From an uncultured Planctomycetaceae bacterium (lineage in GTDB: Bacteria > Planctomycetota > Planctomycetia > Planctomycetales > Planctomycetaceae), in NCBI GenBank assembly GCA_963813715.1, contig CAWFAK010000008.1, positions 224,001 through 288,000 on the forward strand: a stretch of 64,000 bases of DNA, written 5' to 3'. A program made the translations under genes and the position numbers. The notes under the pieces were generated by a model. The model was not told the origin of the DNA. It was given only the letters and a program-made list of their open reading frames with translations, and made no database searches. Position 1 is the first letter of the stretch; each line of letters opens with the position of its first letter. Shown in pieces: positions 1 through 64,000 of the stretch.

Positions 1-73
1 CATGGGCGGCCTGGGCAAGAAGGGCGGTCGTCGTGGCGGCCGCAGCACGGCAGGAGCCAAGAAACAGCAATAG
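1..73 (+). CDS. 3' end of a CDS running in from the left edge (Gly/Lys/Arg-rich tail)
   Basis: Frame reads MGGLGKKGGRRGGRSTAGAKKQQ-TAG (stop 71-73) and converges on folC. Confidence 0.45.
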   Translation, partial: MGGLGKKGGRRGGRSTAGAKKQQ

Positions 74-163
74 CGCCGACCCGCGGGCGCGGCAACGCGG
101 CCATCAGAGAGTGCGCGGTGGCCGCGATGAATCCGGAAATGGTTCATTTGTCGCGACGTCGGG

Positions 164-1597
164 CTATCGGGAAGTCTCCAGGCAGAGGGCGTCGCCGTCG
201 CGATTTTGCTCGGCGGCGCCTCCCGATCGATCGAGAATCAGTTCTCGTAGCTCGGCCGCGATAAAGAACGAGCCCGTCACGCAAATGAGGTCGTCGACCG
301 TCGCCAGGTGCGTGGCCAGTCGCCAGGCAGCGGCCGGATCGGGGGCGACGTGGCAGGAGCGGCTAGAAATCGCCTCGACCAAGCCCGCCAGTTCGTCGAT
401 GAAGAGCGCGCGGGGATTCGTCTGGTACTGCGTCAGCACGACGCTGTCGAATCGCGGCAACAAGAGCCGCAGCATCCCGGCCACGTCTTTGTCACGGGTC
501 GCGGCGAAGATCAGAATCCGGCGCGCGGCACTCGCGAAATCCCGCTCGATCGTCTGGATCAGGGCCTCGGTGGCCGCCCAGTTGTGCGCGGCATCGACGA
601 TGGTCGTCGGCCGGTTGGCGATCACTTCGATGCGGGCCGGCCAGCGAACGTTCTGGATTCCCGTCGCGATCGCCGGCTCAGCAACGCTCACGTCCTGATC
701 ACGTAAGAGGGTTGCGGCCGCAATCGCCAGTGTCGCGTTGTCCGCCTGGTGATGTCCGCGCAAGGAAGGCTTGAGTCCCTGCCACGTCCCCCACGGCGTG
801 CGCACGTCAATCAAAGGACCGGACGACCGACTGTCGGCGGCCGCCTGAATGCCGGCCGTGAGATGCTGCCCCCACGAGAGATCGCGACCGAGTCGGTAAA
901 GTGCGCAGCCGAGCCGGTGACAGACCTCCTCGATAACATCGCCTGCCGGTCCGGGAGCGACTCCGGAAATCACCGGCACCCGGGATTTGATAATCCCCGC
1001 TTTTTCCCGCGCGATCTCCGCCGTCGTGTGGCCGAGCACGTTGGTATGATCGCGGCTGATATTGGTGATCACGCAGACCTGCGGATCGCAGACGTTGGTG
1101 GCGTCCAATCGGCCACCCAAGCCCACCTCCAGCACCGCTAGGTCGGCCGCACAATCACGAAAGTAGAGCCAGGCCAACGCGGTCGCCAACTCAAAATAGG
1201 TCGGACCGGGTCCGTCGGGCGCGCGATCCATGCGTTCGATCGGCTCGATCAGCCGGTTCACCAGGTCGACAAAATGGTCGTGAGTCGGCGCCGCGCCGTC
1301 GACGACCATCCGCTCCTCGAAGGCCGTAACATGCGGCGACGTGTAGAGCCCCGTCTTGTGGCCGGCCGCCGTCAAGATCGAGGCCGTCATGGCGGACGTC
1401 GAGCCCTTCCCCTTGGTCCCGGCGATGTGAACGATTTTAAAGCCCTGGTGCGGATTGCCGATCTCGGCGAGCAGCCGCCGCATGCGGTCAAGCTTCAGGT
1501 CGTCGCTGGAAAACGCGATGCCGGTGATGCGCTCGTAGTTGATGCGACCGAAAAGAAACTCGATCGCCTGCTCATAGGTTTGGATCAGGTGACTCAT
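164..1597 (-). CDS. folC: Bifunctional folylpolyglutamate synthase/dihydrofolate synthase
   Basis: HIAGTKGKGST P-loop, YTSPH, TYFE, EVGLGGRLDATN, WPAR.E and DAAHN motifs. Confidence 0.95.
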   Translation of the reverse strand: MSHLIQTYEQAIEFLFGRINYERITGIAFSSDDLKLDRMRRLLAEIGNPHQGFKIVHIAGTKGKGSTSAMTASILTAAGHKTGLYTSPHVTAFEERMVVDGAAPTHDHFVDLVNRLIEPIERMDRAPDGPGPTYFELATALAWLYFRDCAADLAVLEVGLGGRLDATNVCDPQVCVITNISRDHTNVLGHTTAEIAREKAGIIKSRVPVISGVAPGPAGDVIEEVCHRLGCALYRLGRDLSWGQHLTAGIQAAADSRSSGPLIDVRTPWGTWQGLKPSLRGHHQADNATLAIAAATLLRDQDVSVAEPAIATGIQNVRWPARIEVIANRPTTIVDAAHNWAATEALIQTIERDFASAARRILIFAATRDKDVAGMLRLLLPRFDSVVLTQYQTNPRALFIDELAGLVEAISSRSCHVAPDPAAAWRLATHLATVDDLICVTGSFFIAAELRELILDRSGGAAEQNRDGDALCLETSR

Positions 1598-1660
1598 CGC
1601 AGGATTGGCGCGGGCTCGAGAGAATTCGATCGCTTCAAAGTATCTTGCTGGCGGCGTCGG

Positions 1661-2422
1661 TCAACTGCCCGTTCGCCGCGCGGCTGGTCGGTTCTTATCG
1701 CTTTTTTCCGAGGACTCGACGCGAATGTTGCGAAATCTCACGGTTCCGTTGTGGCTTTGCAGCCCCAGAAACCCGCGCGTGTTGCGTAAGGCGAGCAGCG
1801 GATATCGCTCGGGAGTCGCGTCGACCACGCGGATGCCGTTATGCACGACCGTCACGTGCGATCCGTCACACCGAATTTCGAGAGTGTTCCAGGTCCCGGG
1901 CGGCTTCGACACGCGGGGCACGGCAGCCGCGATATCGTAGAGCGACGCGGAATACTGATAGTCCTTCAGCTTGCCGACGTACCGCGCCGCGTGATCGTCG
2001 AGAATCTGGATCTCGAAACCCGCCGGCGGCAGCGACGCGCTATCGCGATGATGGTTGCCGTCGACCGGAACGTGGACGTAAACGCCGCTATTGGCCCCGT
2101 CGGTCAGCTGGTAGTCGAGCTCCAAGCGAAAATCGCCGTATTCGCGGCTCGTGCGGAGCCAGGAATGATGCTTGCCGCGGCAGACGAGACAACCGTCGCG
2201 CACCAGCCAATCGTCGGCCGCCTGCTTGCCGACCGGCTCCCAGCCAGCCAGGTTTCGGCCGTTGAACAGAATTTTGGTTGCGGCCTCCGGGTCGGCAGCC
2301 GGAGCGTCCCATGTCGACAAAGTCGCTAAGCCCGCGAACATTGCGAGCCCAACAACCAGAGCATGCGCCGCCTGGATCCTGCGCGGGCGTAGCAGACCGA
2401 CGGATTTGGAATCCCGAAACAT
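1661..2422 (-). CDS. DUF1080 / 3-keto-disaccharide hydrolase family protein, secreted
   Basis: Signal-like N-terminus; LFNG..LAGW, ANSGVY, FEIQILDD, G.WN..EI, G.LGLQSH, V.FRNI. Confidence 0.9.
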   Translation of the reverse strand: MFRDSKSVGLLRPRRIQAAHALVVGLAMFAGLATLSTWDAPAADPEAATKILFNGRNLAGWEPVGKQAADDWLVRDGCLVCRGKHHSWLRTSREYGDFRLELDYQLTDGANSGVYVHVPVDGNHHRDSASLPPAGFEIQILDDHAARYVGKLKDYQYSASLYDIAAAVPRVSKPPGTWNTLEIRCDGSHVTVVHNGIRVVDATPERYPLLALRNTRGFLGLQSHNGTVRFRNIRVESSEKSDKNRPAARRTGS

Positions 2423-2673
2423 GTCTTCCTATGTCTCCAAAGGCTGGCCATTGTAACAGCCAGCTGAATTTTCGACGTGCGAGCGGTCGCTCTGCGGCGG
2501 CGAGCCGCTGCTTGGTCCGGGTAAAACACCCAGGCTGGACGTAACGATTTCCTAAAATCCTCTAACAATCCCAAGAATCGATAAAGGTTGCCGCCGCGCC
2601 GCAGTCGAAGAAAAAAAGAAGCGGAGTTTCGCCTAAAGTTTCGGGCCCGCTCTTACAGTCGCAGGCGGCCGTC

Positions 2674-3012
2674 ATGAGCACAATCGGCGGAATGAGTGCG
2701 GCCGCGTTAAACGTGGCAAGCTCGGTTGTCGCCTCGTCCCGACCCGAGGCCGTGGGCGAAAAGGCCCAGACGCAGGCCGCCCATCAGCAATCGCAAGCCG
2801 CGCTCTCTGAAGCGTCCGACGACGTCGAAGACGCGCAGTTCTCGCCCGATCGGGATGCGGACGGCCGTCAGCTCTATCGACGCCCCGCCCCTCTCGCGCA
2901 GGATGCGATCACGAGCGAAGCGGACGAGGCCGTTGCGTCAGGGCCTGCCCCTGCGAACCACCCCGCCGATGCCTTTGGCGACCGCGGAAATGCGCTGGAC
3001 CTCGATGCCTAG
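2674..3012 (+). CDS. Small acidic hypothetical protein (DRDADGR motif, C-terminal GNALDLDA)
   Basis: 112-aa ATG ORF after an AT-rich intergenic stretch; low-complexity Ala/Gln/Asp composition. Confidence 0.7.
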   Translation: MSTIGGMSAAALNVASSVVASSRPEAVGEKAQTQAAHQQSQAALSEASDDVEDAQFSPDRDADGRQLYRRPAPLAQDAITSEADEAVASGPAPANHPADAFGDRGNALDLDA

Positions 3013-3036
3013 CGCCTCCGAAAACGCCCCACGACT

Positions 3037-5274
3037 TCAGCTCGCCGGCGTGCGCAGCGACGCGTGAATCAGCGAAATGAGCTTGGCAGCGTGAATCGGC
3101 TTGGTCGCATATTCGTCGCAGCCGGCCGACAGGCAACGCTCGCGGTCGCCGGCCATCGTGTGCGCGGTGAGCGCGATAATCACTCCGCGATAGCCCGCCG
3201 CCCGGAGTTGCGACGTGCTGGTGTAACCGTCCATCACGGGCATCTGCATGTCCATCAAGATGACGGCGAACGGTTTTTCGGCACGCTCCGCCGCGAGGGC
3301 CCGATCCATCGCCTGCTGCCCGTTGTCGACCACTTCGACGTCGGCCCCCGCCTTTCGCAATAGGTACGAGAGGAGCCGCTGATTGTCGACGCCGTCCTCG
3401 GCAACCAGCACGCGGCATGTGAGCGGGGCCATCGCCTCGCGTGGCCGCGACGGCGCCGGTCGCCCGTCCCCCGCCTGCGCGGCCGGCTGATAAATGCGGA
3501 CGCCTTCGAGCGAGCCGGTCGCCACAGTCACCGTGAAGGTCGAGCCGCGGCCCGGCTGGCTTTCCGCGACCAGGTCGCCTCCCAACAGATCCGCAAAGCG
3601 TTTGCTGATCGTCAGCCCCAATCCCGTCCCGCCAAATCTTCGCGTGGTTGAGGGGTCGGCCTGCGTGAAAGGGCGAAACAAGCGGCCCAACTCTTCGGCC
3701 GTCATGCCGATGCCCGTGTCGCGAACGGCAAATTCCAGCCGCCCCGCGAGGCCGCCACGATCCTTTTGCGAGTCGGGCAGAAACCGGACGGAGATCTGCA
3801 CGCTGCCTTGTTCGGTGAATTTGAGCGCGTTGCCCACCAAGTTGATCAATATTTGCCGCAGGCGCGTCGGGTCGCTCTCGATCGTCTCCGGGATCGGTCC
3901 CGGATAACTGGCGGTCAGCTCGAGCCGCCGGGCATCCGCGCGGACTTTCATCAGCGCGATCACGTCCGCGACGATTTTCATCGGCGAGAAGCGGAGCCGT
4001 TCGATCCGCAGGGAGCTGGCCTCGATCTTCGACAGGTCGAGGATGTCGTTGATGATCTCGAGCAAATGCTCGCCGTTTCGCTTGATGGTCTCAAGCGCGC
4101 TCGTGCGTGCCGGCGGCGCGGTCTCGATCCCCTCCTCCATCAAGAGCAAATCAGCGAAGCCGAGAATGGCCGTCATCGGCGTGCGGATTTCGTGGCTCAT
4201 GTTAGCCAGGAATTCGCTTTTCGACTGGTTCGCCTGCTCGGCGCGGCGGCGAGCCACCTCGAGCTCTGCAGCCTGGGCAATGAGGGCCGCCGACTGTTGC
4301 TCGATCTGCCGTCGAGACTCTTCGATCTCGGCCGCCGAACGCTTGAGCTCGGCCTCAAAGGTCTTGCGATCGGTGATATCGGTCAGCGTTCCCGCCATCC
4401 GCAAGGACCGTCCCTGCGGGTCGCTGATCGATCGCCGCGGAGCCGAAACCAGCGCCAGGCGCCCGACTTCGCCCGCAAGCGCGTTTCGAGGTCGAGCGAC
4501 TTGTTGCGATCGAGGTGGGCCCGGATCGTCGCTAGCGTGCCGACTGCTTCATCGGAAGGCAAATGTATCTCGAGCGCTTGGAGCGTATTCTCGAACTCGC
4601 GATCGGTGTAGCCCAGCAGCTCCTTGAACCGCTGGGAATAATAGACGTCGTTCGTGACGACATCCCAGTCCCAGATGCCGTCACTCGAACCGCGAACCGC
4701 AAAGTTGAAGCGTTCTTCGCTCTGCCGCAAGGCCCGTGCCCGCTCCTCCAGCCGACGCATTCCCAGGCGGAGCGTTTCGCGCTCGGCGAGCAGGCCGCGG
4801 ATTTGGCGGTACTCGGTCGTGACGTCCTCGACGATCACGAGCGCGAATTGTCCCTGTTCGTCCCAGCGGCGCACGGTGATCCGTTGTTTCATCGGGCCCG
4901 GGCCGTTGGCGGATCCTTCCAACCGACTGCCGAAACCTTCCAGTAGCGTACACGCCGTGTCGTCGCTCCTGTCTCCGTCGAGCGCGCGGGCTACCCGATC
5001 CTGTCAGCGCCCGTGCCATTGTCTCGCCCACCGCGCTGCCATAGGGGTGCCCCACAATCTCAGCGCGGCCGACACCCGACCATTGTTCGAGCGTGCGGTT
5101 CCAGAACAAAACGACGAACTGGCGATCGAGCACGCACAGTCCGAGCGGCAAGAGGTCCAACGACCGCGTCTCGAGGTTGGTCGGACCGGATTGGGCATTC
5201 CGCATCGGCGGCGGCTCGTGATGTGAAAATGGGCGTTTCAAAGGCAGATCGAGAGACGCAGCGGGATTCGTCAA
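3037..5274 (-). CDS. Hybrid sensor histidine kinase (PAS-PAS-HisKA-HATPase-REC), frameshifted
   Basis: 3037-4404 has [30 protein letters not shown] and a REC domain (DMQMP). PAS pieces lie in 4383-4922 ([10 protein letters not shown]) and 4681-5274 ([18 protein letters not shown]). Confidence 0.85.
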
Positions 5275-6113
5275 GCACTCAAGAGCGAGGTTTCGCGCGG
5301 AATCCGACGGTAGATCGCCGCGGCTTCGACCGGCAGACGCTCGAGCCCGGACTGTCGGTCAAGGGCGGGCTCGGTGGCCGCCAGGATGAGAAAACCGTCC
5401 GTGGCGAGTTGATCGATCAGCCTCCCAAGCCGCCGGCGCCGGGCCGGGGGATCGAGATCGCCCGCGTGTTGATGGCAGACAATCAAGTCGGCCACCCCAG
5501 CCGCAGAGCAACCTTCGAGGGGATCCAGCTGCAGCCAGGAAATGTTCTCGGACAACGGCGAGCGATTGCGCCAACCGCGACTTGCCGGCAGCTGCTCGAA
5601 GGACCGTTCGAGCCGCTTCAGCGACACCCCGCGCTGAACTTCATAGTCCGAATAAATGCCGCATCGCGCGCGGGCAAGGACATCCGCATTCAGGTCCGAG
5701 GCAAGGATCGTCACGTTCCAGTGACACAGCTCAGGACAGCGTTCGTGGAGGGCGATCGCCAGGCTGTACGTTGGCTGCCCGGTGCCGCAGCCGACTGACC
5801 AAATTCGCAACGTTCGCGTGGCCCGGCGCGTCGAAAGCAGGGCCGGCATCACGTCGTAAAGCAGTGCCTCGAGTGCCTGCTGCTCGGCGAAGAACGTCGA
5901 CTCGGGCCCCGTCACGGCGCGACTCAGCGCATCGGCCATTCGTTCCCCGCCGCGACGCTGTTTGATTCCGAACTCGACGAGGGCTCCGCGCGGTCTCTTT
6001 CGGTCGTCGCGAATGGCTGTCTCGAACACGTAGTCCGCACCTGCGGGCGACGAAGATCGCGACCCGTGCAGCAAAAACAACGACGATGACTGGTCCTGGC
6101 TCGATCGACGCAT
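5271..6113 (-). CDS. CheR-like methyltransferase with degenerate motifs
   Basis: ESTFF, RIWSVGCGTGQPTYSLA, ILASDLN, AR.GIYS..EV.RG, L...GFLIL. Confidence 0.8.
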   Translation of the reverse strand: MRRSSQDQSSSLFLLHGSRSSSPAGADYVFETAIRDDRKRPRGALVEFGIKQRRGGERMADALSRAVTGPESTFFAEQQALEALLYDVMPALLSTRRATRTLRIWSVGCGTGQPTYSLAIALHERCPELCHWNVTILASDLNADVLARARCGIYSDYEVQRGVSLKRLERSFEQLPASRGWRNRSPLSENISWLQLDPLEGCSAAGVADLIVCHQHAGDLDPPARRRRLGRLIDQLATDGFLILAATEPALDRQSGLERLPVEAAAIYRRIPRETSLLSA

Positions 6114-6120
6114 CGATTCC

Positions 6121-6537
6121 TCAGAGAGCTGTCGGCAATGCCTTGATGGGGTGCGACTCCGCCAGTTCGAGAATCCCCAACTGTTCGAGTTTCTCGCGGA
6201 CGATGTCGCGGCTGTACGGTTTCTGCATAAATTCGTCGGCCCCGGCCTGCAGGGCCGCCGCAATCTGTGTGCGGTCGAGTGTGTCGCCGCAAACGATCAC
6301 GGCGGGCCGCGAGTGCCGTGGCGACTGAGTCAGTTTTTGCAACAGGTCGACACAGTCGCGGTCTTCCGGCCTCCACTCGAGGAGAACCGCCGGGATTTCG
6401 GGCTCCGCGTTTAAAATCTCCCAAGCCGCGCGAGCATTGGGCGCCTCGCACGTCTGCAGTCCGAGCGAATTCACCACCCGCCGGCCAAGGAGCCGCACGG
6501 CCCGCCATTCGTCGACAAGCAGGATTTTGCGGTCCAT
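6121..6537 (-). CDS. CheY-like single receiver domain protein, atypical
   Basis: KILLVDE...VLLEW...AGADEFMQKPY receiver pattern. Confidence 0.8.
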   Translation of the reverse strand: MDRKILLVDEWRAVRLLGRRVVNSLGLQTCEAPNARAAWEILNAEPEIPAVLLEWRPEDRDCVDLLQKLTQSPRHSRPAVIVCGDTLDRTQIAAALQAGADEFMQKPYSRDIVREKLEQLGILELAESHPIKALPTAL

Positions 6538-6950
6538 CCCGCTGTCTCCGTTTGGCCCGGCTGAGCCGCTTCTCACGGTTGCGCAGATCGGTCAGATGTT
6601 CTCGGCGTGCGGATCGCAGCCCGAATGACCTGGTCGCCCGCGCTCTCGCCGCGCCTGCTGGCGCACCGCGGACGCGGCACGGACGACTATCGTTTCGGCG
6701 AATTCTCGTACGGGGCGTGCATCGATTCGCCGTTTTCAGGCAGCCGGAGGCGCAATTCACCACCCGGATCCTTGCCTCAGGCGGACGCGTCAGGACCGGA
6801 ACTTTCGGCGCGCAAAGGAAGGTTTTTCCTCCGCCGGCCGACAGCCCGCTCGCGCGCGGCAGAGCCCGTCTACGCGCCTCGGGGCCGCGTCGCTACACTG
6901 CGGCCTCGTTACCTGCGACCCTGAACCATCCGCCACGTTTTCAAGTGCCC

Positions 6951-7730
6951 ATGCCGCTTCGTCCGCTCATTCTGTTCGAGTCGCCGGCCGCCGAGGTCGC
7001 GCTCCGCCGCCAGGGATTGGCAACGCTCGACGCAATCTTCGCGGGACAGGCGTCCGCGCAGCTACGTCACGTCGGCCGGGCCGTGTTGAAGACCGAATTG
7101 CCCGGTCTGGGCGGAGCGACGGAGACGGTGTACGTTAAACTCAGCTGGGGACGCCGCCGCTGGTGGCCCCGCATGGCCGATATCCGCACCGGCCAGGTCT
7201 TCCAAAGCCTCGCCGTCCGGGAATGGGAAGGCCTGAAAACCTTCGAGCGACTAGGCCTGCAGGTTCCCGAACGGCTGGCCCTGCTGGAGGAGGGCGTTCT
7301 CTGGAAGCGCTCGGCGCTGATCCTGCGGGCCGTGCCGCCGCCCGCATCACTGTCGGACATGATCTTGGACGGCAGCTGGCTCCGGTTGCCGCTTACGGAT
7401 CGGGGCCTGATTCTCGAAAAGGTGGGATGGACCCTGTCTCAGATTCATGACGCAGGCTGGGCCTGGCGGAGCATCTCAACGCGGCACGTCTTTCCGCAAC
7501 GGGACATCCGCGGCGACTGGAAAATCTGGCTGATCGACTGTGAAGGCGTGCACCGGGCCCGCTCGGCCGCCATTCTGCAGCGCGACGTCCGCCGATTTCT
7601 GCGGGCTCTCTCCCACGATCATGCGGACGAGCCGACGCTGGAAACGATGCGAGACATCGGCTTCCGGCTCGCCTCGCGAAACACCTGCGGCTCCGGCGAA
7701 GGCACGAATCGCGACCGTTCGGCGGCTTGA
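6951..7730 (+). CDS. Lipopolysaccharide kinase (Kdo/WaaP/InaA) family protein
   Basis: VYVK, REWEGL....GL.VP, L..IH.AG, WLIDCE; ATG at 6951 within ORF 6267-7730. Confidence 0.75.
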   Translation: MPLRPLILFESPAAEVALRRQGLATLDAIFAGQASAQLRHVGRAVLKTELPGLGGATETVYVKLSWGRRRWWPRMADIRTGQVFQSLAVREWEGLKTFERLGLQVPERLALLEEGVLWKRSALILRAVPPPASLSDMILDGSWLRLPLTDRGLILEKVGWTLSQIHDAGWAWRSISTRHVFPQRDIRGDWKIWLIDCEGVHRARSAAILQRDVRRFLRALSHDHADEPTLETMRDIGFRLASRNTCGSGEGTNRDRSAA

Positions 7731-8467
7731 TCGCCGGACCGATGCGCCATCGCGCCCGGGGCGAAACAAAGGTCCCGTCGGCCCCCCGTTTTCGGTGAAC
7801 CAAGTGTCGTCCGCGGAAATGGGCCGCTGACCTCTCTTGATTGGCGCCGTGCCGCAACGATTGCTGCCGGGTGACACCGGCCCCTTTTTTGGCGGTTTGG
7901 CGTCCGTGGAGGCCGCGTGGAAAACGGCGACGAACTTCTGCCTCCGCCGTGTCAACTGGAGAGGTTCTAGGGAGCGCGCCCGGATGCTTCCCAAAGGCAA
8001 CGCTAAGCCGCTCTTTCGTGCGTCCCACGACCGGGCTGCCGGCCTCGACGCAATCGCCGCAAAGCCATACGCAAGATCGGTTTGCGTCATTCGGCAGAAA
8101 CTGCGCGAATGGGATGCGTTCTGTCAACATGTTGCCCTGCGGCGACGTAAGCATCTAGAGCACTGAGGATTGCTAGGAGAGCCAGAAACGAGCGAGGGGC
8201 GACCGGAGCAAAGAAATTCGCCGCCTCGCGCACGCCCTAAGTTCTTGCAGCATCCCGGTTGCAGCGATCGATTGATTCTTCTCAAACCTCCTCGGTTACT
8301 TTTCGCGCAGATTCGACCTGACCGACTCGCTTTTCGACCAGAATCGCTTCAAGTTTCGAGAGCTATAGTTGGCTGGTTGACTTGCGGCTCCATAATTAGG
8401 AGCGTTCCGAGCGCCGAGGGGATTGGGTGCTTTGAACGGACCTGAAGCGCACGAAGGAAACAAGTTC

Positions 8468-8914
8468 ATGGCTCGAAAAGACGCGCTGTTGCGGCTTCAC
8501 GAACGACTGGTCGCCAAGCGCGACTCGCTTCGTAGGAAGCTCGCCGACGATTTGACGCACACCCAAGTTTCCACCGCTGGCGATGAGGCCGACGCGGCCA
8601 ATGACGGGGCCCAGGTCGAGCTCAACACGCAGTTGGCCGCTCTGGAAAGCCGTGAATTGGTTCAGGTCGAGCGGGCCATCGATTTGATCCGCCGCGGCCG
8701 TTATGGTATCTGCGAGGTTTGCGACCAGCCGATTCCGATCGAGCGATTGAAGGCTTTGCCGTTCACCCCAGTCTGCGTCACGTGCGGGCGGCTCCAAGAG
8801 CAGCTGTCACACGGCGGCTATGACGATGGGGCGGATTGGGAATCGGCCTTTGAGCTCGAGGGGCGTCTGCGGGATCGCGAGTTGACGTTGGGTGACATCG
8901 ATATCGCCGACTGA
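8468..8914 (+). CDS. TraR/DksA family C4 zinc-finger transcription factor
   Basis: GDEADAA coiled-coil tip, YGICEVC..PIP.ERL.ALP....CVTC. Confidence 0.92.
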   Translation: MARKDALLRLHERLVAKRDSLRRKLADDLTHTQVSTAGDEADAANDGAQVELNTQLAALESRELVQVERAIDLIRRGRYGICEVCDQPIPIERLKALPFTPVCVTCGRLQEQLSHGGYDDGADWESAFELEGRLRDRELTLGDIDIAD

Positions 8915-8936
8915 ACTCCACTTCGCGGACTGAACC

Positions 8937-10401
8937 ATGGTACGCCGGCTCCCCCTGCGGTGGAGCGTGCCGACGCTGTTGCTGGGAGGCGCCGTTGGTC
9001 TGGGAATCGCCTCCCGGCCTCTCAGCCATCTCGCGCACGCCCGCTCTGACGATAAGTCCTTTACCGACACGGCGTCCCTGGATCGCGGCGGGTCTGCGCT
9101 GATCCAAACCAGCCGGCAATTGGCGCGGGTGGCGGCCGACGTCACGCCAAGCGTCGTCCACATCGAAAGTAAGTTCGAGACCTCCGAGAACCGCATGGTC
9201 GAGGAGACCGGTTCCGGGGTGATCGTCAGCTGTCCGGCAGTCCCCGGTTATTACATCGTCACCAACCGCCACGTCATCGGCGACACGGCGACGTTGCAAC
9301 AAGTGTCGATCCGCCTTCGCGATGGCCGCTCGTTCCATCCGATGCAGAAGTGGGTCGATCGCGAGACGGACCTGGCGGTGCTCAAGATCGACGCCGACAC
9401 AGCTAAGCCGATGGCCTGGGGCAACAGCGATCGGCTGGAGATCGGCAACCTCGTGCTGGCGGTCGGCAGCCCATTTGGTCTGAGCCAGTCGGTCACGATG
9501 GGCATCGTCAGCGCGGGGCCGGGCCTTGCACTTGGGGGGCCGTAGCGCGAGCGATCTGGTCAATCAAGACTTCATCCAGACCGACGCCGCGATCAACTTC
9601 GGTAACAGCGGCGGACCGCTGATCGACGTCGACGGGCGACTGGTCGGCATCAATACGGCCATTGCCTCCAACAGCGGCGGCAACGACGGTATCGGCTTCA
9701 GCATCCCTAGCAACCTGGTTCGCCGAGTGGTCTACGACCTGCTCGAACGCGGCCAGGTGCAGCGCGCGTACTTGGGCGTGATGCTCGATCCGGACTTTAC
9801 CGTGGAAAAGGCTCGCGAGCTGAAGCTCGACCGGGTCCGAGGGGCGCGGATCACCCAGATTTACCCGCAGTCGCCGGCCTCAAAGGCCGGGCTGGCGGTC
9901 GACGACATCGTCCTCTCCTTCGACGGCACCGACATCGTGGACGAGAACCACCTGATCAACCTGGTCAGCCTGACGCAAATCGGGCGGAAGGTGCAGCTCG
10001 TTGTGCTCCGCGGCGGACAAAAGATGTCGATCGACGTGAATCTCTCGAACCGGCAGGAAATGGATCAGCACTCCGAAGCGCCAAGCCACCCGGCAATGGG
10101 CGCGCTGATCAAGCCGCTGGGCCTCACACTGCACGATCTTTCGGGGGACCTGGCGAGCCAGCTCGGTTTCTCCGAAACGACACGGGGCCTATTGGTGCTG
10201 AGCATCGATCCGCGGAGCACGTTGACGGGCAGCGTCGACGTGTACGACGTGCTCGAGGAAGTCGCCCGTACTCCGGTCACGACGGTTGCCGACGTGCGAA
10301 AGGCCCTGTCGGCGTCCGGAAAAGGTGACGTGCTGCTGCGATTTAAGCGCAAGAACGCTACGGGCCAGCACAGTCACATCGTCGTCTGGCAGCGTTCCTG
10401 A
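8937..10401 (+). CDS. HtrA/DegP-family serine protease with two PDZ domains, frameshift near 9530
   Basis: TNRHV, DLAVLKI, GSPFGL in 8937-9545; [15 protein letters not shown] and PDZ domains in 9526-10401. Confidence 0.92.
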
Positions 10402-10433
10402 CCGGCTGACCGACCCCGCCGATCTTCTCGACC

Positions 10434-12643
10434 TCAGAATCCGACGAGTGCATAGCTCGTCGACTGCGACGGCTCGAATCGCTCAATCAGCCGCTGAAAC
10501 GCAAAGGCGCGCGGCGAGCGAAGGATCCGGATCTCAAACGACGGGAAGCGATCCAGCGCCACTTGGACGCCGTCGGCGCCGATCATTTGCGCGGTGCGCT
10601 CGCCGCTCATCCGGGTCGCCTGCCACGAGTGCAGCAGCAGGCCTTTCGCCGCCGAAGTCGGCGCGAGCGAGAATTCCAATCGGCCATTGCGGGCGCGGAC
10701 CGCTTCGACAAACTCGGCTGCGGGGATGACGAAGCGCGGCTGCGGCGAACTCCACTCGGCCACCTGGAATTCGGCGGGATGCTCTGCCGCTGCGTTGACC
10801 GCTCGCGCCGCACGAAAAGTTCGATCTCCGCGCCGCGGCTGCCCGCTTCCTCTAACTTCGCTTGGAACTCGGGCGACAAGCGCACCGTTCCCACGAGCTT
10901 TTCGTCCGGCTGAATGGTGATCCGCTGGTCGAAGGTCGCGAACGCTTTGCCCAAGAATCCGCTGCTTGAGCCGCACAACGCGGCGGCGACCGTGCAGCCC
11001 GCGAACAATCCGACCAACGCCAAACCGCGACCGATCCGCGGCACGCACAATGTCGCAATCAGCAGGGCGACGAGCGCCGGCGCTTGCACGGCCCACAGAC
11101 GTCGCAGGGCGGGCAACTCGGACCAATTGTTCGCATACGGGGCAAGCCGCGTGGGCGGCAGAACCGACGGTCGCGTCTGGTCCTTCGACGGGCCGAAAAA
11201 CCAAGGGCCACGGACCGGACCGCGAAGGACCGTGGGCACTTCCTGCGGCGAGCCGGAGAACCGCGCGAATTTGGTTTGCTCGACCGAGCCCGCCTCGCGG
11301 AATGCGCCGTTGGCGAACGCATTGGCCGGAAAATCCCAACCGACGAGCCCCGCGTAGCCCCACGTTCCTTGCACAATGGCCAGGGCGACCAGCGGCACGG
11401 CAAACGCTTCCGCCCCAAATCGAGCCTCCAACCGCCGACCCGCCTCCACACCGTAATGCGCCACCAGGGCAAAGAGCACCACTGCACCGCAGGCGACCGC
11501 GCAACCGCGATCGCGCGTCGTCGGCAGCAGAATCAACTGCATCAAGATCGGCGCGAGGAAACAAATGCGCAGGAGCCATTTCGAGCGGTGCGAGATCAGG
11601 CCCAGTCCCACCAGGCCGATCACCACCACAACGGGGTTCTCGGCGAAAATCAAATTCCCCAGCTCGATCGTGAGGTAGCCAAGGTAGCCGAGCGGATCGG
11701 CCGCCAAGCGGGACCCGTGCAACTGCAACGCCGTGCCGATCCGAGCAAGTTCGGGATTCGCATCGACAGCGAAGCCCAGTTGCCGCCAGAGCAGCTCCTG
11801 CATCAGCGGCACCAGGCACCACGCCACCGCCGCCATGACCAATGGTCCCGGCTTGCGCTGTTTGAGGGCGAACGCCGCATAGATCACCAAGCCGGTGAGC
11901 GCCGTGGCGTCGACGAGGGACCACAATCCCATCAGCGCGGCCATTCCCAGCGACCCGCGCCATCCAAAGGGCGTGTCGTCGGCGTCCTTCGCGACAAGCA
12001 GCAAGGTCCACAGGAAGCAGAAACTAAGTCCCAGCATCCGCGGGCCGATCTCGCCGACGGACGCAGTCGCCACGATCGACAGGCTGAAGCAGGTAGCCGC
12101 GAAAACCGACTTGGTGCGGTCTCGAAACAGCGCGCCCGTCGCCCGCATCACGAGCCACGCGCACACCCAGCAGAGCACCAAGTTCAACGCAAGGGGCGCG
12201 TAATAAGCGTCGAGCCCGACCGTGAACCAATTCGCGAGCACGGCATAAGCAATTCCGCGGGAAGCGAGTGCAGTTCCCGCGGGACTCGTGCCGTTCTTGA
12301 GTGCGTCAATCTGCCGCAGCGTTTGGACGCCGGGACTCGGATAGAAGTCGCCGCGATAGAGACAGCTGTCGCCGACCGCCGAATTGGCCGCGTGACCCAG
12401 CGGCAGGCTCGCGCGGAGCGCCCCTGAACGGAGACCGCCAAAGCACCACCAGGCTGCTGTACACAATAATCCGATCCAAATCGCGGCCGGCAGCGGATTT
12501 GGCCGGCGCGGCGGTGCGAGCGGTGCTTCGATCGGCGGATCGGCCGCGAGGCGGACCTTGTCGAACAGTGCGCTGATCTGCGGCGATTCCAGGAGCCCCA
12601 GCGCTTCGGCCTTGCGTTTGGCAGGCGTCAACCCGGTCGACAT
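10434..12643 (-). CDS. Large polytopic membrane protein, possibly GT-C-fold glycosyltransferase; C-terminal frameshift near 10800
   Basis: More than 10 hydrophobic segments; directly downstream of DegT aminotransferase; C-terminus continues in the 10434 frame. Confidence 0.65.
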
Positions 12644-12690
12644 GGCACCGCTCGATGATGGCCTTCGCTCGACTCTTCCGCCTCGCCGAC

Positions 12691-13834
12691 CTACGCGGCG
12701 ACCGTCGCTTCACCGTTGGCCGCAAACGCAGCCCGCAGCGCATCCGCCACACGTCCGATGGCCGCGTTGGGAAGCATGGGGCCCATCGGCAGGCTGAGCA
12801 CCTCGCGGGCGGCCAACTCGGCCACCGGCAAATGGCAGTGGTGGTCGGCGTAGACCGGCAGACGATGCACGGGCACGGAATAATAAACGTTCGTCCCGAT
12901 GCCCGCTTGGGCGAGCGCTTTTTGAATCGCGTCTCGATTGCGGCCGATAATGCGGACGGTGAACTGATTGAACACGTGGTCGGCGTACTCTTCCACGAGC
13001 GGCGGCACGACCCCCGCGATATCCGCGAGCAGCCGGCGATAGGTTACAGCTGCCGTTTGCCGCTGGCTGTTCCAGCTTTCGACGTGCGGCAGTTTGACTC
13101 GCAGGACGGCTGCCTGAATCTCATCGAGGCGCGAGTTGTAGCCGATCATCTCGTTGCAATCTCGACGCAGTGATCCGTGGGTGCGAAGCTTGCGGGCCAG
13201 CTCGGCGACATGGTCGTCATTTGTCGCCAAGAGACCGGCATCGCCAAACGCGCCGAGGTTCTTGGTCGGATAAAACGAAAACGCGCCCGCGTGCCCGATG
13301 CTGCCCAGCGGCCGACCACGATAGCGGCCGCCAAAGGCTTGGGCGACGTCTTCCAGCACAGTCAGCCCGTGCCGTCGAGACGAACTCGAGGATCGGATCC
13401 AGATCGGCCGCGTGCCCAAACAAGTGGACAGGGAGGACTGCCTTGGTGCGGGGCGTCAGCGCGGCGGGAATTTGCGACGGATCGATATTGAACGTCCGTG
13501 GCTCGATGTCGACAAAGACCGGCTCCGCTCCGACGAGACTGATCGCCTCGGCCGTCGCGTAGAACGTGAAGGGCGTGGTGATCACTTCGTCGCCGGGCCC
13601 GATCCCCAACGCCCGCAGTCCCAGCACCAGCGCGTCGGTGCCCGAGTTGCACGCGATCGCGTGTTTGACCGAGAGGCTCTCGGCGATTTCGGACTCGAAG
13701 GCCCGCACCTGCGGTCCGAGCACGAACTGCCCCGAGCGAATGACGTCAGAAACGGCCGACTGGATCTCGCCCCAGAGAAGATCGATTTCCGGAAGCAAGT
13801 CGAGCGGCGGGATCTGCGGCGCGAATCCATTCAT
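12691..13834 (-). CDS. DegT/DnrJ/EryC1/StrS family PLP-dependent sugar aminotransferase, frameshift near 13375
   Basis: NSGTDAL, TPFTFYAT, PVHLFG, EDVAQA.G, SFYPTKNLG..GDAG, GYNSRLDE.QAA. Confidence 0.93.
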
Positions 13835-14100
13835 GGCCGGCATCCAGTCCGTCAAACGGACGGCGGCACGGTTCTCAACTGGCCACTCGATCCGAACGGA
13901 GGGCCGGATTATAGGCGGTTCGCGAAAGTTGTGAAGGGAAGCTCAGACCTGGCCGTTCGTATTGACGAACAGCCGACCAAGAGGGTCCGCAGCCCTCGCC
14001 TTCCCCAACACGGCTGAACCCAGGCGGTTCAGCCGTGGCGCCCGACCAAATTGCCCAAGCGATGACGAATCGATCGCGCGGGCCGGAACCAGAAGTTTGC

Positions 14101-14609
14101 CTAGGGTTGCAGCGGCGCCGGCTGCGGAGAGACACCAGCGGGCGTCGAGTAGCTCGCCGGACCGGCCGAGCCGTATCCCGGAGCAGGCGCGGCTGATATT
14201 GGCCTGGCTGGTAAGGCGCTGGCTGATAATTTGAGCTGGGGGCTGGCTGATAGCTCGAGCCGGCCGGAGGCGATTGCGAGTACGCCGGAGCGCTCTGGCT
14301 GTACGGAGCCTGGCTTTGGCTATACGCCGGCGCGGGCTGCGGAGCATAAGCCGCGGCCGGAGCCGGATAGCCCGGAGCATAGACGGGCGCCGGGGCGTAA
14401 GCCGGCGGATAGTAGTACGGCGCAGGCCCGTACGGATAATAGTAATAGGGGTACGGCCGGTAGTAAGGTCCGTAGCCGTAGCCGCCATAGCCCCAGCCAC
14501 CGACAGGAATGCCGATGCCGATACCGACGCGAACGCCGGCCTGGGCTGGAGTCGAGAGAGCGGTTATCGCGAGCGCCACGGTGCTGGCGACCATCAGTTT
14601 GCGGAGCAT
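14101..14609 (-). CDS. Secreted Pro/Tyr/Gly/Gln-rich low-complexity protein, frameshift near 14190
   Basis: Signal peptide MLRKLMVAS...AQA, then GVRVGIGIGIP and YP/YQP repeats; a shifted frame continues APAPGYGSAGPASYSTP to TAG at 14101. Confidence 0.75.
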
Positions 14610-14932
14610 AGAAATCTCCTTTTCTTCCGAAACAGAGCCTGGCCCGACGACGCGGCGGCCCTATTAAACATATCGGCTGTTTTGCAGCAAGAGCGGTTCC
14701 ACCGGGGCGTGAGCGGCATCTTTTGCCGCCGAGTCTCCCGGCCTTGCTCGCGAGCGAGGATGCGTAAGGCTCGACAAGCCCGCGTGAGAATCGCCGACGG
14801 GCAAGCCCGGCAACCGCGTGCCCCTGTCTTCGTTCGACTCGCGGCATCTTGACACATCTACGCGAAACGCCTATTTTCACGCCGCTTGCGAAGCGCGAGT
14901 TTGCCGTTCAGGCAAACAGAAGGATCGTCTCC

Positions 14933-16446
14933 ATGGAGGGGGAATCGAAGCGGACCGTGCTGTTGACGGTTCGCTACGCCGCCGCCGGCATCGGCAGGCA
15001 GGCGCTGAACTTTCTGCTCTTCGCCGTTTGGGCGCACTACCTTTCGCCGAGCGACTTTGGCGTATTGGCCCTGCTGGTGATTAGCGGCACGTTGGTGCTG
15101 CGCTCCGTGGAAACGCCCGTCGGCTACGCGCTGCAGCGTTTTTACTTTCGCCCCGACTACGAAGACCGACGCGACGTTCTGCTGTTTAACCTGACGCTGC
15201 TTCGTGGCGGCCAACGCGCGTGGCGGTGCTGTTCCTCTATTACGGCGTGGGCGCCCTGGTTGCCCGCTGGCTGTTGAAGGACGCCGGCCCTGGCGTCGAC
15301 GGTGCGGCTGCACGGCTTGTGGGTGGCGTTTTCGATTACGACGTCGCTCTCGGGCGTGTTCGTCCTGTTGCTCGAGCGGGCGAGAATCTTCAATGCCGCG
15401 TCGCTCTTGGGAGTCGTCGCGACCGGCGTCGTGTCGATCGCACTCTTGACCACCACGCATTTGGGCGTGAACGCCGTCATCATCGGACAGGCGTCGGGCC
15501 TCGCGTTGCAGACGCTGCATCTGTTTGCCCGTGCTGCGGGGACACCTGCGGCCGACGCTCAACTGGTCGGTGCTTGCGCGAGCCCCTCCGCTTCGGATAC
15601 ACGGCTTTGCCCTCGGGCTATTCCAACATCCTGATCATCGCCGGCGATCGTTACGTGTTGCAGTTCTTGCGGACGATTTACGAAGTCGGTCTTTATTCGT
15701 TCGCCTGCAACATCGGCAACCTGGTGACGCTGGCGATCGGCACGCCGGTGATCGGCGGCGTCTGGCCGACGATCCGCCGCATGGAAGCCAGCCCCGATCG
15801 CCAACGCGCGTTCGTGCGTCAGATGACGACGTTCGTCTGCGCAGCGAGCGTGGCCATGGCCGTGTTTCTGTCCATCTTTAGCGACGGAGGCGATCCGCGT
15901 CCTGGCGTGGGGAAAGCCTGAATTCGCGGCGGCCGCCATCGTCGTGCCGTATCTTGCCTTCTCGCAAGCGCTGCAGGGGCTGGCGGCGTTTACCGAGGCG
16001 GGCATCAGCCTGGGCAATCGGCCGGCGTATATCTCGGGAATCGCCATCACTTGTGCGGCGGCGAACATCGGGCTGAATTTCTTGCTGGTTCCGCGGTACG
16101 GATTGCTGGGGGCCGGCTGGGCGACGCTGACTTCGTTCGTGCTGTGGAATGCTCTGCACGTCTACTTCTCGCGGCGATTTTATCGGATCGCACTTTGACG
16201 TGCGGCGACTCGCTCACGCGGGAGTCGCCGGCGCACTCGTGATCGTCGTCGCGCGGACGATTCCCGGCGATGTGAGCCTGTGGATCGTTTGTCCGCTCAA
16301 AGCGGTGCTGGTGCTGGCTTACCCGGTGCTGCTCATGGCGACCGGCTTCTTGACGCCGGACGAATGGCAGAAGACTGGCTGGCCTGATGCGGGGCGCTCG
16401 CCGCGGCGGGATCAAGTCGATGATGGTCGCGTTGACGCAGCCCTGA
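14933..16446 (+). CDS. Wzx-like polysaccharide flippase, multiply frameshifted
   Basis: YLSPSDFGVLAL, LRFG..ALP......I..GDRYVL....EVGLYSFA, NIGLNFLLVPRYGLLGAGWAT spread over several frames. Confidence 0.82.
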
Positions 16447-16491
16447 CAAGGCTTTGGGTTCGGCCTTGGGTTCGATTGGGAGGGGGGAAAC

Positions 16492-18401
16492 ATGTGCGGC
16501 ATCTGCGGGGTGTACGAATATGCCTCGTCGATGCGCGTCGACGGCCAGCGGCTCGCGCGGATGAACGCCACGATCGCGCACCGCGGCCCCGACGACGACG
16601 GCTTCTTCGTTCGCGATCGCGTCGGCCTGGCGATGCGGCGGCTGCGGATCATCGATCTGGCCGGTGGCAAGCAGCCGATCACGAATGAAGATGAGACCGT
16701 CACCATCGTCTTCAACGGCGAAATCTACAACTATCGCGAGTTGCGTCGCGAGTTGGTCGCCCGCGGTCACCGCTTCCGCACGCAAAGCGACACGGAAGTC
16801 GTCGTGCATGCGTACGAAGAATTCGGCACTGCGCTGCGTCGAGCGGCTCGACGGCATGTTCGCCTTCGCCATCTACGACGAACGAGTGCCCGGAGCCGAC
16901 CGACTGTTCCTCGCGCGCGATCCCTTCGGCAAGAAGCCGCTCTATTACGCCGACCTTGGCCAGACTTTGATTTTCGGCTCGGAGATCAAGCCGATCCTGG
17001 AGGATCCGCGCGTCTCGCGGGAGGTCGATTTCGAGGCGCTCCACCACTACCTGTCGCTGCTCGTCATTCCCGCACCGTGGAGCATTTTTCAATCGATTCG
17101 CAAGTTGCCCGCCGGCCATTGGATGCTCGTCGACCAGGACGGGTCGCAGATCGAACGCTATTGGAGCTGCGAAGCGTAACGAGCGCAAACCGCGTTCCCG
17201 AAGCCGAAGCCATCGACGAAGTCCGCCGCCTGCTGTTTCGCGCTGTTGAGAAGCGGCTCGTGGCTGACGTGCCGTTCGGCGCGTTTTTGAGCGGCGGCCT
17301 CGACTCGAGCCTCGTCGTCGCGATCATGGCGCGGTTGTCGCGGCCAGCCGGTGAAGACCTTGTCGGTTGGCTTCGAGGGGCCGCGTTCGCACAACGAACT
17401 GCCCTTCGCCCGCCGGCTCGCCGAGCATTGCCGGACGGATCACACCGAGCTGATGCTCAAGCCCGACGTCGTGTCGATGGTGCACGACGTCGTCCACTAC
17501 GCCGACGAGCCATTCGGCATCTCCTCCGCGCTGCCCAGCTTGCTCATCGCCCGCGCGGCCCGCGAGCGGTTGACCGTGGTGCTCACGGGCGACGGCGGGG
17601 ACGAGATGTTTGGCGGCTATTCGCATTATCTTTGGGAGCGGTGGGCGACCGCGTTTCGACGACTGCCCCGCGTCGCCGATTCCGTCCTGCTGACCGCGGC
17701 CGGCACTCTGGGCCGACGTGTCGATGGTCGCGCGGGCGCTTTGCGGAGCCGGATCACGCGATTCGTCTCCAATGCCCGCCGACCCGACGTCGCCCGACGC
17801 CTCGGGCTGGGGAAGCGCATTTTCGCACGACGAGAAGATCTCGCTCTATTCGGATGATCTGGCTCATCTGGCCGCGGGCACGACAACCGCCGTCCTGGAA
17901 CGGCACCTCGATCGCTCCCATCATCTCGAGCCGGCCGCCCTGCAGAACCGGCTCGACGTCGAACTGTGGCTGCCGGACGAGATGCTGGCCAAAGTCGATC
18001 GCATGACGATGGGCGCCTCGATCGAGGCGCGTTGCCCGCTCTTGGATCGCGACCTGGCCCGCTTTCTCTTCGGTCTGCCATTCAGCCAAAAGGTTCCCGG
18101 CTCGCGTGGACGGCATCTCAAGCATTTGCTGCGGCGAGTGGCGGCCGATCTGTTGCCGGCCGACTTGCTCGCACGCCCCAAGCAGGGGTTCAACGTTCCG
18201 CTCGACGCCTGGTTTCGCGGCGACGCCGGCGATTTGCTCACCGATGTGCTTAGCCCCGAGCGGATCCGCCGCCGCGGTTGGTTTCGGCCCGAAGCCGTCG
18301 CCGAGTTGGTCTCGGCCCACCGTGCGGGGCAAGCCAAATTTTCAAACCGCCTCTACGCGCTCTTCTCGTTGGAGCTTTGGGCACAGGAGTATCTCTCGTG
18401 A
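16492..18401 (+). CDS. asnB: Asparagine synthase (glutamine-hydrolysing)-type amidotransferase, multiply frameshifted
   Basis: MCGICG, HRGPDD, FNGEIYNY, ARDPFGKKPLYY, FLSGGLDSS, TGDGGDE.FGGY, KVDRMTM..SIEARCP.LD. Confidence 0.9.
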
Positions 18402-19451
18402 AGAAATCTCTCGTCGACTGGCTGCGCTGTCCCAAGTGCAAAAACGCCCCCAGTCAGGGCTTGCTCTCGCTGGTTGAGGGTCAGACGCAAAACGGCTCGG
18501 GCGACGGCGAAATCGAAACCGGTGTGCTCGCTTGCTCGAGTTGCGGCGCCCGGCATCCGATCGTCGGCGGGATTCCGCGGTTCGTACCGGTCGACAACTA
18601 CGCCGACAATTTCGGCTTTCAGTGGAACCGATTTCGCAAGACCCAGCTCGACAGCCACTCCGGTCAGACGATCAGCCGTGACCGCTTCTTGAAGTCGACG
18701 GGCTGGACTCCCCAATCGCTCGCCGGACAAGACGGTGCTCGACATCGGCTGCGGGGCCGGTCGATTTGTCGAGGTGGCGCTCTCGTGCGGCGCGACGGTC
18801 TTCGCGGTCGACTATTCGAACGCGGTCGAGGCCTGCCGGGCGAATTTTCCCGCGCACCCGAATCTGCACGTCATTCAGGCCGATGTTTACGCCCTGCCGT
18901 TGGCGAACGCCTGCTTCGACGCGATTTATTGCCTGGGGGTGCTGCAGCATACGCCTAGTCCGCGCGACGCCTTTCTCTCGCTGCCGCGACATCTCAAATC
19001 GGGAGGGCGGCTGGCGGTTGACGTTTATCAAGGAGGCTGGCGACGGATCGCCCATACAAAATACTGGCTGCGCCCGCTCACCAAGCGCGTGCCGCAGCGG
19101 CGACTGTTTCATGCCGTCGAACGCAGCATCCCGGCGCTTTTGGGGCTGAGCCGGGCGGTGGGCCGCATCCCGGCGGTCGGTCGCCACGTCCGACGACTGC
19201 TGCCGGTGGCGAACTACGAAGGGATGTACGGACTCGACCAAAAACAGCTCCGCGAGTGGGCCGTGCTCGATACGTTCGACATGCTGGCTCCGACTTACGA
19301 CCGACCGCAAACCCCGCGAGCTCTGGCCCAATGGACCCAGCACGCGGGGCTGGAATCGGTCGAAATCGGCCAGTTCGGCCACCTCGTCGCCCGTGGCCGA
19401 AAACCGGTCGGCTCAATCACGCTCAGTCCGCAACGGGCCGTGACTCGCTGA
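18398..19451 (+). CDS. Trm112-like zinc ribbon fused to class I SAM methyltransferase, frameshift near 18730
   Basis: LRCPKC...LACSSC....PIVGGIPRF, FGFQWN.F, VLDIGCGAGRF, GVLQHTP; GTGA overlap with the asnB stop. Confidence 0.88.
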
Positions 19452-19480
19452 TCGGTGCGCATGAGCCCGATACAAACCGA

Positions 19481-21461
19481 TTAAAGCCCCGATGATCGAG
19501 CAACGGGCGGCGTTGCTCGCTGACGTTTTGCCGGCCCGTCCGCGGGAGTCCGCAGTTTGTTCGGGGCTGCCGGCTTGGCATCGTCCACCGGTTTGATTTC
19601 GCAGACCACGCGGAACCCGAGCCCGGCGTCAAATGTCGAGCGCGGGCCGTGAAAGCGGTACGCCGAGGGGATGGCCGGGTTGTTCCAGCCGCCGCCGCGG
19701 CCGATGCCCTGGTCTCCAGACTCGGGCCCTTGAGGATCGTCGACTGGGCTGACCGCGTAATAGCCGTCCGAATACCAGTCTGAGACGACCTCGACCACGT
19801 TGCCGTGCATGTCGAACAGTCCAAATGCATTCGGCGCATAAGAGCCGACCTTGGCGGTTCGTCCCAGCCCCGGCCCGACCTGCTCCTCTCCAACCCGGCC
19901 ATTGAAGTTGGCTTCGTCGACTTTGATCTCGTCGCCGAAGTGAAACAGAGTGGTGGTGCCGGCCCGGCAGGCGTACTCCCATTCAGCCTCGGTCGGCAAG
20001 CGGTAGAGGCGACCGGCCAGCTTCTCCTCCGCGACGTCGCTTAAGCGTCGCAGAAATGACAGATCATCGATCAGCGAAACCGATTCGCACGGCTTTTGCG
20101 GATCGTCGCTAAAACGACTCGGATTGAATCCCGTCACCTTTTCGAATTGTGCCTGGGTCACTTCGTAGACGCCGAAATACAACGGCTTGTTGATCCGCAC
20201 GCGATGCACGGGCCGCGCGTTGTCGGGCAGCCGTGCGTCGTCCGAGCCCATCATGAAATCGCCGGGCGGCACGAGGACCAGTTTCATGCCGATTGAATTG
20301 GTCAGCTCGACCGGCGATTGGAGATAGGCGGACCACTTTTTCTGGCTCTCCTTGGCCGCGACGTCATCAAACGGATTGACCAGCAGCTCCGGTTTGGCGA
20401 CCTTCGGCCCCTTCGGTCGTCCCAGGGCTTTCCGCGGACCGAGCCGCCGGCAGGAGCCGCCGCTGCCGCGTTGCCCGGCGGCAAGACTTCGCCGGAACGT
20501 TGGCATTCGCAACATTGGGAGCGTTGCCCGCGGCCTGGGGATTTGGGGCACCGATTTCTTCGGCGCTGCCCTCCGGTTGCAGTGCGGCCGTCTGCGAGAA
20601 GACCACTTTTTTCCAGGGAAGCCAAAAGGTCACAAGCGCCATCACGACGAAACCGCCGACCAGCACGCTCATCACGCCCAGGTACGTGCGAACGATTTCA
20701 TTGCTCTCGCCGACGATCTTGGTGGGAGGCGGCGTTACGAGCCTGGCGGGCGGCTTCGGCTTGCCGTCCGCTAGCTTTTCGTCGTATTCCTTTCGCAGGT
20801 GCGGCTTGAGCAGGCAGTGTCGGGCCTCTTCGATCTCGTACAGGATCTGATCGGCCAGCTTGGCGTATTCGCCAATGCGGCACTTGCGGATATAGGCGGA
20901 CTGCCGCTCGGCTGCAGTTTCGATCACTTCGTCGGCGTGCTCGGCCGGCGAAATCCGAAGCAGTTGGTAGTGCGTCGGCGGACGCTTCCCTTTCGGAATG
21001 CCGAGCCAGATGTGATAGGGATCGAAATTGGGCGGTACGCGCTCGGTCGTCAGCCAGGATGGTTCATCCGCTCGGCCGCCCGGCGCCGCCTTCGACTCAC
21101 GTGCCGGGGCCAACGGCGGATTGCGCACTGCGGGCGTGTCGGGGCGGGCGGGGAGTTCGTCGGTCGACGGGGCCTTGCTGATCGCGTCGGTTTCCGCCGC
21201 ACTCGGGCCGCTTTCCTGATCCAGCACCTCGACGATCCAATCCCGCGGCGATTCTGAGGGGGAGGATGAATCCTCTGACGCGGTGCCGAAGGATTCGATC
21301 AATCCGGCGATGGTGCGGGCTGGAACGGGCAACGAGTTGGGGTCGCGCTTGATCAGATCTTCCGGACCGATCTCACCGGCGGCCGCGAGCTGTCGCAGTT
21401 GTGACGCGGTGAAGGGGCCATGCTTCTTCCCATCCTTCAAGATGAAGGCTTCACCAGGCAT
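19481..21461 (-). CDS. GYF_2(DUF4339)-J-like-TM-FGE-sulfatase (SUMF1) multidomain protein, frameshift near 20480
   Basis: GKKHGPFT..QLRQLA..G.I (GYF_2); FDPYHIWLGIP..RPPTHYQLL; TM; TNSIGMKLVLVPPG, RLPTEAEWEYACRAG, NAFGLFDMHGNV, GFRVV. Confidence 0.85.
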
Positions 21462-21664
21462 ATTCTCGAAGGGCCCTTTCGCGCAGTGCAGACGCGTCAT
21501 TTCTGTTCGAATCATCGTAATCGCGGCGGTTCGCTGATCCTAGCCGAAATTAGCGAGCGGACGTTGTCATAGTATGCTCGATTGATTCATTCGCGACGCG
21601 CCGCTACGTTGCTTCGCTGGCGCCTCCTCTGGTGATTTCTACCCCGCAATCCTCGAGAACCGAA

Positions 21665-22669
21665 ATGACTTCTTCGCCACAGCTGCCTCTCAACGAATTG
21701 ATCTTCGGTTACTGCAATTCGCAGTGCATTTACGTCGCCGCGAAGCTCGGGATCGCCGATCTGCTGGCCTCCGGGCCCGTGTCGGTCGACGAATTGGCCC
21801 AAAAGACGAACACCCACCGCCCCTCGCTCTTCCGCTTGCTGCGGGCGCTGGCCAGCCTGGGCGTTTTTGCCGAGGAGCCGGGGCAGCGGTTCGCGCTCAC
21901 GCCGGCCGCCGAGCCGCTCCGCCGCGACGTCCCCGGTTCGCAATGGGCGATGGCCGTCATGATGGGCGAAGAGCATTACCGCGTGTGGGGCGAGTTGATG
22001 TACAGCGTGCGCACCGGCAAGATCGCCTTCGACAAGGTCTATGGCCAGCCGGTGTTCGAGTATCTCTCGCAAAACCCGGAACAGGCGGCGATCTTCGATC
22101 AGGCAATGACGGGCGTGCATGGACGTGAAACCTCGGCCACGGCCGACGCCTACGATTTTTCGTCGTTCAAGGCGATCGCCGACATCGGCGGCGGCAACGG
22201 CAGCACGCTCTGCGGCATCCTCAAACGTCATCCGAGGCTCCACGGCACGCTGTTCGACCTTCCCGGCGTGATCGAGCGGGCCGGAGCGTCCGTGGCAGCG
22301 GCGGGGCTGGCCGATCGCGTGCATCTGGTGGCGGGAAGCTTCTTCGAGTCAGTGCCGTCTGGCGTCGACGCGTACGTGTTGCGGCACATCATCCACGACT
22401 GGGACGAGGAAAAGGCGCTGCGCATCCTCGCGAACGTTCGCGAAGCAATCGGCGAAGAGGGACGGCTGCTGGTCGTCGAAAGCGTGATTCCCCCCGGCAA
22501 TGAGCCGTTCTTCGGCAAGCTGCTCGACATCACGATGCTCGTCAGCCCGGGCGGACAGGAACGAACGGCCGACGAATACCGCGATCTCTTCGGCCGCGCC
22601 GGATTCCGGCTGACTCGGATCGTGCCTACGACGACGGAGGTGAGCGTGATCGAGGGGGTACCGGTTTAG
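21665..22669 (+). CDS. O-methyltransferase family 2 (dimerisation domain plus Methyltransf_2)
   Basis: AAKLGIADLL, DIGGGNG, LFDLP.V, GSFF, LRHIIHDW, GG.ERT..EY. Confidence 0.93.
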   Translation: MTSSPQLPLNELIFGYCNSQCIYVAAKLGIADLLASGPVSVDELAQKTNTHRPSLFRLLRALASLGVFAEEPGQRFALTPAAEPLRRDVPGSQWAMAVMMGEEHYRVWGELMYSVRTGKIAFDKVYGQPVFEYLSQNPEQAAIFDQAMTGVHGRETSATADAYDFSSFKAIADIGGGNGSTLCGILKRHPRLHGTLFDLPGVIERAGASVAAAGLADRVHLVAGSFFESVPSGVDAYVLRHIIHDWDEEKALRILANVREAIGEEGRLLVVESVIPPGNEPFFGKLLDITMLVSPGGQERTADEYRDLFGRAGFRLTRIVPTTTEVSVIEGVPV

Positions 22670-22732
22670 GAGGCGCGATCGGCGACAGGGCGGAAGGCTC
22701 TGTCTGCCGTCTGTCTTTCTGACGGGCCGGAC

Positions 22733-22753
22733 GGCAGGCACAACCTGCCCTAC
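22733..22753 (-). repeat. GTAG-type REP-like palindrome (GTAGGGCAGGTTGTGCCTGCC)
   Basis: Minus strand reads GTAG followed by a GGCAGG/CCTGCC stem; related copy at 23209-23225 and a degenerate partner near 22686-22707. Confidence 0.55.
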
Positions 22754-23208
22754 AAGACTCGCAATTCAATCCCGTCCCAATCCCTCTTGTCTCAAAGTGT
22801 CCCGTCCCATCTCAAATCAATCCCGTCCCGATTGCCGGACCGGATTGCCACTCAACGGATCGACACTGACCGGTGGGACTCTCGTCGGTGGGTCCGCCCC
22901 CCTTATATCAATTGTGAGAGACCCGTCCCGGCGGGACCACTTTAGGCGGACCCGGCGGGTCAACTTGTCCCGGCGCGCGGGGATCTTTTTCTCCCCTGTG
23001 CGAAAAAAGGATCCCCACCCCGGCGGGCTCCGGCGGGGATGAATTTCTTGTCACGCCGCGAGGGCGATCAACGCGGAGCGTGAGAGAGGGCCGCGACGGC
23101 GCGGTGAAACGGTCTCAAGTTTCATCCTGTCACACGCGGCCGAACCGTCCAAGATCAGTTTTCTACGCCGCGGCCGCTGCGACCTGCTGGCGACCACAGG
23201 TTCTGCCA

Positions 23209-23225
23209 GGCAGGTGGTGCCTGCC
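23209..23225 (+). repeat. Second REP-like palindrome GGCAGGTGGTGCCTGCC
   Basis: One mismatch to the reverse complement of 22733-22749. Confidence 0.5.
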
Positions 23226-23236
23226 GATCGGTCCGG

Positions 23237-24497
23237 TCACTTGGACGGATCGATCACGCGCCCGAGGAACAGGATCGCGCCACTATGGTTGTCGCGAATC
23301 ATGAAGACAAACGGATGGTTGGCGCGGAAGATCACCGGCGGGTCAGGCCTGCGCATGGCCATCGGCCGGACGACCACGCCGGTGGCGGCGGCGGCCTCGG
23401 TCCCTTCTTCGTTGACGTCGACAAACGCTTTGTGGAGCACGGCCGAGATCAATAAGTCCTTTTTTCCGTCGATGCCCGAGAAATCGGCGCTCGAGGCATC
23501 GAACGCGGAGGGCATGCCCATGGCCTTGAGCTCGCCGGCCAGCTGAAATTCCGCCGTCGTGCGAAACTTGGGGAAAAAGATAGTCACGTCCCGCGTGCGC
23601 GCCTCTGCCCAGCCATTTGTCGAGACTGGCCGTGCTCAGCTTTTCTTCGAGCTTGCCGAGTCCGTCTGTTTTCTTGGGCAGGAGCACGACCATCGAGAGG
23701 CTGCCGTCGCCATAGGGCATGTCGAGCAGCTGCACGTCATCGACGGCCGCGTAGCGAAACTTGTGCTTCTGGTGCATCAGCGGCGCCTTGATCTGCTGGC
23801 TGGCCGTGACGTGGAAGGGCTGGTCCTTCGTGAGGCTTTTATTGAACTGGTCTTTCCAGTCGCCCTTGAAGTAGACGGCGTTGGTCAGGACGAGCCGCGC
23901 TCCCTTGATGCTGCTGGGACTGGGAATCAGATTCTTGATCTTGTCCTGGGTCTTGTCTTCGACCCATTTGTTGATCGTTTCGCGGGCCGCCTCGGGCTGA
24001 TTGAAGTCGACCTGGGCCAGCTCGGCGCCGTAATCGTCGCGGGTCACGCGGAGAAAATCGTCGAGGAACTTGGCCCCTTGCTCTCCCCACAAGCGATTGG
24101 CCACGTCGAGCCGATATCCCTGTTTCGGCTCCTTCGCGTTCCACGAGGCGAGCAATGCCCGCATTTGCTCGTTGAGCTGCGCTTTAGGCATCTCTAAATG
24201 GAGCGTTTTGGCCATCTCGGCCTCGGTATTGCCCGCGGCCCCGGCGTAGGTCATCGCCAGGGCGACTGAAATGCTGGCCGGCGAAAAGAAGAGATTGCCG
24301 TCCTTGCCGCGCAGCCGCTCGTACAGATCAAACGCGAAACGATTTCCGGCTTCAACGAGGGGCGACATGGTCGGAGTCCGAGCAGGTCGATCTCTTCGGA
24401 CCAGGCGAGCCGGCGGCGCCGACGAGGCCGGATCGACCAGAACGAGGCTCGCCAGGGCGACAGCGGCGGCAACAGAGATCGCAAATCTGTGTGACAT
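23237..24497 (-). CDS. Serpin (serine protease inhibitor) with signal peptide, frameshift near 23600
   Basis: NLFFSPASIS.ALAMTYAGA.G, NAVYFKGDW, hinge VNEEGTEAAAATG, FRANHPFVFMIRD...ILFLGRV. Confidence 0.93.
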
Positions 24498-24551
24498 GAG
24501 TATCTCCCGACGCTCCCTCTTGAGGCAAGCGGACCGCAGTCCGTCTGCCAG

Positions 24552-25013
24552 TTAAACCAATTGCTTCTCCATGTAGACGCAGAGCGGATCTTCGTGAAAG
24601 TCGCCGAAGGGGGCAATTCGGCGATAGCCGGCATTCTCGTAAAGGGCCAGCGCGTTGTGTTGGGCGACGCCCGTTTCCAGGCGAATCAGTCGCAGGTCCG
24701 CCGCCCGCGCCCGCGATTCCAGCTCCGCCAGGATTCGCCGCCCGACTTGCAGCCCGCGAAACTCGGGCAGCACGAACATCCGCTTGAGCTCGCCATATTC
24801 GCCGTCGTGATTGACCAGCGCGCCACAGCCGATCACGCGCTCCCGCAACCGCGCGCTCAGAAAGGTAACGTTCGGCTGTCGCAACGCGTCGATGGGCAAC
24901 AAGTGATTGCTTTCCGGCGGATAGAGAGAAGTCAGAAACTCGTCGAGCGCTTCGATGAGCTGACGGACGTGCGGCTGAGCCGGGTCGTCGGCGACAATGG
25001 TGACCTGTGACAT
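24552..25013 (-). CDS. GNAT family N-acetyltransferase
   Basis: YPPESNH, GELKRMFV.P..RG..VG, LETG..Q..AL.LY...GY, PFGD...DP. Confidence 0.9.
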   Translation of the reverse strand: MSQVTIVADDPAQPHVRQLIEALDEFLTSLYPPESNHLLPIDALRQPNVTFLSARLRERVIGCGALVNHDGEYGELKRMFVLPEFRGLQVGRRILAELESRARAADLRLIRLETGVAQHNALALYENAGYRRIAPFGDFHEDPLCVYMEKQLV

Positions 25014-25181
25014 AACCGGCTCAAAGTGCGGGAGGATTCGCAGCGGGAAACTGCGCGACAGACGATCCATGAGCCGGCGCAGGATGATTTTACTCTGCGG
25101 AGCGGCTCGGCAAAACGATGGCCGTTCGGACGAGCGGCCCGATGACACGTCCAAGGCTGGAAATGCGTCGCGGCGTCGGGC

Positions 25182-26632
25182 CTAGGCTGCCGCACGCCGG
25201 TCGGAGGCGGTCTCTCGGCCGATTTCGCCCGCGGGCTCGGCAATCGCCGGCGCACGGAACGGAATCGTCGCGGGCGTCGGAGCGACCATGGCGACAATTT
25301 CGTCCAGCAGGCGCTGGGCCAACACGTCGCGATCAAAGTGGCGGGCGACGTAATCGCGGCCGCGGCAATAGGCCGACCGATTGCCGGCGATCGTTTCGAT
25401 CCCGGCCAACAGCGAGTCTTCGTCTTCGGGCGTCATCGCCAGGCCGGCTTGCGCGGCAAGCACGATCCGCTGGGCCTGCCCGCGAACGCCCATGACGATC
25501 GGCACGTTCATCGCCATGATCTCGAAGATCTTGGACGGGATCACCGTCTCGAAGAGCTCGGTCTTACGCAGGTGCACGAGGCACGCGTCGCAGCTGGCGA
25601 TCACCTCGGCGATCTTCGCCTTGGGTACCAGGCCCGTAAAGATGACCCGATCGAGACCTTCTGCGCGGCACTCGGCTTCCAAGCGGCTGCGCTCGGCCCC
25701 GTCGCCGACGATCCAGAAGACGACGTCATCGCGTCCGGCCGCTTTGAGCCGGCGGGCCGCACGCACGACGACATCGAGCCCGTGGGCCATCCCCACCGTG
25801 CCGACATAGGCGCAGACAAACCGTCCCGCGCCGCCCCACTGAGCACGCAGCTCGCGCGATGCCGGCTGCGGCACGAACTGACTGGCGTCGACGCCATTGG
25901 GGACGACGGCGATTTTTTCCTCCGAGACGCCGCGGCGCATCAACTGGTCCCGATATCCGTCGCCGACGGTGACGATCTGTTTGGCCGTTTTGTACATCCG
26001 CTGTTCGAGGACTTCGAGCATACGCATCATGGGCGATCGCCGCATGGCGCCGACGGTCACGATCGACTCGGGCCAGATATCGCGAATTTCCAACAGCAGC
26101 GGACGACGCAAGAACCAACGACAGAGCACGCCGGCCCAGCCGCAAAAGAACTGAGGCGACGTCGCCACGATCGCATCGACTTTGCGGACGCCCAGGCGCA
26201 GAGCGTCGCACAGACCATGTAGCTCAGGTAATTGGCGATCCGTCCCAAAAATCCTTTGTTGGGGGCCAGCCACGTCCAGACGCGCAGCACGCGAATGCCG
26301 TCCACCCATTCGCGACTCAGCCAGGCGTTCTTGTAACCCGCCGCGACGACTCCCGTCGGGCAGTTCGGCGCGCAGGTGATGACGGTGACGCGATGTCCGG
26401 CCGCGACCCAGCGACGACAGTGCTCGTACGTCCGCGTGGCCGGGGCGTTGACTTCGGGCGGAAAGTAGTGCGACAGAAACAACACGTGCAGCGGCCGTCC
26501 GACGGAGGCGATCGTCGGCACGTCGGTCTGCGTACCCGAATCGATTTCCGGCGTCGCGATGCGGAGCATCTTTCCCGAAACGGGCGCGACCCTCGGCGCG
26601 GGGGTGGCAACATCTTGATCGACTGACGGCAT
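25182..26632 (-). CDS. Glycosyltransferase family 4 (WbuB-like), frameshift near 26180
   Basis: FLSHYFPPEVNAPA.R, TCAPNCP.G, ATSPQFF, EIRDIWPES, YVGTVGMAHGL, PSKIFE.MA. Confidence 0.9.
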
Positions 26633-26646
26633 GCCAAACTTCCTTG

Positions 26647-28655
26647 TCAGGCGGCCGGGACGAGTTGTGGGACTTCCGTGGGCCGCCTGCGCGTTCGCGG
26701 GGCGACGGTCGCTGGATTCTGATCGAGAAATTGCCGGGCCCAAAGTTCGAGTGTGAGCAGGCCCCACTGCAGCATGTAGTAGTCGGCCCGCCGCGATTGA
26801 CTGAGATTCCGCAGACGAGCGACGGCGTCGGGTCGGAACCAGCCACGGTCGGCGATCGCTCGCGGCCCCATCAAGTCGTTCCACATCGTGCCCAAGTCGT
26901 GCCGCAGCCAGGAGCGGTACGGAGCGCCGAAGCCGGCCTTCGGGCGGTCGATGATCTCGTTGGGCACGATGCCGCGCGCCGCTTGTCGCAGGATCGCCTT
27001 GGGGACGGGATCGAGTTTCTGCGCAGCCGTAAACGTAGTGCCGAGGTCGACCAATTCCTGGTCGAGCAGCGGCACGCGGGCCTCGATCCCGACGGCCATT
27101 CCCATCTTGTCGGTGTAGAGCAGGTTGTGATTGGGCAGGTAGACGCAGAGGTCCCGCTCGAGGAACCGGTCGACCTCGCCCAACCCGCCGGTTCGCATAC
27201 GCTCGAGGCAATCCGCGTCGGCCCGGAATCGAACCGAGCGTCGCGGAGAGCGCCGGTGAGAGAATGCCCCGGGCCGACGAATCGGCCGTGGACATGCAAT
27301 AGGCCAGAAATCTTTCGTCCGGCGAGCGATGAATGTCGTGCAGCACTCGCCGTCCCCGTCGGAGTGTCGCGCCGAGTGGCCCGCCGAGCGCTCCCGGCAA
27401 CAGGTTACCGCAGGCCGCCAGTCCGGCGCGAGCCGTTTGGGGAATGCGATCGAGCCAGCGGAGAGCTCGCAGGACGGCGTACCGCGGATAACCGCCGAAC
27501 AGCTCGTCGGCCCCCTGCCCCGACAGCAGCACCTTGGTGCCGTGTTCGCGGGCGAGGCGACAGATGAGATAACACGTGATCGCGGCCGGATCGGCGATCG
27601 GTTCATCGAGGTGATAGACAATCTGCGGCAAGAGCGTCGTGATCTGTGGACCGATTTCGACCTCATGAAAGTCGAGCCCATGCGACGAGGCAAATCGCCG
27701 AGCGTAAGGCGCGTCATCGTGGGCCCGATCGAGCCGATTCGACTCTGCCGGATAGGTGATGGTGTAGCTGCGAAAGCGCTGCTCGCGCTGGAGCCATCGC
27801 CCGGCCCGGTCGCGGCGATCGCCGTGATCAGACTGCTGTCGAGGCCGCCGCTCAGAAACGAACCCACGGGAACATCGGAGACCAACTGTCGCCGTGTCGC
27901 GTCGGCAACGGCCACGCGCAGCCGGTCGACATCAACTGTCGGGTCGGCAGGCGAACCGTCGCGAAGTGCCGTCGTGCTGAAGCGGGGCCGCCAGTAGGGG
28001 CGGATCTCGGCCTTCGCCTGGCTCGCCCGCCAGCGAAGCAAACAGCCGGGAGGCAGCCGGCGAATGCCAGCCAGGGCCGTCCGTTCGGAACATGAATGGC
28101 AAAACGTCAGGTGCTGCAGGATGGTCGGAAAATCGGGTTCGCGACGGACATCCGGGTGCGCGCAGAGCGCCTTGATCTCGCTGGCAAACAGCAACGATCC
28201 CGGCTGCGGCTCGGCGTAATAGAGCGGCTTGATCCCCAGCGGGTCCCGCGCCAGGAGCAGCTCGCGTTCGCGATCGTCCCAGAAGGCGAAGGTGAACATC
28301 CCGTTGAGCCGCTCGACGAAGGCCGGGCCCCAGCGCATCAGCCCGTGGAGCAGCACCTGCGTGTCGCCCGTGGAGGTCAGCGCGGGCCGCTGCCTGCCAG
28401 CGAAGACCGCAGCTCGCGGTAGTTGTAGATCTCGCCATTAAAGATGAGCGTGAAGCGGCCGTCGGCCGACGTCATCGGTTGGGCGGCCAGCTCGGAGAGA
28501 TCCAGCACGGCCAAGCGCACGTGCCCGAGCGCCACTTGCGAGCCGGGCGACTCAAAGACGCCGCAGCCGTCGGGGCCCCGATGTGCCTGGGCGGCGTTCA
28601 TCCGGTCGATCAAGCCGGGGACAAAATCACCGACCAGGCCTGCAATTCCACACAT
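26647..28655 (-). CDS. asnB: Second asparagine synthase-type amidotransferase, multiply frameshifted
   Basis: MCGIAG, HRGPDG, FNGEIYNY, ARDPLGIKPLYY, FLSGGLDSS, SGQGADELFGGY, YTDKMGMA.GIEARVPLLD. Confidence 0.9.
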
Positions 28656-28868
28656 CGCCCCCAGTCCTTTGGTCGCGCCAATCCCTCTGGTAATGCTCAG
28701 CGGCCCGCCAATCGTCCGGTCCCGCTAAGCGGCCGATTTGGTATCAGATCGCATCAATCCACACAAGATGGGATGGCGGCGTTGTCTCGGGTGAGTGGTG
28801 TTGTCTCGAGTCCGTCGTTGTGCTAACAAGCGCCGCTCGCGGGCCGCGTCATTGGTGGGAGTCTGCGC

Positions 28869-30086
28869 TTGAGAATCGGAATTGATGCATCGAATTTGCG
28901 GGGCGGCGGTGGGATCACGCACTTGGTCGCCCTGTTGTCGCACGTTGACGTGGCTGACGCAGCCTTCGAGCGCGTAGTGGTGTGGGGAGCGCGCGACGTC
29001 CTGCGACGACTCCCCGAGCGATGTTGGCTGGTGAAGGCGAATCCGGCTGAACTCGAGCGAGGCACAGCCGCTCGGACCGCGTGGCGTTACCGTTCGCTGC
29101 CGCAACTCGCCCGAGTTGAATGTGACATCCTCTTCGCCCCCGGCGGCTTGTGCACCGACCGGTTTCATCCCGTCGTCACTATGTCGCGCAATATGCTCCC
29201 GTTTCAGTCGCGGGAAATGTCGCGCTACGGCCTTTCCCGGATGCTACTACGATTGGGAATGCTGCGGAGCGCCCAGCGCCGGTCATTTCGGACAGCTGAC
29301 GGCGTGATCTTTCTCTCGCAATTTGCCCGCGACACGGTCCTAAGTGCCACGGGATCGCTGGCCGGCCAATCGACGGTGATTCCCCACGGCGTCGAATCGC
29401 GGTTCTTTCGTGAGCCGCGGTACCAACGCGCGACGACCGAGTTTTCACTCAGCGATCCGATGCGGCTTCTGTACGTGTCGATCGTCGATGTCTACAAGCA
29501 CCAATGGCACGTCGCGGAGGCGGTCGCCCGGTTGCGTCGCGCGGGGCTGCCGATCGCGATGCAATTCATCGGCGATGCATACCCGTCCGCGGGCAAACGC
29601 CTGTTGAACACGATCCGCGCCCGCGATCCGCAGGGACTCTTCCTCCACTACAACGGTTCGGCCGATCACGGCGACTTGCCGGCCTGCTATCAATCGGCGG
29701 ACGCATTTGTGTTCGCCTCCAGTTGCGAGAACCTGCCCAACATCCTGCTGGAAGCCATGGCCTCCGGCTTGCCGATCGCCTGTTCGAACCGCCTGCCTAT
29801 GCCTGAAGTGTTGGGACAGGCGGGCGTTTATTTCGACCCGGTCCGGCCGCAGCAAATCGAGGAAGCCCTCCTGCGGCTGTTTCACGACGCCGAATTGCGA
29901 CGGCACCTGGCCGCCGCAGCCTACGAACGCGCCCAGCAGTTCTCTTGGAGCGCCTGCGCTCGCGACACGTTCCGCTTTCTGGCGGACGTCTGCGAGCTCC
30001 ATTCCGGCGAGTCACAATTCACCGAGCCCGGAGTGCCGCTGGAGACCGGAAGCAATCGGTCCGAATACACGGCGATCTCCGCCTAA
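28869..30086 (+). CDS. Glycosyltransferase family 4
   Basis: MRIGIDA, IPHGV, YK.Q, FVFASSCENLPNILLEAMASGLP, FSW...A. Confidence 0.92.
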   Translation: MRIGIDASNLRGGGGITHLVALLSHVDVADAAFERVVVWGARDVLRRLPERCWLVKANPAELERGTAARTAWRYRSLPQLARVECDILFAPGGLCTDRFHPVVTMSRNMLPFQSREMSRYGLSRMLLRLGMLRSAQRRSFRTADGVIFLSQFARDTVLSATGSLAGQSTVIPHGVESRFFREPRYQRATTEFSLSDPMRLLYVSIVDVYKHQWHVAEAVARLRRAGLPIAMQFIGDAYPSAGKRLLNTIRARDPQGLFLHYNGSADHGDLPACYQSADAFVFASSCENLPNILLEAMASGLPIACSNRLPMPEVLGQAGVYFDPVRPQQIEEALLRLFHDAELRRHLAAAAYERAQQFSWSACARDTFRFLADVCELHSGESQFTEPGVPLETGSNRSEYTAISA

Positions 30087-30255
30087 AGCCGATGTGCGTT
30101 GCGTAGCTCGCGGTTCGCATCGGCTCGTGAACAGGTGGCCAAGTCGCGTGACCCGCCAACCGGTTCAATTCGCCTCCGACAGGCGCCGGTGCTGGTCTCG
30201 CACGTCGGTCCGAAGATAAAATAGGAGGCGGGCAGTTCCCTCTCGACTGCCGCCA

Positions 30256-31887
30256 ATGGGCCCCATGCCGCTGAAAGTCTCGAACATCCGCCTGCCCGTC
30301 GAAGAGCCAGAAACGGCCCTGGCGGACGCTATTGCGCGCCGGGTGGGGCTCAAGTCGGACGAACTGACGCGTTGGCGCATTCTCCGCAAAAGCCTCGACG
30401 CCCGTTCGCCGCGCGATTTGCAATTCGTTTATTCGGCGGTCGTCGATTTGCCGGACGAGCCCGCGCGATTTGGCCAATTGCCAACCTCTCCCGCAAGCGA
30501 CGATGTGCAATTCTTCTCGCCGCGGCGTTTCGACGAGCCGGCACCGGGAGGCGAGCCGTTGCCTGAACGGCCGGTCATCGTCGGTTCGGGGCCGGCCGGA
30601 ATGCTCGCCGGTTATTACCTCGCTCTCCGCGGCTACGCGCCGTTGATTCTCGAGCGCGGGCGGGCGGTGAAGGAGCGCGTCCCCGCAGTCCGCGATTTCG
30701 ACCGGGGCGGGGCGCTCGATTGCGAAAACAACTATCTCTTTGGCGAAGGCGGAGCCGGTTGCTTCAGCGACGGCAAGCTGACATGCCGCATGGGCGGCCC
30801 CGACGTCGACTGGGTGCTGGAGCGGATGATCGAATGCGGCGGGCGACCGTCGATCGTTTACGATTATCGGCCCCACCTGGGAAGCAATCGACTGCCGATG
30901 ATCTGCCGCAACTTCCGTCGCAAGATTGAGGAGTTGGGCGGCGAATATCGGTTTAACTGCCGGGTTGAGCGGCTGGATATTTCCGACGGACGAGTCCGGG
31001 GACTGGCGACGTCGAGCGGTTACATCCCGACGTCGGCCGTGATGCTGGCGATCGGCCACAGTGCCCGCGACACGTACGAAATGCTCTTCGACGTCGGCGT
31101 GCCGATCTCGCCCAAAGCCTTTCAGCTCGGTCTGCGAATCGAGCACTCGCAGGCCCAGATCAATCACCACAAATATGGCCGCCGCGAGTATCTCGAAATG
31201 CTCGGCGCGGCCGATTATTCGTTGAACGCTCGCGGGCGGCGCGACGTATTTACGTTTTGTATGTGTGCCGGCGGTTATGTCATTCCCAGCGTGTCGGAAC
31301 CCCAGATGTTCTGTACAAACGGAATGAGCAATTCGCGACACGACACGCCGTTCGCCAACAGCGGGTTGGTCGTGACCCTTTCGCCCGACGAATTCGGCAG
31401 CCCGCATCCGCTCGCGGGGATGGAATTACAACGGCGGTTTGAATCGGAGGCATTTCGTCTGGCGGGGGGCGATTACCACTGTCCGATCGAGCGCGTCGAA
31501 GATTTTTTGGCGGGACGCAGCCCGGATCCGCAGTCGCGTTTAAGTTCATCCTTTCAACGCGGCGTGCGGCCCGTCAATATGGAGCAGATTGTCCCGCGGC
31601 CGGTGGTCGATACGCTCCGCTGGGGACTGCCGGTCATGGATCGAAAATGGAAGGGGAACTTCCTCCGCGACGCCGTCCTGGTGGGACCGGAGATGAGGGG
31701 AAGTTCGCCGGTCCGCTTGGAACGCAATTCGCAAACCAGGCAGAGCCCGGGGGTGACCGGGCTTTATCCCGTGGGCGAGGGGGCCGGCTTTGCAGGAGGA
31801 ATCGTGTCAGCGGCCGTCGACGGCCTGCTGAGCGCGAAGGCGCTGACGGGACAGTTTGCGCCGCTTATCTGCAGGACGCACGCCTGA
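30256..31887 (+). CDS. Uncharacterised FAD-dependent oxidoreductase (COG2509-like)
   Basis: VIVGSGPAG, FGEGGAG.FSDGKL, AIGHSARD, FCMCAGG, GEGAGFAGGIVSAAVDG. Confidence 0.9.
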   Translation: MGPMPLKVSNIRLPVEEPETALADAIARRVGLKSDELTRWRILRKSLDARSPRDLQFVYSAVVDLPDEPARFGQLPTSPASDDVQFFSPRRFDEPAPGGEPLPERPVIVGSGPAGMLAGYYLALRGYAPLILERGRAVKERVPAVRDFDRGGALDCENNYLFGEGGAGCFSDGKLTCRMGGPDVDWVLERMIECGGRPSIVYDYRPHLGSNRLPMICRNFRRKIEELGGEYRFNCRVERLDISDGRVRGLATSSGYIPTSAVMLAIGHSARDTYEMLFDVGVPISPKAFQLGLRIEHSQAQINHHKYGRREYLEMLGAADYSLNARGRRDVFTFCMCAGGYVIPSVSEPQMFCTNGMSNSRHDTPFANSGLVVTLSPDEFGSPHPLAGMELQRRFESEAFRLAGGDYHCPIERVEDFLAGRSPDPQSRLSSSFQRGVRPVNMEQIVPRPVVDTLRWGLPVMDRKWKGNFLRDAVLVGPEMRGSSPVRLERNSQTRQSPGVTGLYPVGEGAGFAGGIVSAAVDGLLSAKALTGQFAPLICRTHA

Positions 31888-32067
31888 CGAGAATGCCTCG
31901 ATCAGACGGTTAGTACGTCACGGAGACTGGGTGCCACGGAACTACGGCCGCCGAGCGGCTGTGTGGGCCGGGCGCGGGTCCGTTGCGCACGGAGGATCGG
32001 CCGCAACGGTGCCCGGGTGTTCACGCGCCGGTTGGCACCGTTCACTTTTCCATAGGGAAATCGGGTC

Positions 32068-33522
32068 GTGGAGAAGCGTTGGATCTGGCCGTTCGAGCTG
32101 CTCGACAAGCTCGGCGAGGGCGGAATGGGCGTGGTGTACCGCGCGCGTTACGTCGTCGACAACCGCCACGTCGCCGTCAAGCTGCTCCCTCCGGACGTCG
32201 CCAACTCCACCATCCTCTCGCGTTTCGAGCGCGAGCTGGAAATCCTGAAGACGCTGCGGCACCCGAATATCGTCCGCTCGTTCGGCGGCGTGTGCGAGGG
32301 GAACCAGCACTTTTACGCGATGGAGCTGGTCGAAGGGGGAACGCTCGACAGGCTGCTCGAAGAGCGGGGCAAGTTTTCAGCCGACGTGGCAATTCAATTG
32401 GCACTGCAGATGGCCTCGGGCCTGGCCTATGCACACGAACGGGGCGTGGTCCACCGCGACGTCAAGCCGGGGAACTTTCTGCTGACGACGGCCGGCAAGC
32501 TCAAGCTGAGCGACTTCGGCCTGGCCACTGTCGAAGCCGCGACCAAAATCACGGCCGCCGGCAAAACGATGGGCACGTTCCCTTACATGGCGCCGGAACA
32601 AATCCGCGGCCGCCCTCCCGTCTCGCCGCAGACCGATTTATACGCGTTGGGATGCGTGATCTTCGAGATGCTCACCGGCCGCACGCCGTTCATCGGCGAG
32701 ACTCCGGCCGAGGTGATGCACAAACATCTCGATGCCAAGCCACCCCGCGTTTCCGAGTTTACTCCGGATTGCCCGATGGGACTGGAGTCGTTGGTCCGCG
32801 ACCTCCTGCAGAAGGAGCCCACCGACCGGCCGGAGAGCGCTTACGTCGTCGCCAAGCGGCTGACCGATCTGGACGGTTCGGCCACCCGCACTCCGTCGCC
32901 GAGACAACGCGGCGTCGACACGCCGCCGTCGCACGCGACGCTCACTCCTCCTAAGGGGATCGTAGTTCCGCCGCGCGCGGCGGAGATGCTGGAGCGTTCG
33001 ACCCGCAATAAGTGGCTGATGCCTCTGCTCTGCATCTCGCTTGCGCTGTCGGTGGCGTTGAACTTCCATACGGTGGAGACGTCGAGCCAAAAGAGGCGGG
33101 CTGAAGAGCTGTGGTTCGAGGCGTTCAAGAGCGACAATGTCGAGCTACGAAACCACGCGGCTCGGGCGCTCGGCGAGATGGCTCGCACGTCGCCCGACGC
33201 CGCCGATACGCTGGTGGCCGGGCTATCCGATTCACGCCCGGGAGTCCGTTTGAGCGCGCTCGAAGGTCTCGAGCAGGCGGGACCGGCCGCCCACGCGGCG
33301 CTGACCCCACTGATGCGGATCAAGAACACCGACGACAACGATATGGTCCGCCGCCGGGCGATCGATCTGCTGGCCACGGTTCAGGCGACGCCGGAAGGAA
33401 TGTCCGCCAAGTTCGGGCGATTTTTCTACTGGGTGCTGGGCATCCTGGTGACCGCGGGGGCTCTGTATTTTGCCTTCACCGCGCTCCGCAAGCAGATCCG
33501 CGTCGTCCGAAGCAGTCGTTGA
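32068..33522 (+). CDS. Hanks-type Ser/Thr protein kinase with TM, HEAT-like repeats and a second TM
   Basis: LGEGGMG.VY, VAVK, HRDVKPGN, DFGL, GT.PYMAPE; LRNHAARALG and VRLSALEGL repeats. Confidence 0.92.
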   Translation: MEKRWIWPFELLDKLGEGGMGVVYRARYVVDNRHVAVKLLPPDVANSTILSRFERELEILKTLRHPNIVRSFGGVCEGNQHFYAMELVEGGTLDRLLEERGKFSADVAIQLALQMASGLAYAHERGVVHRDVKPGNFLLTTAGKLKLSDFGLATVEAATKITAAGKTMGTFPYMAPEQIRGRPPVSPQTDLYALGCVIFEMLTGRTPFIGETPAEVMHKHLDAKPPRVSEFTPDCPMGLESLVRDLLQKEPTDRPESAYVVAKRLTDLDGSATRTPSPRQRGVDTPPSHATLTPPKGIVVPPRAAEMLERSTRNKWLMPLLCISLALSVALNFHTVETSSQKRRAEELWFEAFKSDNVELRNHAARALGEMARTSPDAADTLVAGLSDSRPGVRLSALEGLEQAGPAAHAALTPLMRIKNTDDNDMVRRRAIDLLATVQATPEGMSAKFGRFFYWVLGILVTAGALYFAFTALRKQIRVVRSSR

Positions 33523-33700
33523 CGGCCACGTGCGCCCCGAGATACATTGAAATCTGGGGCTCCCGGGAAATTTAAGGGCTCCCGGCAGTTCTGCCCGGGT
33601 GCGCTGCGCAAACAGTCGGAACCCGGGTCCATAGCCGCAAGCGGCTCCCCTCGACGGCCCCTGTGACTCATGTTCTTGACCCAGAGATAACGACCGGGCC

Positions 33701-34477
<777 letters not shown>

Positions 34478-34578
34478 GGACAACGGTCGAGGCGGCCGCC
34501 GCGGACGAACTGGTTCGCCCTCTGTGGCGGACGGCTCGTCTCGGCAGCCTCCGAACATTCCACCACCAGCGAGAACTT

Positions 34579-35730
34579 ATGGCCAGTGCCACCGACGTCC
34601 GCGTGAAGCATCCCGAAAAGCGCGACAACGAGATCGATAAGATCTATCGCCAACTGATCAAGCACAACGGCTCCGACCTCCACATGCAGGTCGGCAAGCC
34701 GCCGATCCTGCGGGTGCGGGGCACACTGCGCGAGCTGCAGATGGAGCCCATCACCAAGGAGCGGATGTGGGAACTATTCGACCCGATCATCAGCGACCGG
34801 GATCGGCAGATCTACCAGGATACGGGGGGCTGCGACTTTTCCTACGTGGTGATGAGCGAGGGCGAAAGCTGGCGGTTCCGTGTCAACATGTTGATGCAGA
34901 TGGGCAACCCGGGGATGGTTTCCCGTAAGGTCGAGCGCTCGATCCCCGACTTCGAGGGGCTCTACCTGCCCCCGATCATGGAAGAGCTGTGCAAGTTCGA
35001 CCAGGGAATGATTTTGCTGGCCGGCGTTACGGGCAGCGGCAAGAGCACCACGATCGCCAGCATGTTGAATTGGGTCAACCACAACATGCGCAAACACATT
35101 TTGACGATTGAGGACCCGATTGAATTCGTTTACACGCCGGACAAGTGCCTGATCAATCAGCGCGAGGTGGGCATCGACGTCAAGGATTTCAAGATCGCGA
35201 TGAAACACGCGGTCCGCGAAGACCCTGATATCATGCTGGTGGGAGAAATGCGCGACATGGAGACGTTCGAGACGGCGCTTCACGCCGCAGAGACGGGCCA
35301 CCTCGTCTTTGGAACGATTCACGCCTCCAGCTCGCCCAGCACGGTGGGCCGTATTCTCGACCTCTTCCCAAACGAAATGCACAAAGCCCTGCGCGGCAGC
35401 ATGGTCTTCAACATGCGGGCAATCGTCGCCCAGAAGCTGCTGAAGACGATCTGCGAAGACGGCAAGGGGCCCGGCCGTGTGCCGATCGTGGAAATCATGA
35501 CCTTCAACCCGACTGTCAGAAAGCTGATTCTCGAAGGCGAAGACGAAAAGCTGCCGGCCGCCATGCGCATCGGCAAGGAGGAGGGCATGCAGCGTTTCAA
35601 TGAAAGCCTGTACGCCTTCCTGCAAAAGGATATGATCAGCCGTGCAGGAGCGTTCGAAATCTCGCCGAACGTCGAAGAGCTCAAAATGATGATCAAGGGC
35701 ATCGACGTGAAGAGTGCCGCCATTTTGTGA
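34579..35730 (+). CDS. pilT: PilT/PilU family type IV pilus retraction ATPase
   Basis: GSDLH, GVTGSGKSTT, TIEDPIE, REDPD..LVGEMRD, AAETGHLVFGT.H. Confidence 0.9.
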   Translation: MASATDVRVKHPEKRDNEIDKIYRQLIKHNGSDLHMQVGKPPILRVRGTLRELQMEPITKERMWELFDPIISDRDRQIYQDTGGCDFSYVVMSEGESWRFRVNMLMQMGNPGMVSRKVERSIPDFEGLYLPPIMEELCKFDQGMILLAGVTGSGKSTTIASMLNWVNHNMRKHILTIEDPIEFVYTPDKCLINQREVGIDVKDFKIAMKHAVREDPDIMLVGEMRDMETFETALHAAETGHLVFGTIHASSSPSTVGRILDLFPNEMHKALRGSMVFNMRAIVAQKLLKTICEDGKGPGRVPIVEIMTFNPTVRKLILEGEDEKLPAAMRIGKEEGMQRFNESLYAFLQKDMISRAGAFEISPNVEELKMMIKGIDVKSAAIL

Positions 35731-35774
35731 GGCCACCCCGTTCGTCGGGCCGTCTGATCAGGGAGAAGCCCCGC

Positions 35775-37633
35775 GTGAAACTGCGTAGCCGTGTGAGTTC
35801 CTGGGCCGGGATGCTCGCGCTTGTCGCGCTTTTGGTCACGTTGGCCGCGCCGGTCGAGACTGCGCGGGGACAGTCGTCGAAGACCTCGGGCGATGCGGGG
35901 AAGTCGACCGCGAAGGCCGAGACGTCCTCTGCCCCCAGCACGGCAAGCGTGTCCGACCGGTTTCCTCCCAGTCCGGTCCCCTTCTACCGGGGAAATCCGG
36001 AAAACCAATCGACGGGCGTGGGTGAGTACTTCAGCCGCGTCGCGCTGATCCTGCTGGTGGGACTGCTTGTCGCCTGGATGTGGATTTGCCGCTTCGTCGA
36101 CGAAGACAGCCGCGGCCTCAAAGTACGTCCCGAGTTCTGGAATTCGATTCTTGTCGTGACGGGTGTCCTGGGTTTCATCATCGCGCTCGCCTCGCCGCTC
36201 TTCGTCGTGGGGATGGCGTCGGTGCTATTGACCTGCGGCGTGCCGTTTGGCTTTTACGTCCAGGAACGCAATCGCCGCGTTCCGGAATCGGGCAAGATCC
36301 TCACGCCTCAGCATATTCGCGGCGTCGCCATTCGGTTGTTGGCCCGCGCGGGCATCCGGTTCGGCGCGGGGGCGGCGACGACTCCTCTGCCGGGCCGCCG
36401 ATCGAGTTCATCGGAAAGTCCGACGCTAGCGGCAAGGCCGACCGCAACCGCACCAAGCAAGTCGAGAACTCCAAGGGCTATATGGCGGCCAAGGAGCTTG
36501 TCTATGACGCGATCTTGCGCCGCAGCACGGACATCCACCTCGAACCGAAAGAGGACGAGATGTCGGTGCGGCTCCGCATCGACGGCGTGATGTATCCGAC
36601 CGAGCCTTTCGATCGCGTCGTCGGCGACGCAGTGATGAACATCTTCAAGGTCCTGGGCGGAATGGACATCACCGAAAAACGCCGCGGGCAGGACGGCAGC
36701 TTCGGTGCGCGGCTCGAGCAGCGCAATATCGATTTCCGTGCCGCCACGCAGGGAACCCGCCACGGCGAAAAGCTCAGTTTGAGAATTCTCGACCAGTCTA
36801 ACTCGGTCAATACACTGGCCGGCCTGGGCATGCGGAAGAAAATGCAGGAGTCGATGCGGCAGATCGTCCACCAGCCGCACGGTTTGCTCCTGAGCTGCGG
36901 TCCCACCGGAGCCGGCAAATCGACGACGCTGTATGCCTCGCTCAAGGACGTCGACGCGTATCAACTCAACGTGATTACCGTTGAGGACCCGATCGAATAC
37001 AAGATGGCCAACGTCAACCAGATCGAAATCAACACCAAGGCCGGCCAGACCTTCGCCACCTCGCTGCGGAGCATTCTGCGGCAAGACCCCGACGTGCTGA
37101 TGATCGGGGAAATCCGCGACGGCGAAACGGCCACCATCGCCTGCCAGGCTGCAAACACGGGGCACATGGTGTTCTCGACCGTCCACGCAAACGATTCGAT
37201 CACGGCTGTTTATCGAATGCTGGAATTGGGCGTGGAACCCTTCATGGTCGCCAACTCGCTTTCGGCCGTGCTGGGACAGCGGTTGGTGCGGCGTCTGTGC
37301 AAGGAGTGCCGGGAGGCGTACAAACCGGACAAGGCCGTTTTGGAGCGACTGGAAATTCCCTCCGATCGCATCGATCAGTTTTTCCGGCCACCCTCGCAGG
37401 CAGGCGAAATGTGCCCCGAATGCAACGGCCTGGGCTACGTCGGACGGACGGGCGTGTTCGAGTTACTGGTGATCAACGATGAACTGCGCGACCTGGTCCG
37501 AGACAAAGCGGCCGCCTCCAAGGTCAAGCTGGCGGCCAAACGCAACGGAATGCTGACCATGAAGCAGGAGGGCATTCGCCTCCTGGCCCAGGGCATCACA
37601 TCGGTCGAAGAGCTGGAGCGCACGGTTAAATAG
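35775..37633 (+). CDS. PilB/GspE family ATPase with N-terminal signal/TM region, frameshift near 36380
   Basis: TDIHLEP, RIDG, GPTGAGKSTTLY, EDPIE, LRQDPDV..IGEIRD, CxxC...CxxC; hydrophobic N-part in the 35727 frame. Confidence 0.88.
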
Positions 37634-37692
37634 CGAGCCGGGCCCCGCGCACACGTTCGGTTCCGCGCACACGTTTTCGCAAAGTCGCCACC

Positions 37693-38412
37693 ATGATCGA
37701 TGTCATCCTCCTGCTGGTCCTGGCCCTCGTCACCTGGAACGTGGCGGCAGAAGGCGCCTGGGGAGCTGCCGCGGTGTTTTTGACCGTCGTCTTCTCCGGC
37801 CTGATTGCGATGAACTTTTTCGAGCCACTGGCCAACTATCTCGAGGTGTGGACGGGGCCCGATTGGGCGATGCGACTCGACTTCATTTCCCTGCTAGTGC
37901 TCTTCGGCGGAAGCATCTTTTTGCTGCGGATGCTGGCCGAGTATCTGGTGCCCAGCTTTATCGCGGTCGAGGGCCGCCTGTATGACGTCTGCCGCTTTGG
38001 TTTCGGAGTGATGACCGGCTACGTCACCATCGCCTTCCTGCTGGCGGCCCTGCACGCCGCCCCGCTGCCCCGCGAGTTCCTGGGGTTCACTCCCGAGCGC
38101 AAGAACTTCTTCGGCATGACGGCCCCGGATCGCGAGTGGCTGGGCCTCGTGCAGTACATTTCCGAAAAGTCGATGCGCTCGTCAGAAGACCACCGCATCT
38201 TCGACGGCGCATACGTCGAAGTCGAAAACCACGTCAATCAGGTCTGGCCGACGTACATCATTCGCTACGCGTCCCGCCGCGATCTCTACGCCGCGGCCAA
38301 CGGCTCGACAACGGCAGCGCCGGGTACGCCTCCCGCGGGCGTGTCGCCGGGCGGCGGCGATCAGCCGAACGCCACGCTGGGCGGCGTTCGCGAACGCGGC
38401 AGCGGGCTCTAA
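37693..38412 (+). CDS. CvpA (colicin V production)-like membrane protein
   Basis: Four N-terminal TM helices (MIDVILL...EG.WGA...IAMNFFEPLA), then a soluble tail. Confidence 0.7.
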   Translation: MIDVILLLVLALVTWNVAAEGAWGAAAVFLTVVFSGLIAMNFFEPLANYLEVWTGPDWAMRLDFISLLVLFGGSIFLLRMLAEYLVPSFIAVEGRLYDVCRFGFGVMTGYVTIAFLLAALHAAPLPREFLGFTPERKNFFGMTAPDREWLGLVQYISEKSMRSSEDHRIFDGAYVEVENHVNQVWPTYIIRYASRRDLYAAANGSTTAAPGTPPAGVSPGGGDQPNATLGGVRERGSGL

Positions 38413-38507
38413 TCCCGGCGCAGTCTGTGCTCGGCCTGGCATCGACCCGGGGGGTTTCCCGGACCCGTGCGTTGTGTACGGTCGAGCGCGGCGCTCATCG
38501 ACGCCAG

Positions 38508-41500
38508 CTAGTCGATCCCGTGCTTCTTCAGCTTGCTGAAGTAGGTGCTGCGAGGGATGCCCAGCAGGCGTGCTGCGCGGGCCTTGTTACCCGAACACTT
38601 TCGTAGCGCACCGAGCAGGGCCTCGCGTTCCCAGCCCGGCGTCCCCTCGGCGCTCTGCGAACTCAGCGTGGCGCCCTCGGGAAATCCCGCCGGTTGACGG
38701 CGGCTGGTTGGCTTCGTCTCGATGATCTGCGACGGCAACCGTCCGGGTCGGCCAATTTCGGCCGGCAGATCGGCCAGCGTCACGCGATCCGACTCGGCCA
38801 GCACGACGGCCCGTTCCAGCACATTTTCCAGCTCGCGCACGTTGCCCGGCCAGCGATGCCGCTCAAGCGCCGCCAAAGCCTCGGGCTCGATGTGTGTGAT
38901 CCGTTTGCCGCACTTTTGGGCCGAACGCATCAGGAAATGGAGAGCCAGCTCGAGGATGTCCTCCGTCCGTTCGCGGAGCGGAGGCATTTGAATCGTAATC
39001 ACATTCAGCCGGTAATACAGGTCTTCGCGGAATCGGCCCTGGACGATCAGTTGTTCCAGGTCCTGGTGTGTTGCGGCGATCACGCGGACGTCGACCTGAA
39101 TTGTCTGCGAGCCGCCGACCGGCTCGAAGCACCGCTCCTGCAGCACGCGCAACAGCTTGATCTGAATGTCGAGCGAAATGTCGCCGATTTCGTCGAGGAA
39201 CAGCGTTCCGCCCGAAGCGGCCTGGAAGCGGCCAATCCGGTCGCGATGCGCACCGGTGAACGCCCCTTTCACGTGGCCGAAGAGCTCGCTCTCCAAGAGC
39301 GTGGGCGAGAGAGCGGCCGAATGGACGCAGACCATCGGCCCGCCTCGGCGCGGACTGTTTTCGTGCAGCACGCGGGCCACGAGTTCCTTGCCCGTGCCGC
39401 TTTCCCCCCGGATCAAGACCGACGATTCGCTGCCGGCGACCTTGCGGACCGTGTCGAGCACGCTGTCGATGGCCCGGCTCTTGCCCTTCATATCGCTGCG
39501 GTCGAGGTCGCCCGTTTGCTGAGTCGGCGCGGCGGTCGTTGGGTTCTGGATTTGCGAAAGCTCGGCCTGCAGGACGGCGATCTGTCGCGATTGCGTTTCA
39601 ATCCGCTCGATGCGTCGGGACAGTTCATCGTTGAGCCGTTCCAGGTCCCGATCGCTCTTGACGGTGTAGAGCGCGACGTTGGTGATCTGTCCCAGAGCAT
39701 TCAAAAACGTGAAATCTTCGCCGCTAAAGGGCGTCGAGGTTTGCTTCGCTCCCAGGAGCACCAGTCCCACGGTTTCGTTGCCGATTTGCATGCCGTGGGC
39801 CAGATCGATCCGCAACTCGCGAAGCGCCGTCTGGACGCCGGGCAGGTCGCTGCGCGAACCCAAGAGGGCCCGCTGCACGTTGCCCGATTCGACGACTGCC
39901 GGGATCAGTGGATGTTCGGGCGGAAACTGCCGCGGTAAGCTTTCGGCCCCGTAGGCCGAGATCAGTCGAAACGGCGAATCCGCGGCGGTTCGCAGATAAA
40001 GGGCCGCCCGATCGACGCCAAGCACGTCGCGGCAGGAGCTCAACATCAGCGAGGCGACGGCTTCCGGATCCGCCAGCCGGCCGACGGCCCGGTTCATCCG
40101 CTCGAGCACCGCGCCCAGCTGGTATTTCTCGCGGTAGAAGCGGCGGTCGAGCATGCCCTGAAACATGTCCCGCAGCCACAACAGCAGGATTACGGCCAGC
40201 ATCAGCACAATGGAAATGATCGCCGACTGCTGCGTGAGCGGAAACACGGTCAGGTACTGTCGCGCGAACGGGCTCAGGGCAAGCATCAGCGCAAAGGCGA
40301 CCGTCAGTCCGCAATTGGCCAGGTAATACATCACGCCCTTGGTGACGATCGTGTCGACCAGGAGCAGGCGATAACGGATGACCGTGTAGGCGTAGGAGAC
40401 GGTGAAACACAAGCCGGCCGAAAAGATCCAGACCCGCGCTCCGCCCAACGCGAAAGACTCGCGCTCAAAGAGCGCCTTGAACAGCGTCACTCCCATGCAG
40501 AATGCCGTCGCCAGGCCGGCCCCCAGCAACCACTGCAGCTGAATTTGCTCGACCGGGTTGCGCGAGCTGCGATAACTGCGAAGCACGCGGGCCATCGTGA
40601 TCACGAAATAGATCGCACCGACGACCAGTGAGCCGTAGATCCCCAGGCGAATGGCGTCCAGAAACTGACGCGTCATCGCCACGTTTGGGCGGAACAGGCC
40701 CGGCCAGCTGCAGATCGCGACCAGCGTGAGCAGACCGAGGATGCCGACGATCGGCAAACCGTAGATCAGCGCCAACGACATGCGCGGTCGCCAGACCAGG
40801 GGGAGCCACGTCCGCGGAAACACCAGGAAGAAGTGCAGGCAGACGGCGGGCAGCAACAGTGCACAAACGACGCACGGTGCCGTCAGCCAAAAACTGGCCG
40901 CCACGATCCACCAGTGATTGCTGCCCAAAAACGCGCCCAGCGTCACCAGGCACAGGCAGTAAAAGAGTTGCGATGCCCGATCGAAAGGACGGTTCCAATA
41001 GACGGCGGCCCCAATGGCGAACGCCACGGTCTGCAGCACGAACCAGACGAGCGAAAAAAGCACCTCCGAGAGGGGCAACGGCCGGATCGTGACGTAGCAT
41101 TTTTGGGCCTCCGCCAGCGTTTTGCCCTGGGGCACGAACTCGATCTCCACGATGCGCGTGCCGTCGTGGTACTGGGCCAGGGCCGGCAGCCCCTCGTTAT
41201 CGTATGGGTCGGCGCCAACCGGGAGGCCGGCATCGTTGGGAGTGGGCTCGCTTGCGAGCCGCATCTGTCCGCGTGTGAAGTCGACGAACGTATTGATCGG
41301 CCAGTCCGCCATGCCGATCAGGCGGTCACCCACGGCCGGGTGCCACTTCCCATAAACGCCCTCTTGTGGGACGGTCAGCATCACCATCCCATCGGCCACC
41401 CCATTTGGCCACGGCTTATCCGAGAGCAGGCCCCGAATTCCGAGGTCGGGGGCCGCAGCGACAATGCCCAGCACAATCATGGAATAGACAAGGATGACGA

Positions 41501-41540
41501 CCCCGCAGAACATCAGCAGAAAGGCCGTTCGCGATTTCAT
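38508..41540 (-). CDS. Membrane-bound sigma54-dependent activator (periplasmic loop, about 8-9 TM, GAF, AAA+, HTH)
   Basis: GESGTGKE, ESELFGHVKGAFTGA, LFLDEIGD, RFREDLYYRLNV, WPGNVREL, GNKARAARLLGI. Confidence 0.95.
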   Translation of the reverse strand: MKSRTAFLLMFCGVVILVYSMIVLGIVAAAPDLGIRGLLSDKPWPNGVADGMVMLTVPQEGVYGKWHPAVGDRLIGMADWPINTFVDFTRGQMRLASEPTPNDAGLPVGADPYDNEGLPALAQYHDGTRIVEIEFVPQGKTLAEAQKCYVTIRPLPLSEVLFSLVWFVLQTVAFAIGAAVYWNRPFDRASQLFYCLCLVTLGAFLGSNHWWIVAASFWLTAPCVVCALLLPAVCLHFFLVFPRTWLPLVWRPRMSLALIYGLPIVGILGLLTLVAICSWPGLFRPNVAMTRQFLDAIRLGIYGSLVVGAIYFVITMARVLRSYRSSRNPVEQIQLQWLLGAGLATAFCMGVTLFKALFERESFALGGARVWIFSAGLCFTVSYAYTVIRYRLLLVDTIVTKGVMYYLANCGLTVAFALMLALSPFARQYLTVFPLTQQSAIISIVLMLAVILLLWLRDMFQGMLDRRFYREKYQLGAVLERMNRAVGRLADPEAVASLMLSSCRDVLGVDRAALYLRTAADSPFRLISAYGAESLPRQFPPEHPLIPAVVESGNVQRALLGSRSDLPGVQTALRELRIDLAHGMQIGNETVGLVLLGAKQTSTPFSGEDFTFLNALGQITNVALYTVKSDRDLERLNDELSRRIERIETQSRQIAVLQAELSQIQNPTTAAPTQQTGDLDRSDMKGKSRAIDSVLDTVRKVAGSESSVLIRGESGTGKELVARVLHENSPRRGGPMVCVHSAALSPTLLESELFGHVKGAFTGAHRDRIGRFQAASGGTLFLDEIGDISLDIQIKLLRVLQERCFEPVGGSQTIQVDVRVIAATHQDLEQLIVQGRFREDLYYRLNVITIQMPPLRERTEDILELALHFLMRSAQKCGKRITHIEPEALAALERHRWPGNVRELENVLERAVVLAESDRVTLADLPAEIGRPGRLPSQIIETKPTSRRQPAGFPEGATLSSQSAEGTPGWEREALLGALRKCSGNKARAARLLGIPRSTYFSKLKKHGID

Positions 41541-41672
41541 GGCGGGTGCTCTCGCCGAAGAGGCGTATTGGTCGCAGGGTTCGTGGGGCGAAGAGTTGCT
41601 CGAGCCGATTGTCCGAAACACGTCCGGTAGGCTCTGTCACAAACCCCCCAGCCCCCAATCACTTGTAGCGTT

Positions 41673-41726
41673 TCGGCGCCGCGAAAGCAACGATCGGCGC
41701 CGAAGCGGCGCGACGATCGGCGCCGA
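41673..41726. promoter_or_regulatory. Three palindromic TCGGCGCCG(A) boxes, putative enhancer (UAS)
   Basis: Copies start at 41673, 41694 and 41717 (21 and 23 bp apart), upstream of a -24/-12 site. Confidence 0.6.
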
Positions 41727-41741
41727 AACGGGAGGACGAAG

Positions 41742-41768
41742 TTGCAAAGTCACTTGCAGACTTTGCAA
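41742..41768. promoter_or_regulatory. Perfect inverted repeat TTGCAAAGTC-N7-GACTTTGCAA
   Basis: 10-bp perfect arms followed by an A-rich tract, between the UAS boxes and the promoter. Confidence 0.6.
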
Positions 41769-41834
41769 TAAAAATGGGGGATTTCGGCTGAAAAGGGCGT
41801 TGTTTCTCCGGTCATCGCGCGCCGAGCCACTTTC

Positions 41835-41849
41835 TGGCACGGCACGTGC
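41835..41849 (+). promoter_or_regulatory. Sigma54 -24/-12 promoter TGGCACGGCACGTGC
   Basis: TGGCAC-N5-GTGC with exact GG-N10-GC spacing; divergent from the sigma54 activator gene. Confidence 0.75.
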
Positions 41850-41860
41850 GTTACTGGAAT

Positions 41861-42080
41861 ATCGCGACGAGTTCCAATCGTCACTCGTAAGAGTGGCGAG
41901 AGCGGGATTCGGCGCTCAATTTTCGACCCAGCCTGACCCCCGAGGGTGATGTCCAGCGCGAACAAGGCCTGGTTGAGGAAGGTCCCCTGAGAGCAGCCTG
42001 ACCCACTCTGCTCATCAGTTCCCCAATCGCAAACGAACGTCCAAGGCCTTGAACGTGCACTCATTCTCGGGGGTCATTCT
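41861..42080 (+). ncRNA. Candidate structured non-coding RNA, family unknown
   Basis: GUAA-capped hairpin 41878-41899, hairpin 41900-41917, long irregular hairpin 41934-42076; no credible ORF; starts at the predicted sigma54 +1. Confidence 0.6.
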
Positions 42081-42213
42081 ATGCGCACTGGGTTTGGCCG
42101 CCGATGTCACGCGCCGGTCGACTGAGCGATCGCACGGCGTAGCCGGCGGCGCGATCTGACTCACTCTGCTGATATTTGCGCCCACCCTTTCAAGCGTTGC
42201 CGGTCGCCCGTCC

Positions 42214-42621
42214 TCAGCGACTTGGCCGGTACGTAGCGCAGGAGCGGGGGCTTTCCCAGAGCGAGACCTCGGCCACGGGCAGCCCCTCGGCTGCGGCATG
42301 GTCGTAGATCATCCGGGCGATGTTTTCGGCCGTCGGATTGTCCTGAATCAGGGTCAAAGGCTCGCCCAGTGACTTCAGGAACGGGACGGCCGGGTCGGCC
42401 TCGCACAAGATCATCCGATGATCGAGTTGGCTGTCGACCCAGGAGCAAAGCGAGCGTTTGATGTCGGCAAAGTCGACCAGCATCCCCCGCTCGTCGAGCT
42501 TGGCCGTCTCCAGCACGATCACGGCCTTGCCGTTATGCCCGTGCAGATGGCGGCACTTGCCGGAATAGTTGAGCAGCCGGTGGCCGTAACAGAAATCGAT
42601 TTCTTGGCTGACGCGGTACAT
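42214..42621 (-). CDS. queD: 6-carboxytetrahydropterin synthase (PTPS family)
   Basis: FCYGHRL..Y.GKC.HLHGHN, GM.VDF, LDH, NPTAENIA, WESP. Confidence 0.9.
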   Translation of the reverse strand: MYRVSQEIDFCYGHRLLNYSGKCRHLHGHNGKAVIVLETAKLDERGMLVDFADIKRSLCSWVDSQLDHRMILCEADPAVPFLKSLGEPLTLIQDNPTAENIARMIYDHAAAEGLPVAEVSLWESPRSCATYRPSR

Positions 42622-42795
42622 GAGGCGCGATAAATCGGGCAGGCGTTGGCGCCACGCCGTTCAAGCGGGATCCCGGCGACCGTCAGCACCAATTGGGCTA
42701 AGCAGTCGCCGGTTTGAGGGAATCGCATCCCGATTTTAGGACGGGGCCTCGCGACGAACAAGCAGCCCCGCGCCCGCAATTCAGCCCGCTCTGGC

Positions 42796-42939
42796 CTACC
42801 GCGATTGCATGCGGGAGGTCACCCAGCCGCCGGTGACGATCATCGCGAGCAACATGCAATAGTCGAACATGGTGGCAGCCTGCCAACGCGCCAGACAGTA
42901 GTCGCAGTAAGGACCGTAATGACCAATGAAGTGTTCCAC
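42796..42939 (-). CDS. Small (about 47 aa) single-TM hypothetical protein
   Basis: GTG after AGGGGG; MEHFIGHYGPYCDYCLARWQAATMFDYCMLLAMIVTGGWVTSRMQSR. Confidence 0.5.
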   Translation of the reverse strand: MEHFIGHYGPYCDYCLARWQAATMFDYCMLLAMIVTGGWVTSRMQSR

Positions 42940-43299
42940 AGGTCCCCCTAGAGCCGATTCCGCCGGCGACCCGGAAACGCAGCGGTCGCGCAGGGCCAGC
43001 GGCCAATCGAGACAAAATTCGTGGGATTGGGTGATGACGACGCCCGAGTGCGGAGGACACTCGTCAGTTTGACGTCGGTGCAAGTTCTCCAGCGATTGAG
43101 ATCACGTGCCCCAGAATAGGGTCACGCACCGCGATCTTTTTGAATTTTGCCCGCAAGCAGAAATGATGTGCAGATGTGTTTTGATGTGATACTCAAGCCT
43201 AGCTTGTGGAATTTCGCCGCGGAGCCGGGAACATCAGTGGACACATGACATTTCTGAAATTGTCAACCATTGACAGCCGCGGTTTTGGCCAATTCCTAT

Positions 43300-43843
43300 T
43301 CACTTGCCGCTCGTTTTCCGCAAGTTGATGAGAATCCATTCCAACAGATGAACAGCTGCCGATTCCTGGCGACGCAGCCGGCGTCTGGACGGCTTGCACT
43401 TACGATCGTCGGCTTCAAGTGACAGCTCGATTTTCTGGACGACAACGGTCGGCCGTTTACGGAGCTCGCGGGCCGCGAAGGCCACGAACACCAAACCGTC
43501 TTGCTCGGGCGGAGCTCCCGGCCCCAAATGGCCCGTAACGGCGGCGGCAATGTCCGCGTGCGGCGTGGCCTCAAGCGCTCCGGTGGCCATGGCTGCGGCA
43601 ACCTCCCGGCTCACCGGACCGGGATCGCGGAGCAGCCGACGGGAGACGCGCAGCCAGCGTGCCTTCGTTTCCACCTGGTAAACGACAGCCGACCCGCACA
43701 AGAATTCGGAAACCCCCGGGATCCGCGCCAAAAGTGCGGCCGCCAGTCCGCCCGTGCAACTTTCGGCCAATACCAGCCGAACCTTTTGCGCGGAGCTGTG
43801 CGACCACGCGCTTGGCCCAGGCGGTTAGTTCACGCTCGCTCAA
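43300..43843 (-). CDS. CinA C-terminal / PncC (NMN amidohydrolase) family, frameshift near 43780
   Basis: AESCTGG, PGVS..L.GS.VVY, VS..VA.AMA.G, VTG.LGP, GLVFVA. Confidence 0.88.
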
Positions 43844-44274
43844 CGCCGACCTTTCAAAGTCATCCGGCAGTCACACTTGCGCTCATTGTTAAGGTGAGTA
43901 GACGACGCAATGCACCGGCTCTGGACCGACTATTTGGCGGCCCGTCCTGCACTCTGCCCGCGCCAGCCCGACTTGAGCGTTCCGATTGGCGAGACTCTGC
44001 CTGACGTGCCGATTATTCCACCAGAACGCTCTCACGATAAGCCCGAAAACACTCCGTGGCCCTCTCAAGCCGCGGCCAAAACAGCCACCGCGCGGCAGGG
44101 CAACCTACCGACGATCGGCAATGCCGCTTCGCTGCGCCTGGGCTGCGGACTTTGAAATTAAGAGCGCAACGGCCTTGGGGGGTCGTTCGGCTTTCGGTTT
44201 GGCGGCACCGCCACTCGGGCGATAGCCGCGGCGAAACGAATCCGGACGAAAAGGCCGGAGGGGGGCGGGGCAGT

Positions 44275-45270
44275 ATGTCTTTGTGGATTGGCCGACGACG
44301 CACGCGGGCGACCGCTCTCGCACTGCTGGGCCTGCTCTCTCTGGGAGCCGGCCTGGGCGACCGGGCACTCGCCCAAGACCAGAGTCGCGGCGTGAGCGAC
44401 ATGCTGGGCATTCCGCGGATCGTCCGCGATCCGGATACCAACGAAGTCGATCCGGCCATCGCGCCTTCGACCGATGCCCCTCGGCCACACGCCGACGAGG
44501 CGCCCAAAGCTCCCCACGGACGGGCCGCGCTTGAACAGCGAGTGAAGACCGTTCAGAAGGCGACATCGAGCCGGGCTTCGCGCAAGGCGGCCATCGAGGC
44601 GATGCCCTTGGACCGGATGTCCCAAGAGAACCGCCAACGCGTCCAGCAAATCGTCAACGGGACGAGCATCTACCGCGAGTTGCCGACGCTGCAATTCGAT
44701 ATCGATCCCCGGTGCTACAAGTTCTTCATGGATCACCCGGAGGCGGCCGTCAGCATCTGGCAGGTGATGAAGATCTCCGACTTCAAAATGCGGGAGACGG
44801 GGCCGGACTCCTACGAAACCGACGACGGCGAAGGGACCCGCGGCGTGATTGACGTCGCCTATCGCGGCGGCAGCGAGGTCGTCGTGCTCTGCGACGGGGC
44901 CTACAAAAGTGGCCTGTTGCCGTCGCCCATCAAGGCGTCGGGCGTGCTGCATGTGAATGTCGAGTTCGGCCAACGGCCGGACGGGACCAACTTCGTCACG
45001 CACCGGGCCCGGCTGTTCGTCTACTTTCCGTCGCAGACGGTCGAAACGGTGGCCCGGCTCATGTCGCCGCTGAGCAACGCCATCATCGACCAGAACTTCC
45101 GGGAGGTGAGCCTGTTCCTCTACATGATGTCGACCGCCATGGCCCGGCAGCCGGGCTGGGTGGAAACGGTCAGCAAACGGATGGAGAACGTGTCGGAGGA
45201 ACGGAAGACGCAGATCATGCTCGTCACGGTTGGCGTCTTTGCCGATGCCAGCACGCGAAACAAGCACTAG
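44275..45270 (+). CDS. Secreted hypothetical protein
   Basis: Signal peptide ending ALA-Q; long open frame with GC-rich third positions. Confidence 0.75.
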   Translation: MSLWIGRRRTRATALALLGLLSLGAGLGDRALAQDQSRGVSDMLGIPRIVRDPDTNEVDPAIAPSTDAPRPHADEAPKAPHGRAALEQRVKTVQKATSSRASRKAAIEAMPLDRMSQENRQRVQQIVNGTSIYRELPTLQFDIDPRCYKFFMDHPEAAVSIWQVMKISDFKMRETGPDSYETDDGEGTRGVIDVAYRGGSEVVVLCDGAYKSGLLPSPIKASGVLHVNVEFGQRPDGTNFVTHRARLFVYFPSQTVETVARLMSPLSNAIIDQNFREVSLFLYMMSTAMARQPGWVETVSKRMENVSEERKTQIMLVTVGVFADASTRNKH

Positions 45271-45301
45271 GGAGCGCCCAGTTCCCTAAACCGACTGTCC
45301 A

Positions 45302-45358
45302 AGGCCCAGAAGCCAAACGGCGGAAAATTCAGCCGCCGTTTGACTTTGGGCCTGTTTT
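45302..45358 (+). terminator. Long hairpin, probable intrinsic terminator
   Basis: AGGCCCA..CAAACGGCGG / CCGCCGTTTG..TGGGCCT followed by GTTTT, about 30 bp after the stop at 45270. Confidence 0.55.
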
Positions 45359-45496
45359 GAGTTTCGGCTTTGTGCGTTTTACCGGGGAGCCGTCGCGTCT
45401 CGGGCGGCGATGGGGAGCCGGAAGGCGTGGCTTGTCGTCCGTCCGCGCGCTATCATTGACGTTGTCCAATCCCGCGCGGGACGGAGCTCTTCGATT

Positions 45497-47836
45497 ATGG
45501 GGCAGATCGGTAAGTGGGTGGCGGCCGGCGCCGGAGTCTGCGCGCTCGCCGTGTTTGGCCTGCGCACTCCGCTCCCAGCAGGCGAAATCACGCTGAAGAA
45601 CGGCCTGGTCCTCAGCGGCACGCCGCGGCGGATACAAGCCCTGATCTACGAGCATCAGCACCCCCGCGAAGGTGAAACGCTCAATCTGCCGTTCCTGATG
45701 ATCGAGAACGGCTACCAGCGAATTTTCATTCCGCGTGGTCAATCCGCGCGGATCGACGATCGCGACGATCTCTCGAAGTACGAGACGTTCAAGCTCATGC
45801 AGCACCGCACGGGCGGTCGGCAGATCACGGGGCGCGTGCTCTCAACCGGGCCATTCAATGAGTTTGGCCAGCGCACGCACTCGGTGCAGACGCCCCAACG
45901 GAAAGAGGACATCGTCGTCGGCGCAACGAAGATTGGGCCCAAGTACGTGGCCGTGACGGGCCTGCGCTATCAATGGAATTATGGCGTCACCACGCCATCG
46001 ATCCCGCCCGATCAGCTCGACAAGATGATTCGCAAGGTCAGCGACCTCAAAAACCCCGATCATCGCTTCGGCATCGCCCGTTTCTATCTGCAGGCAGGTC
46101 TGTATGAGGAATCGGGCAAGGAATTGGATTCGATCGCCAAGGATTTCCCGGAGCTGGCCGGCCGCGTCGCCGACGCCCGCAAAGAACTGCAAGACCTCGA
46201 ACACAAGTTGATCCTGCAGGAGCTGCGGCGTCGCAAGGCGGCCGGGCAGCATGAGCTCGCGCACAGCTACGCCCTGGGAGTGCCCCTCGATAAGGCGAGC
46301 GGCTCGGTGGTTCACGACGTGAAGGACCTGTTGAGCGCCTACGACTCGGGACGCGAGCGAATCGCCAAGGCCCGCGTCTACTTGAGCGAGCTGCAGGCCC
46401 AGTTGAAAGACCCGGCACTGGTCTCCGCCGTCATGCCGCTCCGGCCGATGCTCGAAGAGCAACTCACCCTGGAGTCGATCGATCGGCTCGATGCGTTCTT
46501 CAATCTGGTCGAGGACAAGACGCTGCAACCGGCCGAAAAGCTGGCGCTGGCCTACTCGGGCACCGTCGTGGGGAGCGCGGCGGCCGTCACCGATCTGCGT
46601 CTGGCCATCCGCCTGTGGGAAGCCGATCACGCCGTCATGGAGTATCTCCGCACCGATTCGCCGCAGGACCACCGGGACCAGATCACGCAGCTGAAAGCGA
46701 CCGATGGGCTCACGCCCGAGCTGGTGTTGAAGCTGCTCCAGAATCTGCCGCCGATCGTGGAAACGCCCGATATTCGTCCGGCGGTGGCCACATCGCTGCA
46801 AGTGAGCGGCCGGGGGGTCGAGCCGAACCCCACGTACGGAGTGCTGCTGCCGCCCGAGTACGACTGGCATCACAAGTACCCGATGATCGTGTCACTGCAC
46901 CCTGCGGAACACAACGGCAAGGCCGAACTCGATTTTTGGGGCGGCTCGGCCGCCAAGCCGGGCCGCGCGATGGCGTCGGGCTACATCGTGATTACGCCCG
47001 AATACGTCGAACCGGAGACCCACGAATACGGCTATTCAATGACGTCGCACGATGTCGTGGTGCGCTCAATCATCGATGCCCGCAAACGCTTCAACGTCGA
47101 CTCCGATCGCATCTTTCTCACCGGGCACGGCATGGGAGGCGACGCCGCGTTCGACATCGGCATGTCGCACCCCGATCTGTTTGCCGGCGTGATTCCGATC
47201 AACGGCATTTGCAACCACTTCTGTACCTGGTACTGGCAAAACGCCGGCCACACGGCATGGTACGTGGTGACGGGCGAGTTCGACGCCCGCAATACGTTCA
47301 ATGTCGACGCGAAAATTCTGTCGCGGATGATGAGCGGCACCACCGGTTACTCCAACGGCATGGATGTTGTCCTGGTCGAGTTCGTGCAGCGCGGCTACGA
47401 GTCGTATTTCGAGGAGACGCCGCGGATCTTCGACTGGATGGAAGGACAGCGCCGCCAGAAGGTCCCGCACGACTTTGTGATGCACGTGCTCCGCCCGAGC
47501 GAAAACCACCTCTATTGGCTGTCAGCGGCGGGACTGCCCAAATCGGTCACCGAATCGAACGTTCTCGCCGGTCCCTCGCACGGCAGCATTTCGCCGATGC
47601 ACCTGGAAGGGAAGATTTCGCCGGGCGGCACCATTCGCGTGAAGTCGACGGCCAAAAGTCACACAGTCTGGCTCTCACCCGAACTCATCAGTTTCGAGAA
47701 GCCAATCAAGGTGATGGTGCGGGACATGCAGAAGCACATCAAGCAGCCCAAGTCGTCGATCGAAGACATCCTGGACGACTTCTCCAGCCGCGCCGACCGG
47801 CAGTTGATCTATACGGCCCGCATCGACCTGAACTGA
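45497..47836 (+). CDS. Secreted protein with C-terminal alpha/beta-hydrolase (esterase/peptidase-like) domain
   Basis: Signal peptide; LPPEYD...YPMIVSLH, VDSDRIFLTGHGMGGD (Gly where the nucleophilic Ser is usual), HPDLFAG. Confidence 0.8.
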   Translation: MGQIGKWVAAGAGVCALAVFGLRTPLPAGEITLKNGLVLSGTPRRIQALIYEHQHPREGETLNLPFLMIENGYQRIFIPRGQSARIDDRDDLSKYETFKLMQHRTGGRQITGRVLSTGPFNEFGQRTHSVQTPQRKEDIVVGATKIGPKYVAVTGLRYQWNYGVTTPSIPPDQLDKMIRKVSDLKNPDHRFGIARFYLQAGLYEESGKELDSIAKDFPELAGRVADARKELQDLEHKLILQELRRRKAAGQHELAHSYALGVPLDKASGSVVHDVKDLLSAYDSGRERIAKARVYLSELQAQLKDPALVSAVMPLRPMLEEQLTLESIDRLDAFFNLVEDKTLQPAEKLALAYSGTVVGSAAAVTDLRLAIRLWEADHAVMEYLRTDSPQDHRDQITQLKATDGLTPELVLKLLQNLPPIVETPDIRPAVATSLQVSGRGVEPNPTYGVLLPPEYDWHHKYPMIVSLHPAEHNGKAELDFWGGSAAKPGRAMASGYIVITPEYVEPETHEYGYSMTSHDVVVRSIIDARKRFNVDSDRIFLTGHGMGGDAAFDIGMSHPDLFAGVIPINGICNHFCTWYWQNAGHTAWYVVTGEFDARNTFNVDAKILSRMMSGTTGYSNGMDVVLVEFVQRGYESYFEETPRIFDWMEGQRRQKVPHDFVMHVLRPSENHLYWLSAAGLPKSVTESNVLAGPSHGSISPMHLEGKISPGGTIRVKSTAKSHTVWLSPELISFEKPIKVMVRDMQKHIKQPKSSIEDILDDFSSRADRQLIYTARIDLN

Positions 47837-47871
47837 GCCGCCATCGACCTGAAGCTGCCGAGCGACGCCCG

Positions 47872-49483
47872 TCAGGCCACGCTCGTGTAAGACCGCCGGA
47901 AGTACCAGGTCACCGTCTCACCTAAGAGGCGGGTCTCGGCTTCAGTGGCGAGCTCGGCAAATTCGCGGTCGGAGGCAGCCTGCTCGAGCAGCCGGCAGTG
48001 CTTGACCAGGTAATCGAGCAATTCGCGATAGGTGCTGGCGCGCGCCTCCAGATCGAGGGAAGCAGCCAGCGACAAGGCGGCGACCGCCACCACAGGTAGC
48101 AGAATCGCCGCCGACCCGAGCCAGTGCATCAACTCCTCGCGGTTGAGCTCGCCCAGGTTCGCGGTGGACCAGTCGTGCAACAAGAGCTTAAACGCAGTCG
48201 CCGCGAAGGCGAGGATCGAGCCCGCCAGGAAGAGGACGTTGGCCGCCCGCCGCCAGAACTGAGCGGAGCTGAGCTTGCCGCGGTAATACGGGATCTGTCC
48301 CTGTGCCTCGTCGGTGAGCCTTTCCCGAATGTATTGGTCACGGCGAGCGGAGAGCGTGTCGGCCGTTAGACGATGCGACTCTCGCAGGTGCAGCACCGAC
48401 AGAGTCCGCAACAGCGGCCGCAGCCCGTCGGGCATCGGCAAAGTGAAGAGATGGCCGGAGTGAGTCTTGACGGCGGCGAGCGGCAACGCGGACCGCGCAG
48501 ACTTCGGCGACCAATCGCGTCATCCCCCACACCGCCGACGCGTGTTTTCCATGCAGCGCCTGGTGTGTTGCCAGGCCGATCGCCAACAACAACAGCTCGG
48601 CTCCGAGCAACCAGGCCACCGGCGCCGTCTCCTTCCAGAGCGCGAGCACAGCACACAATGTCGCCAGGAAGTGAGTAACCACGATGGTGAGTGCGGCATA
48701 GCGAAAGATCGCTTGGGTGCCGCGGGCCTGATGCTCGGCGAACCCTTGGAGGGCCGCGCAGTAAGGCCCGAGCGCAACGGTCGCCGGGAAATCGCTCTTC
48801 AAATCGTGCAGCTCGTGCGGTAATGCAGGGAGCTTGAACGACTCTCGCTGGTGCCAGGTTTCGGCAAACTGCGGCTGCCCGTCGACACCGACGCTGACGC
48901 GGATTTCGAGCGCAGGGCGACCCCGCTTAGCCGCCTGTTTGACGAGATCGAGGCTCCCTCCCGGCTTCGGTTCCGCATCGGCCCGAATCAGGCACAGGAC
49001 CACATTCGCCAGTCGAGCCAGCTCGCGATTGACTTCCTCGAATCGCGCTTGGCGATCGTCGGCCGTGGCAATGGCCCGCTCCTGGATGATGTGCGAACTC
49101 TCCAACAGCTCCCGCGCGACACGCTCTTCGTCGGGACTGAAATCGGGCTGGCCGCTTTTGCTCGCCGCCTTGAGGAAGTCTTCTCGCTGCTGCGGCAGAT
49201 AAATTCGCTGCGGAATCGCCAGGTCGCGGCAAGCGCGGGTGAAGACCGTATCGCCGCCGATCGCGATCTGAGAGATGCCGCACCAGAAGTGCCGTTCGCT
49301 CAGTCCCAATTCCGCGCGCAGCTTGACGATCCGTTCACGGAGCCAACGTTCGACGCGATCCTCGAACTCGCCCCGATCGACGCGCGGATGTTTGGTCGCG
49401 TCGAGCAACATCCGCGAGCCGGCGAAACTCAAATGCACCACAAGCGGCAAGCCGGGCAATTGGGATGGGGCTGTCGAGTGCAT
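47872..49483 (-). CDS. SLOG-like domain fused to two SLATT-like 2TM effector domains, frameshift near 48490
   Basis: FAGSR, SQIAIGGDT, YLP....F, F..VN, GGS.D.V..A...G.P (SLOG-like); two TM hairpins; RL....Q..YY..K and LL.E...W (SLATT-like). Confidence 0.72.
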
Positions 49484-49818
49484 GTGTGACGCTGAATAAA
49501 TGGTCGATCCGGGAGGTGGGATAGATCGAGCGTAGCTAGGGCGACTCGGCGCAACGCGCGGCACTCGCAACCGGAGGTAGATTGACGGCGCGACCAGAGC
49601 GCAGATCGCTAGTCCTAGAGATGAAAATGACGGGTCGACTGGTCATCCCGGGCCCGAGTGCTGAGACGTGCGTCCCTCTAGACGCGTCAGCGGGAACACG
49701 GACGCGCTCTCAGGCGCGTCAGCGGACTCACAGACACGCTTGACGAAACAGCATCTTAGCACGGGCCCGATCCCAGCGAACCATGCTGCGACGAGATCCT
49801 GCGTTCGAGGCGGCAGTC

Positions 49819-51372
49819 TTACACTCCCAGTAGCGTGTTCAGCCAGCCGAAGTTCGTGGTGACGATCGGATCGGTCGGGCTGACGTTGAGATTCACGGTC
49901 TGGATCGAGTTCAGAATCGGGCTGCCGGGCGGGAAGCTGTTGGGGAATGTGCTTTGGCTTTCCAATAGCGTGTTGCTACCCGCGCCGCCGTTGATCGTGA
50001 CCTGCTCCATGAATAGATCCTGCGCCACCCACATCACGTCCGAGCCGCGGCCTGCACTGATCGTCACGGTGCTCAGGAAGGTGGCCCCGTTGATCATTGC
50101 GATGTGGTCGTTCCCGCCACCCGCCGTGATGGTGAAGGTGCCGTTGAAGAAACCGTCGTTGCCCAGCACGGCAATGTCGTCGTTGCCACGGCCCGTCTTC
50201 AGCGTGGTGTTGCCGGTGACCACGATGCCGTCGAGGAACAGCGTGTCGTTGCCGTCGCCCGAATTCACTTTGAGATTGCCGCCGAGATTCACCGGTCCGA
50301 AGACCAGGTTGAGCGGTGCGGACGTATCGCCGGAGGGAACCGGAGCGGCGCCGAGCAGGATCAAATCGTTGCCATTGCCGGTTTGAATGTTGGTTTTGCC
50401 CGTCACCGTCACGTCGGCCACGGCCACGGTCTCGCCGGTTTTCGGGGCGGCGCCATTGCCCGGACTGCAATTGTTGCCGCCACCGCCGTCGCCACACCAA
50501 CCGCCGAAGAAGGCCAGGTCGTTCCACAAGTTGTTGGCAAAGCCGCCGCAGGCGAACGATCCCAAGCCGGGAATCGAGAACAGCGATCCGCCGTTTCCGC
50601 AGAACGGTCCGTTCTGCGACAAGCTGTTGAAGCTGTTAAACGAGTTGAAACCCAAAAACGGCAGGAACGACAGCAGCCCGCTCCCCGGAGTGATGTCGAG
50701 ATCGCCGCCGATATTCACATGCGACGTCTGATCGACGCCGATGATTCCCAAACCCGCGTCGAAGCCGACCTGAATGTCGTCGTTGGCTCCGTTGCTGAGA
50801 ATGTCGAGATTGCCCGTGATATTGGCGTCGAAGACGGCAATCGTATTCGTGTTGCCGGTGCCGCCGACGATGGCCACGTTGCCGCCGACGCTGACCGGAG
50901 TCTCCCCGGTCGTGCCGCCAACGGTGAATTCATCGCTCCCCAGGAAGCCGATGAGAGTGACGTTTCCGCCAATGCTCGCATTCTCGACGGCCACCGTATC
51001 GTTGCCGCCCAGCGTGATCACGGCCAGATTCTTGGGAATGTTCGTGACGGTACCCGAGCCGCCGATATCGACGACGTCGCCGGTCTGCAGCATGAAGACG
51101 TCGACATCGCCGGTGACGGCCGAGGTCGTGAACGGCGTCGAGGTGCCGTTGATGGTCGTCGTGCCGTCGAGGCTCGAGACCTGCAGGGCGCCGGTCGGAG
51201 TCGATTGAATCAGGATCTGACTGTTTTTGGCCAGACCGATTACGGCCAGATTGCCACTATTGGTGACGGTGGCCGTAACGTTGCCCGAGAGGAGCGTACG
51301 TTCTTCCAGCCGCTCGAGTGCCCAGCGCGGGCCAAGGAGAGTCCGACGCGATGTCCGTTTGCCGCGGTTCAT
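49819..51372 (-). CDS. Planctomycete extracellular protein (Planc_extracel N-terminal motif) with Gly/Asp/Asn-rich repeats
   Basis: ALERLEERTLLSGNV; repeated TGNGNDLI, GDGNDTL, GRGNDDI, GGGNDHI units. Confidence 0.85.
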   Translation of the reverse strand: MNRGKRTSRRTLLGPRWALERLEERTLLSGNVTATVTNSGNLAVIGLAKNSQILIQSTPTGALQVSSLDGTTTINGTSTPFTTSAVTGDVDVFMLQTGDVVDIGGSGTVTNIPKNLAVITLGGNDTVAVENASIGGNVTLIGFLGSDEFTVGGTTGETPVSVGGNVAIVGGTGNTNTIAVFDANITGNLDILSNGANDDIQVGFDAGLGIIGVDQTSHVNIGGDLDITPGSGLLSFLPFLGFNSFNSFNSLSQNGPFCGNGGSLFSIPGLGSFACGGFANNLWNDLAFFGGWCGDGGGGNNCSPGNGAAPKTGETVAVADVTVTGKTNIQTGNGNDLILLGAAPVPSGDTSAPLNLVFGPVNLGGNLKVNSGDGNDTLFLDGIVVTGNTTLKTGRGNDDIAVLGNDGFFNGTFTITAGGGNDHIAMINGATFLSTVTISAGRGSDVMWVAQDLFMEQVTINGGAGSNTLLESQSTFPNSFPPGSPILNSIQTVNLNVSPTDPIVTTNFGWLNTLLGV

Positions 51373-51618
51373 GGCAGCTTCCTTCTCTGAGTGCTAAGCC
51401 GTTGTTCATCCCTGGTTCTTCCGTGATGGCTTGGCCCGCGGAGCCGATGGGAATTTCAGGGCGTCCGCAGTGCACGGTTCGCGGCAAGCGCGTCCGGCAA
51501 CCATGATTGCTGTTAAAGAGTACCGACCTGAAGATATTTGTCAATCACTGCCGTAAACCGGGTAAACAAGGCGTGTTGCGAAGACCTTTCGGGACGGCGA
51601 AGTTGTAGCGGCCAGGGC

Positions 51619-52791
51619 TCACCCAGTCTTCCCGGCCAGTCGACGCAGAGCATTCATCTTCTCGTTCTGGCCAACCCGGGCCTTGCGAACGGCGTCCGTC
51701 AACAGGGCGATGTTGCGGTCGTACGTGTCGCGGTCGACGGGAAACGGGGTTCCGTCCTTGCCGCCGTGAGCGTAGGCATAGTCCGCCCCAGTGCCGCTCC
51801 TTTGCCGTCTGTTCCGCAGGTGGCCGGAACCTGTCCGCGGGATCACGATGGCAGGCGGGGGCATCGAAAATCAGCTCGGCCAAGAGCGACAGGCTCATCA
51901 CCGTCGCCGGACCGACCCCCTGCGTCCCCAAGAGCTGCTCGAACGAATTGGGCTGAGTCTCGTGGGCCGTGATCAGAATGCGGCGGAGGTGCCGACGATT
52001 GACGTCCTTGGGAAGAAGGCGGTGATTTTTCGGCGCAAACAGGGTCGGCCCCTCTGTGTAGCGCTCGATCTGCTCGCAGACCCAGTCGGGATTTTCCCGC
52101 ACGATCGTCGCGCTCGCGGACCGATTCTCTCCCGCGTCGCAAGCCACCATGTTGAGCAGGGTCAATTGCTGCGGCGGCAGAGTCGCCGGGCCCATCCGAC
52201 TATCAGGCGACAGGTCGCTGATTCCCCCGTGAGGCTCACAGACAAAATCGTCGACCCGCTCGCCCAGCCAGTGGTAGCGGCGGGCCTGCTTTTGTTCGCC
52301 GTTGAGCCCCTGCTGCACGACGCACCACTGCCCATCGCGAGTGAAAAGGAACACGTGGTGATAAAGCTGAAAGCCGTCCTGGACGGCGCCGAGTCGACTT
52401 TCGCGCTCATCCGCGACGCGTAGACCAGACGGTCGCCACCGTCGATGCCGAATCGATCCGAGGCCGCGGCAATCTCGTCCGGCGTGCGGCGGCTCGTGCC
52501 TCCCTTTCCACCGGCGACGCAGATCCCCAGATCCGGGCCGAACAGCTTGAACGCCTCTTTGAGCGCGCCGCACGTGACGGTCGTCACGCCGGAGCTGTGC
52601 CAGTCGAAGCCGAGCACGCAGCCGAAGGCCTGAAACCACCAGGGGTCCGACAGCCGCCGCAGCATCTCGGCGGGGCCGAACTCGTCGACGATGGCCATCG
52701 TCACCGCGCCGGCCAACCGCGTCATCCGCCGAAAAAGCCACGGCGGAGCCTTGCCGCCATGCAACGGCAGATTCGCGAGCCGGCGCTTCAT
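51619..52791 (-). CDS. DUF763 family protein, frameshifted
   Basis: [57 protein letters not shown]. Confidence 0.9.
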
Positions 52792-52856
52792 GGTCGGAGT
52801 ATAGGAGCGTTTTGGACTGGCGGACAAGATGGCAAAACGGTCTACTCTGTGACCCG

Positions 52857-54512
52857 ATGACCTGGGTCCACAATTACGATCCGCTGGGCAACATCTTTCT
52901 CTCCGCGCTCGTGGCGGCCGTGCCGGTCATCGTGCTCTTGGGGCTGCTCGGCTTCTTTCACGCGCGGGCCTACGTCGCCGCTTTGTGCGGCCTGGCTTCG
53001 GCGATGGCCTTGGCGATCACTGTTTTCGGCATGCCGGCGAAATTGGCCGTTGCGGCGGCCGGGTATGGCGTCGCCTTCGGGCTGTTGCCGATCGGCTGGA
53101 TCGTGCTCAACGCGATTTTCATCTTCGACATCACGGTGCACACGGCCCGCTTCGAGATCGTCAAACAGCAAATCGCCGCCCTCTCCACCGATCGCCGCAT
53201 CCAGGCCCTATTGATCGCCTTTTGCTTCGGAGCGTTTATCGAAGGGGCGGCCGGCTTCGGCACGCCGGTCGCCATTTCGGCCGCGCTCTTGGTCGCGCTC
53301 GGTTTCAAGCCGTTGCACGCGGCCGGACTGTCGCTCCTGGGGAATACGGCGCCGGTGGCGTATGGCGGACTCGGTGCTCCGCTCATTGCCCTGTCGCGAG
53401 TCACTGGGCTCGACCTCCATACGCTGAGCGCGATGGTCGGCCGCCAGCTTCCCTTCTTTTCGTTGATTGTTCCCTTCTGGCTCGTAATCGTGCTGGCGGG
53501 CTGGCGGAGAACACTCGAGGTTTGGCCCGCTTGCCTGGTTGCCGGCGGCAGCTTCGCCGTCGGCCAATTCTTGATGAGCAACTATCACGGTCCGTGGCTC
53601 GTCGACATCGTGGCCGCCATCGTTTCGATACTCGCTTTAGTGACGCTGCTGCGGTTCTGGCAGCCACGAACCTCGTGGCAATTCCCGGACGAGCAGCCGG
53701 TCGTCGTTTCGCATCCCTCGCGTCGCGAATCGCTCGTCGCCTGGATGCCGTGGGTGTTGTTGTGCGTCTTCGTCTTTCTCTGGGGTCTGCCGGTCGTGAA
53801 GAAGGGGCTCGACCGGATCGGTACGCGGCCGATTCCGGTCCCCTATCTCGACGAACGCGTTGTCCGCGTGCCTCCCGTTGTGCCGGTTCCAAAGGCGGAA
53901 GAAGCCGTCTTTCAGCTCACGGCGCTGTCGGCGACGGGGACCGCCCTGCTCTTTGCGGGGATCGTCGGCGGACTGTGCCTCGGGGTCTCTCCCGTCAACC
54001 TCGTGCGGATTTACGGAAGAACGCTACACCGCGTGCGCACGTCCCTCTTGACCATCGCGGCCATGCTGGCCCTCGGAATGACGTCGCGCTACGGCGGCAT
54101 GGACACCACGATGGGACTTGCGTTCGCGCACAGCGGCGTTTTGTTTCCCTTCTTTTCGCCGCTCCTGGGCTGGCTCGGCGTGGCGCTCACGGGAAGCGAC
54201 ACCTCGTCCAACGTTCTGTTCGGCAACCTGCAGACCGTGGCCGCCGGCCGCATCGGCGTCTCGCCGATATTGACGGCGGCCGCCAACAGCTCGGGTGGCG
54301 TGATGGGCAAGATGATCGACGCCCAGAGCATCGTGGTCGCCAGCGTGGCCACGAGCACGACCGAATCGGACGGCGGCCCACAATCGCGCCTCGACGCGGT
54401 CAGCCCGGCCGACGTCCTGCGATATGTCTTCCTCCACAGCCTGGGCCTGGCCATCCTCGTCGGCCTGCTTGTGCTACTCCAGGCCTATGTCTTCCCGGGC
54501 ATGGTGCCATAA
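52857..54512 (+). CDS. L-lactate/glycolate permease (LctP family)
   Basis: [59 protein letters not shown]. Confidence 0.95.
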
Positions 54513-54816
54513 CCCCGGTCATTTTGTAGGGCACTCAGTCTGTCCGGCACTCTACGCGTACCGTCCCGGCTTGTGTCCGAACAGTCGGCCGCACAACTTG
54601 ACCGACAAGGCTGAGTCTCGCTCATGAATTACTTCAGCTTGAGTTGGGAGTAACCGAGCGTCCGGTGTAGAGCGCCAAGGTTGAAGGCGACTAGGCGACT
54701 TGAACAGCCGTCGATTGGCCCGGGGGGCCGCCATTGCCTAGAATGGCAACGTTGTCGCATTTGGGCACCCCGCGCCGCTAGTGCGGGCCACGAAACTGGC
54801 TGGGCTCAATCGGACT

Positions 54817-56120
54817 ATGATCGCAGAGACACCGACCGACGTTGGCAGCTACTTCATCGCCAATTACCCGCCGTTTTCGCTCTGGGAGCCAAGTCACGTC
54901 CCCGAAATTCGCCGAGCGCTGACGAGCGAGCCCGACCGCTCGGTCACGATGGGACTGTACATTCACATCCCATTCTGCCGGAAGCGCTGCAAGTTCTGTT
55001 ACTTCCGCGTCTACACCAACCAGAACGCGCAGGCAATCGAGAATTACGTCCAAGCGCTCGAGCACGAGTTTGAGCTCCTGAGCCAGCAGCCGGGAGTGCA
55101 GGGCGCACGCTGCGGTTTGCCTACTTCGGCGGCGGCACGCCCTCCTACCTCAGCTCCAAGCAACTCCGCTCGCTGCACGACCGCTTGAGCGAATATCTCT
55201 CCTGGGAGACGGCCGAGGAAGTCACCTTCGAGTGCGAGCCCGGCACGCTCAGCCTGGAGAAGGTGAAGACGCTCAAAGACATCGGCGTGACTCGCGTGTC
55301 GTTGGGCGTCGAGAACTTCAACGACGAAATTCTGGAAACCAACGGCCGCGCCCACCTGTCGCCCGAGATCTTCCGCGCGTACGACTGGCTGCAGCAGGTC
55401 GGCTTCCCGCAGATCAACGTCGACCTGATTTCCGGCATGATCGGCGAATCGGACGACAACTGGGCCGACTGCATCGAGAAGGTCAAACAGCTCGAGCCGG
55501 ACAACATCACCATCTATCAGATGGAGCTGCCGCACAACACGCTCATCTCGCGCGAGATCAAGGAGCTGGGCGTCACCTCGCCGATCGCCGGTTGGGCGAT
55601 CAAGCGCCGCTGGGTCAGCGAGGCGATGGATGCTCTGTTGGCCGCGGGCTACAACATTTCGAGCGGCAACGAGCTAGTGCGGAACCTCGACACGGACCAC
55701 TTCGTCTATCGCGACCACTTGTTCCGCGGCAGCGACATTCTGGCCACGGGCGTGTCCTCGTTCGGGCATTTCCAGGGCGTGCACTACCAGAACTACGACC
55801 AGCTCGAGCAGTACATCCAGACCGTGGCCGCCAACGAACTGCCGATTCACCGCGCGCTGGTGCCGACGAAGCACCAGGAGCTGGTTCGCGAGGTGGTGCT
55901 GCAGCTCAAGGAGGGGCGGATTTCGGCCCGGCCATTCCGGGCGAAATTCGGCGTCGACATTTTGAAGGAGTTCGCCGCTCCGCTGCGCAACCAGGAAGCC
56001 GCCGGTTATTTGTCGGTCGAAGGGGACGACGTCCGGCTGACGCGTCGCGGCCTGCTGCAGGTCGACACGCTGTTGCCGGAGTATTTTGAAGAGGAGCATC
56101 GCGCGATCCGCTACACCTAA
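54817..56120 (+). CDS. HemN-like radical SAM enzyme, frameshift near 55110
   Basis: [44 protein letters not shown]. Confidence 0.9.
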
Positions 56121-56204
56121 CCGGGAGCGAGCGACCGTGACGGCGCCCGCCGGCCGCGTCCTCGCCCCGCCGACCTTGTCCGCCCCCCTCCACTGCAGGA
56201 AACC

Positions 56205-56741
56205 GTGAACCCGCACGTCGAGCTTCAATCGCTGTTGGATGTCTTTCCGGAACCGGAGCCGATGCTCACGGACGCCGAGCATGTCGCCTCCGAAATGCTG
56301 CCCGAACCGTACCGGCGGATGCTCGCGCACAACCATCACATGACCGTCACGATGGAGTCGTACCACAACTGCCGGGTCGACGTGCGAATTCTGGATCGGA
56401 AGTTGGACGGCGACTTCTACAGCCGCAAGATCGTGCTGCTCAAATCGGGGACCGACCGCGTCGTCCAGTTCGGCATCGTGCGGTTCGACTTGAGCTACGT
56501 GACGCCAGTCGTGCGGGAGGAAATCCTCGCCGGGCAGAAGCCGCTCGGGCGTGTGCTCATCGATCACAACGTGCTGCGTCACATCGACCTGGGGGCCGTG
56601 TTGCGCCTGGAGGCCGGACCGGCGCTCGCCCGATATCTGCAAATGCCCGTCGGAGGCACGACCTACGGCCGGCTCGCCACGATCTTTTGCAACCGCCACG
56701 CCGCCGTCGACCTGCTGGAAGTGACGGCTCCTCTGACCTGA
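56205..56741 (+). CDS. Chorismate lyase-like (UbiC/DUF98 fold) protein
   Basis: LAH..HMT.TME, R.IVL, I..G..PLGRVL pattern; assigned by eye. Confidence 0.6.
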
Positions 56742-56773
56742 CGAAACGCCCGCATTCCGATATCCCAAGCCGC

Positions 56774-57247
56774 ATGGACTCCGACAAAAAACCACGCTTC
56801 GTGACGAACCGCCGGGTCGAATTCGTCGACACGGACATGGCGGGGATCGTCCATTTCACGAATTTCTTCCGCTACATGGAGCAGGCGGAGGCCGAGTTCT
56901 TCCGCAGCTACGGGAAGGTGTTGGCGGAGCGGCCCGACACTAGCGGCACCGCCGAGGGTTGGCCGCGGGTCTCCACGTCGTGTTCGTTCAAGTCGCCGGC
57001 GTTTCACAACGACGTATTGGAAATCCGCATCTACATTCGCCGCCGCGGATTCAAATCGCTGACGTTGGCTTACGAGTTCTTTCGCGGCGCGACGCTGATC
57101 GCCGTCGGCCAGATCAAGACGGCCTACTGTCGCTTCACCGTGGGCAAGCCGATCGAATCGCTGGAAATCCCCCACGAATTCGACGAGATGCTGGGGCCGT
57201 ACGACGCGACCCAGCAACAGCCGGTCCCCAGCGACGCCGATCCATAA
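56774..57247 (+). CDS. 4HBT/YbgC-type acyl-CoA thioesterase
   Basis: RRVEFVDTDMAGIVHFTNFFRYME.AE, WPRV...C.F.SP. Confidence 0.9.
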   Translation: MDSDKKPRFVTNRRVEFVDTDMAGIVHFTNFFRYMEQAEAEFFRSYGKVLAERPDTSGTAEGWPRVSTSCSFKSPAFHNDVLEIRIYIRRRGFKSLTLAYEFFRGATLIAVGQIKTAYCRFTVGKPIESLEIPHEFDEMLGPYDATQQQPVPSDADP

Positions 57248-57337
57248 AGTCGGCGGGGCGGATTTGGTACAACTACGCCAGGCGCGCATTGGGTCGTGCG
57301 GCCGAACGCTGTCCGGCGTCTACCGAGAGTCATCATC

Positions 57338-58025
57338 ATGCAGCAGGAGGGGGGCGATCTCGCGATCGCCGGTCTCACCAAGGAATTCGTTTCGGAAGCG
57401 GGCCGTCTTTCGATTCTGAACGGCGTCGACCTGGCGCTGCGCCGCGGCGAGGCGCTCGCCGTGACCGGGCCGTCCGGCTCGGGCAAGAGCACGTTCTTGC
57501 ACATTTTGGGCGCGCTCGATCGGCCCACGGCGGGCAGCGTGCGGCTGTTGGGCGATGATCCCTTCGCTCGCAACGACGCCGAGTTGGCCGGCTTCCGCAA
57601 CGCCAAGATCGGCTTTATTTTCCAGGACCATCACCTGCTGCCGCAGTGTGACGTGCTGGAAAACGTGCTGATTCCCGGCGCTTGCCGGCAAAGGAGCCGG
57701 CATGCCCGAAACTCAGCGGGCAATGCAGTTACTCGATCGGGTGGGGCTGAAACAGCGGATTAAGCATCGGCCGGCGCAGCTCTCGGGCGGCGAGCGCCAG
57801 CGCGTTGCCGTCTGCCGGGCCCTGATTAATGAGCCCGTCCTCCTCCTGGCCGACGAGCCGACCGGTAACCTCGATCGCGCCAATGCCGAGGCTGTCGGCG
57901 ATTTGCTGCTCGAGTTGAACCGCGCGCATCAAACGCTGCTCGTCTGTGTCACGCACAGCGGCGAGCTGGCCGCGCGCTTTCCCCGGCGTGCCGAACTCGT
58001 CGACGGCCGGCTGGTCGACCGCTAA
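57338..58025 (+). CDS. ABC transporter ATP-binding protein (LolD/MacB-like), frameshift near 57680
   Basis: [43 protein letters not shown]. Confidence 0.92.
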
Positions 58026-58040
58026 CACACCGACAACACG

Positions 58041-61000
58041 ATGACCCAGTTCCGCCTGCTCGTCCGCAACTTGCTTTATCACGCCCGCACCAACGCGGCC
58101 GTGGTGCTGGGCGTCGTCGCGGCGACCGCCGTGATCACCGGGGCGCTGATCGTCGGCGATTCGGTGCGCGGCAGCCTGCGAGAAATGAGCCTCGAGCGGC
58201 TGCAGAAGATCGACCACGTGCTGATTACGCCGCGCTTCGTGCACGAAGACCTGTCAGGCGAACTGGCCGCCAGCCCCAAGTTCAAAGAGCGTTTCGAGAC
58301 GGCCGCTCCCGCTTTGATGTTGAGTGCCACGTTCGTCGCCGATCGCCAGGGAGTGTCCCGCCGCGCGAGCGGAGTGCAGATTCTCGGCGGCGACTCACGG
58401 CTGTGGCAGCTGATCAACCTCCATCCCGCCGACCTCACCGAAAAGGAGACGGTGATCAACGCCCGGCTGGCAGAGCGGCTCGGCGTGCACGCCGGCGACG
58501 ACGTCAGCATGTTCATCGAGATTCCGTCGGCCATTCCTCGCGAGTCGCTCCTGGGGAAGCGCGACGCGGACTCCCGGGAAGTTCAGCTCAAAATCAAGGC
58601 CGTGATTGCGGATGATGCCGGCGCGGCGCGGCTCACGCTCAACCCGACGCAGCAACTGCCGCTCAATGCGTTCGTCCCGCTGGCGACCCTGCAGCAAAGC
58701 GTCGAGCTGGCCCGCGTCGAACGCTCGCGCCGTAATCCCGAGGGAAGCCCGGCCCAGATCAATGCGATCTTCGTCTCGGCCAAGGCACCGGCCGATCAGA
58801 CAGGCGCCACCGCGCCCGAGGCGGCCCGTGCGCTCAGTGACGAATTGGCCGCACTCCTGGTGCCGGCCGACCTTGGCTTGCGACTCGCGCTCGATACGGC
58901 CCACGGCTACGTCTCCGTCGAATCGCAGCAGCAGATTCTCGACAGCGCCGTCGCCACCGCCGCCACAGAGAGCGCGAAGAAGCTCGGCCTCATCGTTTCG
59001 CCCGTGCTCGACTATCTCGCCAACGAGTTGACGAACGCAAAGGATCCGAAAACGTTCTCGATGTATTCGGTCGTCGCCGGCCTCGACCCGGTGGCGACGA
59101 CGAGCCCGCCGTTCGGCCCCTTCGTGTGGGCGTCGCCCGCGCCGACGCATCCGCTGGCCGCCGACGAGATCGTACTCAACGACTGGATCGCCCAGGATCT
59201 GAACGCCAAGCCGAACGACGAAGTCCACCTGCGGTATCACCTCATCGGCTCGCACGGCGAATTACCCGAAGTGGAGAAGACGTTCCGCGTGGCGGGCATC
59301 CTGAAGCTGACCGGTCCCGCGTCCGACCCCGGCCTGGTCCCGGTGGTGAAAGGCATCACCGACGCCAAGACCATCAACGATTGGAAGCAGCCCTTCCCGA
59401 TGCACCTCGATCGCGTCACGCATCGCGACGACGAGTATTGGGACGAGCATCGGGCGACTCCCAAGTCGTTCGTCGCGCTCGACACGGCCCAAAAGCTCTG
59501 GGGCAACCGCTTCGGTTCACTGACCTCCGTCCGCGTCGCGCCGAAAGCCGGCCAGTCGCTGGAGCAGACGGCGACCGACATGCGACGGGAAATGTTGGCC
59601 GCGCTCAAACCGGAGCAAACGCACTTGCAGTTTCAGCCGGTGAAATACACGGGTGTCGTGGCGGCGGCCGGCTCGAACGACTTCAGCGAGCTGTTTCTCG
59701 GTTTCAGCTTCTTTCTGATCCTGGCCGCGACCTTTTTGATCGGGCTCATCTTTCGCCTGGGAATCGAGCGCCGCGGCACCTCGATCGGCCTGCTGGCCGC
59801 GGTCGGCTTTACGCCCCGCCGCCTGCGCTGGCTGTTCCTGGAAGAGGGACTGGTCCTAGTGGCGATCGGCGGGTTGTTGGGGACGGCGCTGGCCGTCGGC
59901 TTTGCGGAGGTGATGGTCTACGGCCTGACCCACTGGTGGAACCAGGCGGTCGGCACGCAGGCGCTGGCGGTCTATATCGTCCCGACGACGCTGGCCACGG
60001 GATTCGTCGCGTCAGTGATTGTCACGGCGCTCGCCGTCCTCTGGGGCTTGCGTCAGCTCAGAGCGCTCAGCCCGCGGGAGCTGTTGGCCGGCGCGACGGA
60101 GCCGGCCGTTTCTTCCGCCACACAGCGCCGCCGCAGTCGCCGCTCGCTGGCGATCGGGACGAGCCTGTTGATCTTTGCGGGCCTCTTATTGATCGGCGTG
60201 ATGACGGGCCGCCTGCAGGGCGAAGCCTTCGAGGGACTCAGCTGGGGAGTCGTGCTGTTCTTTCTTGACGGCATGATCGTCCTGGTTGGCGGCGTGATGC
60301 TGATCGCCGGATTGCTCGACGGCGAACATTCGGCCGCCGTGCGCGGCCGTGGCATGGGTGGCCTGGCGCGGCTCGGCGTCCGCAACACGGCCCGGCAACG
60401 GCAACGAAGCACGGCGTCCGTCGCGCTGATCGCCGCCGCTACCTTCGTGATCGTGGCGGTGGCCGCGGGCCGCCGCAATCCGGCCGTCGAGCAGCCCGAC
60501 AAGAATTCGGGCAACGGCGGTTTCCGCCTGGTCGCCGAGAGCACCGAGCCGATTTTGCCCGACCTCAACACGCCGGCCGGCCGCGACACGTTGGGCATGA
60601 AAATCAAGCCGGTCTCGCCCGACGATACCCTGATCAAAGAGGCACGTTTCTTTGCCTTCCGCGTCAAGCCGGGCGAAAACGCCAGCTGTCTCAATATCTA
60701 TCAGACGCGGCTCCCGACCGTGCTGGGTGTGTCGCCGTCGTTTATCGAGCGGGGAGGCTTCCGTTTCATCGGCGCGAGCGAAGTCAATCCCTGGACGCTG
60801 CTCGACAAGACCGATCCCGATGGCACGATTCCCGTCATCGGCGACGCCAACACACTTCAATACAGCCTGCACAAAGAAGTGGGCAGCACGATTGCCATTC
60901 CGGACGACGAACATCCGCAGCACACGCTCAAGATCGTCGGCATGCTCGACGGGAGTTTGTTTCAGGGCGTGCTGTTGATGTCGGAAGACAATTTCAAGAA

Positions 61001-61547
61001 GGCCTACCCCACGGTGGAAGGGTATCGCTATTTCCTGGTTGAGTCCCCCGGATCGGCCGCGCAGGCCGACCATCTCTCCGACGTGCTCGAGACGCAGCTC
61101 ACCCCGTTCGGGTTTGATGCGGAACGGGTCTCCGATCGCCTGGCGAACTTCCTCGCGGTGCAGAATACGTACTTGTCGACGTTCCAGACGTTGGGCGGCC
61201 TGGGGCTGTTGCTGGGGACGCTGGGGCTGGCCACCGTGATGGTGCGAAACGTGCTCGAGCGTCGCCCGGAGCTGGCTTTGCTCAATGCGCTCGGCCTGCG
61301 ACCGTCGGGACTGGCGTGGTTGGTGCTTGTGGAGACGGCCGTGCTGTTGGTCTGCGGCCTGGCCATCGGGTCGATCGCGGCTCTCGTTGCCATGCTGCCA
61401 CACCTGGCCAGTACGGGTGCGGATGTTCCCTGGGGCTCGCTGGCGCTGATCCTGGCGATCGTCTTTTTCGTGGGGATGTTGGCGGCCCTCTTGGCCTCGA
61501 TCGAAGCGGCCCGCACCCGCATTGTGGAGGCGCTGCGGTCGGAATGA
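58041..61547 (+). CDS. Large FtsX/MacB-type ABC permease (duplicated architecture)
   Basis: Two TM/periplasmic/TM modules; ERR..IGLL.AVGF and ERR.ELALL.ALG FtsX signatures. Confidence 0.9.
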   Translation: MTQFRLLVRNLLYHARTNAAVVLGVVAATAVITGALIVGDSVRGSLREMSLERLQKIDHVLITPRFVHEDLSGELAASPKFKERFETAAPALMLSATFVADRQGVSRRASGVQILGGDSRLWQLINLHPADLTEKETVINARLAERLGVHAGDDVSMFIEIPSAIPRESLLGKRDADSREVQLKIKAVIADDAGAARLTLNPTQQLPLNAFVPLATLQQSVELARVERSRRNPEGSPAQINAIFVSAKAPADQTGATAPEAARALSDELAALLVPADLGLRLALDTAHGYVSVESQQQILDSAVATAATESAKKLGLIVSPVLDYLANELTNAKDPKTFSMYSVVAGLDPVATTSPPFGPFVWASPAPTHPLAADEIVLNDWIAQDLNAKPNDEVHLRYHLIGSHGELPEVEKTFRVAGILKLTGPASDPGLVPVVKGITDAKTINDWKQPFPMHLDRVTHRDDEYWDEHRATPKSFVALDTAQKLWGNRFGSLTSVRVAPKAGQSLEQTATDMRREMLAALKPEQTHLQFQPVKYTGVVAAAGSNDFSELFLGFSFFLILAATFLIGLIFRLGIERRGTSIGLLAAVGFTPRRLRWLFLEEGLVLVAIGGLLGTALAVGFAEVMVYGLTHWWNQAVGTQALAVYIVPTTLATGFVASVIVTALAVLWGLRQLRALSPRELLAGATEPAVSSATQRRRSRRSLAIGTSLLIFAGLLLIGVMTGRLQGEAFEGLSWGVVLFFLDGMIVLVGGVMLIAGLLDGEHSAAVRGRGMGGLARLGVRNTARQRQRSTASVALIAAATFVIVAVAAGRRNPAVEQPDKNSGNGGFRLVAESTEPILPDLNTPAGRDTLGMKIKPVSPDDTLIKEARFFAFRVKPGENASCLNIYQTRLPTVLGVSPSFIERGGFRFIGASEVNPWTLLDKTDPDGTIPVIGDANTLQYSLHKEVGSTIAIPDDEHPQHTLKIVGMLDGSLFQGVLLMSEDNFKKAYPTVEGYRYFLVESPGSAAQADHLSDVLETQLTPFGFDAERVSDRLANFLAVQNTYLSTFQTLGGLGLLLGTLGLATVMVRNVLERRPELALLNALGLRPSGLAWLVLVETAVLLVCGLAIGSIAALVAMLPHLASTGADVPWGSLALILAIVFFVGMLAALLASIEAARTRIVEALRSE

Positions 61548-61639
61548 GCGACGTCCGGCGGCCTAAATTGCAACCCTCTTTGCCAACTGACTAGAATTGA
61601 ACGCATTCGATTCGGGTCAATCTCACGGAGACGATTTCA

Positions 61640-62197
61640 ATGCAGAAGTTGCTGGTCGTGTTGTTGTTCGTGCTCGGCGCCGCGTTGTCGTGGGGCGTTT
61701 ATGTCCCCTTGGTGCACCGGGCGACCATGCAGCTTCAAAGTAATCTCCGCGCGTTTCTGTTCGTCGGCGTGGCCTATTTTCTTGTCGCCGTCGTGCTGCC
61801 GCTGGCGATGATTTTCGTGCTGAAGTGGGATCCGACGCAGAAGGCGGCGCCGAACTTCAACACGATCCCCGTGGTCTGGGGCCTCATCGCCGGTTTGGCG
61901 GGGGCCATCGGCGCGTTGTGCGTGATCTTCGCGGTGACGAATGCCGGCGCGGGCGGCGCGATCTACGTCGCACCGCTGGTGTTTGCCGGCGCTCCGATCG
62001 TCAACACCTTTGCCACGCTCTACTACTTCGCGCCGGCGAAGACAGCCCCGGACTGGCGATTTCTCACCGGCATCGCGCTGGCGGCCGTCGGCGCAGGCAT
62101 GGTGATGATCTTCAAGCCGGCGGACACGGCCCACGCCGCTCCCAGCCCATCGACCGCCGCGGTGGCGCCGGCCGAAGCCGGAGCGGCCGCTCACTAA
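61640..62197 (+). CDS. Five-TM membrane protein (DMT/EamA-like half)
   Basis: Five hydrophobic helices; SWGVY.P, AGAIGAL, V.PLVF.GAP.VN. Confidence 0.75.
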   Translation: MQKLLVVLLFVLGAALSWGVYVPLVHRATMQLQSNLRAFLFVGVAYFLVAVVLPLAMIFVLKWDPTQKAAPNFNTIPVVWGLIAGLAGAIGALCVIFAVTNAGAGGAIYVAPLVFAGAPIVNTFATLYYFAPAKTAPDWRFLTGIALAAVGAGMVMIFKPADTAHAAPSPSTAAVAPAEAGAAAH

Positions 62198-62222
62198 AAC
62201 GTCGCGATTTTCGCCCGGCCGT

Positions 62223-63197
62223 TCAGGGCGGCGTCTGCCATTCGATCTTGGCCGTCTTGTGGGCCTGTAAGGCGAACTGTTCCCACAGGTTCCGCGACAT
62301 GCGGGCGATCACGCTAGCGCGGACATCCTCGAGATTCAAATTGCCGGGCCGCACCTTCGTCACCGTATAAAGGTGCAAGCCGAACTTCGTGCGGAACGGG
62401 GCGCTCACCTCGCCCGGTTTGAGCCGAAAGACGACTTTGCAGATCTCCGGCGGCATCTTGCCGCGGAAGGCGAACCAGCCCACGTCGCCCCCGTCGGCCG
62501 CGCTCGGCGCTTGTGATTCGCGTCGGGCCGCGTCGGCAAAGCCGATTTTCCCCGCCACGATTTCCGCACGAATGCGTGCGAATTTCTCGTGGGCGGCTTG
62601 CACTGCGGTCGCGTCGGCGTTCGCGGGCAGTTTCAAGAAGATCTGGCTCGCGCGGACCTCGCTGCCGTCGAATTCGCTTTTATGACGTTCGAACTCGTCG
62701 CGAATCGTCTGTTGCGTGAGCACGCGGCCGAGGTGCACCTGCCAGGCCATCGGCAGCGACAGCTCGCGGCGTAACAGCGAATCGAGCAAGCGAGAATTTG
62801 ACACGAGCTTGTCCGGGTCGCGATTCTCTCGCTTGAGTTGTTCCTTCGCGGCTTTGACGGCGGCTGCCAGCCGTTGCGGATCGACCTCGGCCCGCCGATC
62901 GGCCAGGAACTGCCGCAACAGCTCATTCTCGATCAGTTGCTCGAGATCGGCCTTCCGCGACTCGGCCGTTCCCTCAGAGGGCAGCCGATGCAGGAACCGA
63001 TAGATCGCCAGCTGGTTCTCTGTGATCGGCTTGCCGTTGACGGTCACGAGCACGGCCGACGGATCGCGCCGGGCGCGCTCGAGGCGGGAGGCGCCGCGCA
63101 AGCCGGCGCTGCCAGAATGACCCACGCGCAGAGCGGCAAAGACCATCGGGTCAAGAGGCTCAGTGAGATCCGAGATTGCGACTGCATTCGTGGACAC
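62223..63197 (-). CDS. PpiC/SurA-type peptidyl-prolyl isomerase
   Basis: VTVNG.PIT, VRASQI, FADAA...S..PS...GGDVGW, GEVS.PF.T.FG.H. Confidence 0.88.
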   Translation of the reverse strand: MSTNAVAISDLTEPLDPMVFAALRVGHSGSAGLRGASRLERARRDPSAVLVTVNGKPITENQLAIYRFLHRLPSEGTAESRKADLEQLIENELLRQFLADRRAEVDPQRLAAAVKAAKEQLKRENRDPDKLVSNSRLLDSLLRRELSLPMAWQVHLGRVLTQQTIRDEFERHKSEFDGSEVRASQIFLKLPANADATAVQAAHEKFARIRAEIVAGKIGFADAARRESQAPSAADGGDVGWFAFRGKMPPEICKVVFRLKPGEVSAPFRTKFGLHLYTVTKVRPGNLNLEDVRASVIARMSRNLWEQFALQAHKTAKIEWQTPP

Positions 63198-63217
63198 GTT
63201 CCTTCTTGCGTCCGCGG

Positions 63218-63634
63218 CTAGCGCGTCAAGTTGGTGGCGCGGACGACGGGCATGTATTGCTCGTGCGACCAGGCTTGGGCCGCGTGCAGCTTCAACATCA
63301 AGCGGGCGGAGGCAATCCGCACGTGCTGATCCATCCGCCGCTCGAGCTGGACGGTCGCCTTCCGCAGCGCCAATCGCGCGTGATGCAATTGCTTCTGCCG
63401 AGCGCGGAACGCCATCAGGGCGTAAAACAGCGTGCCGATCAGGCCGGCAAACAGTGCGCCGCGTTCCAGCATCGGCGAGCAGACGTGTGCGGCCGTCGTG
63501 CCCAGCAGGTATCCACTGAGGATCAAGATCGTGCTCCGCGCGGCCGCCGACGGTTGCGAGTGGGCCGCCCGGTGTGCTCCATGATGGTCGAAGGCCCGAT
63601 GATTGACGGCGTGGCTATTAAGTTGGCGGGACAT
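63218..63634 (-). CDS. Hypothetical two-TM protein
   Basis: ATG at 63634; two hydrophobic segments followed by a basic helical tail. Confidence 0.5.
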   Translation of the reverse strand: MSRQLNSHAVNHRAFDHHGAHRAAHSQPSAAARSTILILSGYLLGTTAAHVCSPMLERGALFAGLIGTLFYALMAFRARQKQLHHARLALRKATVQLERRMDQHVRIASARLMLKLHAAQAWSHEQYMPVVRATNLTR

Positions 63635-63714
63635 GCCCAGGGCTCCGCAAGCGGTCGGACAGTGAACGAAACGGCAACGGCAGGCAAAACGATCGGTTTT
63701 GCGACGGTACCGAG

Positions 63715-63734
63715 CCGGGGGCGTCAGCCCCCGG
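63715..63734. repeat. REP-like palindrome CCGGGGG-CGTCAG-CCCCCGG
   Basis: Perfect 7-bp GC stem in intergenic DNA. Confidence 0.45.
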
Positions 63735-64000
63735 AGATTCGTCGTAGTTGCACCGGCGCGAGACCGGCCGACAGTCACCCGGAAGCCTAGCGCACACTTG
63801 GCACGTTGTCAAAAGGCAACACGCCCTAAATCGCGACCCAACTTCCCCTTCGCGACGAACCTGCCATCGTAAGTCGCGCTTGGCGGTCAGACTGCGGGCG
63901 GCAGAATCGCTGTCGGCTGCACAACCGTTGCCCGCGCTGCGTTTGACGACGATACTTGCAAAAGAAACGTTCGCTCGTCGGTGATGTTTACTTGTACGGT

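Follow-up and report, generated by a model that had tools for sequence, protein, structure and literature searches.

A candidate small non-coding RNA gene of planctomycetes, previously undescribed and kept together with a sigma-54 promoter and the gene of a sigma-54 activator

Introduction

What would sigma-54 RNA polymerase transcribe from a -24/-12 type site that lies between the gene of a sigma-54 activator and a convergent queD gene? This question is raised by one locus in the window, by which we mean the whole 64,000-nucleotide stretch of planctomycete DNA analysed here. A sequence-only reading had proposed that a sigma-54-transcribed, structured non-coding RNA starts at this site, and the proposal is supported by the joint conservation of the promoter, the putative activator sites, the activator gene and an RNA that ends in a predicted terminator. 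Judged by such comparisons, the locus is a candidate small non-coding RNA gene of planctomycetes, previously undescribed and kept with its sigma-54 promoter and activator gene. It is probably a stand-alone gene for a structured sRNA of ~225 nt (~41861-42085), driven by sigma-54 and the neighbouring activator; that the RNA is produced, and that its production depends on rpoN and on this activator, is what we infer from the arrangement. To our knowledge there is no characterised regulatory small RNA in Planctomycetota, and our search of the full-text literature found no Planctomycetota regulatory sRNA tied to sigma-54 or to transcription-start mapping.

Promoter and putative upstream activator sites

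The locus comprises the following genes and sites:

38508-41540, minus strand: gene of the predicted cognate sigma-54 activator (bEBP, 1010 aa), from Pfam and synteny
41671-41728, no strand assigned: three palindromes of the TTCGGCGCCGAA type, putative sites of the activator, conserved in a 14-locus alignment
41770-41802, no strand assigned: A-rich block between activator sites and promoter, conserved within the genus (14-locus alignment)
41835-41850, plus strand: sigma-54 type -24/-12 promoter, TGGCAC-N5-GTGCG, from sequence, with a match in 43 of 45 loci
42214-42621, minus strand: PTPS/QueD-type protein gene (Pfam 2.2e-31), convergent with the candidate RNA

The site from which the earlier proposal started, TGGCAC-GGCAC-GTGC, is indeed found on the plus strand at 41835-41849, where TGGCACGGCACGTGC forms a -24/-12 site (GG-N10-GC) correctly spaced upstream of the RNA, and the neighbours named with it are in place, the activator (38508-41540, minus strand) being recognized by Pfam and queD (42214-42621, minus strand) being convergent. 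Taken alone, the promoter motif is at chance level in the window (one match to TGGCAYN6TGC against 1.01 expected, with at least one match in 55 of 100 shuffles), and the weight of the finding therefore lies in conservation among relatives. Of 45 homologous loci, 43 match the pattern.GG[CT]A[CT]N5.[TC]GC. in the 140 nt that precede the RNA domain; by our own arithmetic the pattern is expected in ~2% of 140-nt stretches. The remaining two loci are L132, which offers 20 nt of upstream sequence only, and L099, which carries a TGGCGC variant. The genome also encodes RpoN (Sigma54_DBD, 196 bits, C8:320178-320651).

Upstream of the promoter, the three palindromes (41671-41686, 41692-41705 and 41715-41728) have centres spaced 21-23 bp apart that lie ~139 to 183 bp ahead of the predicted +1, and 37 of the 45 loci have a match of this type in the region 60-420 nt ahead of the conserved domain. 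A bEBP-activated sRNA is expected to have activator sequences ~80-200 bp upstream of its promoter, and the three palindromes would be such sequences. Single CGGCGCCG sites number 1305 in the 7.49-Mb assembly, and this is the only place where at least three of them fall within 60 bp; the RNA appears to be the activator's only target in the genome. The A-rich block that follows may be the site of a DNA-bending protein.

Structure of the predicted RNA

With a +1 predicted from promoter spacing (~41861), the RNA can be divided as follows:

41861-41925, plus strand: predicted 5′ part, a variable hairpin and an A/U-rich single-stranded spacer (from the fold)
41926-41933, plus strand: conserved single-stranded motif ACCCAGCC (alignments A2 and A3)
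41934-42076, plus strand: long irregular hairpin (from the minimum free energy (MFE) structure and covariation on A3)
41997-42006, plus strand: apical loop CCUGACCCAC, where conservation across the RNA family is highest
42077-42087, plus strand: 3′ tail UCAUUCUAUGC, which follows the closing stem and presumably ends the transcript

The plus strand of 41861-42080 folds with an MFE of -101.6 kcal/mol (z -6.31), a value that none of 200 shuffles equalled, and the reverse strand with an MFE of -92.5 (z -2.94), equalled by one of 200. Most helices of the earlier proposal recur in the computed structure, namely the UCGUCACUC-GUAA-GAGUGGCGA hairpin, the closing stem (41934-41949 with 42061-42076) and the helices GCGCG/CGUGC, CAAGGCC-UGG/CCA-GGCCUUG, UUGAGGAA/UUCCCCAA and CUGAGAGCAG/CUGCUCAUCAG; a GAGCG/CGCUC helix that had been proposed beside them is absent, and GACGAGUUCC/GGGAUUCGGC extends the first hairpin instead.

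The 5′ hairpin (~41864-41915, with a GUAA loop) differs in sequence between species, and in other genera the leader is 24-96 nt long or missing altogether (3-10 nt), in which case the RNA begins with ACCCAGCC, whose CCAGC is invariant in alignment A2 (the promoter is 23-30 nt away in L138, L139 and L152-L155). At the 3′ end, the closing stem, P1, would also serve as the terminator stem: a stem followed by a U-run ends the RNA in most genera, with U-rich tails in relatives such as UCUUUUU, UUUUUU and UUUUUUU. The tail of this genome, UCAUUCUAU, is poor in U, which is why a terminator scan of 41300-42700 called none. Inside the long hairpin lie the conserved GGUCCCCUG (41981-41989), an apical stem (41987-41996 with 42007-42018) and a bulge, UCGCAAACGAACGU (42027-42040), that is conserved at genus level. 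The loop at its tip contains CCTGACCCA, invariant in all 23 sequences of A2, and has the variants UCUGACCCAG, CGACCCAC, CCAAACCCAC, CCUACCCAC and ACAGACAAC in diverged copies; we propose that it is a seed or recognition loop.

Conservation and pairing in relatives had been named by the sequence-only reading as the check on this structure, and besides the promoter in 43 of 45 loci they yielded covariation in 14 of 15 pairs of P1, where changes occur on both sides. Over all pairs on A3 the figure is 21 of 28, with 95.0% of cells paired against 33-47% when partners are slid, and these values, counted on an alignment of related sequences fitted to the covariance model, were reached by none of 500 shuffles.

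Distribution in Planctomycetia

All 11 other genomes of the genus match, and in the more diverged congeners the hairpin part (~41913-42086) is 81-95% identical while the remaining spacer has no match. A covariance model, R1, matched 21 of 151 genomes of the class, all of them in one family, f1 (by family, 20 of 35 in f1 and none of 115 in 16 others). Within f1, it matched 85 of 151 genomes and 58 of 92 genera, with one copy per genome throughout. Five complete genomes negative for R1 each proved to have an activator orthologue and, upstream of its gene, a locus with promoter, hairpin and U-run; with filters off, three of these loci scored E 8.5e-10 to 1.1e-3, L167 was marginal (E 0.012) and L170 gave no credible match to the covariance model. 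A loose DNA pattern found at least 120 stretches, among which 18 of the matches listed are family members by extra features; these stretches served as a source of extra sequences only, and the distribution counts exclude them.

Wherever at least 850 nt of upstream flank were available, an activator orthologue was encoded divergently from the RNA (32 of 32 loci). The genes downstream vary and are often convergent, including those for QueD, an ECF sigma plus kinase, MoaA, IlvD/Edd, MOSC, a methyltransferase, a lipase, an enolase-type protein, PSD1 and a 3-keto-disaccharide hydrolase. Two other identities were considered for the element and rejected: a repeat or mobile element, given the single copy per genome, and an element on the minus strand, given the weaker fold there, the promoter and U-tail on the plus strand and the absence of queD as a neighbour in other genera.

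The activator and its putative sensor domain

The activator matches the Pfam models Sigma54_activat (4.5e-69), AAA_lid_14, HTH_8 and GAF_3, and no NCBIfam model above cut-off. Its predicted N-terminus consists of a TM helix, a periplasmic PDZ-like domain (~28-165) and ~7-8 TM helices (to ~480), followed by a GAF domain, an AAA+ sigma-54 interaction domain and a Fis-type HTH; no receiver domain was found in the protein. On this architecture the activator would be a one-component membrane sensor that reaches from a periplasmic PDZ-like domain to the HTH.

The kinship of the periplasmic domain was sought in several ways. Pfam gave nothing on residues 1-500 at E up to 10, and a profile of the periplasmic part built from 24 orthologues matched the PDZ of DegQ (E 1.5e-4) and that of an RseP homologue (0.004), nearly all of its 15 matches being named as PDZ-bearing envelope proteases (HtrA/DegP/DegQ, RseP homologues, YlbL). 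In AF2 models (pLDDT 81 and 84.5), the PDZ regions of HtrA, DegP, DegS and MucD headed the Foldseek matches to the domain (E 5e-3 to 0.1, TM ~0.5), none of which reached E 0.001 or better, and an Atlas lead (score 0.97) fell in a cluster with PDZ_2 in 21% of its members. The scores on which the PDZ-like assignment rests are thus moderate, and we use the term in that sense. When the whole sensor fold (residues 1-480) was compared with the PDB, the matches were weak and to generic 7-TM proteins (GPCR-like, E of 6e-3 or worse, TM ~0.3), and these were set aside as evidence of kinship.

Taken together, these parts suggest the following course. The divergently encoded activator would bind the three TTCGGCGCCGAA palindromes ~140-185 bp upstream, sigma-54 RNA polymerase would then transcribe the RNA from the -24/-12 promoter at 41835-41850, and the transcript would end at the long closing hairpin. 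Since the activator looks like a membrane sensor and the RNA is apparently its only target, the RNA would be the output of a dedicated signalling pathway that faces the envelope or periplasm and is built like luxO-qrr1. As for the signal, we suggest, tentatively, that the PDZ-like domain senses the end of a protein, or a peptide, in the periplasm.

Comparison with known circuits

The likeness to LuxO-Qrr drawn by the sequence-only reading is borne out down to gene order, because qrr1 sits 151 bp upstream of luxO and is oppositely oriented (PMC8043402, in excerpt). As in luxO-qrr1, the planctomycete sRNA gene and that of its sigma-54 activator are immediate neighbours read in divergent directions, and the activator appears dedicated to the sRNA. 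Qrr RNAs, however, are ~100 nt long with several stem-loops and need Hfq, whereas the planctomycete RNA has ~225 nt, one long hairpin and one copy per genome, and Hfq was not found in the planctomycete assembly (82.6% complete). The activators differ too: LuxO, a response regulator, receives its input through a phosphorelay, and the planctomycete protein is a predicted polytopic membrane protein with a periplasmic domain of its own.

In CbrB-CrcZ and GlrR-GlmY, as at the present locus, an sRNA stands behind a -24/-12 promoter and the gene of the cognate bEBP is close by (crcZ adjoins cbrB, and glmY adjoins glrK/glrR). Unlike the planctomycete activator, CbrB and GlrR are two-component response regulators, and their sRNAs, as a further difference, are protein decoys that work through repeated A-rich or specific motifs. 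CrcZ is RpoN-dependent (PMC5113210 and PMC6292655, both in excerpt). A third likeness, which we draw by inference only, is to the enterobacterial circuit from DegS/RseP through sigma-E to MicA and RybB, in that a periplasmic PDZ-type sensor would lead to an alternative-sigma promoter and thence to an sRNA; the best sequence and fold matches of the planctomycete sensor are the PDZ domains of DegQ, DegP, DegS, MucD and RseP homologues. RybB carries its seed at the very 5′ end, and a seed-like motif occupies the extreme 5′ end of the planctomycete RNA in some genera. Unlike in the DegS/RseP circuit, the PDZ-like domain here is within the activator itself, neither a protease cascade nor an anti-sigma factor takes part, and transcription would rely on sigma-54 rather than on an ECF sigma.

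If this reading is right, the design of a bEBP next to its sRNA, as in Vibrio, Pseudomonas and enterobacteria, extends to a distant phylum and has another kind of input module there (the activator is integrated in the membrane and carries a periplasmic PDZ-like domain of its own, in a genome in which Hfq and ProQ were not found), and forms a testable circuit of one sensor-activator, one promoter and one RNA, in single copy, in at least 58 genera.

Mode of action and alternative explanations

Is the transcript a known RNA, or part of a neighbouring gene, rather than an RNA gene of its own? The sequence-only reading had kept a divergent 6S RNA in reserve and suggested a comparison with Rfam, and a long irregular hairpin of ~145 nt does have the overall shape of 6S RNA. 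Yet Rfam 15 gave no match at gathering score in the whole window and none at E up to 0.1 in 15 homologous loci, the unmatched families including Qrr, CrcZ, GlmY/GlmZ, SRP and tmRNA; between 41300 and 42500, at E up to 10, it gave three noise matches to lncRNA, miRNA and snoRNA models (E 0.096-8.4), none of them on the candidate and none to 6S. A 6S identity is excluded because the genome's 6S RNA lies elsewhere, on another contig (C16:57869-58062), with 47.6 bits against a gathering score of 46.4 (RF00013), and membership in any known family is next to inconceivable. A cis-acting role as riboswitch, attenuator or other leader of a downstream plus-strand gene is also very improbable. Some genera do have a same-strand gene 80-170 nt behind the RNA (MoaA, IlvD/Edd), and in other families the same promoter position leads to a protein gene with a 100-200 nt leader; however, the downstream gene changes by genus and is convergent here and in several other genomes, which argues against a leader, and a stem and U-run terminate the RNA in most genera. 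Nor do we give much credit to a conserved small protein, for which the chances seem equally slight. The genome is GC-rich, and the region overlaps with open reading frames of 59-151 aa, among them one of 104 aa (41750-42064, minus strand) and one of 151 aa (41494-41949, plus strand), but the overlapping frames have no Pfam match, and near-identical relatives differ by 1- and 2-nt insertions in the most conserved core. Moreover, two invariant motifs are spaced 13, 14 or 16 nt apart in 11, 8 and 5 sequences (13 further regex matches on the 5′ motif copy being set aside), the longest start-initiated open stretch in the domain ranges from 20 to 52 codons, the stems show compensatory substitutions, and long stretches of 100% identity have no third-position pattern.

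Granted a stand-alone sRNA, it could act on mRNAs or on proteins. An action in trans, in which the exposed, invariant C-rich motifs (ACCCAGCC, GGUCCCCUG and CCUGACCCAC) would pair with G-rich mRNA sites, seems to us an evenly balanced proposition. Searches for targets yielded none: the complement of the loop core, GGGUCAGG, is present at 175 places in the genome, where uniform-base arithmetic predicts ~229, with longer matches patternless, and when the full-length RNA was searched in reverse complement by blastn-short, it gave nothing beyond perfect matches of up to 16 nt, which is chance level by our own arithmetic. Hfq (PF17209), on which an Hfq-dependent base-pairing sRNA would rely, had no match in the 82.6%-complete assembly and ProQ was not found in it, so that a chaperone-assisted mechanism of the enterobacterial type cannot be assumed. 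These same results lend something to the view that the sigma-54-dependent RNA is real and instead binds or titrates a protein, a CsrA-family paralogue or another RNA-binding protein, with the invariant apical loop and the internal loop as recognition sites. The genome has ~11 CsrA-family matches above cut-off, three short motifs are invariant across many genera while the stems drift, as recognition sites would be, and sequestration has a precedent in the sigma-54-dependent sRNA CrcZ (PMC5113210, in excerpt). For CsrA, though, the conserved motifs are C-rich, no GGA of the CsrB/RsmZ type is conserved across the family alignment, and the genus stretch GAGGAAGG is lost in other genera. Each motif also occurs once per RNA, against the many GGA repeats of known CsrA sponges. 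We consider protein binding unlikely, if a good deal less so than the leader or the small protein.

A possible switch of output in one family

Other families of the class have an alpha/beta-hydrolase gene, instead of the RNA, opposite the activator gene. It is conceivable, if rather doubtful, that the activator is a class-wide one-component device of Planctomycetia with a single divergent target, and that its output was switched from the hydrolase gene to a trans-acting sRNA in one large family. Sister families with an enzyme gene in the place of the RNA would then be a rare natural case in which the output of a regulator passed from protein to RNA, and the enzyme gene would offer a handle on the purpose of the pathway. 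If such a switch took place, the RNA would found a new RNA family and, beyond the Proteobacteria and their close allies, would be the first regulatory RNA that depends on sigma-54; it may work without Hfq, via C-rich seeds, in a response like that to envelope stress.

Metatranscriptome coverage

Parts of the stretch are present in 24 RNA runs, and contigs of the best 4 of these 24 were examined. The RNA region is covered in 4 of 4 runs at a low depth of 2-7, in libraries of a kind in which DNA is possibly present, and in three runs (X1-X3) the contigs also cover parts of the flanking genes; this coverage delimits no discrete transcript and gives no start, end or strand. Three metatranscriptome contigs start at 41747-41765, ~100 nt upstream of the predicted +1.

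Genomic setting and predicted fold

The candidate RNA lies in a spacer between two minus-strand genes, where the following features were found:

38508–41540, minus strand: sigma-54 activator gene, 1010 aa (Pfam Sigma54_activat 4.5e-69, AAA_lid_14, HTH_8 and GAF_3)
41541–42213: spacer between the two minus-strand genes
41835–41849, plus strand: −24/−12 site, TGGCACGGCACGTGC
42214–42621, minus strand: PTPS/QueD-type protein gene, convergent with the candidate RNA

The promoter site pointing into the spacer and the convergent queD as next gene, both described in the sequence-only reading, were confirmed at these positions; rpoN sits on the same contig. The upstream neighbours of this module (36080–38412, plus strand) encode a type II/IV secretion ATPase (T2SSE, 5.5e-110) and a CvpA-type membrane protein.

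From the predicted +1, 220 nt (41861–42080, plus strand) fold with a minimum free energy (MFE) of −101.6 kcal/mol (z −6.31, with 0 of 200 shuffles as good), and the reverse complement folds more weakly (z −2.94). The MFE structure comprises a 5′ hairpin with a GUAA loop, an A/U-rich unpaired segment whose 3′ end is ACCCAGCC, and an irregular 143-nt hairpin with the closing stem 41934–41949/42061–42076; it contains every helix that had been proposed except GAGCG/CGCUC. Because the −24/−12 motif alone occurs at chance level (1 found versus 1.01 expected in 64 kb) and a simple terminator scan called no terminator for the candidate RNA in the window, the window taken alone proves little.

Conservation of the candidate RNA and its predicted promoter

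The spacer was matched in 11 of 11 other genomes of the genus, the more distant of which keep only two blocks, ~41913–42086 (the long hairpin, 81–95% identity) and 41633–41728. Module order is fixed in a 14-locus genus alignment:

Module 1: two or three TTCGGCGCCGAA-type palindromes, centre spacing 21–23 bp
Module 2: A-rich block
Module 3: TGGCAC-N5-(G/A/T)TGCG
Module 4: ~55–65 nt, unconserved in sequence, yet hairpin-forming in every species
Module 5: conserved RNA domain
Module 6: tail, U-rich in most species

Scanning the genome collection with a pattern gave at least 18 clear relatives among the 120 matches listed, which were mostly chance matches; relatives with listed titles (titles were available for 80 of the 120 stretches) carry the depositor labels Planctomycetaceae, Planctomycetales or Planctomycetota. 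A covariance model of the candidate RNA (R1), built from 23 sequences, was run on 151 genomes sampled from the class and matched 21 of them. Every match belongs to the window's own family; by family, the counts were 20/35 there versus 0/115 in 16 other families. In a sample of the window's family it matched 85 of 151 genomes and 58 of 92 genera, with one copy in each genome matched. This count is an underestimate because R1-negative complete genomes hold diverged loci of the same build: all five such genomes carry an activator orthologue, and upstream of each lie a −24/−12 site, a CCCAGCC-type motif, a long hairpin with variant apical loops and a U-run. With Infernal filters off, three of these loci matched R1 at E 8.5e-10 to 1.1e-3 and L167 at 0.012; L170 gave no credible match even then.

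Promoter, activator sites and activator gene were scored in 45 loci. A −24/−12 match lies at most 140 nt upstream of the RNA domain in 43, the other two being L132 (upstream sequence limited to 20 nt) and L099 (a TGGCGC variant), and palindrome-type sites occur further upstream in 37. Where 850 nt or more of upstream sequence is available (32 loci), the activator's N-terminal part is always encoded divergently; among the 13 loci with shorter flanks it was seen in 2. In some genera (loci L138, L139 and L152–L155) the promoter is only 23–30 nt ahead of the domain, which places the predicted start at CCCAGCC and would make the first hairpin dispensable.

Pairing was assessed on a 45-sequence alignment that was fitted to the model and contains related sequences, so the figures overstate independence: standard pairs fill 95.0% of pair cells versus 33–47% after a shift of the 3′ partners by 1–3 columns, 21 of 28 pairs changed on both sides, and none of 500 column shuffles equalled the observed values. 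Covariation, a test of which had been suggested, was also counted for the closing stem alone, where 14 of 15 pairs changed on both sides. This stem can be read directly in unaligned sequences of different genera:

One genus: CUGACCCCCGAGGGUGAUG / CAUUCUCGGGGGUCA
Another genus: GGGCCCUCGAG / UUCGAGGGCCC
Another genus: AGCCCUCAAGAAAG / CUUUCUUGAGGGCU
Another genus: UGAUCCUCGAGAAGGC / GCCUUCUCGAGGAUC

In the alignments three short elements are near-constant while the remaining sequence drifts: CCCAGCC, single-stranded and directly 5′ of the closing stem; GUCCCCUG, within an internal loop; and the apical loop CCUGACCCA.

Alternative identities and mode of action

The sequence-only reading could place the RNA in no known family and kept a divergent 6S RNA as a fallback. 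Comparison of the window and 15 homologous loci with Rfam gave no family here, 6S included, and the fallback is excluded, the genome's own 6S lying on another contig (C16:57869–58062, plus strand, 47.6 bits versus a gathering score of 46.4). A leader is rejected by the gene behind the RNA, which changes from genus to genus: QueD (convergent, in the window), an ECF sigma factor with a kinase, MoaA, IlvD/Edd, a MOSC/molybdopterin enzyme, a convergent methyltransferase, a lipase, an enolase-type enzyme, a convergent PSD1 and a convergent 3-keto-disaccharide hydrolase. The absence of a credible ORF was likewise borne out, as the core carries 1- and 2-nt insertions between relatives of ~95% identity, two invariant motifs are spaced 13, 14 or 16 nt apart, open stretches range from 20 to 52 codons and overlapping ORFs belong to no family. 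A repeat is rejected by the single copy per genome.

We consider it very probable that the candidate RNA exists as a transcript with its own termination, controlled by sigma-54 and by the activator encoded next to it. Twenty-four public RNA runs share words with this stretch, and metatranscriptome contigs from the four best of these (X1–X4) cover the region as follows:

X1: 41765–42123
X2: 41756–42070
X3: 41795–42082, in three pieces
X4: 41747–42168, in two pieces

Their depth is 2–7, they begin ~100 nt upstream of the predicted +1, and X1–X3 also cover parts of flanking genes; such coverage may represent DNA carry-over, antisense or upstream transcription, and is compatible with presence or absence of the predicted transcript alike.

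As for function, we are evenly divided on whether the RNA acts in trans, its exposed C-rich motifs pairing with G-rich mRNA sites. These motifs are single-stranded and invariant, and recall the C-rich seeds that occur in Hfq-independent sRNAs of Gram-positive bacteria. Evidence against pairing is that neither Hfq nor ProQ was found in the window's 82.6%-complete assembly, and that crude target scans gave nothing above chance. That the RNA instead binds a protein seems unlikely: the genome does hold about 11 CsrA paralogues (CsrA-family genes above the Pfam cut-off, e.g. C7:807279–807434, C9:409150–409305 and C5:1103197–1103352), but the RNA lacks a conserved GGA motif. Literature on Planctomycetes/Planctomycetota, with subscription journals outside coverage, yielded nothing on such an RNA. 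The arrangement with a divergent activator is shared with luxO and qrr1, which are divergent and 151 bp apart, the interval holding sites for LuxO-P and sigma-54 (PMC8043402), matching the analogy to LuxO–Qrr drawn earlier.

The activator and its sensor part across families

The activator is an unusual one-component membrane-integrated bEBP, with one N-terminal helix, a periplasmic part of ~135 residues, ~7–8 membrane helices, GAF, AAA+ and HTH; no receiver domain was found, and residues 1–500 had no Pfam match. A 24-orthologue profile of the periplasmic part matched the PDZ domains of a DegQ protease (E 1.5e-4) and an RseP homologue (0.004), and nearly all of its 15 matches are named as PDZ-bearing envelope proteases (HtrA/DegP/DegQ, RseP homologues, YlbL). 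The best Foldseek matches of an AF2 model (pLDDT 84.5) were HtrA, DegP, DegQ, DegS and MucD, none at E ≤0.001, and a protein-atlas lead gave neighbouring clusters with PDZ_2 and HisKA_7TM. We regard the periplasmic part as PDZ-like with moderate confidence; by analogy with DegS and RseP, the end of a peptide or protein in the periplasm would then be a plausible signal. That the signal is a cue of envelope or periplasmic protein quality seems somewhat less likely than not. Literature outside subscription journals yielded nothing on a PDZ-bearing bEBP.

Across the class the activator is present in 92 of 151 genomes, with a single copy in each. By family, its sensor part was found in the window's family (f1, 35/35), in f4 (35/35), f6 (5/5), f14 (5/5), f7 (2/2), f5 (7/30), f12 (1/1) and f15 (1/3), and in none of nine other sampled families, f3 (0/19) included. 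On the divergent side of the activator in 12 genomes of other families, nine loci (L198–L201, L203–L205, L208 and L209) hold a conserved protein with G-x-G-E-P-x-V-x-V-P-G-x-A-G-G and G-V-S-F-G-G motifs, and 7 of the 8 run against Pfam are alpha/beta hydrolases (Abhydrolase_1). By our reading, a strong −24/−12 match precedes six of these nine genes (L199, L200, L203, L204, L205 and L208); L201 and L209 have weak regex matches only, and L198 none. No close hydrolase orthologue was found in the window's assembly (single match, E 6e-4) or in five complete f1 genomes (26–31% identity, E 3e-6 to 4e-4). The target of this one sensor-activator therefore seems to differ by family, being an enzyme gene in most and, in the window's, a small RNA. 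At L206 (f12) and L202 (f15), a CCCAGCC- or ACCCAA-type start comes after the promoter, then a long hairpin and finally a U-run; judged by this order of elements, both hold an RNA of the same build as the candidate (R1 E 0.0017 and 0.56). Nothing recognisable was found on the divergent side at L207 (f14).

Upstream sites

Three CGGCGCCG cores fall within 60 bp upstream of the promoter, the sole such cluster among 1305 single occurrences in the window's genome, and the activator thus seems to have this promoter as its one target. On the minus strand at ~41657–41690, TTGCTT-17 nt-TACAAG resembles a sigma-70-type promoter of the activator gene. The genus alignment shows conservation of both hexamers; the −10 is without the usual final T and a promoter scan gives no call. 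Autoregulation would be possible, since the spacer of this putative promoter and the first palindrome overlap.

Many sigma-54 promoters are bound by DNA-bending proteins between activator sites and promoter, and at this position lies a genus-conserved A-rich block (~41770–41802, AAAAATGGGGGATTTCGGCTGAAAAGGGCGTT). A 9-bp inverted repeat in the same interval (41741–41767, TTGCAAAGT-N9-ACTTTGCAA), which may serve another regulator, is confined to the window's genome and the relative closest to it. In one genus of the window's family (L170, genome G019), TGTCGACA-like repeats replace TTCGGCGCCGAA upstream of the promoter, which suggests that the activator HTH and its sites changed together.
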